NCBI GenBank assembly: GCA_964016885.1
Contig: OZ024740.1
Span: 321,842,001 to 321,906,000, forward strand
Length of the DNA stretch: 64,000 bases
Direction of reading: 5' to 3'
DNA from: Eledone cirrhosa
Lineage: Eukaryota
The position numbers and the translations under genes are program-made. The notes beneath the pieces were generated by a model. That model did no database searches. It saw nothing but the letters and a program-made list of their open reading frames with translations, and had not been told where the DNA came from. Shown here piece after piece: positions 1 through 64,000 of the stretch; position 1 is the stretch's first letter, and each line of letters opens with the position of its first letter.

Positions 1-272
1 TTGCTGATCAGGGATTTTATGGTGGTTCCTGGCTTTTCTACCACCTTTATTTTTAAGTGGGTCTTTCTCAGGGCCTTTCTACACTGGTTAGCTAATTTCC
101 CTCCAGGGGTGGCGTCCACAAACATGACACTCTGATATCTCTGGTTGTCGTACCATGATGTGGCCTTCCCTATCTTATGTCTAGCCCTATCTAAGCTATT
201 CCATGATTTGCTCCTGTATAGTGGGCAAATTCCTTTCATGTCCAGTTCTATGAGGGTCTTATACTTTTCCAT
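1..272 (-). mobile_element. Penelope-like element ORF fragment (RT thumb/linker region), runs off window start
   Basis: Hand translation of the minus strand is open: MEKYKTLIELDMKGICPLYRSKSWNSLDRARHKIGKATSWYDNQRYQSVMFVDATPGGKLANQCRKALRKTHLKIKVVEKPGTTIKSLIS. The PLYR..W, WY, FVxxTPGGxL and IKVVE motifs match the linker of invertebrate PLEs as recalled. Truncated by the satellite at 273. Confidence 0.65.
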
Positions 273-3200
273 GTATCGAGCGTTGCCTTTCCTTTGGACA
301 ACATCTTATACAGTGTATATATAAGTTGTGGTAACACTGGTGTCAAGCTGTATCGAGCGTTGCCTTTCCCTTGGACAACATCTTATACAGTGTATATATA
401 AGTTGTGGTAACACTGGTGTCAAGCTGTATCGAGCGTTGCCTTTCCCTTGGACAACATCTTATACAGTGTATATATAAGTTGTGGTAACACTGGTGTCAA
501 GCTGTATCGAGCGTTGCCTTTCCCTTGGACAACATCTTATACAGTGTATATATAAGTTGTGGTAACACTGGTGTCAAGCTGTATCGAGCGTTGCCTTTCC
601 TTGGACAACATCTTATACAGTGTATATATAAGTTGTGGTAACACTGGTGTCAAGCTGTATCGAGCGTTGCCTTTCCTTTGGACAACATCTTATACAGTGT
701 ATATATAAGTTGTGGTAACACTGGTGTCAAGCTGTATCGAGCGTTGCCTTTCCCTTGGACAACATCTTATACAGTGTATATATAAGTTGTGGTAACACTG
801 GTGTCAAGCTGTATCGAGCGTTGCCTTTCCTTTGGACAACACCTTATAAAGTGTATATATAAGTTGTGGTAACACCGGTGTCAAGCTGTATCGAGCGTTG
901 CCTTTCCTTTGGACAACATCTTATACAGTGTATATATAAGTTGTGGTAACACTGGTGTCAAGCTGTATCGAGCGTTGCCTTTCCCTTGGACAACATCTTA
1001 TACAGTGTATATATAAGTTGTGGTAACACTGGTGTCAAGCTGTATCGAGCGTTGCCTTTCCTTTGGACAACATCTTATACAGTGTATATATAAGTTGTGG
1101 TAACACTGGTGTCAAGCTGTATCAACCTTTGCCTTTCCTTTGGACAACATCTTATACAGTGTATATATAAGTTGTGGTAACACTGGTGTCAAGCTGTATC
1201 AACCTTTGCCTTTCCTTTGGACAACATCTTATACAGTGTATATATAAGTTGTGGTAACACTGGTGTCAAGCTGTATCAACCTTTGCCTTTCCTTTGGACA
1301 ACATCTTATACAGTGTATATATAAGTTGTGGTAACACTGGTGTCAAGCTGTATCAACCTTTACCTTTCCTTTGGACAACATCTTATACAGTGTATATATA
1401 AGTTGTGGTAACACTGGTGTCAAGCTGTATCAACCTTTGCCTTTCCTTTGGACAACATCTTATACAGTGTATATATAAGTTGTGGTAACACTGGTGTCAA
1501 GCTGTATCGAGTGTTGCCTTTCCCTTGGACAACATCTTATACAGTGTATATATAAGTTGTGGTAACACTGGTGTCAAGCTGTATCGAGCGTTGCCTTTCC
1601 CTTGGACAACATCTTATACAGTGTATATATAAGTTGTGGTAACACTGGTGTCAAGCTGTATCGAGCGTTGCCTTTCCCTTGGACAACATCTTATACAGTG
1701 TATATATAAGTTGTGGTAACACTGGTGTCAAGCTGTATCGAGCGTTGCCTTTCCCTTGGACAACATCTTATACAGTGTATATATAAGTTGTGGTAACACT
1801 GGTGTCAAGCTGTATCGAGCGTTGCCTTTCCCTTGGACAACACCTTATACAGTGTATATATAAGTTGTGGTAACACTGGTGTCAAGCTGTATCGAGCGTT
1901 GCCTTTCCTTTGGACAACATCTTATACAGTGTATATATAAGTTGTGGTAACACTGGTGTCAAGCTGTATCGAGCGTTGCCTTTCCCTTGGACAACATCTT
2001 ATACAGTGTATATATAAGTTGTGGTAACACTGGTGTCAAGCTGTATCGAGCGTTGCCTTTCCTTTGGACAACATCTTACACAGTGTATATATAAGTTGTG
2101 GTAACACTGGTGTCAAGCTGTATCAACCTTTGCCTTTCCCTTGGACAACATCTTATACAGTGTATATATAAGTTGTGGTAACACTGGTGTCAAGCTGTAT
2201 CGAGCGTTGCCTTTCCTTTGGACAACATCTTATACAGTGTATATATAAGTTGTGGTAACACTGGTGTCAAGCTGTATCGAGCGTTGCCTTTCCTTTGGAC
2301 AACATCTTATACAGTGTATATATAAGTTGTGGTAACACTGGTGTCAAGCTGTATCGAGCGTTGCCTTTCCTTTGGACAACATCTTATACAGTGTATATAT
2401 AAGTTGTGGTAACACTGGTGTCAAGCTGTATCGAGCGTTGCCTTTCCTTTGGACAACATCTTATACAGTGTATATATAAGTTGTGGTAACACTGGTGTCA
2501 AGCTGTATCGAGCGTTGCCTTTCCCTTGGACAACATCTTATACAGTGTATATATAAGTTGTGGTAACACTGGTGTCAAGCTGTATCGAGCGTTGCCTTTC
2601 CCTTGGACAACATCTTATACAGTGTATATATAAGTTGTGGTAACACTGGTGTCAAGCTGTATCGAGCGTTGCCTTTCCCTTGGACAACATCTTATACAGT
2701 GTATATATAAGTTGTGGTAACACTGGTGTCAAGCTGTATCGAGCGTTGCCTTTCCCTTGGACAACATCTTATACAGTGTATATATAAGTTGTGGTAACAC
2801 TGGTGTCAAGCTGTATCGAGCGTTGCCTTTCCTTTGGACAACACCTTATAAAGTGTATATATAAGTTGTGGTAACACTGGTGTCAAGCTGTATCGAGCGT
2901 TGCCTTTCCTTTGGACAACATCTTATACAGTGTATATATAAGTTGTGGTAACACTGGTGTCAAGCTGTATCGAGCGTTGCCTTTCCCTTGGACAACATCT
3001 TATACAGTGTATATATAAGTTGTGGTAACACTGGTGTCAAGCTGTATCGAGCGTTGCCTTTCCTTTGGACAACATCTTATACAGTGTATATATAAGTTGT
3101 GGTAACACTGGTGTCAAGCTGTATCGAGCGTTGCCTTTCCCTTGGACAACATCTTATACAGTGTATATATAAGTTGTGGTAACACTGGTGTCAAGCTGTA

Positions 3201-4778
3201 TCGAGCGTTGCCTTTCCTTTGGACAACATCTTATACAGTGTATATATAAGTTGTGGTAACACTGGTGTCAAGCTGTATCGAGCGTTGCCTTTCCCTTGGA
3301 CAACATCTTATACAGTGTATATATAAGTTGTGGTAACACTGGTGTCAAGCTGTATCGTGCGTTGCCTTTCCTTTGGACAACATCTTATACAGTGTATATA
3401 TAAGTTGTGGTAACACTGGTGTCAAGCTGTATCGAGCGTTGCCTTTCCTTTGGACAACATCTTATACAGTGTATATATAAGTTGTGGTAACACTGGTGTC
3501 AAGCTGTATCGAGCGTTGCCTTTCCCTTGGACAACATCTTATACAGTGTATATATAAGTTGTGGTAACACTGGTGTCAAGCTGTATCGAGCGTTGCCTTT
3601 CCTTTGGACAACATCTTATACAGTGTATATATAAGTTGTGGTAACACTGGTGTCAAGCTGTATCGAGCGTTGCCTTTCCTTTGGACAACATCTTATACAG
3701 TGTATATATAAGTTGTGGTAACACTGGTGTCAAGCTGTATCGAGCGTTGCCTTTCCCTTGGACAACATCTTATACAGTGTATATATAAGTTGTGGTAACA
3801 CTGGTGTCAAGCTGTATCGAGCGTTGCCTTTCGCTTGGACAACATCTTATACAGTGTATATATAAGTTGTGGTAACACTGGTGTCAAGCTGTATCGAGCG
3901 TTGCCTTTCCCTTGGACAACATCTTATACAGTGTATATATAAGTTGTGGTAACACTGGTGTCAAGCTGTATCGAGCGTTGCCTTTCCTTTGGACAACACC
4001 TTATAAAGTGTATATATAAGTTGTGGTAACACTGGTGTCAAGCTGTATCGAGCGTTGCCTTTCCTTTGGACAACATCTTATACAGTGTATATATAAGTTG
4101 TGGTAACACTGGTGTCAAGCTGTATCGAGCGTTGCCTTTCCCTTGGACAACATCTTATACAGTGTATATATAAGTTGTGGTAACACTGGTGTCAAGCTGT
4201 ATCAACCTTTGCCTTTCCTTTGGACAACATCTTATACAGTGTATATATAAGTTGTGGTAACACTGGTGTCAGGCTGTATCAACCTTTGCCTTTCCTTTGG
4301 ACAACATCTTATACAGTGTATATATAAGTTGTGGTAACACTGGTGTCAAGCTGTATCGAGCGTTGCCTTTCCTTTGGACAACATCTTATACAGTGTATAT
4401 ATAAGTTGTGGTAACACTGGTGTCAAGCTGTATCGAGCGTTGCCTTTCCTTTGGACAACATCCTATACAGTGTATATATAAGTTGTGGTAACACTGGTGT
4501 CAAGCTGTATCGAGCGTTGCCTTTCCCTTGGACAACATCTTATACAGTGTATATATAAGTTGTGGTAACACTGGTGTCAAGCTGTATCGAGCGTTGCCTT
4601 TCCTTTGGACAACATCTTATACAGTGTATATATAAGTTGTGGTAACACTGGTGTCAAGCTGTATCGAGCGTTGCCTTTCCTTTGGACAACATCTTATACA
4701 GTGTATATATAAGTTGTGGTAACACTGGTGTCAAGCTGTATCGAGCGTTGCCTTTCCTTTGGACAACATCCTATATAG
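273..4778. repeat. 77-bp tandem satellite, ~58 highly homogeneous copies
   Basis: Monomer GTATCGAGCGTTGCCTTTCCYTTGGACAACATCTTATACAGTGTATATATAAGTTGTGGTAACACTGGTGTCAAGCT recurs at 273, 350, etc., with no spacers. Confidence 0.98.
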
Positions 4779-4980
4779 CAGGCATGCCAAACATGCGGCC
4801 CTTTGCAATCACACCTGCGACCCGCACAAAGGATTTTACAGCGCGAACATGTTTTATCTTCGTAATATAAAATTAAAAAAAATTAGTTGTAATATGTGCA
4901 ATTAGTCGTCGTGTATGGTCCTCAGATAACCTATATATGACCCACGAGCCCCTCGGGGGACCCTCAGTTTGACATGCCTG
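4779..4980 (+). mobile_element. hAT MITE, internal-deletion derivative of the element at 5729-8077
   Basis: First ~100 bp align to 5729-5850 and last ~100 bp align to 7988-8077; both TIRs are present; followed by ATCTAGAC. Confidence 0.9.
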
Positions 4981-5178
4981 ATCTAGACTGTATTTTAACC
5001 TGTAATCCCATGTTTCATTTCTGTCGCACCTCATTTCTTCCCTCCCCATCTCTCTCTCTTTTTATCTGTGATATTTGAATCTACTATAATTTGAGCGCAC
5101 CTTATTCATATATATATATGTTTTTGCATGTCAGTTAGATTTAAACTTACAATGATTGGCATTATATATATATATATA

Positions 5179-5715
5179 GGAATAACAAGGTTGTTACGAA
5201 AGAGCCAGAAGATTGACAAGTCGACCCTCAATATGACTAACAACTTTAGGAAAGCCATGAACGACATCACATCTTTTTAACTTTGATTTTGAAAGTAGGT
5301 TTATAATTATTAATTTCCATTATACTTTTGTAGCTGTCTCGATAGCATAGTTGGAGGAATCATAGACGGTGGTGATCCCCGTCTGAAGTTCGATCCTGGT
5401 CGGTAGTATGGTTCCCGGTTAACCTTTTCAGTTTTTTTCTATGGGATGTAAAATAAAACTGAAAAAGATTAATTGTACCTCTTGACCAGGATTGAATCCA
5501 AGACCAGGATCTCCGTCGTCTCTAGTACCTACCGCTAGGCCACTGAGACAGTTCCGAAAATCTGCTGAAAATTCATACTTATAAACATACTTTCAAAATG
5601 TTCAATACAAAACGATGTGGTGTCGTTCATGTCTTTCTTAATGTTATTGTTCCTACTTAAGGTCGACTTCTAAATCATTTGGGCGTTTCATAAACTACAT
5701 CCTCGTTTTGTTTCT
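5179..5715. mobile_element. Degenerate foldback (palindromic) element with two convergent tRNA-like heads
   Basis: Arms pair, e.g. CATGAACGACATCACATC / GATGTGGTGTCGTTCATG and TTTTGAAAGTAGGTTTATAA / TTATAAACATACTTTCAAAA; centre ~5445. A/B-box-like motifs at 5343-5354 and 5388-5396 (+), and at 5531-5542 and 5489-5499 (-). Confidence 0.7.
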
Positions 5716-5728
5716 CATCTATCTAGAC

Positions 5729-8077
5729 CAGGCATATCAAACATGCGGCCCGCGGGCTGCATGCGGCTCTTTGCAAGCACACCTGCGGCCTGCACAAAGG
5801 TATTTACAGCGCGAGCATGTTTTATCTTCGTAATATAACATTTAAAAAAAATTTCGATACGATTGTTTTGATTTTTTGTGCGATTTTTGTCAACTACTTT
5901 TAACTTTCGACGAATCACACACAACTCATTAACAGTTGTAAACAGAAAACTTTCTTTCAAAATTCCGAAAGTTTTTCTTTTAAAATGGCTAGTGCTCCTC
6001 CTCCAGCTAAGAAATAAAAAGGAAATTGAACGAAGGGCGAGTGTTTCATGAAAAGTTGGAATTACAGTATTTTTGCACAACGGTGAACGGAAAGATACAC
6101 TGTTTAATTTGCAACAACTGCATCGCCACGACAAAAGAGTACAATTTGAAAAGGCATTAGGAAACGAACCATCGATCTTACGATAAATATGAAGGCCAAA
6201 TGCGTGTTTCAAGACACAGCAACAGACCTGTTTTATGTAAATCTAGGAAGAGAATGTCTTTCCGTTACTGCAAGCTATGAACTAAGCGAATGTTCGCCAT
6301 GAGTGGGAAATCTTACGGTGAAGGAGATTTTGTAAAACAATGCCTTGTAAAAACAGCTGAAATTGTATGTCCAGAGAAAGCCCAGTTATTCAAAGACATT
6401 TGATTAACCAGGAACACTGTTGCTGAACGGATTGATGAAATGTCAGGTGATCTGAAACAACAGTTGAAGGCTGTATCATCAAGGTTTGAACATTTTTCTA
6501 TTGCTATTGATGAGACCACTGGAATAGCACAGCTTGCATTCTTCATTAGGGCCTGTGACAGTGAATTTAATATTTATGAAAAAATGATTGAACTGGTCCC
6601 CATGCATGACACTATAACAAACCAGGACATCTTTGAGAAGGTCGAGCAGGTTCTGCATGAATATGGTTTTGATTTGAGTAAATTTGCATGCTTATCTACT
6701 GACGGTGCTGCGAATATGGTTGGCAGACATAATGGTGTTACTGCCAAGTTACGAACAAAAATAAAAAAACTCGCATCCGGATTCATCCTTTGCACATTTT
6801 CACTGTATTATTCAGCAGCAAAATTTGTGTTCAAAGATTTTAAAATTGCATCATGTGCTTAGCTTGGTCACAAAGACTGAACTATAGCAGAGGCCGTGCT
6901 CTCAACCACCGTCAGTTCAATCAGTTGTTGGAAGATATGGATAATAAGTTCACCGATGTTCCATTCTACACAGAAGTCTGCTGGTTGTCATGTCACAAAG
7001 TGCTGAAAAGATTCTATTTGTTGAGACAAGAAATAATTATGTTTTTGGAGATGAAAGGTCAAAACAAAGATGAAATAAAAGATGAAAGTTGGCTCCAAGA
7101 TCTGGCTTTTGCTGTGGATATTACTGCACAATTAACTGATCCCAATTTGAAATGACAAGGTAAAAACAAACTCATCACTCAGTTGTATGATGACATCAAG
7201 TGTTTCATTAGAAAACTAAGCTTATGGAAGTCACAGTTGTCAAATGAAAATTTAGTTCATTCTCCTACGCGCAAAGAGCTGAAAAACACTGCCAATACTG
7301 ATTCTGTACTTAGCTTTGCTAAGTATGACAATCACCTGAAATTGTTGTCAAAGGAATTTCAGGAAAGATTTTGTGCATTATTCTCAGTACTATTCACCTT
7401 TGATGTTGCCAAGGCAGAAGAAAGCCTGCAGATGGAGCTATTGGAAATGCAGTCAGATTCTACACTCAGAGCAAAGTATCTTGAAGTGGGGATACCTGGT
7501 TTCTTTTCATACCTTCCTGAAAAGTTAAAAATCTTCAGAAAGTTTGCCACAAAAATGATGGCAATGTTTGGTTCTACCTATGTGTGTGAACAGTTATTTC
7601 CTTCATGAAATTAACAAAAAAACTTCTTAGAGAACAAAGGTGACTGATCAACACTTGTCATCTCTGATCAAAGTCGGAACTGTACAGACATTTCAGCCAG
7701 ACATACCAAAAATTGTCAACAAAAAGAGGTGTCAAGCCTCAGGACAAAACACTAAAAATGGTTGAATAGTAGCAAATAAATGTTCAGTTTTGAACAATGT
7801 ATTTGTACAATGTATTTGTTTCTGTTGCAAGCTGTAAGTATATGTTACCATTTAAAATGTTAGTTCTTTGCTAAATCACTTCATTACTTTGTATTCATGA
7901 ATGCTGCTAAAACATTTGTATGTACATTGTATGTTTCTAAATTTAAGTAACACATTTTTCTGCAATAAATTTTATTAAATGACTTTAATTAGTTGTAATG
8001 TACACAATATAGTTGTCGTGTGCGGCCCTCAGACAACACATATGTGACCCTTGGGGATCCTTAGTTTGACATGCCTG
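5729..8077 (+). mobile_element. hAT (Charlie/SPIN-Buster type) DNA transposon, full-length but decayed
   Basis: TIR CAGGCATATCAAAC...GTTTGACATGCCTG enclosing a transposase pseudogene; preceded by ATCTAGAC, matching the NTCTAGAN Charlie target preference. Confidence 0.92.
5985..7770 (+). pseudogene. hAT transposase (GTF2IRD2/EPM2AIP1-like family), multiple stops and frameshifts
   Basis: N-terminal CLIC...NLKRH zinc finger; FSIAIDETT..AQLAFFIR; STDGAANMVG; LNHRQF; TEVCWLS; WLQDLAFAVDIT; MFGSTYVCEQLF, spread across ORFs 6440-6862, 6853-7155 and 7183-7608. Confidence 0.92.
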
Positions 8078-8380
8078 CTATATAGTGTATATATAAGTTG
8101 TGATAACACTGGTGTCAAGCTGTATCGACCGTAGCCTCCCCCTTCGACAACATCCTATATAGTGTATATATAAGTTGTGATAACACTGGTGTCAAGCTGT
8201 ATCGACCGTAGCCTCCCCCTTCGACAACATCCTATATAGTGTATATAAATATGAATTGTGATAACACTGGTGTCAAGCTGTATCGACCTTTGCCTTTCCT
8301 TTGAACAACATCGTATATAGTGTATATATTATAAGTTGTGATAACACGGTTGTTAAGTCCTATCAACATTTCCCTTGGAT
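8078..8380. repeat. Continuation of the 77-bp satellite, ~4 diverged copies
   Basis: Same monomer with variants (GATAACAC, GACCGTAGCCTCCCCCTTCG, CATCCTATATAG), decaying by ~8380. Confidence 0.9.
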
Positions 8381-8686
8381 AATCTTCCGTTAGAGGTCCT
8401 GGCTATTTCATATTTTATTTTAACGACATAGCTGAAAACAGACAGTAGATGTTCTAGCCATTTTTATTTATTTATAAAACTTAGCAAATAAGAATTAATT
8501 TACTTTTCTCTGAAACATTTTGGAATTGATCTATATTAAAGACTTGTTCTGGCTATAATCTAAATATTTTTTTTCGTTTAGTCAGAGAGTGAAAAGCAGA
8601 TCCTCCAAGACTATAGAGATGGAGGTTTAGCGGGGTTATTGAAACATATTGTTTTGGCAACGGTGTGGTTGCCAGATGGATTTGAT

Positions 8687-8949
<263 letters not shown>

Positions 8950-8974
8950 ATGGCAAAACTGACATTTCTGCAAT

Positions 8975-9131
8975 AATAGTGTTTTCTAATTTAGGCACAA
9001 GGCCAGCAATTTGGGTGTGGGATGTGGGGTGTGTGGAAAGTCGATTAAATCAACCCACTACTTGATAAGTGCTTTATTTTATAGACCTCGGAAGGATGAA
9101 AGAACAAAGTCAACATCGGAGGGATTTCAAC
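8975..9131 (-). mobile_element. tRNA-derived SINE family 1, diverged copy
   Basis: GGCACAAGGCCAGCAAT...GGAAGGATGAAAG...GGGATTTCAAC matches the family seen at 28410. Confidence 0.7.
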
Positions 9132-9287
9132 GAAGTACTTGAAAGTAATTCATCCGTTACACCATCAATTGATAATAATGGCGGATGTTACAACCGGATT
9201 TCATCTGTGGGATGTCTCACTTCCGCAATTTCGGAGATTTCATTGTCATCGGGTGTTTTTCAACAGTGAACCTTATCAAAAATATTC

Positions 9288-9479
9288 TGTATGTATGTGT
9301 ATATATATGTGTGTGTGTGCGCGTGTGTGCGCGTGTATGTGTATGTTTGTGTCTGTATATGTGAGTGTACGTGTGTGTGTATGTGTGTATGTATGTGTAT
9401 GTCTGTGTGTGTGTACATGTGAGTCTATGTGTGTGAGTTTATGTGTGTGTGTGTGTGTGTGTGTATATGTACGTGTATG

Positions 9480-9538
<59 letters not shown>

Positions 9539-9657
9539 CTGTGTGCGTACATGTGAGTTTATGTGTGTATGTCTGTGTGTGTGTACATGTGAGTCTATGT
9601 GTGTGTGTGTGTGTGTATGTCTGTGTGTGTGTATGTCTGTGTGCGTACATGTGAGTT

Positions 9658-9694
<37 letters not shown>

Positions 9695-10155
9695 ACGTGT
9701 ATGTATATATGTGTGTGTGTGTGTGTGAGTGTGTGTGTATCAGTGAACCTTATTGAATTTGTATATAAACGTGTGTATTTTTGAGTGTGTATGTGTGCGT
9801 GCGTCTGTTTGTATGTATGTGTGAGTGTGAGTGTGTTGGAGCGTGTGGTTGTGTGTGTATGTGTGTATGTGTATGTATGTGTGTGTATGTATGTGTGTAT
9901 GTGTATGTATGTGTGTATGCATGTATGTGTATGTATGTATTATGTATGTATGTATGTGTATGTATGTGTATGTATGTGTGTATGTATATGTGTATGTATG
10001 TATGTATGCATGCATGTGTGTCTGTGTATGTATGTGTGTCTGTGTATGTATGTGTGTATGTATCTGTGTATGTATGTATGTATGTATGTGTGGCTGTGTA
10101 TGTATGTGTGTATGTGTATGTATGTGTATGTATGTATGTATGTAAGTATGTGTGT
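9288..10155. repeat. Compound (TG)n/(TATG)n microsatellite tract
   Basis: Direct inspection; source of many spurious VC/HT ORFs. Confidence 0.95.
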
Positions 10156-10478
10156 CTGGGAGCCTTATTGAAAAGATTCTGATTGAAACAATTACGTTTG
10201 CATTACAATCTCCAGAACTGAGCTCTGACCACACATATTTCACAGTTGACGTCATCGACATATGTGTGTATGTCTGTGTCTATCCATCTGTATGTGTATA
10301 TTTGTGTCTCAATGTCTTTATCTATCTGTATGAGTATGTCTGCGTGTGTCTATGTAAGTATGAGTTCCCACCACAGTCTACTTTCAACACAATTGCAATT
10401 GTTCCTCTCTATAATGAATTATATATTTCAACAACACAAACGTTTCATCGACAGCGAATTAAGGACTTCTCTCTGTTC

Positions 10479-10605
<127 letters not shown>

Positions 10606-12644
10606 ATATATATAATATATTGAGTATCTTATATATATATATTAAGGATTGTTTTGTTATAAAAATGATTCGATAATTTAGCGAACTGCATATCGATTTG
10701 ATTGCTAGATTTACATTGGAACAAGAAACAAGGTAAACAAAACATTAAAAAAATATATACAAAAATATACACAAAATATACAAAAAATAAACTGTAATTA
10801 TTAGTCAGATATCAGACTAGCTTGTAATAATTTATCTGATCCCGAAACATAAGCATACAACAACCCCTTAAAACAACTTTGAGTCATTTAAAAAATGTTG
10901 GGGAGTAGAGATGATGGTGGAGATGGCAATGGCTGTGGTGGTAGTGGAGAGGGGAAGCAGGCTGCACGATGTTTAGAAGCAGCCAAATATAATAACAAGA
11001 TTATTCTTTTTGCTGATTGTTCCATTATCGTCTGCTTCATTTATTGAATTGTCTCCATTTTGAAAGCTCGTAGAAGCAGTACTGGGTTTACATATGGGCT
11101 AAGTGGGTTGCAGTCCAGGACATCATAGTCCAGGAGCTCCTGTTCCGTTTGAAATATATATTAAAATATGTATCAAAATATAACTATGAAGCATGACATT
11201 TTTGTTAAACTTTGTTAAACACATTTCCTTTTCTTTGGGTGTCACCTTTGTTTTTGAGGTCAGCATGGATAAATGCTGGAATCTCAGTATCATTCCATAT
11301 GTAGGTCTATATCTATGTACTCATTTTTATCAAGTTTCTTACAAGCCGGTGTTGGAAGGCTCAAATCCTCTCTAGCCGAGAGCCTCTAGTTTCTTTAATC
11401 TGACCCCGTCTTTGGGTGTTACTTCTATTCTAGTGGTCAGCATGGATAGATGCTGGAATCTCAGCATTGTTCTACGTGTAGGTCTACATTCATGAACTCT
11501 TAATTTTCATGGTGATTCCTGTGAGCATTTGCTTGGGCCCCCAAATGTTCTATATTCCAGGACTCTTTGTTGCTTTAACCCGACTTTGCTGGTACTATAT
11601 TACAATAAAAGTGTCACTAAAGCTACAACCATACTGTTAAAGATGGAACATGCCCTAGATAGACACCGGGATCACCTACATTAAGGCAGTATCACACTAC
11701 TTAACAAGACCAAGTGCCAACAACTTTTGCTACTACTGTAAAGAATTTCAAGTGTTTTTGGCTGGGTTAACAATGGAAGGTCAACAACTAGAAGCTTTCT
11801 GGGTCAAGATTACATGAGCTAAGAACGAATTTGGGCCTTTAACTCCTCACCGAGAGTAGCTTAACACAAATATTCCTTCACACATACATATACATATTAC
11901 ACACATGCACAAACATACGTACATACATACGAACCACACACATACATACATATGCATATCACACACACATGCCCAGTCACTACACACAACCATACATACA
12001 TATACACACGCATACACTACACACATATACAAACAGTCACACCCCCATACATATATTCCCTCACACATACACACTGCATACATGTACAAATACCACACAC
12101 ACATACACAATTACTCGTACAAATACTCCCTCATACATACATGCATACACACATGACACATATACACAAACTCTACACACATACAGTCATCCTTACAGAT
12201 ATTCCTTCACACTTACATATTCACCACACACACACATACACATACAATCACTCTCACAAATATTCCTTCACACATAATACACACCATACACACACATACA
12301 ATACAACTAAACTCCACAAATATCCCCACACATTCGTACACACACCACACACATACATACACAATCACCCATAGAAATATTCCCTCACACATACATACAC
12401 ACACTACACGCATACCAAACTACACACACACATAAATACAAAAGCAATGCATACACTCACTCATTCACACATACACATCCAGTGTACATATCTAACTATG
12501 TATTTTAAAGGGTCCCTTATGTCATGGCTGACTGACTATGGGTTTGAATCTGGAAAGTTCTTCCCCAAGATACAAACCTAGTCAAGGTGTTTGTGGAAGA
12601 CCTGCAACCACCCATACCAAATTCTTTTCTGTGTACCATCGGTA

Positions 12645-13155
12645 TTGTCCAATGGAAAAGTAGATAACGGTACAGCTTAGCACCAGAGTCGTCGCAACTA
12701 ATATATACACTTTATACATTATACATACATTGTATATGATATTATCCAAGGCAGAAACAAAAGCTAATACAAGTTGGCACCAGAGTCCTCGTAACTTATA
12801 CATACACTATATATACACTATATATTCAATATATATTCACTATCTATTCAGTATAGATACACTATATATTCACTATATATAGTGTATATACAGTAGATAT
12901 ACAGTATATATGCACTATATATATATACAGTATATATACAATATATATACAATATATATACTATATATGCCGTGTATATATATACAGTATATATTCATTA
13001 TATATGATGTTGTCTAAGCCAAAACAAAAGCCGATGTAAGTTGGCACCAGAGTCATCGTAACGTATACACATACTATATATACACTATATACACACACAC
13101 ATATATGTATACAGTATATATTCATTGTCCAAGGGAAAGGCAAATAGCGATGCAG
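12645..13155 (-). repeat. Diverged inverted relics of the 77-bp satellite with internal microsatellite expansion
   Basis: ACAGCTTAGCACCAGAGTCGTCGCAACTAATATATACACT, GATGTTGTCTAAG and TTGTCCAAGGGAAAGGCAA match the reverse complement of the monomer. Confidence 0.7.
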
Positions 13156-14782
13156 ATCAGAATCATCGAAACTAATTTATTACAGTTTAGGGGAGTGGGA
13201 ACAACATGAAATAAAGTGGCTTGGTCAAAATCACTGGTTCAGGTATCGAACTCACGACATTAGCCCAACGCCCTAACCCCTAAGCTATGTTCCTTCACAC
13301 ATATACTTACACCCACTCCACACACATTCACACATATATACACACAGATCACATACAATAGGTATTTATTCAATGCCCCTCTGTTTACTCAAGTGAATCA
13401 CCTTTCGGAATGTGTGAGTCACGTGACAATAGTTGTTCCATCGTTGGTCAATGAAGCATTAGAATGTAGAGCCACGTGTGTCCAACAGCAACAGCAGGAA
13501 AAAGGAGATTACTTAGCAGTGGGAGCGATGGTGGAGGGGCGGTAGGATACAGCCCCTCCATATTCTCTAGCGGATCTTTTATTAAGGTTAACAATGGAAC
13601 CCTTTATATGAAACATTGATCTGAAATATAGTTTCCTTGTCCCCTTCCCCAACAAAAAAAAAAAACCACTCAGACCCTAATCCTCAAAATACAGCAATTA
13701 CCATTGTATGCCAGATTAAACATTTCATACCCAATATTCCAAAATATTTCTTTATAGAGAGAACCGATCGTCAGATCAGATCAAGGAAACAATGTTTCCA
13801 TTGATCTTCCCATTATTGATACTATCTGCTGGTTGAAACTCCCGGAAGATAGAAGGAACTGATCGTCAGATCGGAGCAAAGAAGCAATGTTTCTATTGAT
13901 CTTTCCATTGCTAAATCTATCTGGATCGTAACACATGACATAAAGGGCAACGTGAAATTAAGTACACACGCTCCGCCTGGTCTAGGAATTGAATTTAAGA
14001 ACACACGCTCCACCTGGTCCAGGAATTGAATTCACGACATTGTGATCAAGGATCCAACGCCAAAACCATTTAGCTACGCGCCTAATACATAGAATAGGAA
14101 GTTCTATAGACAGATTATTGTCTTCCAAACTATGATATAATCCTTCTGTGAAGCTGGATGAAAATTGTGATCCTTACAGTTGAAATTAACCCTAATTTGG
14201 GCTCAAACGTAGCCATATTGTTAACAAACCTTATCCCAAACTTATCCTGGTTTCATAGAGCATTAAGCAACTATAAGAACAACTTCATCGCAGATTTAAC
14301 TCTTAAATATTGTTGGTACATATTTTGTTTTTCAACTGAAAAGACTGAAATAAAATGTTTTATACAAGGACATACTAGTTCATGAAACGAACCAACGTCT
14401 TTGCGAGTCCAATACCCTAACCACTAGGCCACACGTCACCCACAATCTGCAAAACATAAAGCCAGAGAAAAGTCACACATTTATCAATGACACAGAAACA
14501 GTCAGCCATGGCCGGTGTTTTGTTCTGGGAAGAAGTTGCTTAGTACTGAAGACATCACAGACGGTAGTAATATCTGCTGATAAGAATCTTTCTCTCTCTC
14601 TTATTTTCTTTCTCTCTCTCTCTCTCTGTTTCACTCTCCCTCTTTCACTCTCGTGTATATGACGTGTGCGTGTGTGTGTGTATGGGGGCGTAAATGTATG
14701 TATGCACGTGTATATATATACATATATATATACACATATATAAGGTGTGCTTGTGTGTATGGGGGCGTATATGAATGTATGC

Positions 14783-14885
<103 letters not shown>

Positions 14886-14954
14886 ATATCTCTGTCATAT
14901 ACATATATTCTATTAGTGAATCTGTCGGTTTGTCTTTCCTGTTTAATAAATGTC

Positions 14955-15720
14955 AAGGTTATAAACTTGACTCAGAAACGTTACAGCTGCAGCCAACCAC
15001 GTGTAAAGGGAACAGGATCTATCTCACATATCTTGGAGGGGAAGTGGCGGCTAGCATCACATACCCCTCCTTCAGACCAATCCAATATATAAACTTGGTT
15101 CGGTGATGTGACATCTGCAGCCAACCACGTGTAAAGGGAACAGGGTCTATCTCACATGTCTTGGAGGGGAAGTGGCGGCTAGCATCACATACCCTTCTTT
15201 CAGACCAATCCGATATATAAACTTGGTTCGGTGACAGTTAGATTTAATGGGGAGCAAACTTCGACGGCCGTAGCAATTTATTTGTTCTCAGCTGGGCTTT
15301 TTAGTTTTAGGATGGTTAGAATTTTTGAATTTAATACCTGTATGTATAACTTTTCAATCCCAATTACTTGCGCCAAGATAACTTTGATATGTAAAATTGA
15401 GGGAAGGAGGTGCTGTGTATTCTAATTATTTGTGTATGAGGGCCCCATCCCAAACCTGAAGTGCACCGGTCTCCTCAAAGTCTAAATCCAACTCTGTTCG
15501 GTGATGTTACATTTACAGCTAATCCCATATAAGGTGAGACTGCATCTATCTACTGATATTGGAGGGGAAGTGGAGGTCTTCAAACTTATCTAATAAATAA
15601 CCTTGGCTCATTGACTTCGGCAGCCATTCACATGTGGTGAACAGCGCTTATCTTATAGGTCTAGGAGAGGACGTGAAAGTCTTTAACATGGCCCCTTCCT
15701 TCAGACAAATCCAAAATAAA
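14955..15720. repeat. ~128-bp tandem repeat (two near-identical plus diverged copies) interrupted by a MITE
   Basis: CTGCAGCCAACCACGTGTAAAGGGAACAGG at 14987 and 15115; diverged copies at 15505-15715. Confidence 0.85.
15235..15496. mobile_element. hAT-type MITE with 8-bp TSD TTCGGTGA
   Basis: TTCGGTGA at 15227-15234 and 15497-15504; ends CAGTTAGATTTA / TAAATCCAACTCTG. Confidence 0.8.
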
Positions 15721-16502
15721 AACAGAACAGATTAAATAATAAATATTTATGGAGAACATAGCGTATATTAGAAGATTTGAGGTGAATTAAATGTAAATAT
15801 GTCGAGAGTTTTTGAGTGAGAAAGAAAAGAAAAGGAAAGCAGTCGATCCTTAGATCGGACTAAAGAAATAATGTTTCCCTTGGAAATCCCATTACTGATA
15901 CTATCTGACAGCTGCAACGTCTGGCAGAAGAAGGCAGCATTTGAACTCAGAAGGTACAGAGCAGGATCAGATACCGGGAAGCATTACGCTTGACCCATTA
16001 ACAATTTCGTCAATTCACTGCCTCTAGACAGTTACTATATTTTTCGACCCCTAAAGGATGAAAGGAAAAGTTGACTTCGACAGGATTTGAACATAAGAGA
16101 ACAGTAAGTTGGACCAAATAGTGAAGCATTTAATACGATTCTCTAACGAGTCTGCGCTGCAAATTCATCTTCTATGTTCATTTTACATGTTAAACCCATG
16201 TTAGCATTGTCGTGTTAACAAATACCATTTTATCTATCGTTTTACATTTTGATGCCACATAAAAAAAGACAGAAAAAGCCTGACATTTGTGGCTAGAAAA
16301 CTCACTGATATTAGTTCTAACATATTCCAACAATTGCTGTGACACAAATGACATTTTAACATCGTATTGCAATGCCTTGGTTTTGCTCAATTAAATACTT
16401 CACAACTACTCAATGCTGTTCTTGCTGTACTGAAAGTGTTGAATGAATAAAATGATATGGTACTTGAAACTATATCATCCTATACCATACTACCATACAT
16501 CC

Positions 16503-16590
<88 letters not shown>

Positions 16591-16623
16591 ATGTGTGTGT
16601 GCGTGTGTGTGTATATACATATA

Positions 16624-16886
16624 TAGTTATGTAATAAACAACATAAGATAATTATTTAATTTACCAAAGGTTTCACGAAGACAGACGAGCTTGGCACAGA
16701 CGTCTGCCTTCAATCATCAGAATGAATTTTATTTTTATATTAGTAAAATAAAATTCATCTGTCTTCGTGAAACCTTTGGTAAATGAAATAATTATCTTAT
16801 ATTGTTTATTACATAACTAAAAAAGCTCTGTAGCCTACATAGAGCACTCTCATTTCCTTTACCTTTCCTACGGAAATACTTTATTA
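16624..16886. mobile_element. Miniature foldback PLE relic (inverted arms 16624-16685 / 16758-16819 plus tail)
   Basis: ~62-bp near-perfect inverted repeat and ~65-bp tail, with microsatellites on both sides. Confidence 0.8.
16655..16726 (-). ncRNA. Hammerhead ribozyme (type I, PLE-associated)
   Basis: Minus strand: TTCATT-CTGATGA-TTGAAGGCAGACG[loop]CGTCTGTCTTCGT-GAAA-CC TTT GG-TA-AATT; 12-bp stem II, short stem III, GUA cleavage triplet. Confidence 0.75.
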
Positions 16887-16917
16887 TATATATATATATA
16901 TATATAGATAGAGAGAG

Positions 16918-16985
<68 letters not shown>

Positions 16986-18747
16986 GAGAGTTTTATGTAG
17001 AAGTGTACACAAAACGTTCAAACATTAACTGAATGAGTGAGCACTCCATAGATGTGAGCAAAGTGTACATTTTAAGAGACTAGAGAGGCACCAACGCCGA
17101 AACTTCGAAGTCACTGCCACCTCTTTCTTTAGACCCCCCCCCCCATATATATATATATTGCTAAGGAAGTGAATAACATTTTGAACCATATTACAAATAT
17201 AGTACAATGCAAAAACTAAAGCTAAACACAAGTGGTGATATAAAGGGAGAATTACGGTGCTAAATATAATATAATATAATATAATATAATATAATATAAT
17301 ATAATATAATATGATATAATATAATTGATAATGATATTAAAAGGCCCAGTAAACATACATATACATATGTAGACATATACATATACATATATATATCAAT
17401 ACACATATCCATCTATACAAACCCAAACCAACACCTATTAAGAGTTTAAATAAAAATAAAAATAAAAATAAAAATAAAAATAAAAATAAAAATAAAAATA
17501 AAAATAATACATATATTATTTACAGTATAAAATGATAAAGAAATGAGTAAAAATAAACATATAAAATATAATATACTATATAAATATATAATTAATAATC
17601 TCCGGTCAATTTGCACAAACAGTATAAATATTACAATAACACTATAATAACAATATTATAATATATTGGCATATAACATAACAAATCATATAAAGTTACA
17701 CACAGGGGGTGAGAAAAAAAAATATCATACAGAACTAAATTGTGTTGAAAAGATTGTGCTGGAAAAATATCTATACCGTTGTAAGAAAACAGACGGAGGT
17801 CAAGTTTTTATACAATTGGTATAAATAAGTATTATCTAAACATTACAAAAATTATAAAAATATAAACATATTACAGAATTTACAAAATTTAACATAATGG
17901 TACATCAATATCAAATAATGAACATAGTATAATATACATAATTACATGGTTGGTAGACAGACATATGTGAATAAGTGAATAAGAACCAGACAGAAAACTA
18001 CGCACAGTAGTAAAAAAATATAAATATAAATAAAATCAAATCAACCGGAAATCGAAAAACAAAAACAAAAATATTTACTTAGGTGTCACAAGCAGTTAAG
18101 TAAAAAAATTTAGGAAACAAACCCGGATAAATGACTAGAAAACTCTATTAAATTAATTAATATTGCAAGTATTTAAAATATATAATAAGTCAATACAAAA
18201 TTAGCTATGGTTTAAGTAATCAAAATCTCCAAAGTTTAAGATATCTCAATAAGAACATCCAGAATAGAATGAAATACTTTACTATCAGTTGAATAACGTT
18301 ATCTAATAAACAGACTTTAAATAGAACTATGGTAGGCCAATGGGGACAGAAATAAGAAATGTATGAAGGGTGCGAAGGAGCATAAAATCATAATCAATAT
18401 ACTGTATTATACAATAGAAAAGGGGCATAAAAGGGAATTGAATATAATTATAGTATAATTGAAGGGGCGAATGACAAGTGTGTGGGTGGGGGTGTGGTGG
18501 GGTGGGTGGGAGGGGGTTAATTATCTAAATGAGAATCCAAATAAAATAAAATAAAATATATAATCAGATATAAACTCATAAGGTGTTAATAGTGAAAATA
18601 TAATATTTAAGAAGAAAGATATGGTATGGTAGCCAAAAGACTATGAAAGCTAGATCGAAAAGCTGTTAAAAACCAATAAAAATAATAATGATAATGATGG
18701 AGGTAAACAAAATGAACCTAAACAAAAAAGATAAGGGAATATAGCAG

Positions 18748-19551
18748 CTAATGGATACAATTTACACTACCAGAACTTTTAGGTTTATAATAAAAGTAAG
18801 AATTAGAAATGGCGTGGGGGCAAGAAGAGAATATCTCAGACTTTCTATTAAGTAAGAGTTCCCTAGAGAAAATTATAGAGTGGGTCTCAAGGATACAGAT
18901 ATTACAGAATTTGGTGTGTGTTGATAGGTTATTAGAGCGTGCTACTATTCGCCAATTAAGGCTATATGGTATATTAGCCCCCTTAAGATCCCAGATATGG
19001 TGTGCTAAAGAAGTAGAATTCTTAAACTTAACATGTTTAAAATTAGAGATATGAGAATGAAACCTAGTCTTAAAAGTGTTAGATGTTGAGCCTATATATG
19101 TGCTATTAGAGGAATTAGTTTTAACTACACAAACATAAACGATGTTCTTAGAGAGGCAGTTACCGTTTAAAGGGCAGTTAACACTCACTCTACAGTTACA
19201 CTTCCGGGTGCTATTAATCGGCTGAAGTAGTGATGCATCCCTCGTAGGGTTACTATGAGATAAGGTCTGCTCAGGTGGTAGGGCATTTATGGATCTATCC
19301 AGACTAGTAGTACACAGAGGGGCGTAGCCATCCCTAATTTTCCCATTGTTAGTGCTAGCTAAATGAGAACTAATATTAGGGGTGGTAGAGAATGATAGTT
19401 TAATTACATTTTTATTAAAAATACCATGGTATTTATTAATAGGAGGGAAATATTTCTCTAAGATAGAAAAGAAAGACCTAGGGATGTTAGTTAATACTTC
19501 CTGATTATATGGCGGGTTAAAATAAGTATTTAGTCTCCTTCTATTTCTATT
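18748..19551 (-). CDS. PLE polyprotein C-terminus: RT thumb, Cys-rich linker and GIY-YIG endonuclease (5'-truncated, no start codon)
   Basis: Hand translation shows the frame is open upstream of the tracked ORF: YFNPPYNQEVLTNI...KYFP...IFNKNVIKLSFS...CNCRVSVNCPLNGNC..NIVY...YIGST..FKTRFHSH...CNIC..E...LLNRKSE...CPH. Confidence 0.88.
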   Translation of the reverse strand, partial: NRNRRRLNTYFNPPYNQEVLTNIPRSFFSILEKYFPPINKYHGIFNKNVIKLSFSTTPNISSHLASTNNGKIRDGYAPLCTTSLDRSINALPPEQTLSHSNPTRDASLLQPINSTRKCNCRVSVNCPLNGNCLSKNIVYVCVVKTNSSNSTYIGSTSNTFKTRFHSHISNFKHVKFKNSTSLAHHIWDLKGANIPYSLNWRIVARSNNLSTHTKFCNICILETHSIIFSRELLLNRKSEIFSSCPHAISNSYFYYKPKSSGSVNCIH

Positions 19552-20331
19552 CTATTTCTATCTTATTTATACCAATTGTATAAAAACTTGACCTCCGTCT
19601 GTTTTCTTACAACGGTATAGATATTTTTCCAGCACAATCTTTTCAACACAATTTAGTTCTGTATGATATTTTTTTTTCTCACCCCCTGTGTGTAACTTTA
19701 TATGATTTGTTATGTTATATGCCAATATATTATAATATTGTTATTATAGTGTTATTGTAATATTTATACTGTTTGTGCAAATTGACCGGAGATTATTAAT
19801 TATATATTTATATAGTATATTATATTTTATATGTTTATTTTTACTCATTTCTTTATCATTTTATACTGTAAATAATATATGTATTATTTTTATTTTTATT
19901 TTTATTTTTATTTTTATTTTTATTTTTATTTTTATTTATATTTAAACTCTTAATAGGTGTTGGTTTGGGTTTGTATAGATGGATATGTGTATTGATATAT
20001 ATATGTATATGTATATGTCTACATATGTATATGTATATGTATGTTTATTGGGCCTTTTAATATTATTATTATTATCATTATCAATTATATTATATTATAT
20101 TATATTATATTTAGCACCGTAATTCTCCCTTTATATCACCACTTGTGTTTAGCTTTAGTTTTTGCATTGTACTATATTTGTAATATGGTTCAAAATGTTA
20201 TTCACTTCCTTAGTAATTTTTACTTGATAATTTTTACTCGATAATTTTCCTATGCTTTAATGTATGTATACTCCATATTTTTCTGAGTTTTTGGCTTGTA
20301 TTGGCCGATAGTGCTTCTTATAGCTTTACTT

Positions 20332-20369
20332 GCCCTGATGAGTCCTTAATAGAACGAAACATTGTTGGC
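20332..20369 (+). ncRNA. Minimal hammerhead ribozyme in PLE pLTR
   Basis: GCC-CTGATGA-GTCC TTAATA GAAC-GAAA-C ATT G-TT-GGC followed by AATAAA; one stem II mismatch. Confidence 0.7.
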
Positions 20370-20515
20370 TAATAAAGACTTTTGATGTATTGAAGGCTTC
20401 TTTGGTTTATTTCTTAATTCTTCGGCTCTGCTTAATTACATTGAGCTATACCTTTACTGTCATTTCTATAATATGAAGAGGGTGTTTAACTCCAACACAC
20501 TCTAGTATTTTAATT

Positions 20516-20560
<45 letters not shown>

Positions 20561-20563
<3 letters not shown>

Positions 20564-20743
20564 AACGAGTAGGACCCCGACGGCTGAGCTCAAGCCGTTT
20601 CGACGGCTAATTCTGGACTACACGAAACGGCTTGAGCTCAGCCGTCGGGGGTCCTACTCGTTCCTATTACCCACTCTACTACCCTAAGTATTGAGTACTT
20701 TGGTGCGTTATGGTCCATCTGGTCCCTTACCACATTTCCTTTG

Positions 20744-20746
<3 letters not shown>
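20561..20746 (+). mobile_element. Miniature foldback PLE-like relic (42-bp arms + ~80-bp tail) in (TA)n
   Basis: Arms 20561-20602 and 20623-20665; each arm carries GAAA-CGGC[TTGAGCTCA]GCCG-TC, a hammerhead stem III and cleavage site. Confidence 0.8.
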
Positions 20747-20809
<63 letters not shown>

Positions 20810-20813
<4 letters not shown>

Positions 20814-21058
20814 TAAGGTCAAAAATGAAAAACAAACACAGAGAACAATTACAAAGGTTAACGCTTGTATGGAAGGGAAAACTAAGTGCTTTCAAAGTTT
20901 CAGACGTTAGTCTTTTATCAGGAAATAAACGAGAATGAAGGAGGACTAAGAGATCGAAGGATGAAGTGGACAGGAGTGTAGGGATGTAGAGAGAACGGGA
21001 TAAAATTAGCGGAGTGTGGGTTGGATGCAGAAAGGGGAAGGGTTGGCAAGAAAATATA
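20810..21058 (-). mobile_element. Probable PLE 3' end with degenerate hammerhead
   Basis: Minus strand CTGATAA-AAGAC TAAC GTCT-GAAA-CTTTGAAAG; pyrimidine-rich UTR; ends in (TA)n; tail motif AAGCGTTAACCT also at ~30978. Confidence 0.45.
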
Positions 21059-21077
21059 TATCGGCTGAAAAGCTCAT

Positions 21078-21510
21078 TGGCTGACCAAGATGCCCTCATG
21101 GAATGACCAAATGAGATTTATTTTTCAACATAGTCCCTGAAAAGAAACAATGTGATTATTAATAAGAAGAGTTTAAATTAATGCAAGTAAGATTTCACAG
21201 CTCTAGCATCACTCCTTCATAGGTTGACCAAGATACTCTTGTAGAATGACCAAAGGAGTTTATTTTTTTTACCATAGTCCCTAGAAAGAAATAATGCAGT
21301 CATTAATAAGAAGAGTTGAAATTAACGCACGCAAGATTTCACAGCTCTAGCATCACTCCTTCATAGGCTGACCAAGATTCTCTCATGGAATGACTAAATG
21401 AGATTTATTTTTCAATATAGTCCCTGGAAAGAAACAATGTGGTTAATAATAAGAAGAGTTGAAATTAAGGCATACAAGATTTCACAGCTCTAGCATCATT
21501 CCTGCATAGT
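21078..21510. repeat. ~144-bp tandem repeat, 3 copies
   Basis: TGACCAAGAT...AAGATTTCACAGCTCTAGCATCA recurs at ~21081, 21225 and 21368. Confidence 0.9.
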
Positions 21511-21734
21511 CAGCCTCCCTATGAACTTTCCAGCCGTCCCTCGTATGAGTATTTCATATATATATAAGTATATACACAAATATATGTATTACACATTTTT
21601 CCTACTGATTCTGTCCCCAATTTTGAAGTGAAGATCACATAACATATCTAACATGTATGTAAAACACATAAAATAGATATTCTAAGACTGGAATTGAACC
21701 ATCAGCACAGTTGAGGTATGTCAGACATCAATTT

Positions 21735-21945
21735 ATTTTATATGATGAGGACGTACTGATGAAATAGCACAGTACCTCTGAAATATGTATAATAAAATAT
21801 ATTTGATCACATGAATGTCTATATTTATTAATATTTTGAAGTAATATTAATAACTCCAGAAAACTTCACTGTTGAGTGCTTCTAATCTATTGTAAAACTT
21901 TATTCATTGATTAATCAATGAACCTTGTTAAATTTTTGGTCATAT
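21735..21945 (+). mobile_element. Probable PLE 3' end with hammerhead-like motif
   Basis: TGATGA-GGACGTACTG...CAGTACCTCT-GAAA-TATGTA-TAATAAA, then an AT-rich tail to (TA)n. Confidence 0.45.
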
Positions 21946-22226
21946 TATATATATATATATATATATCAGGGGCGGTGGAACTAGCCCCCCCCCCCCCCCC
22001 CCCCACACACACACACCTCATCCCCAATAATTATAATTTCTACCCAAACTACCAAAACACACATCTATTTGTATATACTCTACAATTTATGTACATGTTA
22101 TGTTTATAGCATACCGAAGTTTTTTTATATCTTGGTTGATATTTGATAATAATAACTAAACTAATCACTACAACTAAATTGAACAAATTTGCCCCTCGCC
22201 CCATTCAGAAATGCTTCCACCGCCGT

Positions 22227-22329
<103 letters not shown>

Positions 22330-22482
22330 CATAAATAACATACAGTACAAATAACATATAGTAAAATTTCACATTCTTGATGCATTTATGATAAACTCCT
22401 CAGTTATTTAGTTTTATCAACTAGACAGGAGAAGAGGGGGAGAAGAGAGTTAGTTGGAGGTCCTTATATTTTATCATCAGTA

Positions 22483-22697
22483 GGGCGGTGGATTGGCAGT
22501 ATTGGTAAAGCGTCGGACATATTTTGCTATACAGAGTTACCGTCCTTTACATTCTGGGTTCAAACCCCGCTGAGGTTTGCTTTGCCTTTCATCCACACAC
22601 TGTCGATACAATAAAGCACCAGTAATGCACGGGGATCGATTTAATCAACTTTCCCCCACACAAAATTGTTGACTTTGTGCCTAAATCAAAAATTATA
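22483..22697 (+). mobile_element. tRNA-derived SINE family 1, diverged full-length copy
   Basis: A box TGGCAGTATTGG, B box GGTTCAAACCC, body GCCTTTCATCC. Confidence 0.8.
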
Positions 22698-22865
22698 TTT
22701 TATCAACAGAGGATTGAGGAGGGGCGGTCCCTAATATTTCTAATATATATATAATTCATATTGATAAAATATAGGGTAGAGAAGGGCGAGGTGACTATAT
22801 TTTATCAACAGAGGGAAAAGGTGGGGCGGTCCCTATATTTCTAATATACAATATATGCCGCATAC

Positions 22866-23182
22866 TGTGACAGCTACTCAAGTGGCAACCTAGTGCGTTC
22901 GTCTACCAGCCCAGGCTCTGCTACCCGCCAAGTTGAAGAGAGTAAACTGTCTAAGTATCGGCCGATAGGTTTGTGGTGGAGCCTGTAGCAAGGGAGACTT
23001 CCAGCGTCCTTAGCACCCCGGACCGCATCCCTACTCACTGCTATCGGGGCGGAGTTGGCCGCCCGCATGTGCGAATCCGCGAGGTGGAGTGGCTGTTTCA
23101 GCGCGTTTCCCTCGTCGTCCTCCGGAGCCATATATACTCCACCCTGTCGACCGGGACATAGAGGCGGAGGGCAACTTAGTTG
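22866..23182. mobile_element. GC-rich LTR-like fragment, homologous to 58270-58395
   Basis: Begins TGTGACAG; TATATA motif at ~23130; 23047-23127 aligns with 58274-58356. No second terminus seen. Confidence 0.4.
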
Positions 23183-23194
23183 ATGGTGGTGGAT

Positions 23195-23578
23195 CAATGC
23201 CGGATTTAGGACAAATGAGGCCCTGTGCTACCCTTTAGCATTTACATTACTCTTTATATACTATTGCATTTTTGTGGTAAAGGCTTTATCTTACATAATT
23301 ATCTCACATAATTTCAAATCTATGAAATTTTGATGTTATTTATTTTGAGAACAATACCCTAACATCAGTATAAGCAGCTGGTAACAGCCAGTTTGAACAG
23401 GAAGAGGTGAGAGAATTCTGGCCGGATATGGCCGGTTTAAATGCTAAAGGGTTAAGTTATGAGGCTCCCTATTTGGGCCCTGAAGGAGTTAAAAGATTTT
23501 TAGATGGAAGATGGGCCCTCCTGGCCAACTGAGCCCTATGCTTACGCTCACCTAAGCACAATGGTAAATCCAGCACTG
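23195..23578. mobile_element. hAT-like MITE containing a nested piggyBac-like MITE
   Basis: Ends CAATGCCGGATTTA / TAAATCCAGCACTG; TSD is decayed. Confidence 0.6.
23231..23451. mobile_element. piggyBac-type MITE
   Basis: 14-bp TIR CCCTTTAGCATTTA / TAAATGCTAAAGGG followed by TTAA. Confidence 0.85.
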
Positions 23579-23732
23579 TGGAATATACTCGTTTGGACGT
23601 CACTTCTACAACTATATTTATATTTCTACAATTCTAAGACTATGTATACCATGTCAATGTATTTATAAATATATTTTGCTCACTGATTCTCAGACAATTT
23701 CTCTACTGAATTGGATAATTACATGTTACGCT

Positions 23733-24550
<818 letters not shown>

Positions 24551-24784
24551 TTAATGTCGTCGTCATCTTTGTTGTTCTCTGTTCGGTTTAATTGTAACAT
24601 TTCCGGTATTAACGTTGTCTTATCTCTTACAACCCAACCGTGACATCAGCGCTGAACCACTCTAAGTCACCCATCAATATATTTTAATATAATCTCAAAC
24701 AACGATTAAATATGTTTTTAATCTTGGAAATGTCTTTAAATGGAAAAAAAATAATTATAAAGAAAAAAAGATAATTACCTTATT

Positions 24785-24965
24785 GGACCTCCGTCGGTTT
24801 CGACGAGGAGGATTCTAGTTGTTCAATCAACGGAACAGCCAGCTCGTGGGATTAACTTATAAGAGGTAGACTATTGCACAGATACGTGTACTCTTTTACG
24901 TAGTTCTCAGGGAGATTCAGCGTGATACAATATGTGTCAAAGCCGGACCTTTGAAATACAGGTAC
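24785..24965 (-). mobile_element. SINE family 2, 3' fragment
   Basis: CAACGGAACAGCC...CGTAGTTCTCAGGGAGATTCAGCG matches 60980-61100. Confidence 0.7.
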
Positions 24966-25116
24966 AGTTTATCTTTTATAGGAGGTATTATAGTGTAAAT
25001 GGCTGAGAATTCCACAGACACGTGGTACACTACATTCAGGGGGTTTCTAAAGAGATTCCATCTACCGCTCAGAAAGCTCGGATCGGAGAATGAGTATTCA
25101 ATACCGAAGTATAGTT

Positions 25117-25302
25117 TAATAATTGTTTCTACTTTTGGCACAAGGCCAGCAATTATCCCAGTGTATTACTGGTACTTTATTTTATCGACCCCTTGAGGAT
25201 GAAAGGCAAAGTTAACCTCGGCGGGATTTGAACTCAGACCATAAAGGGGCGTAACTCTACGCTACAAAACATGCCGTCCGACCCTCTACCGATACTGCCA
25301 TT
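25117..25302 (-). mobile_element. tRNA-derived SINE family 1, full-length
   Basis: Reverse complement of the 28410 copy, with few differences. Confidence 0.9.
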
Positions 25303-25381
25303 CCAATATCGTTTATTATGGCTAAGTGATGAGTCTTGTTACTCTGGAGTTTCTCTTGTGTACTCACAGTATCATCAAAAA

Positions 25382-25462
<81 letters not shown>

Positions 25463-25647
25463 ATTCACACACACACACACACACACAGATACACACACGC
25501 ATATATATACAGAAGGAGAGGGAGAGAAGCGAGAGGGGGCGGGAAAAGGGAGAGGGAGAGATGGGAGAGGCAGAGAAGGGAGAAGCAGAGAAAAGTGAGA
25601 GAAAGAAAGAGAGAGAAAGTGAGAAAGACAGTGAGTGAGACAGAGAA

Positions 25648-25713
<66 letters not shown>

Positions 25714-27632
25714 GCAAATGTTTGATGGAACTTCTAATGTCTGAATCTCTAGAATGTAATGAGTAAATTTGATGGTTTTTACAGAGTCGAGTTCCAATAG
25801 TTTGCAGACGATAATGATACAAAAGAAAAAAAATAGCTGTCAACTGACGGCACACAGACTTGTCGTCTGCAAATGTTGGAAACCGTGGACGTGTGGAATG
25901 ATAAGTAAAACTGGATAAAAATAAACATTTTCTCATAAATGATTAGTTTTTCTTCTCCAGCGTTTTATTTATTTATATAGCCAAGCAGCTTCTTAAAAGG
26001 TGATAATGTTGCTATTTCTATGAATGTATACATGCATATATATATATAGTAACAAACTGTAACAGCACGAATCAACCAATGAAAGGTTGTCACGTTCTTT
26101 TCGTTCGCTCGTTCTGTCACTCTGAAGTGCAAAAGCTCAGGTGGATGTTGCTTCATAATTAGTGCTGTCGTCTGTATATAGAGCAGGTGACAGCACATAT
26201 GTAAATTGATTCTGTCTACTGCACTGACAAAGTGCAAGCTCTCTCTTCTTCTCTGGTAGTTGTCTTCTCCAGTGAACTTGCAGCTGTTGCTCTTATCAAC
26301 TCAATTACTCCATTTTTGTATATATTTTCTCATTTTCACTGAAATACGTTGTCTCGTCTACATATTTTCTCTTTATCTACATCTGCCAATCATTGCTATG
26401 AATATCTTTTTCTTCCTGTCCTTTCCTATTTTCCTTATTGCTAGTTACTCTAGAAAATATAATTTTCATTTTCTTCCTTGTATACAAACATTTATCCGTT
26501 ATTAATTACACACTTGGAGTATCTTTTATCTATATACTTCATCAAAGCCGACACAAATATATGTTAGGATGTTATCTTACGTAAAAATGTGGACTAGTAT
26601 GTATGTTGTCTACCAATCTGACCATACAAGATGAAGCGTTCCAAGCTTATTACTTCAATAGTCAAAAATAGAACGTTGTCGATGGCAATACAATACGCAG
26701 TTCTCCGTTCCGCTTGAGTGTGTCCTCACTCATACATTGAAATCATATCTTTCCCAAGGTTTTAGGTTATAGAATAGACAAAAGCAAACTAATTCTTTTC
26801 TGAAACTCGGGGAAATCTAAGTGGTTTTTATCTCCATTTTCTCTAGCATTCAGTGGTTGGTTAAAAAAAAGTTTAACGTATGTTCTAAGTCAGGAGGCTC
26901 ATCGGTTTTGTTAGTGAGAGTACATAGCTCACCCATGAACAGGACGTTGCTGGTGCTCATTTTCAGCTGTTACCTTGGAGAAGCGTAGGATGAAGTGCTT
27001 TGTTCAAGAAATCAACACACCACGATCGTAAGCCCAACATTTTAACCACTGGGTCACGCATCTTCATGTTGGGTGATATAAATATGAGGCTGGCCGCATA
27101 AAAGTAGACCTTCCTCTGCTTTCTGAAAAAACCAATTATCTATTCCTCACAGTCAAATAAATGTAAGCATGGTCATATAGTGTTCCATATTCAATTCAAA
27201 TATGTGCAACATTGGGCAAGTGTCTTTTTCCATAGCTTCAGGTCGACATAAGCATTGTGAATTAAGATTTGGTATACAGAAACTGCGCAGAAGCCAGTCG
27301 AATAGACTGTACCTGCTGTAGATTTAATCTGTCACCCGTTATAACAACCACGCCTTTATAATCTACTGTGTTTAATACCACCACATGGCCCTTGAGTGCT
27401 TCTTGTTGCAAGCATTCGTATCCGGTCTAAGAAGGACGAAAAATACACCGTTTCTTCCTTCATTTCCATCACTAATGGCTGTGTATAAAAGTAATTGGTT
27501 TAAATTATACATAAACGAATGTTTCACTTTATAGGTACTAAAGAGGATAAACAGGAATATCTAAAGTTAAGATTTTAGTCAATGTTATAATATCAACCAC
27601 AACTAAAAGTAATATGTAAAACTAATCTCCGT

Positions 27633-28155
27633 AATAATGATTCCTACATTAGGCACAAGGCCAATAATTTGGGGGGAGGTGAAAGTCGAGTAAATCGATC
27701 CTAGTACTTGACTAGTACTTTATTTCATCGATCTCTGAAGGATGAATGACAAAGTTGAGCTCACCGGATTTTCAACTCAGAACGTAAAGGGTCATAACAT
27801 TTAGCATTTTGTCTCACGCCCTAATGATTCTGTCAACCCAATCAATTTCAGCACTAGCTTGGTACTTTTTTGCCGACTCCGAAAGGATGAAAGGCAAAGT
27901 TAACCTCGGTGGGATTTGAACTCGCCGAGTCGAAAGACAGAACCAATAATGTTTTCTGATTTAGGCACAGGGTTAACAATTTGGGGGGAGGGGAAAGCCG
28001 ATTAAATCGACCGCAGTGCATCACTGGTACTTTTTTTATCGATCCCCTAAAAAGTTAACCTCGGCGGGATTTGAACTCAGAACGTAAAGGGCCGTAACTA
28101 TATGCCACAAAACATGTTTTTCGGCGTTCTACCGATACTGCCAATCCCCCGCCCT
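27633..28155 (-). mobile_element. Cluster of SINE family 1 copies (two long, one partial)
   Basis: Repeated AAAGTTAACCTCGGCGGGATTTGAACTC and GGCACAAGG motifs. Confidence 0.85.
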
Positions 28156-28409
28156 TCAAGCCACTATAATAATACCAACCACAACTAACATTAATATATA
28201 AATTTAACCTCTGTAATCTACCCAATAATATCAATCAAACTTTATCTTAAAAGCAACACTTGACACTTTCAACAAATGAGAAAAAGGATTTAGTTTTTCA
28301 AGTGTTCGTGTAACGTCAAGGTAACTCAATCTTAATAACTCAGTTAACCGCAATAACCACAATAATCCACCATAATAGATTGGATTCACTTGTGGTTGTC
28401 CTTCATTAT

Positions 28410-28600
28410 TGGTGGATTGGCAGTATCGGTAAAGGGTCGGACGCCATGCTTTGCAGCAAAGAGTTACGACCCTTTATGGTCTGAGTTCAAATCCCGCCGA
28501 GGTTAACTTTGCCTTTCATCCTTACGGGGTCGATAAAATAAAGTACCAGTAATACACTGAAATAATTGCTGGCCTTGTGTCAAAAGTAGAAACAATTATT
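28410..28600 (+). mobile_element. tRNA-derived SINE family 1 (~190 bp; central domain resembles the MetaSINE domain as recalled)
   Basis: A box TGGCAGTATCGG, B box AGTTCAAATCC, GCCTTTCATCCTTACGGGGTCGATAAAATAAAGTACCAG, tail AGAAACAATTATT. Confidence 0.9.
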
Positions 28601-28607
28601 ACTAGCA

Positions 28608-29115
28608 TTTGTTGATATTGTTGATATTACTGTTGCTGTTGTTGTTGCTGTTGTGCTGTTGATATTGTTGTTGTTGTTGCTTTTGTTATTGTTATTGCTA
28701 TTGTTGCTGTGGTTATTACCGGTGCTGTTGTTATTGCAGCAGCTGCTGCTGTTGTTGTTGTTGTTGTTGTCATTGCTGCTGTTGTTGCTTTTGTTGCCGT
28801 GATATTGTTGTTATTGTTGTTGCTGTTGTACTGTTGATATTGTTGTTGTTGTCGTTGTTGTTATTGCTGTTGTTGTTGCTTTTGTTGTTGCTATTGTTGC
28901 TATTGTTGCTGCTGTTGTTGTTGCTGTTGTTGTTATTGTTGCTGTTGTTATTGTTGTTGTTGTTGTTGATGTTGTTATTGTGGTTGTTGCTGTTGATGCT
29001 GCTGTTGTAGTTGTTGTTGCTTCTGTTATTATTGTGTTGGTTATTGTTTCTGCTGTTATCGTGGCGACTGTTGTTGTTGTTGTTGTTGTTGTCGTGGTTG
29101 TTGTTGTTATTGTTG
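28608..29115. repeat. Degenerate (GTT)n microsatellite
   Basis: Direct inspection. Confidence 0.95.
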
Positions 29116-29287
29116 TAACTTACTCTATGTAATTGTCATGTTTGACTTGACAGAGAAGTTCCAGTGTTGTCAAGCAGATCTCTCACCGTTGTTGGTTTAA
29201 CGTAACAACAAAACTACATTTCTATTTGAACACGCTTCGCAAATACATACATACACACGTATATATATATATATATATATATATATC

Positions 29288-29433
<146 letters not shown>

Positions 29434-29462
29434 GCATGTATATATATATATGTATGTGTTTG

Positions 29463-29524
<62 letters not shown>

Positions 29525-29548
29525 TGTGTATATATATGTATGTTTGTA

Positions 29549-29594
<46 letters not shown>

Positions 29595-29943
29595 TGTATA
29601 TCTATATATATCTATACATATGTGTCGGTGAGCGTATGTCTCTCTCTCTCTCTCCCTCTCTCTCTCTGTATATGTATATATATATATATATTATATATAC
29701 ACACATATATATATATATATGATTTGTCCCTTTGTCTTTTCATATCCATTGTTTATTAGTCTCCATCACAAACCAGTTTTTTTGTCTAACAGTTGACGAG
29801 TTGACAGAGGACAATACGAGTCATGTGACATACCACGTGTTCCAGCCTTGACATCTAAAGTAGGTCTTACTTTAACAGGTTAAGGTGATTCCAAACTGTT
29901 TCATATTATTTCTCAATAAAGGTAGTGTGTATATATATATATA

Positions 29944-30325
29944 TCGTTAGAGGATCGGACGCCATGCTTTGACGCATAGAGTTACGGCCCTTGCCATTCT
30001 GAGTTCAAATCCCGCCGAGGTTAACTTTGCCTTTCATCCTTATGGGGTCGATAAAATAAAGTACCAGTAATACACTGGGTAATTGCTGGCCTTGTGCCAA
30101 AAAGTAGAAACAATTATTTCTCAATAAAGGCGGTGAATTGGCAGTATCGGTAGAGGGTCGGACGCCATGCTTTCCAGCATAGTTACGTCCCATTACGGTC
30201 TGAGTTCAAATCCCGTCGAGGTTAACTTTTTTTTGCCTTTCTCATCCTTACGGGGTCAATAAAATAAAGTACCAGTAATGTGCTGAGTATTTGCTGGCCT
30301 TGTGCCAAAAGTAGAAACAATTATT
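29944..30325 (+). mobile_element. Head-to-tail SINE family 1 pair
   Basis: Two copies separated and flanked by TTTCTCAATAAA (~29909, 30117, 30324). Confidence 0.88.
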
Positions 30326-30339
30326 TCTCAATAAATGTG

Positions 30340-30955
<616 letters not shown>

Positions 30956-31039
30956 AGACCCTCTTCCTGCTATATCAAGCGTTAACCTAATATATTCCTT
31001 CCATATACCGTACCGCTTGTGTTGTTATTTCTGTTTACC

Positions 31040-31192
<153 letters not shown>

Positions 31193-31800
31193 TATTTTAC
31201 ATTATTTATTTGTGTTCATACACAGAAATATAATATTTCTCCTCTCTTCCCGATTGAGCACTGTTTTCCTTCTCTGTGTGTATAAGTAACCTTTTTAAAG
31301 GTAAAATATAGGAAAACGAAGTTGAAAATGTAATTGGAGTCCTTAAGAGGATAAATTAATAATAATTTTACCGGTTTCAAAGTTACGTGAGATGAGTAGC
31401 TATGCAGTGATGTGATAGTCACACATCGCTGCATCCCACTTAACGTTTGAAAATCATTCAACTGTGAAACCTGCAAAGTTGTTATTAATAAATATTCTTA
31501 AAGACTCCAATTGCATTTTCAACTTTCTTTTCATAAATATATATGAAGCACGACTTAAAATTTGCCAGGTGGTGCTATTAAGCTACCCAACACTAGTCTA
31601 ACCTATCCAAGATATAACATATTCAAACATTAACTGATACGTGTGGGTACAGGATAAAGTTTATTTTCTGAAAAGAAAAGTATCAGTGACTTCGAAGTTT
31701 CGGCGTATATAGTAAAATTAAGATAATTTACTGACTAGGAAATATGTATAACGACTCAATTAATAAAAGACCCTAACATCTACAACTTCACATTTTCCTC

Positions 31801-31863
<63 letters not shown>

Positions 31864-31910
31864 GGACGATTTCCTTCGAATGAACCAGTTCTAGTCCTGT
31901 AGAAGTCATT

Positions 31911-31990
<80 letters not shown>

Positions 31991-31993
31991 CCC

Positions 31994-32024
<31 letters not shown>

Positions 32025-32143
32025 ATGTAGAAAGGATAACACACTAGAGAGAGATAGAGTGTATGCGATCAAAAAAAAGGGAAACCACCAGCACATAATA
32101 TACAGAGAATAATGCAAGTCTATTATGACTCCGTTTATATTTG

Positions 32144-32180
<37 letters not shown>

Positions 32181-32182
<2 letters not shown>

Positions 32183-32777
32183 TAGCAGTGGTACCCGGCG
32201 TTACACGGGATAAGGTATTGTGAAAAATATAACCGCCCTACCTAAGCTTAATATTGCCACAACCACAGCTGGCAAAGAAGTAAGGGTCTGGTGGTACGTA
32301 AGTAAGCAACACTGTGGCTTAAAACGTGAGGAAGAAGTTGTGTGCACTTACTTACCAACTGTTTGGGGAATGAGTGTGAGATTTGTCTTGAGCAAGGGTG
32401 GCGGAATAACCGGAGGCAGCAGACAGCCAGACATACAGACAGATATTATAAAGGCGCCTTCTGGACGCAGAGCGAATTGTAGGAAGTGACGTAATACAGA
32501 CAGCCAGACATACAGACAGATATTATAAGGGCGCGACATTATATGTATGTTTCTATCTAAAAAGAGAAAGACTAAGAATTATAGAGAGAGATCTCTAAAT
32601 CGCTTAATGCAGTCCCTAGGGCATTAACAATTTGAAATGCTTTTTGCTCAGAACACTCCCTGAAACATAAGTATTACATGTGTAAAATTTGAAAACAGTC
32701 GGTTGGGTGGTTCTCTAGTTTTAGGGATTCAAACTCACACACACACAGACAGACATCCTCAGTTTTATATATATAGA
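32181..32777. mobile_element. Helentron/DINE-1-like non-autonomous element (HINE)
   Basis: ACTAG..ACCCGGCGTTACACGGG hairpin end, internal CAGA repeats, terminus TTTTATATATATAGAT; related pieces at 33351-33457, 33932-33970, 62229-62445 and 63179-63210. Confidence 0.6.
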
Positions 32778-34327
32778 TTATATATATATAATATATATAT
32801 ATATATAATATATATACATATATATATACACACACGCACACACACACACATATATATATATATATGTGTGTGCGTGTGTGTGTGTATATATGTATATATA
32901 TATATGTATATATATTATATATATATAATCTCCTTATAATATATAACCATCAATTTCACTGTTTGTCTGTCGGTCCGACAGTGGAAACACGTGCGCGCGT
33001 GCGAATGTTTTTTGCGCACGCGTAGAGAGAGAGTGAGAGTGAAAGAAAGAGACAGACTACGAGAGGGGGATAGCGGGAGGGAGAGAGGAAGAGAGAGAGA
33101 GTGAATAGACGCTAAAACGCGTGCGCGCGTGCGAATATTTTTTGCGCACGCGTAGAGAGAGAGAGTGAGAGTGAAAGAAAGAGACAGACTACAAGAGGGG
33201 GATAGCGGGAGGGAGATAGCGGGAGGGAGAGAGGGGGGAATTGAGGAGTGCTACAGAAACATATATACATTTCTGTGTGTGTGTAATATATATATATATA
33301 TACACACACAGAAATATATATACATTTCTGTGTGTGTAATATATATATATACTAGCAGAAAACTGCCCATCGGGTGGTTTTCTGCTAGTCTATATACATA
33401 AAACTGAGGATGTCTGTCTGTGTGTGTGTGTGAGTTTGAATCCCTAAAACTAGAGAAACACGGTTTATTTTTTTTTATCCCGTTAGTAAAATAAGTTGGA
33501 TTACTTTGAATACATAATGAATGAAAATTACATAATTTAACTACTAAATTTCGCAAACAAAAATAATTTCTTAAAAATAAATAATTTAAAATTGACTTCT
33601 TTTCAAAGTTGCACTTCCAGTATATCGTTGCCACCACCACCACCACTTCAACTACCATATATATAGAAAGAGAGTGTGTGATGTCAACACTTCCGGTGGC
33701 GATCACTTAAATAAACCTACTAATTTTCTGTCACTAATTTTCTCCTAATGCAGTTTATATATAATATCGTCTTTTTTTAATGTATCTCTGATTACGTTAC
33801 TGATTACATAAGACAGTGTAACAACGTCTTCGTTCAATTTCTGTTTTTATTGTCAATTACGATTTTATTTGATGTATCATATCTACATGTATATATACTT
33901 GCGTATAATATCAATATACACACTACAAATGTTAGCAGAAAACCACCCTTAGTGTGGTTTTTCTGCTAGTGTATATCATTAAGAGAAGAAGCTTATCGAA
34001 TAAAATGGCTATATATTTAAAAGTTAAATATAGCTTTGAGATTAAAAAAAAATGTTCCGCTTCTTCAGCATCATAATAAAATGTTACAAAACTGCTTGGT
34101 CATCAGAATTTCATGACACATGGGTGGGTTGAATATGTTTACCTCATCAATCACTTTTATTATATTAAACAAAATTTCTTTTTTATATATATTTATTTCT
34201 AAGGTCTTTTTTTTCCGGTGTCGTTTTAAAAAAATCCATATACTGATATTCCGTTGTTATTAGCCTTAAGGGTGTTTCTGTCTGTATGTATGTGTACACA
34301 CACACACACAGACACGCACACACACAC

Positions 34328-34415
<88 letters not shown>

Positions 34416-34426
34416 GTATGCATATT

Positions 34427-34471
<45 letters not shown>

Positions 34472-34691
34472 ATGTGTGTGTATATGTGTGTGTATATGCG
34501 TGTGTGCGTATGTGTGTATGGGTATATGTGTGTGCCTGTGTATGTGTGTCTATGTGTGTCTTTGTCTGTGTGTCTCTGTATGTGTGTATGTCACTATTAG
34601 AGGGGTTCGGAGTGAGAAATAAATAATAGTTGTGTCATTTATCTTATCTCTGTGCTCTAATTCTCTGTTTGGCGTGAGAATGGCGCATACA

Positions 34692-34785
<94 letters not shown>

Positions 34786-34835
34786 TCTGTATATATATAT
34801 ATATTAGCAAGGCCTCATTTATATATATATATATG

Positions 34836-34872
<37 letters not shown>

Positions 34873-35273
34873 GCACGTGTGTGTGTATATGTTTATATAT
34901 GTATGCATGTATATATATATCTGTGTGTGTGTGCATGTGTATTATATCCACACAAATATGTTTACCACACAATGAAGGGTGCTGAAGTAACACCGTTGTA
35001 ATCTATTATATATGCCATAACCTCTCTCTTTACCTTGTATTGCTATGTAGATGATTATGATGATGATGATGTGTGGTTATATATGTACGCATGCATGCAT
35101 GCATGTATGTATGTATGTATGTATGTATGTATGTATGTATGTATGTATGTATGTATGTATGTATGTACCATTCTCTAGAAAGCACCAGAGCACAAAGATA
35201 AGATGACATAATTGTTATTTACATTTTGGTCTGATCTTCTTTAGTAGTAACGCATTGTATATATATATATATG

Positions 35274-35304
<31 letters not shown>

Positions 35305-35306
35305 CA

Positions 35307-35339
<33 letters not shown>

Positions 35340-35779
35340 GCATACATACATATATGCGTACATACATGTTTAAAATATATCATTAGTGAAACTTTCCAAA
35401 ATAGATTAATTTATGTATAAATCTTTCTCTCGAAAAAAGACATAATACGACAATATTAAACAAATAATGAAATTCTACATGTTATCGACAAAAGGAGAAT
35501 ATTTACGACAAATTAAAGCCCCCTGCATTTTGGCAAATTAATGTTTGTCTATATGCTCTCACAACGAGAGTAAAGCATTATCTTGGTGATAATAGAGACG
35601 TTAGCAGAAACATAACAACACAGAAAATGTCATCGTATATTTCAAACATAGAAAATACGATATCGACTTATGACAAACAATCGGCCATGCTTTAAATAAT
35701 AATAAAAAAAACTATACTCCTCTCCAATAAAGAGTGAAAAATATAGTTGAAATGATGTTTAAAGACAATACAAGCAGAA

Positions 35780-36095
35780 CTCTTCAATACAAAATGATCA
35801 CCCCCAAACAAGAACTTTGAGCTATTAGCTAGAATCTCCGATATCAAAAGAGAGTGGCTGAAAGGAAAATGTTTAATAAAAGATTCAGCTGAAACCAAGC
35901 ATGGTTTTATAGAGAGGGGTAAGTCAATAAATATCACTGGGGCCCTATCCCAGAAAGACATAGATTCCTTCTGGAGAAAAATATGGGGTGAAGAAAAGAA
36001 GATCAACCAAGATGCACTGGGGTTGAAAGAGACTCAACGAACTTTTGTCTCAGCATTATTCCAAAAGCAGGTAGCATCAATGAGACTGTGACAGA
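35780..36095 (+). pseudogene. R4/Dong-like non-LTR fragment (pre-RT region)
   Basis: Hand translation gives ...SQKDIDSFWRKIWGEEKKINQDALGLK, the FWxxIW..N..A motif. Confidence 0.5.
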
Positions 36096-36099
36096 AAAG

Positions 36100-36200
36100 C
36101 TTCACAATATGGCCGCTCCAGCGTAATCTATATTGAATGATGAGAGATTCAATACTTTCAAAATGACTTCGTTCCAGCACTTCAGATTCACTTATTATGT
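36100..36200 (-). pseudogene. RTE-clade LINE C-terminal fragment
   Basis: ISESEVLERSHFESIESLIIQYRLRWSGHIVK, the RLRWxGH motif. Confidence 0.65.
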
Positions 36201-37407
36201 GAGTGCCAATGGATACCGAGTATTTGGCGAAGACACAGTTGATGAAAATGTTCAACCCTTTATATATTTCCGTGGTATGTGGCCTAAGTTTCATATGCAT
36301 TTAACAATGAAGACAATTATGACTACAGTAATGACAACGATACACATGAAGACAATACACCTTTAACTTTGTATCAATGGCAATACCACGTCAACACCAG
36401 AGATTCCTATCTAATTTACTAAAATAATCACTTGCTTTCTTTAATCGTAACAAGATTTCACCATTAAGGGTGTTTGCCATGTTAACTGTGCTGCCTTAAT
36501 ACACAAATGCATGCATAATGCATGTGTAATCTTTACACTTTTATAATTATTCAACTAATCCCCTTGTCTCAGTCTGAAATGTCAATGCCTGTTCTCCTCG
36601 TGACATACGAACTTGAACTAGTTGATACTGGTTCCTAATTTAATGCTACCATTTCACCACTCTGCCACAAATACGTCATCATTCGAATGTATTTTATCTG
36701 CAACTAGATGCCTCTCCCCACTGGCTTCTCACTACCCCACCTTCTACAGATATCTACCTTATTACCTCTAACACTTGTAAATTCTTAAGCTTGCAATTAA
36801 CTATAAGCATGGCATAAGTTATCTCCCTCCTCCCCTCAACTTAAAAAAAGGAGTTTCCTCCCCATTTCCCCCCATCTACGTATATGTGTGACGGACAGAC
36901 AGAAGAAGAAACAGCTTTTCTTTAATAATATAGATTGGGAAATATATTTTTCACTCTGACTCTGTTCTGCTGTCTTCCTCGACTCTACTTCAGTAAATCC
37001 TGTACACAGCGATTGTAGTATCTATCATTGTTCAGCTTACTTTTATGTTTATATATTCTCATTTAGCTTAAACAATATGTTGAAAAAATGTGTCGCAATC
37101 TCTCTGTATTAAATGCAGAAAGAGCACATTATCTAGCTTTGAGTGTATTTGAATGTTGTAACTGCTCACAGAATATGAGAACAAACTTTTTTTTAATGCT
37201 TGATAAGATTGATATACCAATCGAAACCAGTAATATTTGAGAAAATTTAAATCCGCATAATGTAACAATTATAAAATTATTCATTTTGTCGGAGTAAAGA
37301 AAAAATAACCTTTAAATATACCACTGTGCTTATTCACTTTTACTTTTCACTCATGACCTTTGATTTGTATGGAACTTAACCACTTTTTTCAACTATATAT
37401 ATATATA

Positions 37408-37570
37408 TAACGAAGGAATTGTGGTAAGGAACCAGATGGACCATAACGCACCAAAGTACTCAATACTTAGGGTAGTAGAGTGGGTAATAGGAACAAGTAT
37501 AACCCCGACGGCAGAGCTCATGCCGTTTCAACGGCTTGAGCTCTGCCGTCGGGGTCATACTTGTTCCTAT
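37408..37570 (-). mobile_element. Miniature foldback PLE-like relic, same family as 20561
   Basis: Tail 37408-37486, arms 37487-37527 / 37530-37570, (TA)n on both sides. Confidence 0.8.
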
Positions 37571-37660
37571 ATATATATATAAACACATAAGCACACTAAC
37601 ATACAAACATACATACATGCACATACACGCCCCCCCCCATATATATATATATGTATATAC

Positions 37661-37726
<66 letters not shown>

Positions 37727-38103
37727 ATATATATATATATATATATATATAATAGAACTCGATGACAGGAGCTCTGTAGGTGTCAGTCGTGTTGACCATA
37801 TTAGGAATGGTGAATAAAGAAAACTTTTCACTAAAGAAAAAATAACATTTATTTATCATATATTTTTCTTTCTTTCTTTCCTTTCTTATCCCGAAAACAA
37901 ATAATTGTGAGATGAGGTGTGTTATGAGTGAGGGGTGGGGTGGATCAGAAAATGTAAATATAACCTACAAAATAAGTAAATAAATAAATTAATAATAATA
38001 ATAATAAATTTCTTTATTGTCCACAAGGGCCTATATATAGGGGACAATATAACAGACGGGGACACAAAAATCGTACAAAAATATAAATAGCAAGAACAAA
38101 ATA

Positions 38104-38508
38104 ATAATTGTTTCTACGTTAGGCACAAGGCCAGCAATTATCCCAGCGCATTACTGGTACTTTATTTTATCGACCCCGTAAGGATGAAAGGCAAAGTTAA
38201 CCTCGGCGGGATTTGAACTCAGAATGGCAAGGGCCGTAACTCTATACGCCAAAGTATGGCGTCCGACCCTCTACCGATACTGCCAATCCACCGCTATTGC
38301 TAATAATGGTTTCTTATATAGGCACAAGGCCAGTAATTTGGGGGGAAGGGAAAGTCGATTAAATCGACCCCAGTACATTACTGGTACTTTTATCGACCCC
38401 ATGACGATGAAAGGCAAAGTTAACCTCAGCGAGATTTGAACTCAGACCGTAAAGGGGTGTAACTCTTCCCCGCAAAGCATGGCGTCCGACCCTCTACCGA
38501 TACTGCCA
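38104..38508 (-). mobile_element. Head-to-tail SINE family 1 pair
   Basis: Two full copies; the second has the longer GGGGGAAGGGAAAGTCGATTAAATCGACC variant. Confidence 0.9.
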
Positions 38509-38529
38509 TTCGCAATAATATATAATAGA

Positions 38530-39345
38530 AACCACCAGCACCATTGTCACCATCATCAGCAACCCCACCACCATGACTGCCACCTCCCACCAGCAACAAT
38601 AATAATACTAACACCTCCATCATCAGTAAGCCCCCCCCACTTCACCACCGCCACCACCACCACCACCACCACCACCACCACCACCACCACCACCACCACC
38701 ACCAACACTACGACGACCACCATCATCATCACCACCACCACCACCACCACCACCACCAGCACACCACTACCACCGCCACCACCACCACCACCACCATCAG
38801 CACACCACTACCAACACTACGACGACCACCATCATCACCACCACCACCGCCACCACCACCACCACCACCAGCACACCACTACCAACACTACGACGACCAC
38901 CATCACCATCAGCACACCACCACCACCACCACCACCACCACCACCAGTACCACCACTACGACGACCACCATCATCACCACCACCACCACCACCACTACGA
39001 CGACGACGACGACGACCACCACCACCACCACCATCAGCACACCACTACGACCACCACCACCACCACCACCGCCACCACCATCAGCACACCACTACCAACA
39101 CTACGACCACCACCGCCACCACCACCACCACCACTACCAACACTACGACCACCACCGCCACCACCACCACCACCACCACCACTACCAACACTACGACCAC
39201 CACCGCCACTACCACCACCACCACTACCAACACTACGACCACCACCGTCACCACCACCACCACCACCACCGCCACCACCACCACTACGACCGCCACCACC
39301 ACCACCACCACCACCGCCACTACCAACACTACGACGACCGCCATC
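38530..39345. repeat. (ACC)n-based compound microsatellite
   Basis: Direct inspection. Confidence 0.95.
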
Positions 39346-40013
39346 ACTGTGTTAGAAACAGTGCCCGTGATGTGTGTTAGCTAACAAGTGTTTAGAAAGT
39401 GTTTAGGCAGCAAGGAGTGTGTGTTTATACACACAGATGGTGGTGGGGATGGATGTATGGGAAATGAATAAATAAATAAATATTCAATTTACTTCGTCCT
39501 CCCCTACATGTACCCCTTTTACCCCCTCCCATCGTTTCCTTCTCCTTCTCTTCCCCCATTTAACCTCTCACAACCTGTTCCTTAAATAGTCAAAGAAACT
39601 GTGATTGCACATATACACGCTAACACGAACGAACATACACGCTTATATACAAACATACACACATGTGTATGTATGTATGTATGTATGTATGTATGTATGT
39701 ATGTATGTATGTATGTATGTATGTACGAGTATGTATGTGTGTATGTATGTATATGTATGTATAGGTATATGTATATATATAATTTGAATTTGACCGCCCA
39801 AAACCGGAGTTAGCTCCCTTTGGAGTAACATGTGACCACACAACCGAATTGGTGTCAGAACGAAAGCCTGTTGAGAAAGTAAATCCTCTGTTCGATCTTC
39901 CAGAAACTTAACTTGCATACACTGCAAGCGGATTTTGTTGATTTCGGATTTACAGAAACCTAACTGAGATATTGCAAAATTTTCGAAGTGATGGTCCAGG
40001 TTTGGACCATTAC

Positions 40014-40166
40014 TTAATATAGAAATGGCTTCTTTAGGACAAGAACTGTTTCATTCGAATGAAACAGTTCTTGTCCTGTAGAAGCCCTTTCTATATTAAT
40101 TATTGTATATACTCTACTATATATTGAGTACCTTACTTACTGTGGTTACCACCGATTGAACCCGAC
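40014..40166 (+). mobile_element. Miniature foldback PLE-like relic (third family)
   Basis: ~43-bp arms centred on TTCGAA (40054-40059) containing GAAA-C AGTTCTT G-TC, ~65-bp tail, then (CA)n; a related copy with GACGA..GAAT GAA lies at 31861-31912. Confidence 0.7.
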
Positions 40167-40192
40167 ACACACACACGCACGCGCACACGCAC

Positions 40193-40276
<84 letters not shown>

Positions 40277-40949
40277 CACACACACACACACACACACACA
40301 GACACACACACACATATATATATATGACTTTTGAAGTGCACGTGTCCCAACGCTGATGATCACAATAACATACAGTCACTATAAACAATAGTTAAGAAAA
40401 TCAGATAAAGTACCCCTCCATACAGAAAAAAAGTAGACAGCAGCCGCTTCCAAGAGCTGAACCCTGACATTAGTACACCCTGTAAAGTGACATCCTTGTT
40501 GGGACATTATCCGATTTTCTCCACTATTATCTATAGTGATCGACTATTATATCCATTTGTTTTAAAACTCACACATTTCAAATGTTCTCAATGCCCTTTC
40601 ATTCAACCGGTTTGTCTTCCTATATATGTATATATAGTTTGATTAAAATAACAGAAGGCTGGACTGGTGAAGGTTCCCTTAAAGTTTTATTGTTGCAAAA
40701 ACACTATATATATTTCAATGGCCTGGTTACTAAAGATCCAGGCGACATATATATATTCTTTATTATGTCTAAATGGCGTGTCTTCTTACTTTGGTGTTTC
40801 ACCTGTGCACTCACAGGATCGTCATTGCCTGATGGTCCTGTAAATAGACAGGTGAAATTCCAGAGCAATGAGACTCATCCCTTAGACGTGATAAAGAATA
40901 TTCAAACTCTACTTCAGTATTGAGTACGTTTTGCCACGTCTGTCAACGT

Positions 40950-41027
<78 letters not shown>

Positions 41028-41606
41028 ATAGACTGTCCCGTCGTATATCGACGTAAGAGGGTTCAACAGTCTTTTCAGTTCAATTTTTTATGGTTATGCT
41101 TTAAATGGCACTTTAATCCAGCTGCTGATTTTCACACCAAGCCGCATTTAGTACAAATGAAAGGATTTTGAGCGGATCGGATGAAATGTTTGATCGGATC
41201 TTGGTGTTAGATCTTAGATCACGAAGATGGATCAGACGAGATTTTTCAAAGTTCTTTTTATGTATATATCTGTGTGTGTTTTTTGCTTTTGTTCTGTAAT
41301 GTTCAGCAAATAGAGGTCAATATTAAGTAATATGTACTAGCACCAGTGTGATCACCGAAATTCTTTAAGACGTTGTCTCAGTGTGAGCGCAGATCAATCG
41401 AATGACTGAAACTAAATTAGTGAAAGATCCGATTTATTTTCATAGTTATTGTTCTTTTACTTCGTTGATTCTATGTGCATGAAACTAAAACATCACTCCA
41501 CATCAACTCCCTTAAACATGAAAAGCACGTAATTAAAGAAGCCTCATGTTTGCTCCAAATGCTAGGCATACACACTCAGTAAGAGTCACTCATGGCAAAT
41601 GCACAC

Positions 41607-41829
41607 CCTTAACATAGCTAGAACCGTATCTAACAGAATAGCACTTCTCTTCAGAACCAGAAAATACTTCAGCTTCCGACAGATTCTTAACATATCGAGA
41701 ACTGTATCTAACTGAATGGTCCTTCTCTTCAGAACCAGAAAATACTTCAGCTTCCGACAGATTCTTAACATAGCTAGAACTATATCTAACTGAATGGTCC
41801 TTCTCTTCAGAACCAGAAAATACTTCAGC
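41607..41829 (-). repeat. 78-bp (26-codon) tandem repeat, ~3 copies, possibly an exon
   Basis: Repeat starts at 41609, 41687 and 41765; two minus-strand frames are open; preceded on the minus strand by CTATTGCAG. Confidence 0.85.
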
Positions 41830-41959
41830 CTGCAATAGGTTGTGAACCTGAATAATGTTTAAGTAAAACCAACAATGGAGTAGTGCTTCCACATCTAGGA
41901 CAGTGCTGCTGCCACACATACATACATTTAAAACTACATTGAGAAAAAGATCGCTTGCT

Positions 41960-42180
41960 AAATTGGTATAAATGATTCAGAAAGGCTCCAGCTTCTGGCT
42001 CCCATTTCTACCATCACTACAATGGTATCTGGTCCTCAGACCTTGTTAAACTCACGCCATCTTCCTCTCAGACGTTCCCGTCTCACTCATCTCTTCTTTC
42101 ATCACCCATATTGTGTCAGACTCATCCAGGTTCTACACTAATCCTTATATCCAATCCTTCCTCCACAGAATGTCATGAAT
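41960..42180 (+). pseudogene. CR1/Jockey-group LINE 3' coding relic
   Basis: FYHHYNGIWSSDL...HPYCV...YIQSFLHRM resembles the FYxYYxGxCS..SFxxRT C-terminus. Confidence 0.45.
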
Positions 42181-42457
42181 ATTTATGACTGATTAGACAG
42201 ATGTTGTCGAAGTAAATGTTGTTGTTGTGGTTGTGGTGGTATGGTGGTGATGTTGTAGTGGTGATGTAGGCGTGGTGTGGGGGTTTCGGTGCGAGTTCGT
42301 AACATTTGCGTGTCAAATGTTATTTTTTATCCATTTGTATACATTGATAGATACATTACGAAATAGATGCATTTATACACACATACTTACACTAACAGAA
42401 GAACCGCCCGGAGGGGGGGGGGTATTTCTGTTATGTAGAATAAAACAACAATAATAT

Positions 42458-43278
42458 CAGCAAGACACCAGCAGCACCACCAACACCACCAGCACCACAA
42501 ACACCATCACCAGCACCACCACCAACAACACAACAACCACTACCAGCACCACCAACACTTCTACCATCATATGCACCACTACCGACAACAACAACAAGAC
42601 CATCACAACCACCAACACTAACACTGACACCAGCACCAGCACCACCACCACCACCAGCTCCACCAACACTACCATCGACACCACCACCAACACCACCACA
42701 AGTAACACCACCACCACCACCTACACTACCACCACCACCACCACCACCACCACACCATCACCACCAACACCAACACCACCACCACCAACACCACCTACAC
42801 TACCACCACCACCACCACCACCACACCATCACCACCAACACCAACACCACCACAACTAACACCACCACCACCACCACCACCACCACCTACATTACCACCA
42901 CCACCACCACCACACCATCACCACCAACACCAATACCACCACAACTAACACCACCACCACCACCACCACCACCACCACCACCACCACCACCACCACCACC
43001 ACCACCACCACCACCTACACTACCACCACCACCACCACCACACCAACACCACCACAACTAACACCACCACCACCATCACCTACATTACCACCACCACCAC
43101 CACCACACCATCACCACCAACACCAACCCACCACAACTAACATCACCACCACCTACACTACCACCACCACTACCACCAACACTACCACCACCACTACCAC
43201 CAACACCACCACCACCACCACCACCACACCACCACCAACACCACCAACACTAACAACACCACCATCACCACCACCAAC
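42458..43278. repeat. (CAC)n-based compound microsatellite
   Basis: Direct inspection. Confidence 0.95.
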
Positions 43279-43443
43279 ATGAAGTAATACAAATTTCGAC
43301 CACCAATGTAGATAAAACTTATATAAACCTAGTCTGTTGTCCCGCCAGGGATTCTCGTATTTGTCTTTACTTTCTGTTGAGGAAATTATTGTTTTATTTA
43401 GTGAAGTTTATAGGGAGATTGGTTTTCATGGGGGAAACACATA

Positions 43444-43970
43444 TAACAACAACAACAATAACAACAATAGCAGCAACAACAACAGCAATGGCAGCAGGAA
43501 CAACAACAACGGCAACAATAACAATAACAACAATATCAATAACAACGGCAACAACAATAAAAACAATAGCAATAACAACAATAACAACAACGACAACAAC
43601 AACAACAACTACAACAACAACAACAACAGCAGCAACAACGACAACAACAACAACAACGACAACGACAACAACAACAGCAGCAACAACGACAACAACAACT
43701 ACAACAGCAGCAACAACGACAACAGCAGCAACAACGACAACAACAACTACAACAGCAGCAACAACGACAACAGCAGCAGCAGCAGCAGCAACAACAACAA
43801 CAACGACAACAACAACAATGGCGGTAACAACAGTAATAACAACAAAAATAGCAGCGACACTAACAACAGCAATAACAACAACAACAACACCAACAACAAC
43901 AGCAGCAGCAGCAACAACAAGAAAAACAACAATAGCAGCAAGAATAACAACAACAACAATTGTTACAACA
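43444..43970. repeat. (AAC)n-based compound microsatellite
   Basis: Direct inspection. Confidence 0.95.
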
Positions 43971-44186
43971 GCATCGGAGTTTTCTTCATCATTTCTCCGT
44001 ATTTTCGGCAAATAGTTATTTGGAAGAGTGACTAGAGGGTTGACCTGTGTGATGACTTTCGGACTTCAAATTCCACAGAGATCCGCGTTGGATTTTTTTG
44101 TTTGTTTGTTTCCGATTCAATAATTAAATCAACAGCCCTCTGTCACATGAGTCCTTGATAAAGAATTTTTATTATAAATATATCTA

Positions 44187-44581
44187 ATAATGGTTTCTAC
44201 TTTTGGCACAAGGCCAGCAATTACCCAGTACGTTACTGGTACTTTATTTTATCGACCCCGTAAGGATGAAAGGCAAAGTTAACCTCGGCTGGATTTGAAC
44301 TCAGACAGTAAAGGGACGTAAATATGCTGGAAAGCATAGCGTCCGACTCTCTACTGATACTGCCAAAATAATGGTTTCTGATTTAGGCTAAATTATGGGG
44401 GTGGGGAGAGAATTTGGATTAAATCGACCCAGTACATTACTGGTACTTATTTTATCTACTCCGTAAGGATGAAAGGCAAAGCTAACCTCGGCGGGATTTG
44501 AAATCAAAACGTAAAGAGCCGTAACTATATTCCACGAATCATGTTGTTCGAGGCCCTACCATTACTGCCAATCCACGGCCC
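44187..44581 (-). mobile_element. Head-to-tail SINE family 1 pair
   Basis: Two copies with B box GGATTTGAA(C/A)TC on the plus strand. Confidence 0.88.
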
Positions 44582-44652
44582 TTAAATAAATAGATTTAAT
44601 ACTTCAGGAGAGCTAGACAGCAGAAGGTCTTCAGAGAAGATCCTTCCTCGTC

Positions 44653-45132
44653 AAGCAAGTGTTTCGGTCTTTAACTTAATATAGATGTTGGGATATACAG
44701 ATCAGGAACTTGAAACATGTGGCACCTAAACTAAGCAAGTGTTTCGGTCTTTAACTTAATATAGATGTTGGGATATACAGATCAGGAACTTGAAACATGT
44801 GGCACCTAAACTAAGCAAGTGTTTCGGTCTTTAACTTAATATAGATGTTGGGATATACAGATCAGGAACTTGAAACATGTGGCACCTAAACTAAGCAAGT
44901 GTTTCGGTCTTTAACTTAATATAGATGTTGGGATATACAGATCAGGAACTTGAAACATGTGGCACCTAAACTAAGCAAGTGTTTCGGTCTTTAACTTAAT
45001 ATAGATGTTGGGATATACAGATCAGGAACTTGAAACATGTGGCACCTAAACTAAGCAAATGTTTCGGTCTTTAACTTAATATAGATGTTGGGATATACAG
45101 ATCAGGAACTTGAAACATGTGGCACCTAAACT
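44653..45132. repeat. 80-bp tandem repeat, 6 near-identical copies
   Basis: AAGCAAGTGTTTCGGTC...GGCACCTAAACT at 44653, 44733, 44813, 44893, 44973 and 45053. Confidence 0.97.
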
Positions 45133-45271
45133 ACTTGTCTATGGCTCGCGACAGAACAAAGGAAAATTTGAAATGGGAAGTTTATCTCCTACATTTCGTA
45201 CTAATTCACATACCCCACTTCCTATCATATGTGTATTCATTTTGACAAAAAAAAAAAAAAAAAAAAAAAAA

Positions 45272-45573
45272 AATTGTTTCTACTTTTGGCACAAGGCCAG
45301 CAATTATCCAGTTCATCACTGGTACTTTATTTTATCGACCCGGTAAGGATGAAAGGCAAAGTTAACCTCGACGGGATTTGAACTCAGACCGTAAAGGGAC
45401 GTAACTATGCTGGAATAAATAAATAAAATAATTGTTTCTACTTTTTGGCACAAGGCCAGCAATTATCCAGTGTATTACTGGTACTTTATTTTATCGACCC
45501 CGGTGGGATTTGAACTCAGATCATAAAAGAACGTAACTCTATGCTTCAAAGCATGGTGTCCGACTCTCTACCA
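45272..45573 (-). mobile_element. Two SINE family 1 copies, the first with a long homopolymer tail
   Basis: Family motifs; A-run at 45247-45272. Confidence 0.85.
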
Positions 45574-45859
45574 ATCAAATAAAATAATGATAAATAGCAG
45601 CCTCTCAGATGTATTGCAGATTAGCATTAAAACTGGTGGAAGTCATTTCACATTTGGCCTGTTGTGTCTCTCTCTCAGAACGTAGTGGCCTTTTTTAGTC
45701 CTTGAGTTTGAGACGTCTAATATATTCACACATAATGGAGTGTGTGATGTACAATAATAAGACGTGTTTATAGGGAACTGAGTGACCTTTTTACTTTGTG
45801 CTTATAACAATTAATAACAAATATATGATGGATCGTGAAAGTAGCCAGAAGACTTTCTA

Positions 45860-46115
45860 TTGGCCGCCATATTGGTAAAGTATCGGCATACATACGACAT
45901 ATTGTTAAAATATCGACTTACATACGCCATATTGCTACATCAACGGCATACATACGCCATATTGTTAAAACAATGGCATATACACGCCATATTGTGAAAT
46001 CAATGGCATACACACGGCATATTGTTAAAACAAACGCATACATACGGCATATTGTTAAACCGGCATGTATCGGTATATTATTTAATAATTGCCTGTATGT
46101 AGGCAATATTGTTAA
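45860..46115. repeat. 30-bp minisatellite, ~8 copies
   Basis: GCATACATACGCCATATTGTTAAAAC-like unit with period 30. Confidence 0.9.
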
Positions 46116-46486
46116 GGTTAGGGTTTGTTAAGGTTAATATGGCCTAGCATACGACATCTTGTATCCTGTAATAATAACAACGTCACTGATTAACGCATAA
46201 GGAAGCAACAATAATTGAACCTAACAAATATAAAAAAAAATAAAATAAACACGTCATTTTTTTAAAACTGACGAAAATCCTATACTCACATACACACTTA
46301 CATATACACACACACATACTACACATATATATACACACGCACATACTACACATATATATACACACGCACTCTCTCACACGCACACGGACACACACGTGTG
46401 AGTGTGTACATAACATCTAGTGTTCAGGTAGGTTGGTAGAATGATAGATAGACAAATATAGATTGACCGATGAATAGATAGATATG

Positions 46487-47436
46487 TTTCTTTATTAGCC
46501 ACAGGGAACAAAAGAAGAGGACAAATACAAAGGGGGAAGTTTACATACAATAAAAACGTGTAAAATATTATCACAAATGCAATTTAAAAAGTTAGTCGAT
46601 TTTCCCCAATAGGGGGAGACAGTTCATATGAGTAACACATACCACCGAAAAAATGTGCAACTCTCATCTCCAGGAGTACGAAGAGTTTGTACTCCTTTCC
46701 TCTCCTCCTCCTTTTCCTCAACCTACAGGCTGATATAGAGAGAAGGCCCATCCACTCGGGCCATTCTCGCCACTTTCACCCACCTTTCATAAAACTTGCT
46801 GAGGTACAGCATCTCTCTCTCCATCCTGATTCTTCTTCCAAATAGATAGATAGATAGAAATATAGATAGATAGATAGGCTGATAGATAGATAGATAGATA
46901 TATTTCTTTATGAGCCACAGGGAACAAAAGAAGAGGACAAATACAAAGGGGGAAGTTTACATACAATAAAAACGTGTAAAATGTTATCACAAGTGCAATT
47001 TAAAAAGTTAGTCGATTTTCCCCAATAGGGGGAGACAGTTTATATGGGTAACACATACCCCCGAAGAAATGTGCAACCCTCATCTCCAGGAGTACGAAGA
47101 GTTTGTACTCCTTTCCTCTCCTCCTCCTTTTCCTCAACCTACAGGCTGATATAGAGAGAAGGCCCATTCACTTGGGCCATTCTCGCCACTTTCACCCACC
47201 TTTCATAAAACTTGCTGGGGTACAGCACCTCTCTCTCCATCCTGATTCTCCTTCCAAAGCGGTATTTGAAAAAAAGAATCAGTTGTTGGCCGGAGAGAAA
47301 GGTGTCTGACCTCAGCCCTTTCAACCTTGTCCACCATACAACCTCTTTCGCCATAGCTATCACACAAAGATAGATAGATAGATATATTTCTTTATTAGCC
47401 ACAGGGGCACAAAAGAAGGGGACAAATACAAAGGGG

Positions 47437-47487
<51 letters not shown>

Positions 47488-47567
47488 TTCTTTATTTGCC
47501 ACAAGGGCGCACAAGAAAAGGGGACAATACAAAGACACATGCCGGGGATTTTACATAGAGTCGTGTA

Positions 47568-47598
<31 letters not shown>

Positions 47599-47827
47599 TA
47601 AAACAAACAATTACAACAATCGAAATCCCCAATAGGGGGAAACGCCACAGATGGGTTGTTTAATACCCCGTCGATAGAACAACCCTCAACTTCAGGAGTG
47701 TGTTGTGCAAGTGCCCCCTTCTTCCTTTTGCTCTCTTCTTTAACCTACAGGCTTATAAACAGAGAAGGCCCAATCACTCGGGCCATTTTCGCTTCATTCA
47801 CCCACCTTTCAATAAATTTACTGGGGT

Positions 47828-47829
<2 letters not shown>
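46487..47829 (-). mobile_element. Stack of four 5'-truncated Tx1-like LINE 3' ends in (GATA)n
   Basis: Copies at 46487-46841, 46903-47368, 47387-47437 and 47487-47829; each begins (plus strand) GATA..TTTCTTTATT(A/T)GCCAC and is homologous to 48976-49445. Confidence 0.9.
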
Positions 47830-47881
<52 letters not shown>

Positions 47882-48446
47882 GCACACATACACACATATA
47901 TATATATAAATACATATACACCCCATATATATATATGGCTGGAACAGGTAAAAGAGTAAAAGAGTAATATATATACGCCCCCATATATATATATATATAC
48001 GTACATATACACATACACACTCACATATATATATACATATACGCCCCCATATATATATATATATATATACGTACATATACACATACACACTCACATATAT
48101 ATATACATATACGCCCCCATATATATATATATATATATACGTACATATACACATACACACTCACATATATATATACATATACGCCCCCATATATATATAT
48201 ATATATAGAAACACACACTCATACACGTACACACACACACATATATATATACGCATATATACATATACCTCCCCCACATATATATACACACCTATATACG
48301 TACATACACATACACACATCTGTGTGTCCGTTATATATTTTCACGTATCACCTTCACAATAAATCAGAGTGCCCTATCTCTATAGAAGAAATACACACAC
48401 CAGCCCTTCCTCTCCAGCTCACCACATTATCAACATCAACATCGTT

Positions 48447-48488
<42 letters not shown>

Positions 48489-48537
48489 GTCATCACCATA
48501 ATAATTATCCCGATTATGATTATCATTATCTTCATCA

Positions 48538-48630
48538 CGAGGTTAACTTTGCTTTACGGGGTGGATAAAATAAAGTACCAGTAATGTACTGTGTATTTGC
48601 TGGCCTTGTGCCAAAAGTAGAAACAATTAT
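48538..48630 (+). mobile_element. 5'-truncated SINE family 1 copy in (CAT)n
   Basis: GAGGTTAACTTTGC...GTAGAAACAATTAT flanked by the repeat ATTATCTTCATCACGA. Confidence 0.8.
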
Positions 48631-48734
48631 CTTCATCACGATCATAATCATCATCATCATCATCATCATCATCAAGCCACCCGACCAGCAGCAGCACTAC
48701 CAGCACCAACACCACCATCATCCTCATCACCATC

Positions 48735-48766
<32 letters not shown>

Positions 48767-49216
48767 CATCAATACAATCATTATCATTATCTTCATCATA
48801 ATCATGATCACCAACATCAACATCATCATCAAACCTCCCAAATAATTATATTTTTTCCCCAAACTACCAAAACACACGTCTATTTGTATATGCGCTACAT
48901 ATTATGTAGAGACAGATGGGGGAGATAGATAGAGATATAGAGAGGGGGGGGGGGAGTTTGGTGGTAATTGATATAAATTTCTATTTATTTGCCACCAGGG
49001 CATCAAAGATTGGGACAAATACAAAGGGGGGAGTTTACATACATTTAAAAAGACGTGTAAAAAACATATAACAAATTAAATTTAACAATCGATGTCCTCA
49101 ATAGGGAGGGGCGTTGACATGGGTCGCACACACCCCCGAAAAAATGTGCAACCCTCCTCTTCAGGAGCACAAAGAGTGGGTGCTTCCTTCCTCTTCTCAT
49201 TCTTCTCCTCTCTCAC

Positions 49217-52200
49217 CTACAGGCTGATATAGAGAGAAGGCCCATTCACTCGGGCCATTCTCGCTACTTTCACCTATCTTTCATAAAACTTGCTGGGGTA
49301 GAGCACCTCTCTCGCCATTCTGATCCTTCTTCTAAAGTGGTACTTGAAAAAAAAGACCAGTTGTTGGCCGGAGAGAAAGGTGTCTGACCTCAGCCCTTTC
49401 AACCTTGTCCACCATACAACTTCTTTCGCCATAGCTATTACACAGAGGAAAACCTCCTCTCCTTCGTTTTTGAAAGGGGGAGGCGGTTTGATCGTGACAA
49501 TGTTCTCGGTGGTCAACCGGATTGGTCCCACCCGCGACAGTAGTCGTTCCACATAGCCCCACAGGTCAGCAACGCCCGGGCAGTGTACGAATGCGTGTGC
49601 GACGGTTTCCTCGTCACGCACGCATCTCGGACAGATCTTCTTCGAGCGGTCCCTACCCGGGCGCCCGTGTCTGTAGAGCTTGTCCCCCTCGGTAACATTG
49701 CCAAGCCAGGGACTTTTGGAAGTTGTCCATCGGTCCCGGGCCAAACGTCCTACCGAACAGACTGGCCAGCTCGTCTTCCTCCATGCCCAGAGCCTCTCCG
49801 AGAGCGTCGTCGCACTTACTGCGCACCAACGCTCTATAGAATGTTGAGGTTGAGTCTCCACTGATTGCCGGATCCGCTTGCCAGAGGGCCGTGAGCGCCT
49901 GGGCACATTCAATGTGCCAGTCGCCCACTTTTCTCGGTCTTTGCTTGACCCAGGATTGCAGCTCGGTGAGTGAGACGAGTCTCGGAAAGGCTCGCCTCAC
50001 AAACAGGGCCCACACGGGCTGACCGGTGAGGAATACCTGGAGGTGCCGTAGCCTTAATGCGTGTCTACGCATTGTTAGCCACGGCATCCCCAGCCCTCCG
50101 TTCGAAGGGTGTTGACAGCAAATGGATCTTCTCACCAAAGGAGCCCGCTTCTTCCAAAGAAATCGGAAGAGCGCGCGCTCCATTTTGGCGAGTGTTTTCT
50201 CTGGGCAAGGCACGACGGTCAAGCGGTAGTAGATGACGGGCGCTATATAAGCGTTCGCCACCTCCGCTCGACCTTTCAGGGATAGTTTGCACTCGGCCCA
50301 CTTCTGGGCGAGTGCAAACACCTTGCCCGTTACCTCGTCCCAGTTTTTCTCCACCTGGAGGTCCGGTCCGAACCAGACCCCGGGCAGCTTCACCGGTCCC
50401 TCCGTCCAGCGTCCGACGATGCCGTCGGAGGGCATCGTTTTGCCCCTCCACGTGCCGAGTTGCAAACCGACGGACTTGTCCCGGTTCAGCTTGGCTCCTG
50501 TGAACCTTTCATATTCCTCCAGTAAGGTGCCTATCTGCCCGATTTCCGAGGCGCACGACACCATTACTGTCACGCCATCGGCGTAGGCCGACACCGCTTT
50601 CCGCAATCCCGGTTCAAAGGGGATGCCCTGCAACAGCTCCAGCTTCTGCAGTAGTGGCTCGAGAGCCAGCACATACAGGAGGGAGGAGAGAGGGCATCCC
50701 TGTCGAATGGATCACGTGATTTGGAACGGCTCCGAGAGGTAGCCGTTCACCTTGACCCTCGAGCAGGTGTTGCTGCTGTGCATTGCAGCAATCCAGCCCC
50801 TGAAAACGAGTCCGAAGCCTGCCGCCGCGAGCACCGCATCCAGGTACCGATGGTCAACCCTATCGAACGCCTTAGATTGATCCAAGTTGATCAGGGCCCC
50901 ACCAAAGCCGGGTTCGTTCCCTACCCGCTCTACGATGTATCGCATGAGGTGGAGGTTTTCGTGTATGGACCTGGACGGGATTGCGCATGTCTGCGCTTCT
51001 CCCACCAGGTTCCCGACGACAAGCGCCAACCTCTTCGCTAACACCTTGGCCAAAATCTTTAACTCTGTGTTTAGCAGAGTTATGGGCCAGAAGTTATCTA
51101 TGTCATCCCCCTTGTTATCGTACTTCCTCACCAGTGTGACTACGCCCTTGATCACAGAACTGGGAATTCTCCCGTTCTGTTGCCAGTTGCAGTAGAGCGC
51201 CTCGAGGAGACCGGAGAACAAGCCCGGCATCGCTACATAAAGTTCGTATGGTAGACCATCGAGACCCGGAGATTTGCGTTTGCCGCATTGGCTCAGCGCT
51301 TCCCCTATTTCAGCGGCTGAAATCGGCCTCTCGCAGGACTTCGCCTCCCCGTCCGAGAGCCGCGCCAGACCGTCGAGGTATGGACCGAAATCCATGGCCC
51401 CACCAGGTCCGCCGCCCCTCCCGAACAGTCGTGCAAAGCGCCGTTGAAAGGCCGCGCTCATCCGCTCAGGTTCAAGGATCACGCGTCCATCCTGGTCCTT
51501 CAAAGACCGAATCGTGGACTTGTTTCCACTTTTTGCCTCTGTCACTCGGGCCCAGCTAACAGCTTTGGCTCCCTCGTTACCCAGAGCACGTATTTTACTC
51601 CTGACAACGCAGCCCTCGTGCTTCGCATCAAAGAACTGGTCTAGGGCCATTCTTGACGCCAGCACGCCGGCCACGTTGCCACTCCTAATCGCCTCTTCTA
51701 CTCTATTTGTTAATTCCCTTTCAGTTCTATTCCTATCTGATGCTAATTCCCGACTAAAACCTATCGATTCTATTCTAATTTCTCTCTTGAGAGAGCCCAA
51801 CCACCTGCTGTTGACAATTGCCCCCATCAAACGCTGCTTAACTAGTGTGCTAATCCGCTTACTGTAAGCTTTGTTTGTCGGTAAAGATAAGTTTAGCTTC
51901 CAGTAACCGGGTCCCTGTCTATGAGTTCTATCAAGGTTGACCACTCCGGTCACCAACTTGTGATCCGAATAGTCAACCATGAACATTCGTGGACAGCTTA
52001 CTATGTCCCTATCCTTATTTCTAACTAGGAACCTATCTAAATACGATCTAGATGTTCCGCTACGATAAGTCCACGTCCACAGTGGCACAGTCGGAAAATC
52101 TAGTCGATATCTATCGGCCAGATCAAATCGGCCGATTAATCGTTTGAGGCTGTTACACCCCCCTCTATCGGGACATTCCCCTACATAGTCCCAACGTGCA

Positions 52201-52616
52201 TCCAGGATACCATTCCAGTCCCCCACTAAAAGTAAGGAGCGAGACGTTCCCAGGAAATTCTCCAGGCGTCGGAAGAAGTCCGGTCGCGGTGTCTCAGATG
52301 GGGCATACGCTGCCACCAGCCTGAAAGCTCCACCTTCAACACTGCCGACGTCTAAAACCACCAGTCGACCCTCCGGGTCCAGGTGTACCTTCTGTGTGGC
52401 AAGACCCAGGTATTTTCGCAGCAGAACGACAACCCCACCCCCACCTCTTGCCTGACAGAGAGATTCATAGATCTCAAAGTCGTCGAAGATGATCCTGGAC
52501 TCGCAAATAACCATTACATCCACTCTGTGCGACCTGAGGTCATTTAAGAGTTTGCTCTGTTTCCAGGACATCCCTAAGCCGCGTGCATTCACACATCCAA
52601 CTCTTATATTGGCCAT
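49217..52616 (-). pseudogene. ORF2: APE endonuclease + reverse transcriptase + C-terminal Zn motif, frameshifted
   Basis: CVNARGL, GDWN, SYLDRF, SDHK, GPGYWKLN, KSPGLDGLPYELY, PITLLN..KILAK, LDQSKAFDRVDH, QGCPLS, AYADGV, CPRC...ETVAHAFVHC over ORFs 50712-52616, 49653-50672 and 49274-49912. Confidence 0.95.
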
Positions 52617-52658
52617 GTTGGTGCTGAAGAGTCAAAAAGGAAGAGGAAAGGAAATTAC

Positions 52659-53396
52659 TTACCTCTTCGTTTCCTGGGGACCAGGCAGCACAATTTCCAT
52701 GGGGGTGTTGGAAGGGTTGTTTGGTGGGGTGGTGGTTTGTGGTGGGGTGAGGACATCAGTGTGTGGTGGGATTAGGGTGTTTGGTGGGGTGTGGGTGTCT
52801 GTTGTGGGGGTGGGGAAACATCTCAATAGGACGTGGTTAAGTGGTTTGGTGCAGTTGGTCCCCACATGCATTGGATGGTTCTTTTTTCAAAGTTACACAG
52901 GTTTCCGTTGGGACCCTAATCATCATTAGGTGCGGTTTGTTCGCTGCGTAGGTGAAAGTGATCCCTTCGGTTTCCACCGAAGGGTTATTTTCTATTGCTT
53001 TCATCAAAGTTTTATTGTTCTTGTTAATGTACGTATAGAGTTTTTGTTGTGTTGTGTTTGTCTTTGTTTGTTGTTCTTGTGCGTGTTTGCGTTTTGTAGT
53101 ATGTGTTATGTTTTGGGGAGGGGTGGGGTTTTTTGTTTGTGATGTTTCTTCTGTTTGTGCTGGTGGTTGTGTGTTTGTAGCATTTTTGTTAATGTGGTGC
53201 CTTTTCTTTTCCTTTTCACCTGTTGAAAGTGTTCTCCCTCGTCATCACTGGGTGACGTTGATACGGAGTCCTCTTCCGTATTGTTGGGGAGGGGTATATT
53301 TTGGGGTTTTGTTGTGGTTGTTTTTGTATTTGTTTTAGGTGGGGAGGGGTTGGGTGGAACAGTGTTTTGTGTTGTTATTTTTCCGCGTTGTTGTGG

Positions 53397-53457
<61 letters not shown>

Positions 53458-54496
53458 GGTGGTGGTGGTGGTGGTTGTGTTGTTTTTTTTTACTCGTTAA
53501 TTGAGGACAGGCAGCCCTCAGGTGACCCCTGCTTAAGCAGTGGTAACATGACGGCCGCCTTCCCTCCACTGAAATGTTTATATAAGTTAGCCCGTCCAGA
53601 GGCACGCGTTGTGGGATATTCGCTATTCGTTCTGGGCTCATTTGCACCAGAACTTCTACGCTGGTCCCACCAAATACACCTCCGGAGCACTTTCCGATTG
53701 AAATTATCTTGTCTTCATCAAAGTCAATGATTCCACATAGTATCCACCAAATATTTACATTTGGTGTGATGCTCATTATTTTTATTCTTTGTGTCCTTTT
53801 TCCCCTGTATATGGGGAAAAAGGTGAAGCGGGGGGGGGGGGGGAATACAATGGGTGATGCCGAGTATTTTTGTGCTGTTGACTGGTTGTTCATTAGCACC
53901 GAAATGCTACCAAACAGTTTACCTTTTTGTATGAAGGTTATGTCCTTCATTGCATCTTTTAGAACCAGCGCAATTTCATTTTGTGATAATTGAGCTGGTT
54001 TTCTTGTTTCGTTCGATATTGTCCTGAAAACCACAGTTTGCAGGACAGCCTCTCTACGTAATTCCTGTGGAGAATTTGATGCTAAAGGCACCGTTTTCGC
54101 CAAAAGTCACGAATTGTATTGCGTCTTGTAGTAGTTGTTTAGCATTTGCTATGTCAATTGGCGTGTATAATTCGTTTTTTTTACTGTCTGTGCGAACGTT
54201 GTTTTGGTGTTGTTGTCTTTTTTGTTGCTGCTGTTGTTGTCACTGTTGGTAATATTGTTCATGTTTTCCTTGGTGTTGCTATTGTTGCAGTTGTTGGTTG
54301 TGGTGTTATTGTCATTGTTCTTGTTGTTGGTGCTGGTATTATTTACCGGGTTTGGTTTCGTGGTTTCAATATTTTCAACGTTTTTCAATAATGCGAGGGG
54401 GGAAGGCTGCAAGCTTTGTACTCCTACCTTCCCTCCACCACTTTTCTTAGTGAACGTGGCACTCACGACAGTGTGCGAGGTTGAAATGGCATCCAT
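52659..54496 (-). pseudogene. ORF1: gag-like protein with CCHC zinc knuckle, frameshifted
   Basis: VEGRRPSCYHCLSRGHLRAAC in ORF 53375-54103; flanking pieces 54149-54496 and 52659-52871; internal (AAC)n tract. Confidence 0.8.
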
Positions 54497-54697
54497 TGCT
54501 GACTACCAAATCTACACAGTTTTGAGATGAAAATGAAAATTTCGCCCCAGAAAGCGGCGAAAATTAGTTGACTCAACGTCTGACGGCCCAGGCAAGGGGT
54601 TAAACTAAACAATGCTATTAAATTGAGCAATGAACTCACAGTTTTTTTGACAATAATCCGAAAAAATCCGGAGCGTAGTAATTCACGTCTATATCAA

Positions 54698-56395
54698 GTG
54701 TTAATTGATATAGAGAGGGGGATTGGATGAAAGTTCCGTTTAGTAGATATAGAGAGGGGGAGAGTTTGGTGTTAATTGATATAGAGAGGGGGATTGGATG
54801 AAAGTTCCGTTTAGTAGATATAGCGGGGGGGGGGGAGAGTTTGGTGTTAATTGATATATAGAGGGGGATTGGATGAAAGTTCCGTTTAGTAGATATAGCG
54901 GGGGGGGGGAGAGTTTGGTGTTAATTGATATAGAGAGAGGGATTGGATGAAAATCCCGTTTAATAGATATAGAGAGGGGGAGAGTTTGGTGTTAATTGAT
55001 ATAGAGAGGGAGATTGGATGAAAGTTCCGTTTAGTAGATATAGAGAGGGGGAGAGTTTGGTGTTAATTGATATAGAGAGAGGGATTGGATGAAAGTTCCG
55101 TTTAATAGATATAGAGAGGGGGAGAGTTTGGTGTTAATTGATATAGAGAGGGATATTGGAAGAGAACTCCGTGTAGTAGATATAGAGAGGGGGTGAGGTT
55201 GGTGCTAATTGATATAGGGAGGGGGATTGGATGAGGGTCTCTGTAGTAGATATAGAGAGGGAATTGGGAGAGAGTGTTGTATGGCTGATGAAGAGAGGGG
55301 GGAGAGTTTGGTGGTAATGAATAGAGTGGGAGGATTGATAGAGATAGGTATTGATAGATATAGACAGGGGGGAGTTGGTAGTGATGGATAGAGTGAGAGG
55401 GAATTAAAGAGAGTGTTGTATGGTAGATATATAGAGAGGGGGATAGTTTGGTGGTAATTTATATAGAGAGGGAGGGGGTTTGGAGAGTGTGTTGTATATT
55501 AGATGTAGAGTGAGGGGGGATTCATGTTTGTTGATATAGAGAGGAGAACTGGAAGAGAGTTCCGTATAGTAGATATAGAGAGGGGGAGAGGTTTGTGCTA
55601 ATTGATATATAGAGAATGAATGGAAGAGAGTTCCGTGTAGTGGATATAGAAAGGGGACAGTTTGGTGTCAATTGATATAGAGAGGGAAGATTGGAAGAGA
55701 GTGCCGTGTAGTAGATATAGAGAGGGGGAGAGTTTGCTTTTAGTAGATACAGAGAGAGGGATTAAAAGAGAGTGGTGTATGGTTGATGAAAAGAGGGGGA
55801 GAGTTTGGTGGTAATGAAGAGAGTGAGAGGATTAATAGAGATAGGTATTGATAGACATAGACAGGGGGAGAGTTTGGTAGTGATGGATAGAGTGAGAGGG
55901 AATGAAAGAGAGTGTTGTATGGTAGATATAGAGAGGGGATAGTTTGGTGATAATTAATATAGAGAGGGGGATAGTTTGGTGATAATTGATATAGAGAGGG
56001 GAGTTGGGAGTGTTTGGTGTATATTAGATATAGAGCAGGGGAGAGATTGATGTTTATTCATATAGAGAGGAGTACTGGAAGAGAGTTCTGTGCATTAGAT
56101 ATATAGAGGGGGAGGGTTTGGTATTAATTTATATAGAGAGGGAGATTTGGAGAGAGAGTTGTATGGTAGATATAAAGAGAGGGAAATGTTGGTGTTAATT
56201 GATTTAGAGAGGGGGATTGGGAGAGAGGATTGATAGAGATAGGTATTGATAAATATAGAGAGAGGTATAGTTTGGTAGTGATGGATAGAGTGAGAGTGAA
56301 TGAGAGAGTGTTGTATGGTAGATAGAAAGAGGGGTATAGTTTGGTGGTAATTGATATATAGAGGGAGGGTGCGGGAGTTTGCTGTATATTATAAC
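54698..56395. repeat. Purine-rich ~71-bp satellite (dimer of ~35-bp GATATAGAGAGGGG subunits), degenerating rightwards
   Basis: GTGTTAATTGATATAG at 54698, 54769, etc.; a partial monomer remains at 48930-48975, left of the LINE. Confidence 0.92.
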
Positions 56396-56399
56396 ATAA

Positions 56400-56695
56400 T
56401 AGTACCACTGGTGATGTCGCAGATGTGTGACGAAAGAACTTTGAGAGACTAAATATATATATTTATATCTGTATTTTTAACCGTTGGTCAATCAATGATA
56501 AACATTGATTGCCTAATAAATTAACTATGGAGTTATAAAAGATACAGAAGCGAAAACCAACCCAAACCAAACAGTGAGTGTGTTCTGTTATTATTTCTGG
56601 CAATATTGTGACAATATGACCCTTCCCAAATATAACATTTGTTACGACACACGATTTCATATGAAAAACCTTGCAAAACAAATATATATACATAC
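56400..56695 (+). mobile_element. Probable PLE 3' end with degenerate hammerhead
   Basis: CTGGTGA-TGTCGCA GATG TGTGAC-GAAA at 56408-56435, then an AT-rich tail ending in (TA)n. Confidence 0.45.
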
Positions 56696-56777
<82 letters not shown>

Positions 56778-56785
56778 TTCATATC

Positions 56786-56819
<34 letters not shown>

Positions 56820-56920
56820 TATATTTATACATTCATATATGCATTACGATCATACATTCATTCATATATACATAGATACATTCATTCATACATACATACA
56901 TGCAGATACTCCACTCTGAT

Positions 56921-57330
56921 TATACCTTCAGATTTATGCCTGTGATTATTGGGGCACTGGGGTATGTTAGTAACTGCCTCAATACAAATCTTGAGAAGCT
57001 GGGCTTCACAGGAACACAAAGAACACAACTAGTTATGAAATTACAAGTGTAATCCATTAATGGAACAGCAAAAATATCTAAAACATTCCAAAAATGTTGC
57101 ATCTAATAACTGCATATACACATGTACAGATACAAAGTATATACACATGCACACATACAACTCAAAACATCCACATCCACACATACAATAACATCCATAT
57201 CTACACATGCATGCATACATACATATCTACCTAGTTGATGTTGTGTAGATTCCAATGAGAGAGTCTTCTGTCTATGTTAGAAACCGACTCTCTCTCTATT
57301 GGTAAAAATTTGTGAAATTATAAAACCATA
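56921..57330 (+). mobile_element. 5'-truncated R4/Dong-like LINE 3' end
   Basis: YTFRFMPVIIGALGYV...LEKLGF...GTAKISKTF is homologous to the C-terminus at 60535-60830; ends at (TACA)n. Confidence 0.75.
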
Positions 57331-57349
57331 CTTACATACATACATGAAT

Positions 57350-57900
57350 ATGATGATGGCTGCCCCCTCGTTATCGAGTATGGCCATTGCACGATATACC
57401 ATTATTAATAATAATTAATTAATTCTATCGTGCAATGCCTGTTCGTGAAGGTATTTTTTTAAAGTAACGAAAGACTGTGCACTGAGCCAATCCCATTCTC
57501 TGAGCGGCAGTAGCTATAACCCGAAAAGAAGAAAAGATCAACATCGGTAACTACTGAGCCGCAGGTTTTATATCGGAGTTATCCCAGTTTCCTGAGTTGC
57601 CTTCTCCTAGAAGAATGCCCTGAGAAAGGCTAAGGGTCCTTCACTCACAGTGGTTTAACCGCGCGATCGGGTGTCCAGCCCGATTATTTCTATGTCCCCC
57701 CGCATATACATACACATGCACCCATGCATATACACATATACACACACATGTACATGTGTATATACATATCTACACACTTTTGGATGGCCGTTGACCCTTG
57801 TGAGTTCTTCCGCCCTTTGTCAGGTTTTGTTTTTTGTCCTTCAGGGTGTCCAAAATCACCCTCCTCACCAAGTAAACTTGGTGGGGTTGCCGGTTTAGTC
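57350..57900 (-). mobile_element. Possible RTE-clade 5'-region fragments
   Basis: AGTTGCCTTCTCCTAG..AAGGCTAAG and GGGTTGCCGGTTTAGTCG resemble RTE 5' UTR motifs from memory only. Confidence 0.3.
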
Positions 57901-58206
57901 GTATGCATACATACATACATACATGCATACATACATACATACATACATACATACATACATACATACATACATACATACGTTAATGGCGACTTTTGTAGTC
58001 TGTCCGATGATTGGACGTATGTAATTACGGCTTATATGAAGACAACATACCATATATTTGATTATGACAAAACTTTGTCGAAACTTTTAAAGAAGATCAT
58101 CGTGTATTTTGAAAAATATATGTTAAATATTAGTGAATAGACGAACTCATTATGGCAAAACGTATAAGTCACCTTCGACCAAATCGCAACTACAACCATT
58201 GTATAT

Positions 58207-58314
58207 AACTCGCGGGGCTCACATCTGCGGCTGGCTAGTTCAGCGCCTATAGTGGTAAGTACTTACCACCATAGGCGCTGAGCTGGCCAGCCGCAGGTGT
58301 GAGCCTCGCGAGTT
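58207..58314. repeat. 108-bp GC-rich loopless palindrome
   Basis: 54-bp arms centred on AAGT|ACTT with 5 mismatches. Confidence 0.93.
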
Positions 58315-58439
58315 GGAATAGCCTTTCCAGCGCGTCTCCCTTGCCGTCCTCCGGGGAAACGGGGAAACGCCTTCTCCATTCTGTCCGCCGGGGCTGTGTG
58401 TGTGTGTGAGGGGGGGGGGGGGGGGGCATCACGTATCAT

Positions 58440-60910
58440 TCCACTGAATCAAGTTTTTAAAATTTATGTTTTGAATGGCTAAAAGAACTGGAACAGGACT
58501 ACTGCCAATATGTCCAGACAAAACAATATGACATAGATGGGTCAATACTGGAAATAGCTCTACAGAAAATGTCGAATAGGACATCACCAGACCCAGACCT
58601 CATAACAGGATACTGGCTGAAGAATTTCACCTTCTATCGGCAAGATCGCTTACGACTGTTTAGAGAAACCATCAAAGGCACACAAGAACTGCCTCAGTGG
58701 TTATCAACTGCCACTACTCTCCTCATCCCCCAAAATAGCCAGACCACCCTTGTTAAAAATTACAGCCCAATAGCCTGCCAGAACACCATGTATAAATTAT
58801 ACACTGGGTGCCTTAATCTGTTCTTACAGGATCATTGAGCCACCAACAAAATTATTACACCTCAGCAAACTGGTGGAAAGAAGGCGGTGTTATCTCATAG
58901 ATCACCTACTAACAAATAAAATGATACAGGAAAAAACAGCAAAAAATCGCAGGAACATGGCTGTGGTGTGGCTTGACTATCAGAAAGCCACTAGTAGCTG
59001 TTGTTGAACGCCTGACCAAGAACTGGTACACTAATTTGTTCCTTGGGGATGAGAAGGAGTAAATTAAGACTGATACAATACACTACCAGAAAGGCATCTT
59101 TCAGGGTGATAGCTTATCAGTGCTGCTCTTCGTCCTCTCACTAAACCCACTATCATACTTGCTCACAAAACAAAGCGGCCATGGAAGTGGGTCCAGAAGT
59201 ATCTCCCATTGTTTCTTTGTTGATGATCTGAAGTTGTATGGGCCAAATATCAACTATATCAAAAAACAATTGGACCTCATTACACAATTTTCTGCAGACA
59301 TCAGAATGAAATTTGGTGAGTCCAAGTGTGCATATTTGACAGTAAAACGTGGAAGAGCTGTGCCCTCCTCTGGAAATCTAGAGATGAACGGCTTCACAAT
59401 ACAACCTCTACAGTCAGGTGACAACTACAGATATCTTGGACAGGATGAGAATGTCAGATATGATGGACCCATAAATAAGGAGAGAACCAGAACTGAATAC
59501 CTCAAGAGAGTAAAGAAAATATGCTCATCAGAACTATCAGTGTACAACAAATACATTGCCCACAATACTTATGCCATGCCAATCCTAACGCCAACATTTG
59601 GCCTGCTGAACTGGTCATTGCAAGAGCTAAGTGAGATGGATGTCAGAACTCGCAAGCTTCTCAGTGTTACTGGAAACTTTAACATCAATGGTGATGTGGA
59701 TAGGCTATACTTCTCACGCAAGGAAGCTGGCCGGGGTCTAAAATTCATATTAACGTCATACGAGACCCGAATAGTAACTGAAGTAACATCTTCAGCAGAA
59801 GAAAAAGGTCAGCAACCATGAAGGAAATAATAACATTAGGATAGCCACTGATCTGGAGGAGAGATATGGAATAAGCCCTGATATAGATCTCTCTCCCAGG
59901 GAAATAGGAAGATCCTATTCAATGTTCAAACGATAAAAAAAATAGACGAATTTACAGAGAAAGTTGTGCATGGGTATCTGAGACGAAACACACAGACCAC
60001 AGAGGGGATAAATCATCCAAAGAGCCTGGCATGGAGTTCCGACAAGTTTATGAAATCCCACCTTTAAGGATATCTCTATGCAATACAGGAACAAGAAACC
60101 ACTACCAAATATCTGCTCCACAAAAGAGGAGGGCCATCAGTCGACAATAAATGTAGGCTTTGTAAAACAAAGATAGAAGATGCTAGCCACATTGTTGCCA
60201 ACTGCGAAATAATGTCGTCTCGCTACTACCTCCCCATGAGACACGATGTGATTGCTAGAACCATCTGGAGCGCACTTAGGAAAACAAGATTAAAAACAAA
60301 TGATGAGGAATATGTTGAGATAGATGGCACCAAGGAATACTGGTGGAACCTGAAAATAAAAACTGCCACCAAATTAAAACACAACCGGCCTGATATTGTT
60401 GTTTGGGACCACACATTGAAAACGTGCTCTGTTGTAGAGATCAGCTGCCCACTTGATGTCAACGTTGTGAGAAAAATATAAGAGGAGGACATCTACGGAC
60501 TATTGATAAGGAGTTGGCAGATCCAGTATCCAAGATACACCTTCAGCTTCATACCCATCATTATTAGAGCTGCCGAGGTTAACTTTGCCTTTCATCCTTA
60601 CGGGGTCGATAAAATAAAGTACCAGTCATGTACTGGGTAATTGCTGGCCTTGCGCCAAAAGTAGAAACAATTATTAGAGCTACAGGTTATATACCAGCCC
60701 GTTTGGACCAAAGTATAACTGAACTTGGATTTGTGGACAAAGAACGCAGCTTCCTAATTCATAGACAACAAATGGCTGCGATAGCTGACACCTTCAAAAT
60801 TTGCAAAACATTCTTGCGATTCAAGAGATGAAAATTTCTTTTCTTTTACAACCTTGCCACCAGGAAGGTGGCCGCTCAAAAATGTACACGAAATTAAGAG
60901 AAAGAGAAAC
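58440..60910 (+). mobile_element. 5'-truncated R4/Dong-clade non-LTR retrotransposon (RT + restriction-like endonuclease), decayed
   Basis: SPDPDLITGYWLK, PIACQNTMYKLYT, GIFQGDSLS, FFVDDLKLY, YRYLG, CRLC...HIVANC, RHD, HNRPDIVV, EISCP; ends at (CATA)n. Confidence 0.93.
60572..60669 (+). mobile_element. 5'-truncated SINE family 1 inserted in the R4/Dong ORF, with 12-bp TSD
   Basis: ATTATTAGAGCT at 60560-60571 and 60670-60681; removing the insert restores ...FIPIIIRATGYIP. Confidence 0.92.
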
Positions 60911-60944
60911 ATACATACATACATACATATGAACTGAAATGAGG

Positions 60945-61254
60945 CACTGCGTCTGTTACGATGATGAGTGTTGATCCGATCAACGGAACAACCTGCTCAT
61001 GAAATTAACGTGCAAGTGGCTGAGCATTCTACTGACACGCGTACCTTTAACGTAGTTCTTAGGGAGATTCAACATGGCACATAATGCGACAAGGCTGGCC
61101 CTTCGAACTACAAGTACAACTCATTTTTGCCAGCTGAGTGGACTAGAGCAACGTGAAATAAAGTGTCTTGCTCAAGGACACAACTAACAGCCGGGAGTCG
61201 AACTCACAACCATACGATTGTAAGCCGCATACCCTTACCACAAAGCCACGCACC

Positions 61255-61258
<4 letters not shown>
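60945..61258 (-). mobile_element. tRNA-derived SINE family 2, full-length
   Basis: Minus-strand head: A box TGGCTTTGTGGT, B box GTTCGACTCC, then GTGTCCTTGAGCAAGACACTT. Confidence 0.85.
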
Positions 61259-61331
<73 letters not shown>

Positions 61332-61732
61332 ACACACACACACACATCACACATATTCAAAAATATTTAACCCCCTCAACGGCAGCAACAACTGCAGCAA
61401 CAACTGCAGCAGCAACGTAATCATGAGTTTCAAGAGAAAGCTGAAGTTGTCTCCCTTGCAAAATAAACAGAAGCAGCCGAACAATTACGTTTATAAATAC
61501 ATTAGACATATATTCCCCCGAAACTATTAACCATTTTCACATCTACCCGGTGGCGTATTAACTAATGTTTGTGTATACATACATATATATGTGTATTAAC
61601 CCATAGTTTCAGGTATTTCCGAACCCTATGGTATTTCAGTGTATTTGAGAAGAATACACACACACACACACACACACACGCGCACGCACACACACATACA
61701 CACACACACACGCGCACGCACAAACACACACG

Positions 61733-61776
<44 letters not shown>

Positions 61777-61893
61777 CACATACACACACACACGCGCACG
61801 CACACACACACACGCACGCACACACACACACACACGCACACACGCACGCACACACACATACACACACGCGCGCGCGCGCGCGCACACACACAC

Positions 61894-61948
<55 letters not shown>

Positions 61949-62489
61949 TACATACATATATTCGTATATATGTATATGCATATATGTATGTGTATATGTG
62001 TGAAATAACCATGTCGGATCAATAGATTTTACGTATTTCACCCTACCCCTCATCCTTATACACTTCAGAATGTTTAAGATTTGAAATTAAGCCTCTCGCG
62101 AATTTTATTCCTCTCGACAGAATATTGGAATAGAGATATGGATAAAAAAGTGAACCGGTAAACAGCAAAATGGCATTAAATAATGAATCTCTCTCTCTCT
62201 CTTTCTCTCTCTCTATATATATCTCTCTATATATAAAACTGATGTTGTCTGTGTGTCCTCATTTTGGCAAAGTCTATACAAAGTCCACATTTCTACTCCG
62301 ATTGACTTCAAACTTGCATTTATATATTCCTTGCGGTCGAAAGATACTAACTGCAGCTTTTATTTTTCAATTTTCTGTTGGTAAAGGGGTGTTATCAATC
62401 TCCGTCGAGCCCTTATAATATCTGTCTGTATGTCTGGCTGTCTGCATAACGACATTCTGACGAACACATCATTGACACACACACACTCA

Positions 62490-62617
<128 letters not shown>

Positions 62618-63108
62618 CATCTAATAGAGAAAGGGAGATGTAGAGAGAGAGGGTGAGATAGGCCGTTATACAGAGAGAGGTACAAGATATTCAGATAGAT
62701 AGATAGAGAGTGAGAGAGAGAGAATAGCGTCGAACGCTGGTTCACACACACACACACACACACACCAAACGCACATATATATAAAGACAGAGAGAGAGAG
62801 GGGGAGAGAGAGATCTGCGCGTTCTTTATTGTTCTCCATTCTGTAGAGGAAGAGAGAGAGAGAGAGAGAGGGGGTATGAGTGAGAGCGAGAGAAAGAGAG
62901 AGAGGGTATGAGAAAAAGGGAGAGAGGGGTTGTGAAAGAAAGAAAGAGAGTGAGGAACTTTAACTTTTATTTATTAATCTGTTCTTTACACACTGTTCAA
63001 CTCTCCCCTTTCCTCAACCTTACGTCTCTTTCTCTCTTTCACACAAGACGTACTGTGACTGTGTGTTATATATATTTATGTCCGCACACACACATACACA
63101 CAAAAGCC

Positions 63109-63179
<71 letters not shown>

Positions 63180-63469
63180 CTAGCATTAAAGCCCGGCGTT
63201 GCTCGGGGTCATTAAGTTACCAAAGTTAGGTTGCACCACCCATTTTATGGCAGCACTTTTTTGTCTGCCAGGCACTGGGTGAATGAATTGCAGACCTGGA
63301 AGCAGGAGCTGCGCCAGCAGTGACAATTGTAGTTTCGCCTATGGATATTATCTCTGTGCAAAAAAGTGTTGAAATTTATTGTTTCACAGTACTTGCGCAA
63401 CACGCGCGTAGACAATGCCAGCTGAACAACAGAGCTGCGATGGAGTTGTTCTGCATAGTTGTCTGTGTG

Positions 63470-63833
63470 TTTTCTAAATTTAAGACAGTAGGGAGTGTTG
63501 TGATATGAGGGAGAGTTAGCTGTTGTTTCTAGCAGGTTTAGTGACCTCATAGAAGATATGTTTTCTAAATTTAAGACAGTAGGGATGGGTGTGATATGGG
63601 GGAGAGTTAGCTGCTGTTTCTAGCAGATTTAGTAACCTCATAGAGGATATGTGTTTTCTAAATTTAAGACAGTAGGGAGTGGTGTGATATGGGGGAGAGT
63701 TAGCTGCTGTTTCTAGCAGGTTTAGTGACCTCATAGAAGATATGTTTTCTAAATTTAAGACAGTAGGGAGGGGTGTGGTATGGGGGAGAGTTAGCTGCTG
63801 TTTCTAGCAGGTTTAGTGACCTCATAGAGGATA
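63470..63833. repeat. ~90-bp tandem repeat, 4 copies
   Basis: GTTTTCTAAATTTAAGACAGTAGGGA...GACCTCATAG repeated. Confidence 0.93.
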
Positions 63834-64000
63834 TTATTGTTTATCATTATCTATAAAAGGCAGATTGTTGTTGTTGTTGTTGAAGTGAGTGTGTGTTTGT
63901 ATGCGTTTGGAAAAGAGGTTTTAAAAAAGATTTATCGCTTGTTGTTGAATAAATGTATCTGTTGCTTTTGAAACGGACAGTATCACCATCAAGCTTGGAA

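Follow-up and report, generated by a model that had tools for sequence, protein, structure and literature searches.

hAT elements are cut-and-paste transposons. Within them, the Buster/SPIN group is described by 8-bp target-site duplications with the consensus nnnTAnnn and by short inverted repeats (PMC3517528). Compound DNA transposons are, as stated in PMC9587614, usually bacterial, and the structures formed by IS26 arise by replicative transposition and recombination (PMC7986276). A eukaryotic counterpart is KolobokP, with the organization LTDR-INT-LTDR, which encodes its transposase and a His-Me nuclease internally and belongs to a lineage found across seven phyla (PMC9587614). For the maize Ac/Ds system, macrotransposons have been described in which a segment delimited by the hAT ends of two elements is excised and reinserted as a unit (PMC4270019, PMC9910405). 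In the composite insertions of maize, the donor flanks are joined by repeats or microhomology, a new 8-bp duplication is generated and the fusion of flanks has been shown (PMC4270019). Finally, Teratorn is a piggyBac-herpesvirus composite of teleosts, for which it was proposed that a DNA transposon inserted into a concatemer-forming replicon and that one unit was then cut out between two transposon copies and dispersed in this composite form (PMC10175614).

In the literature searched, no animal is described to possess a compound hAT family of dispersed copies; this scope left Repbase and subscription journals outside and is therefore no proof of novelty. The main text of an octopus repeat paper (PMC13282606) contains neither the word "composite" nor the word "nested". 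Here, we describe a composite of a MITE, a permuted repeat and a long hAT element, which was found in the window, i.e. the whole 64-kb stretch of DNA analysed, and which has relatives throughout the genome.

Structure of the insertion and its cargo

The composite lies within a satellite array and carries two nested pairs of 8-mers (Table 1). All coordinates that an earlier note on this DNA had given for the 8-mers, the MITE, the spacer and the long element turned out to be correct. The spacer between the inner 8-mers covers 732 bp (4989-5720), and terminal inverted repeats with a length of about 14 bp are present in both the MITE and the long element. In the window, there are no more than two occurrences of the inner 8-mer (4981 and 5721), while the outer one is also present in the next two satellite units (8155 and 8232). 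The outer pair is nevertheless a true target duplication in the 77-bp satellite, since the step between satellite anchors (4728 to 8112, i.e. 3384) equals one unit of 77, the insert of 3299 and 8, so that the satellite register is kept.

Table 1. Features of the composite insertion and its host site (X, repeat X)
Feature	Position	Strand	Remarks
77-bp satellite array	340..4770	.	host site, left of the insertion
Outer target-site duplication, left copy	4771..4778	+	
hAT MITE	4779..4980	+	left flanking element, 202 bp
Inner 8-mer, first copy	4981..4988	+	X positions 594-601
Part A	4989..5162	+	3' portion of X (X 602-758), with pyrimidine microsatellite
(TA)n run	5163..5175	+	links X tail to X head
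Part B	5176..5720	+	5' portion of X (X 53-593)
Inner 8-mer, second copy	5721..5728	+	
Buster/SPIN-type hAT	5729..8077	+	right flanking element, 2349 bp
Broken transposase gene	6017..7759	+	613-aa homologue, 57-79% identity
Outer target-site duplication, right copy	8078..8085	+	
77-bp satellite resumes	8086..8346	.	about 3 diverged units

Judged by its sequence features, namely the nnnTAnnn 8-bp duplications, the short inverted repeats and the homologous transposase, the hAT is of the Buster type. Its transposase gene in the window consists of four frame segments with six stops relative to the 613-aa homologue and holds no intact frame. The longest open frame among the fetched copies comprises 385 aa; this frame of a sister copy yielded 103 matches at E ≤ 1e-50, many of them named GTF2IRD2-like or SPIN-DOC-like. 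Pfam matches to the transposase were weak and below the cut-off, and a PDB sequence search with one transposase fragment gave no significant match. For the MITE family, a first look gave about 2500 candidates.

The spacer is a circular permutation of repeat X, a repeat of about 760-800 bp that is unrelated to hAT and located in (TA)n runs. In the window copy, part B lacks the first approximately 52 bases of X and holds an imperfect palindrome of about 490 bp (69%). The 0.8-kb cargo is without a long reading frame, and an Rfam search of positions 4700-5800 returned one chance match (E 0.99). When the 5' end of X was used as the query, only plain X copies were obtained. In the search for a Crypton partner, X similarity was absent from the approximately 3-kb loci of nine DUF3504 matches, whose flanks are maybe too short. 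Free X forms head-to-tail dimers by itself, and such dimers are common among the fetched loci.

The cargo is thus a permuted second repeat and not transduced host DNA. The earlier note had offered two readings, a macrotransposon that transduced the DNA between two hAT copies, or a fusion of the right flank of a donor site to its left flank, and had proposed a search for the empty donor site. The predicted site is indeed present, with 233 exact copies in the genome inside a dispersed repeat. The second reading therefore holds in so far as the spacer is the right flank of the site fused to the left one, but not in its single donor locus. The first reading describes the spread of the unit well, as shown below. 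Both readings thus hold in part.

A dispersed family and its outer duplications

The two inner junctions were found at 41 and 46 places (≤3 mismatches; reversed-pattern controls 0), so that junctions of the layout MITE - inner 8-mer - spacer - inner 8-mer - hAT exist at 70 genomic places. Seventeen junction pairs lie within 20 kb of each other, 16 in the composite order and one on opposite strands, and none of the 17 shows the order expected of a simple insertion into X. For the inspection of the composite structure, 73 candidate loci were fetched. In none of them was X found within 3.5 kb behind the right junction or a long element ahead of the left junction, and X occurs ahead of the left junction in only one of them (L112, a fold-back). 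Consequently, no simple hAT-in-X insertion was found, neither among the 41 and 46 junctions nor among the 73 loci.

Composites measure 2-4 kb and consist of a MITE, one or two circularly permuted X units and a long hAT. The copies are 84-89% identical to each other, 11-16% diverged from the window copy and about 7% from their own majority sequence, as in free X. Many sister copies contain later insertions in the (TA)n run, and MITEs are present on the right side at four loci. Outside one amplified cluster, 13 of the 20 best transposase matches sit in composites, a share that is biased towards the query. The family is old and dispersed, probably derives from one founder and is not an event at the window locus; it looks extinct.

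The earlier note had cautioned that target preference might have made the inner match partly coincidental, which a tabulation of the family's targets could reveal. The target profile of 54 simple family copies with own duplications does not bear this out. Position 4 is T in 52 of the 54 targets and position 5 is A in 52 of them, while the inner 8-mer is the target of a single copy and hence not the usual one. Since, in addition, two targets drawn from this profile agree at 8/8 positions in only 0.2% of draws and both junctions are found again at 41 and 46 places, chance does not explain the inner match.

Both outer ends could be resolved at 15 of the 73 loci, the other 58 being without one or both. 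The outer 8-mers match at 8/8 positions in six of these 15 loci, at 7/8 in four, at 6/8 in four and at 5/8 in one. A match of at least 6/8 is thus given in 14 of 15 loci, against a chance expectation of 12%. Moreover, all 15 loci have distinct outer 8-mers, i.e. the units with different outer duplications, for which a search had been suggested, do exist. Because the outer 8-mers match per locus and differ between loci, we conclude that the unit transposed by its outer ends, and the MITE, the spacer and the hAT have almost certainly moved as a single piece. The hAT transposase would have brought together the left MITE end and the right end of the long hAT, and the whole 2-4 kb unit would have been cut out and pasted elsewhere with a new 8-bp duplication. 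The inner 8-mers would have been carried along as fossils of the target site of the founder.

As far as can be read from sequence, a discrete mobile internal region lies between flanking elements, as in a compound transposon, and the flanking families are also mobile alone, as seen from the 54 solo MITEs and long elements. It is likely that the approximately 70 copies represent a compound hAT transposon of the bacterial style in an animal genome.

Origin of the founder

X units in composites carry private alleles, namely T at position 22 (24/28 composite versus 0/27 free copies), T at position 479 (37/39 versus 2/40) and C at position 637 (30/35 versus 1/42). The internal second X units possess them too (position 22 in 7/7, 479 in 13/15 and 637 in 13/15), and therefore the alleles point to one founder. 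In the part B tree, the composite copies cluster, with 9 changes versus 26.5 in shuffles (0/500 as low), but do not form one supported clade (2/78 branches starred). The two X units of L123 and L124 share departures at 0.47 and 0.29, compared to a between-locus 99th percentile of 0.24, and therefore some of the two-unit forms originated, or were homogenised, at their own locus. L055 and L131 may also represent local duplications of X units, on few sites. Local duplication as an explanation for all two-unit forms was tested and rejected; it applies to a few loci at most, with ten others at baseline sharing.

Left MITEs and right hATs are distinguished by eight near-fixed differences at both ends (45, 87, -84, -83, -65, -34, -27 and -18), and at five of these sites the left MITEs agree with free MITEs. 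At position 87, counted on the 5' end of the long form, A is a composite-specific allele, which speaks for one founder MITE; it is found in the window MITE, in 27/30 left MITEs versus 5/51 free MITEs and in all three readable right-side MITEs. Since the ends are mosaic among copies, family members do exchange sequence. An allele at -20 that is present in left and right ends was considered as proof of their common origin and was dropped; 8 of 32 left MITEs, including that of the window, have the free-MITE base.

We consider it probable, with some reservation, that the founder was born once, from one hAT-occupied site in one X copy that was duplicated head-to-tail. One hAT insertion in X would have been followed by concatemer formation, either by way of the head-to-tail multimers or the circle that X itself would tend to form, or by transposition in which the ends came from two sister chromatids and repair took place in the (TA)n runs flanking X. 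Since such a duplication starts with identical flanks, yet eight sites differ, an extra step of flank replacement is needed; recombination within the homologous ends would have replaced one flanking element by another family member, of MITE instead of long form or the reverse. No intermediate of this step was found. The variants of today may have arisen later, when an X unit was lost between direct repeats, insertions entered the (TA)n run, internal deletions occurred and ends were converted. The flank fusion at the (TA)n run also fits transposition with reversed ends and re-replication of the maize type, and the founder locus was not found among the 70 places. Tentatively, one may go further and assume that the hAT inserted into an intermediate, circular or of the rolling-circle type, of a second, unclassified TA-targeting element, and that the compound transposon was carved from its concatemer and amplified to approximately 70 copies. 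X dimers and composite units copied from one X are observed, which may or may not reflect a Teratorn-type concatemer.

With the family and its mode of spread unchanged, a different founder is conceivable, in which, in line with the first reading of the earlier note, a MITE and a long hAT inserted independently at equivalent sites of two units of an already existing tandem array of one X copy. In favour of such insertions, eight sites distinguish the ends of MITE and hAT, which belong to different subfamilies, and the common free X dimers would provide the array. The site in X occupied by the inner 8-mers accounts for 7.5% of the predicted target weight within one X unit, so that the family profile predicts an equal site and orientation in about 7% of cases for a pair of independent hits on adjacent units. 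The internal empty site present in 17/73 loci would result from the cut of a trimer. However, two in-register hits of the same orientation within 0.8-1.6 kb of an array are required, and the site is not a recurrent hot spot, because no simple insertion exists there among the 41 and 46 junctions. A weak further argument is that the X units of composites are indistinguishable, with no column separating internal from terminal ones, whereas the first and second units of free dimers differ at one column (703, in part A). This origin is thus possible but rather doubtful, and a single duplicated site is the reading that we prefer.

Far less probable is a repeated formation of composites, by which a circle of one X unit and one hAT recombined with resident solo elements, or inserted beside them, at many loci and the outer duplications are those of the residents. 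It predicts exactly the observed geometry, agrees with the mosaic ends and has published parallels in KolobokP multimers (PMC9587614) and IS26 (PMC7986276). Random residents would be expected, yet the left MITEs share 87 A, the MITE is always on the left without a long element being seen there in the 73 loci, and the copies deviate from their majority sequence to the same degree as free X, as after one burst. Repeated formation is therefore largely refuted by the private alleles. We regard an assembly artefact or a chance match of a preferred target as extremely improbable. The locus does lie within a satellite array, and no public read run holding it was found (best share 0.07). But the satellite register is kept, misassembly of one locus is inadequate since the family occurs at 70 places on many contigs with diverged copies, and the rare use of the inner 8-mer as a target speaks against chance.

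Significance and comparison with known systems

The composites would represent a natural multi-copy compound transposon made of ordinary hAT parts in an animal genome, with copies enough to read its history. The outer ends, one of a MITE and one of a hAT at a distance of 2-4 kb, would be able to win over the inner ends or to avoid them with a frequency sufficient for a family to arise. Flank swaps resembling cointegrates would be possible with a cut-and-paste enzyme. If the capture of a circle or concatemer is true, the composites preserve, as a fossil record, how one element captured the extrachromosomal replication of another, and they are an animal parallel to the Teratorn route on a small scale. 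For repeat annotation, they are a warning, as such composites would be split into three unrelated repeats without own target duplications. A role for the host is not evident, and no host effect is implied because the cargo consists of nothing but repeat DNA and the family seems to be extinct. Contigs of five public runs (organisms A-E) also hold the hAT family; among the matches listed, no piece bridges the inner junctions and part B is almost uncovered, which says nothing firm on other species.

The likeness to Buster/SPIN elements (GTF2IRD2-like) and their MITEs comprises the nnnTAnnn duplications, the inverted repeats and the homologous transposase (PMC3517528). However, ordinary members move singly, whereas a share of the long copies of the present family sits in composites. 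With bacterial compound and IS6/IS26 pseudo-compound transposons, the composites have in common the direct flanking repeats, the outer duplication and inner flanks swapped as in cointegrates. In contrast to IS26, they possess a new outer duplication per locus and no selectable passenger gene, and instead of the identical junction copies of an IS26-type cointegrate they have a MITE and a long element with eight distinguishing sites. KolobokP is likewise eukaryotic, with two directly repeated, independently mobile flanks, solo forms and multimers (PMC9587614), but the hAT-X composite has its transposase in the right flank, unequal flanks and a foreign repeat as interior.

The maize system shares the hAT ends of two elements, the flank fusion and the new 8-bp duplications. 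It is represented by individual alleles derived from two nearby elements in stocks, whereas we find approximately 70 old, dispersed copies with a permuted-repeat cargo. Unlike Teratorn, the composite consists of a Buster-type hAT, carries a 0.8-kb non-coding repeat instead of a herpesvirus and is flanked by a MITE and a long element. Nevertheless, the origin proposed for the hAT-X composite follows the same logic as that described for Teratorn (PMC10175614).

The composite in the window

Re-checking against the window sequence confirmed all coordinates of the earlier note, which had proposed a cointegrate-like composite hAT insertion. The long element codes for a broken Buster/SPIN-type hAT transposase. 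The MITE is related to the long element by internal deletion, with approximately 90% of positions identical in the 5' 94 bases and 80% in a 3' stretch of 64 bases. Around the insertion, the 77-bp satellite that it splits stays in register (3384 = 77 + 3299 + 8). The left array is nearly homogeneous, and the units to the right belong to another variant, which the end of the last unit on the left resembles. MITEs and long elements alike occur with and without an 18-bp stretch that lies between short direct repeats in the left end, so that it either was lost more than once or is exchanged.

Coordinates of the composite, its parts and associated features
Feature	Location	Remark
Composite insertion	window 4771-8085	outer 8-bp duplications included
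MITE	window 4779-4980
Spacer	window 4989-5720	between the inner 8-mers
Long hAT	window 5729-8077
Satellite	window 340-8346	~61 units
18-bp stretch	window 5751-5768	left end
Tandem array	L089 (G000:C1:441188370-441228225)	1.68-kb period; 390-bp X piece with empty site per unit
Fold-back palindrome	L057:3305-3424	inverted flank, 97% over 120 bp
Fold-back palindrome	L112:5681-6944	inverted flank, 92-94% over ~150 bp
Right end in tandem	G000:C1466:156555-157174	98-bp period
Transposase	L106:15-1169 (-)
Transposase cluster	G000:C25:19.3-23.3 Mb (L159-L162)	20 of 40 best transposase matches

Layout and mobility of the family

The 3.0-Gb assembly (1796 contigs) was searched with the spacer, and the 133 matches (40 scored of 2837 candidates) mostly fell into two pieces, with their order swapped relative to the window. 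The loci read contain a dispersed repeat, X, of approximately 760-800 bp with (TA)n on either side and without terminal inverted repeats, in which part B, the inner 8-mer and part A follow each other. The window spacer, A - (TA)n - B, is X opened at the inner 8-mer, and the exact uninterrupted ("empty") junction occurs 233 times in the genome. Free head-to-tail X dimers are also present; six (L058-L060, L063, L065, L066), some with a common truncated start and downstream repeat, may form a mobile family of dimers.

Of the 30 best MITE matches, four continue into the inner 8-mer and part A. Genome pattern searches (at most three mismatches) yielded 41 left and 46 right junctions, with 17 left-right pairs within 20 kb, giving 70 places in total; 16 pairs have the order of the window, one is inverted, and none of the 17 is a simple insertion into X. 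With a few more, all these places were fetched as 73 candidate loci (one composite is split over L075 and L117). In these and 39 free X loci, sampled partly with a bias towards window similarity and partly from exact empty-site matches, a site classifier found 41 right-end/A, 59 empty and 47 B/left-end junctions, invariably in this order. An internal empty site, and hence a second X unit, is present in 17 of the 73. Left elements, where resolved (32 cases), are all MITE-sized (167-226 bp); among 30 resolved right elements, 26 are long or deleted hATs and four are MITEs. The two fold-backs, centred in or between element ends, look as after breakage at the composite.

Where both outer ends were resolved by script, at least six of the eight bases match at 14 of 15 loci (perfectly at six), and all 15 8-mers are distinct; L052, L113 and L123 (8/8) and L116 (7/8) add further matches. 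Matching duplications also flank solo elements, both in the new sample (30 of 40) and in the earlier one (24 of 26); of these 54 duplications, 52 are distinct and one is identical to the inner 8-mer. Three solo elements with duplications of their own (L164, L166, L167) carry end alleles enriched in composites and may, like solo LTRs, be solo derivatives. The locus-specific duplications lead us to infer that the transposase pairs the outer left end with the outer right end of the unit and moves it whole, in keeping with what is known for Ac macrotransposons (PMC9910405). As most two-unit loci lack excess departures common to both units (exceptions: L123, L124), a two-unit form was itself mobile.

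In the transposase cluster, the same left flank in three of four fetched loci shows segmental amplification of one insertion. The L106 transposase shares 81-83% identity with proteins labelled as from the nematode Trichuris suis, versus 64-67% with proteins labelled Octopus sinensis, so that horizontal transfer is possible (proteins P0004, P0006, P0012, P0015).

Origin of the composite

Three private alleles, at positions 22, 479 and 637, mark the X copies of composites, internal second units included, and are nearly missing from free X; left MITEs carry their own at 87, -84 and -18. These alleles point to a single founder. In the part B tree (built from the 81 of 104 rows with 450 or more filled columns) composites cluster far beyond shuffles; the tree is star-like and resolves no single composite clade. 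Divergence from the own majority sequence is approximately 7% in all groups.

The inner 8-mers are identical and in register, the cargo permutes one X copy exactly, and simple insertions at that site are absent. Together these make it probable that one hAT-occupied X site was duplicated head-to-tail, along the lines proposed for Teratorn (PMC10175614), or that donor flanks were fused following alternative transposition, which has been shown in maize (PMC4270019). Against this origin, eight sites separate the ends of the MITE from those of the hAT, and at five of them the MITE groups with free MITEs; under single-site duplication, one flank must therefore have been replaced. Two independent insertions into a tandem X array would make this step unnecessary, and the site is a good target, with an in-register double insertion expected in approximately 7% of cases once both are in neighbouring units (profile from 54 targets); we consider this the distinctly less probable origin. 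Repeated formation of composites from circles is unlikely because of the private MITE alleles.

Comparison with known systems

The family, a variant of an already known kind of element, is real, well supported and of interest to specialists in the transposon field. Judging by the copies fetched, it is extinct, and no host function is evident. A search of the open literature, Repbase not included, turned up no description of compound hATs that form a dispersed family in an animal. By their defining features, the composites are neither an IS26-type cointegrate nor a KolobokP nor a Teratorn. The family behaves like a compound transposon of bacteria and agrees with its definition, as worded in PMC9587614.
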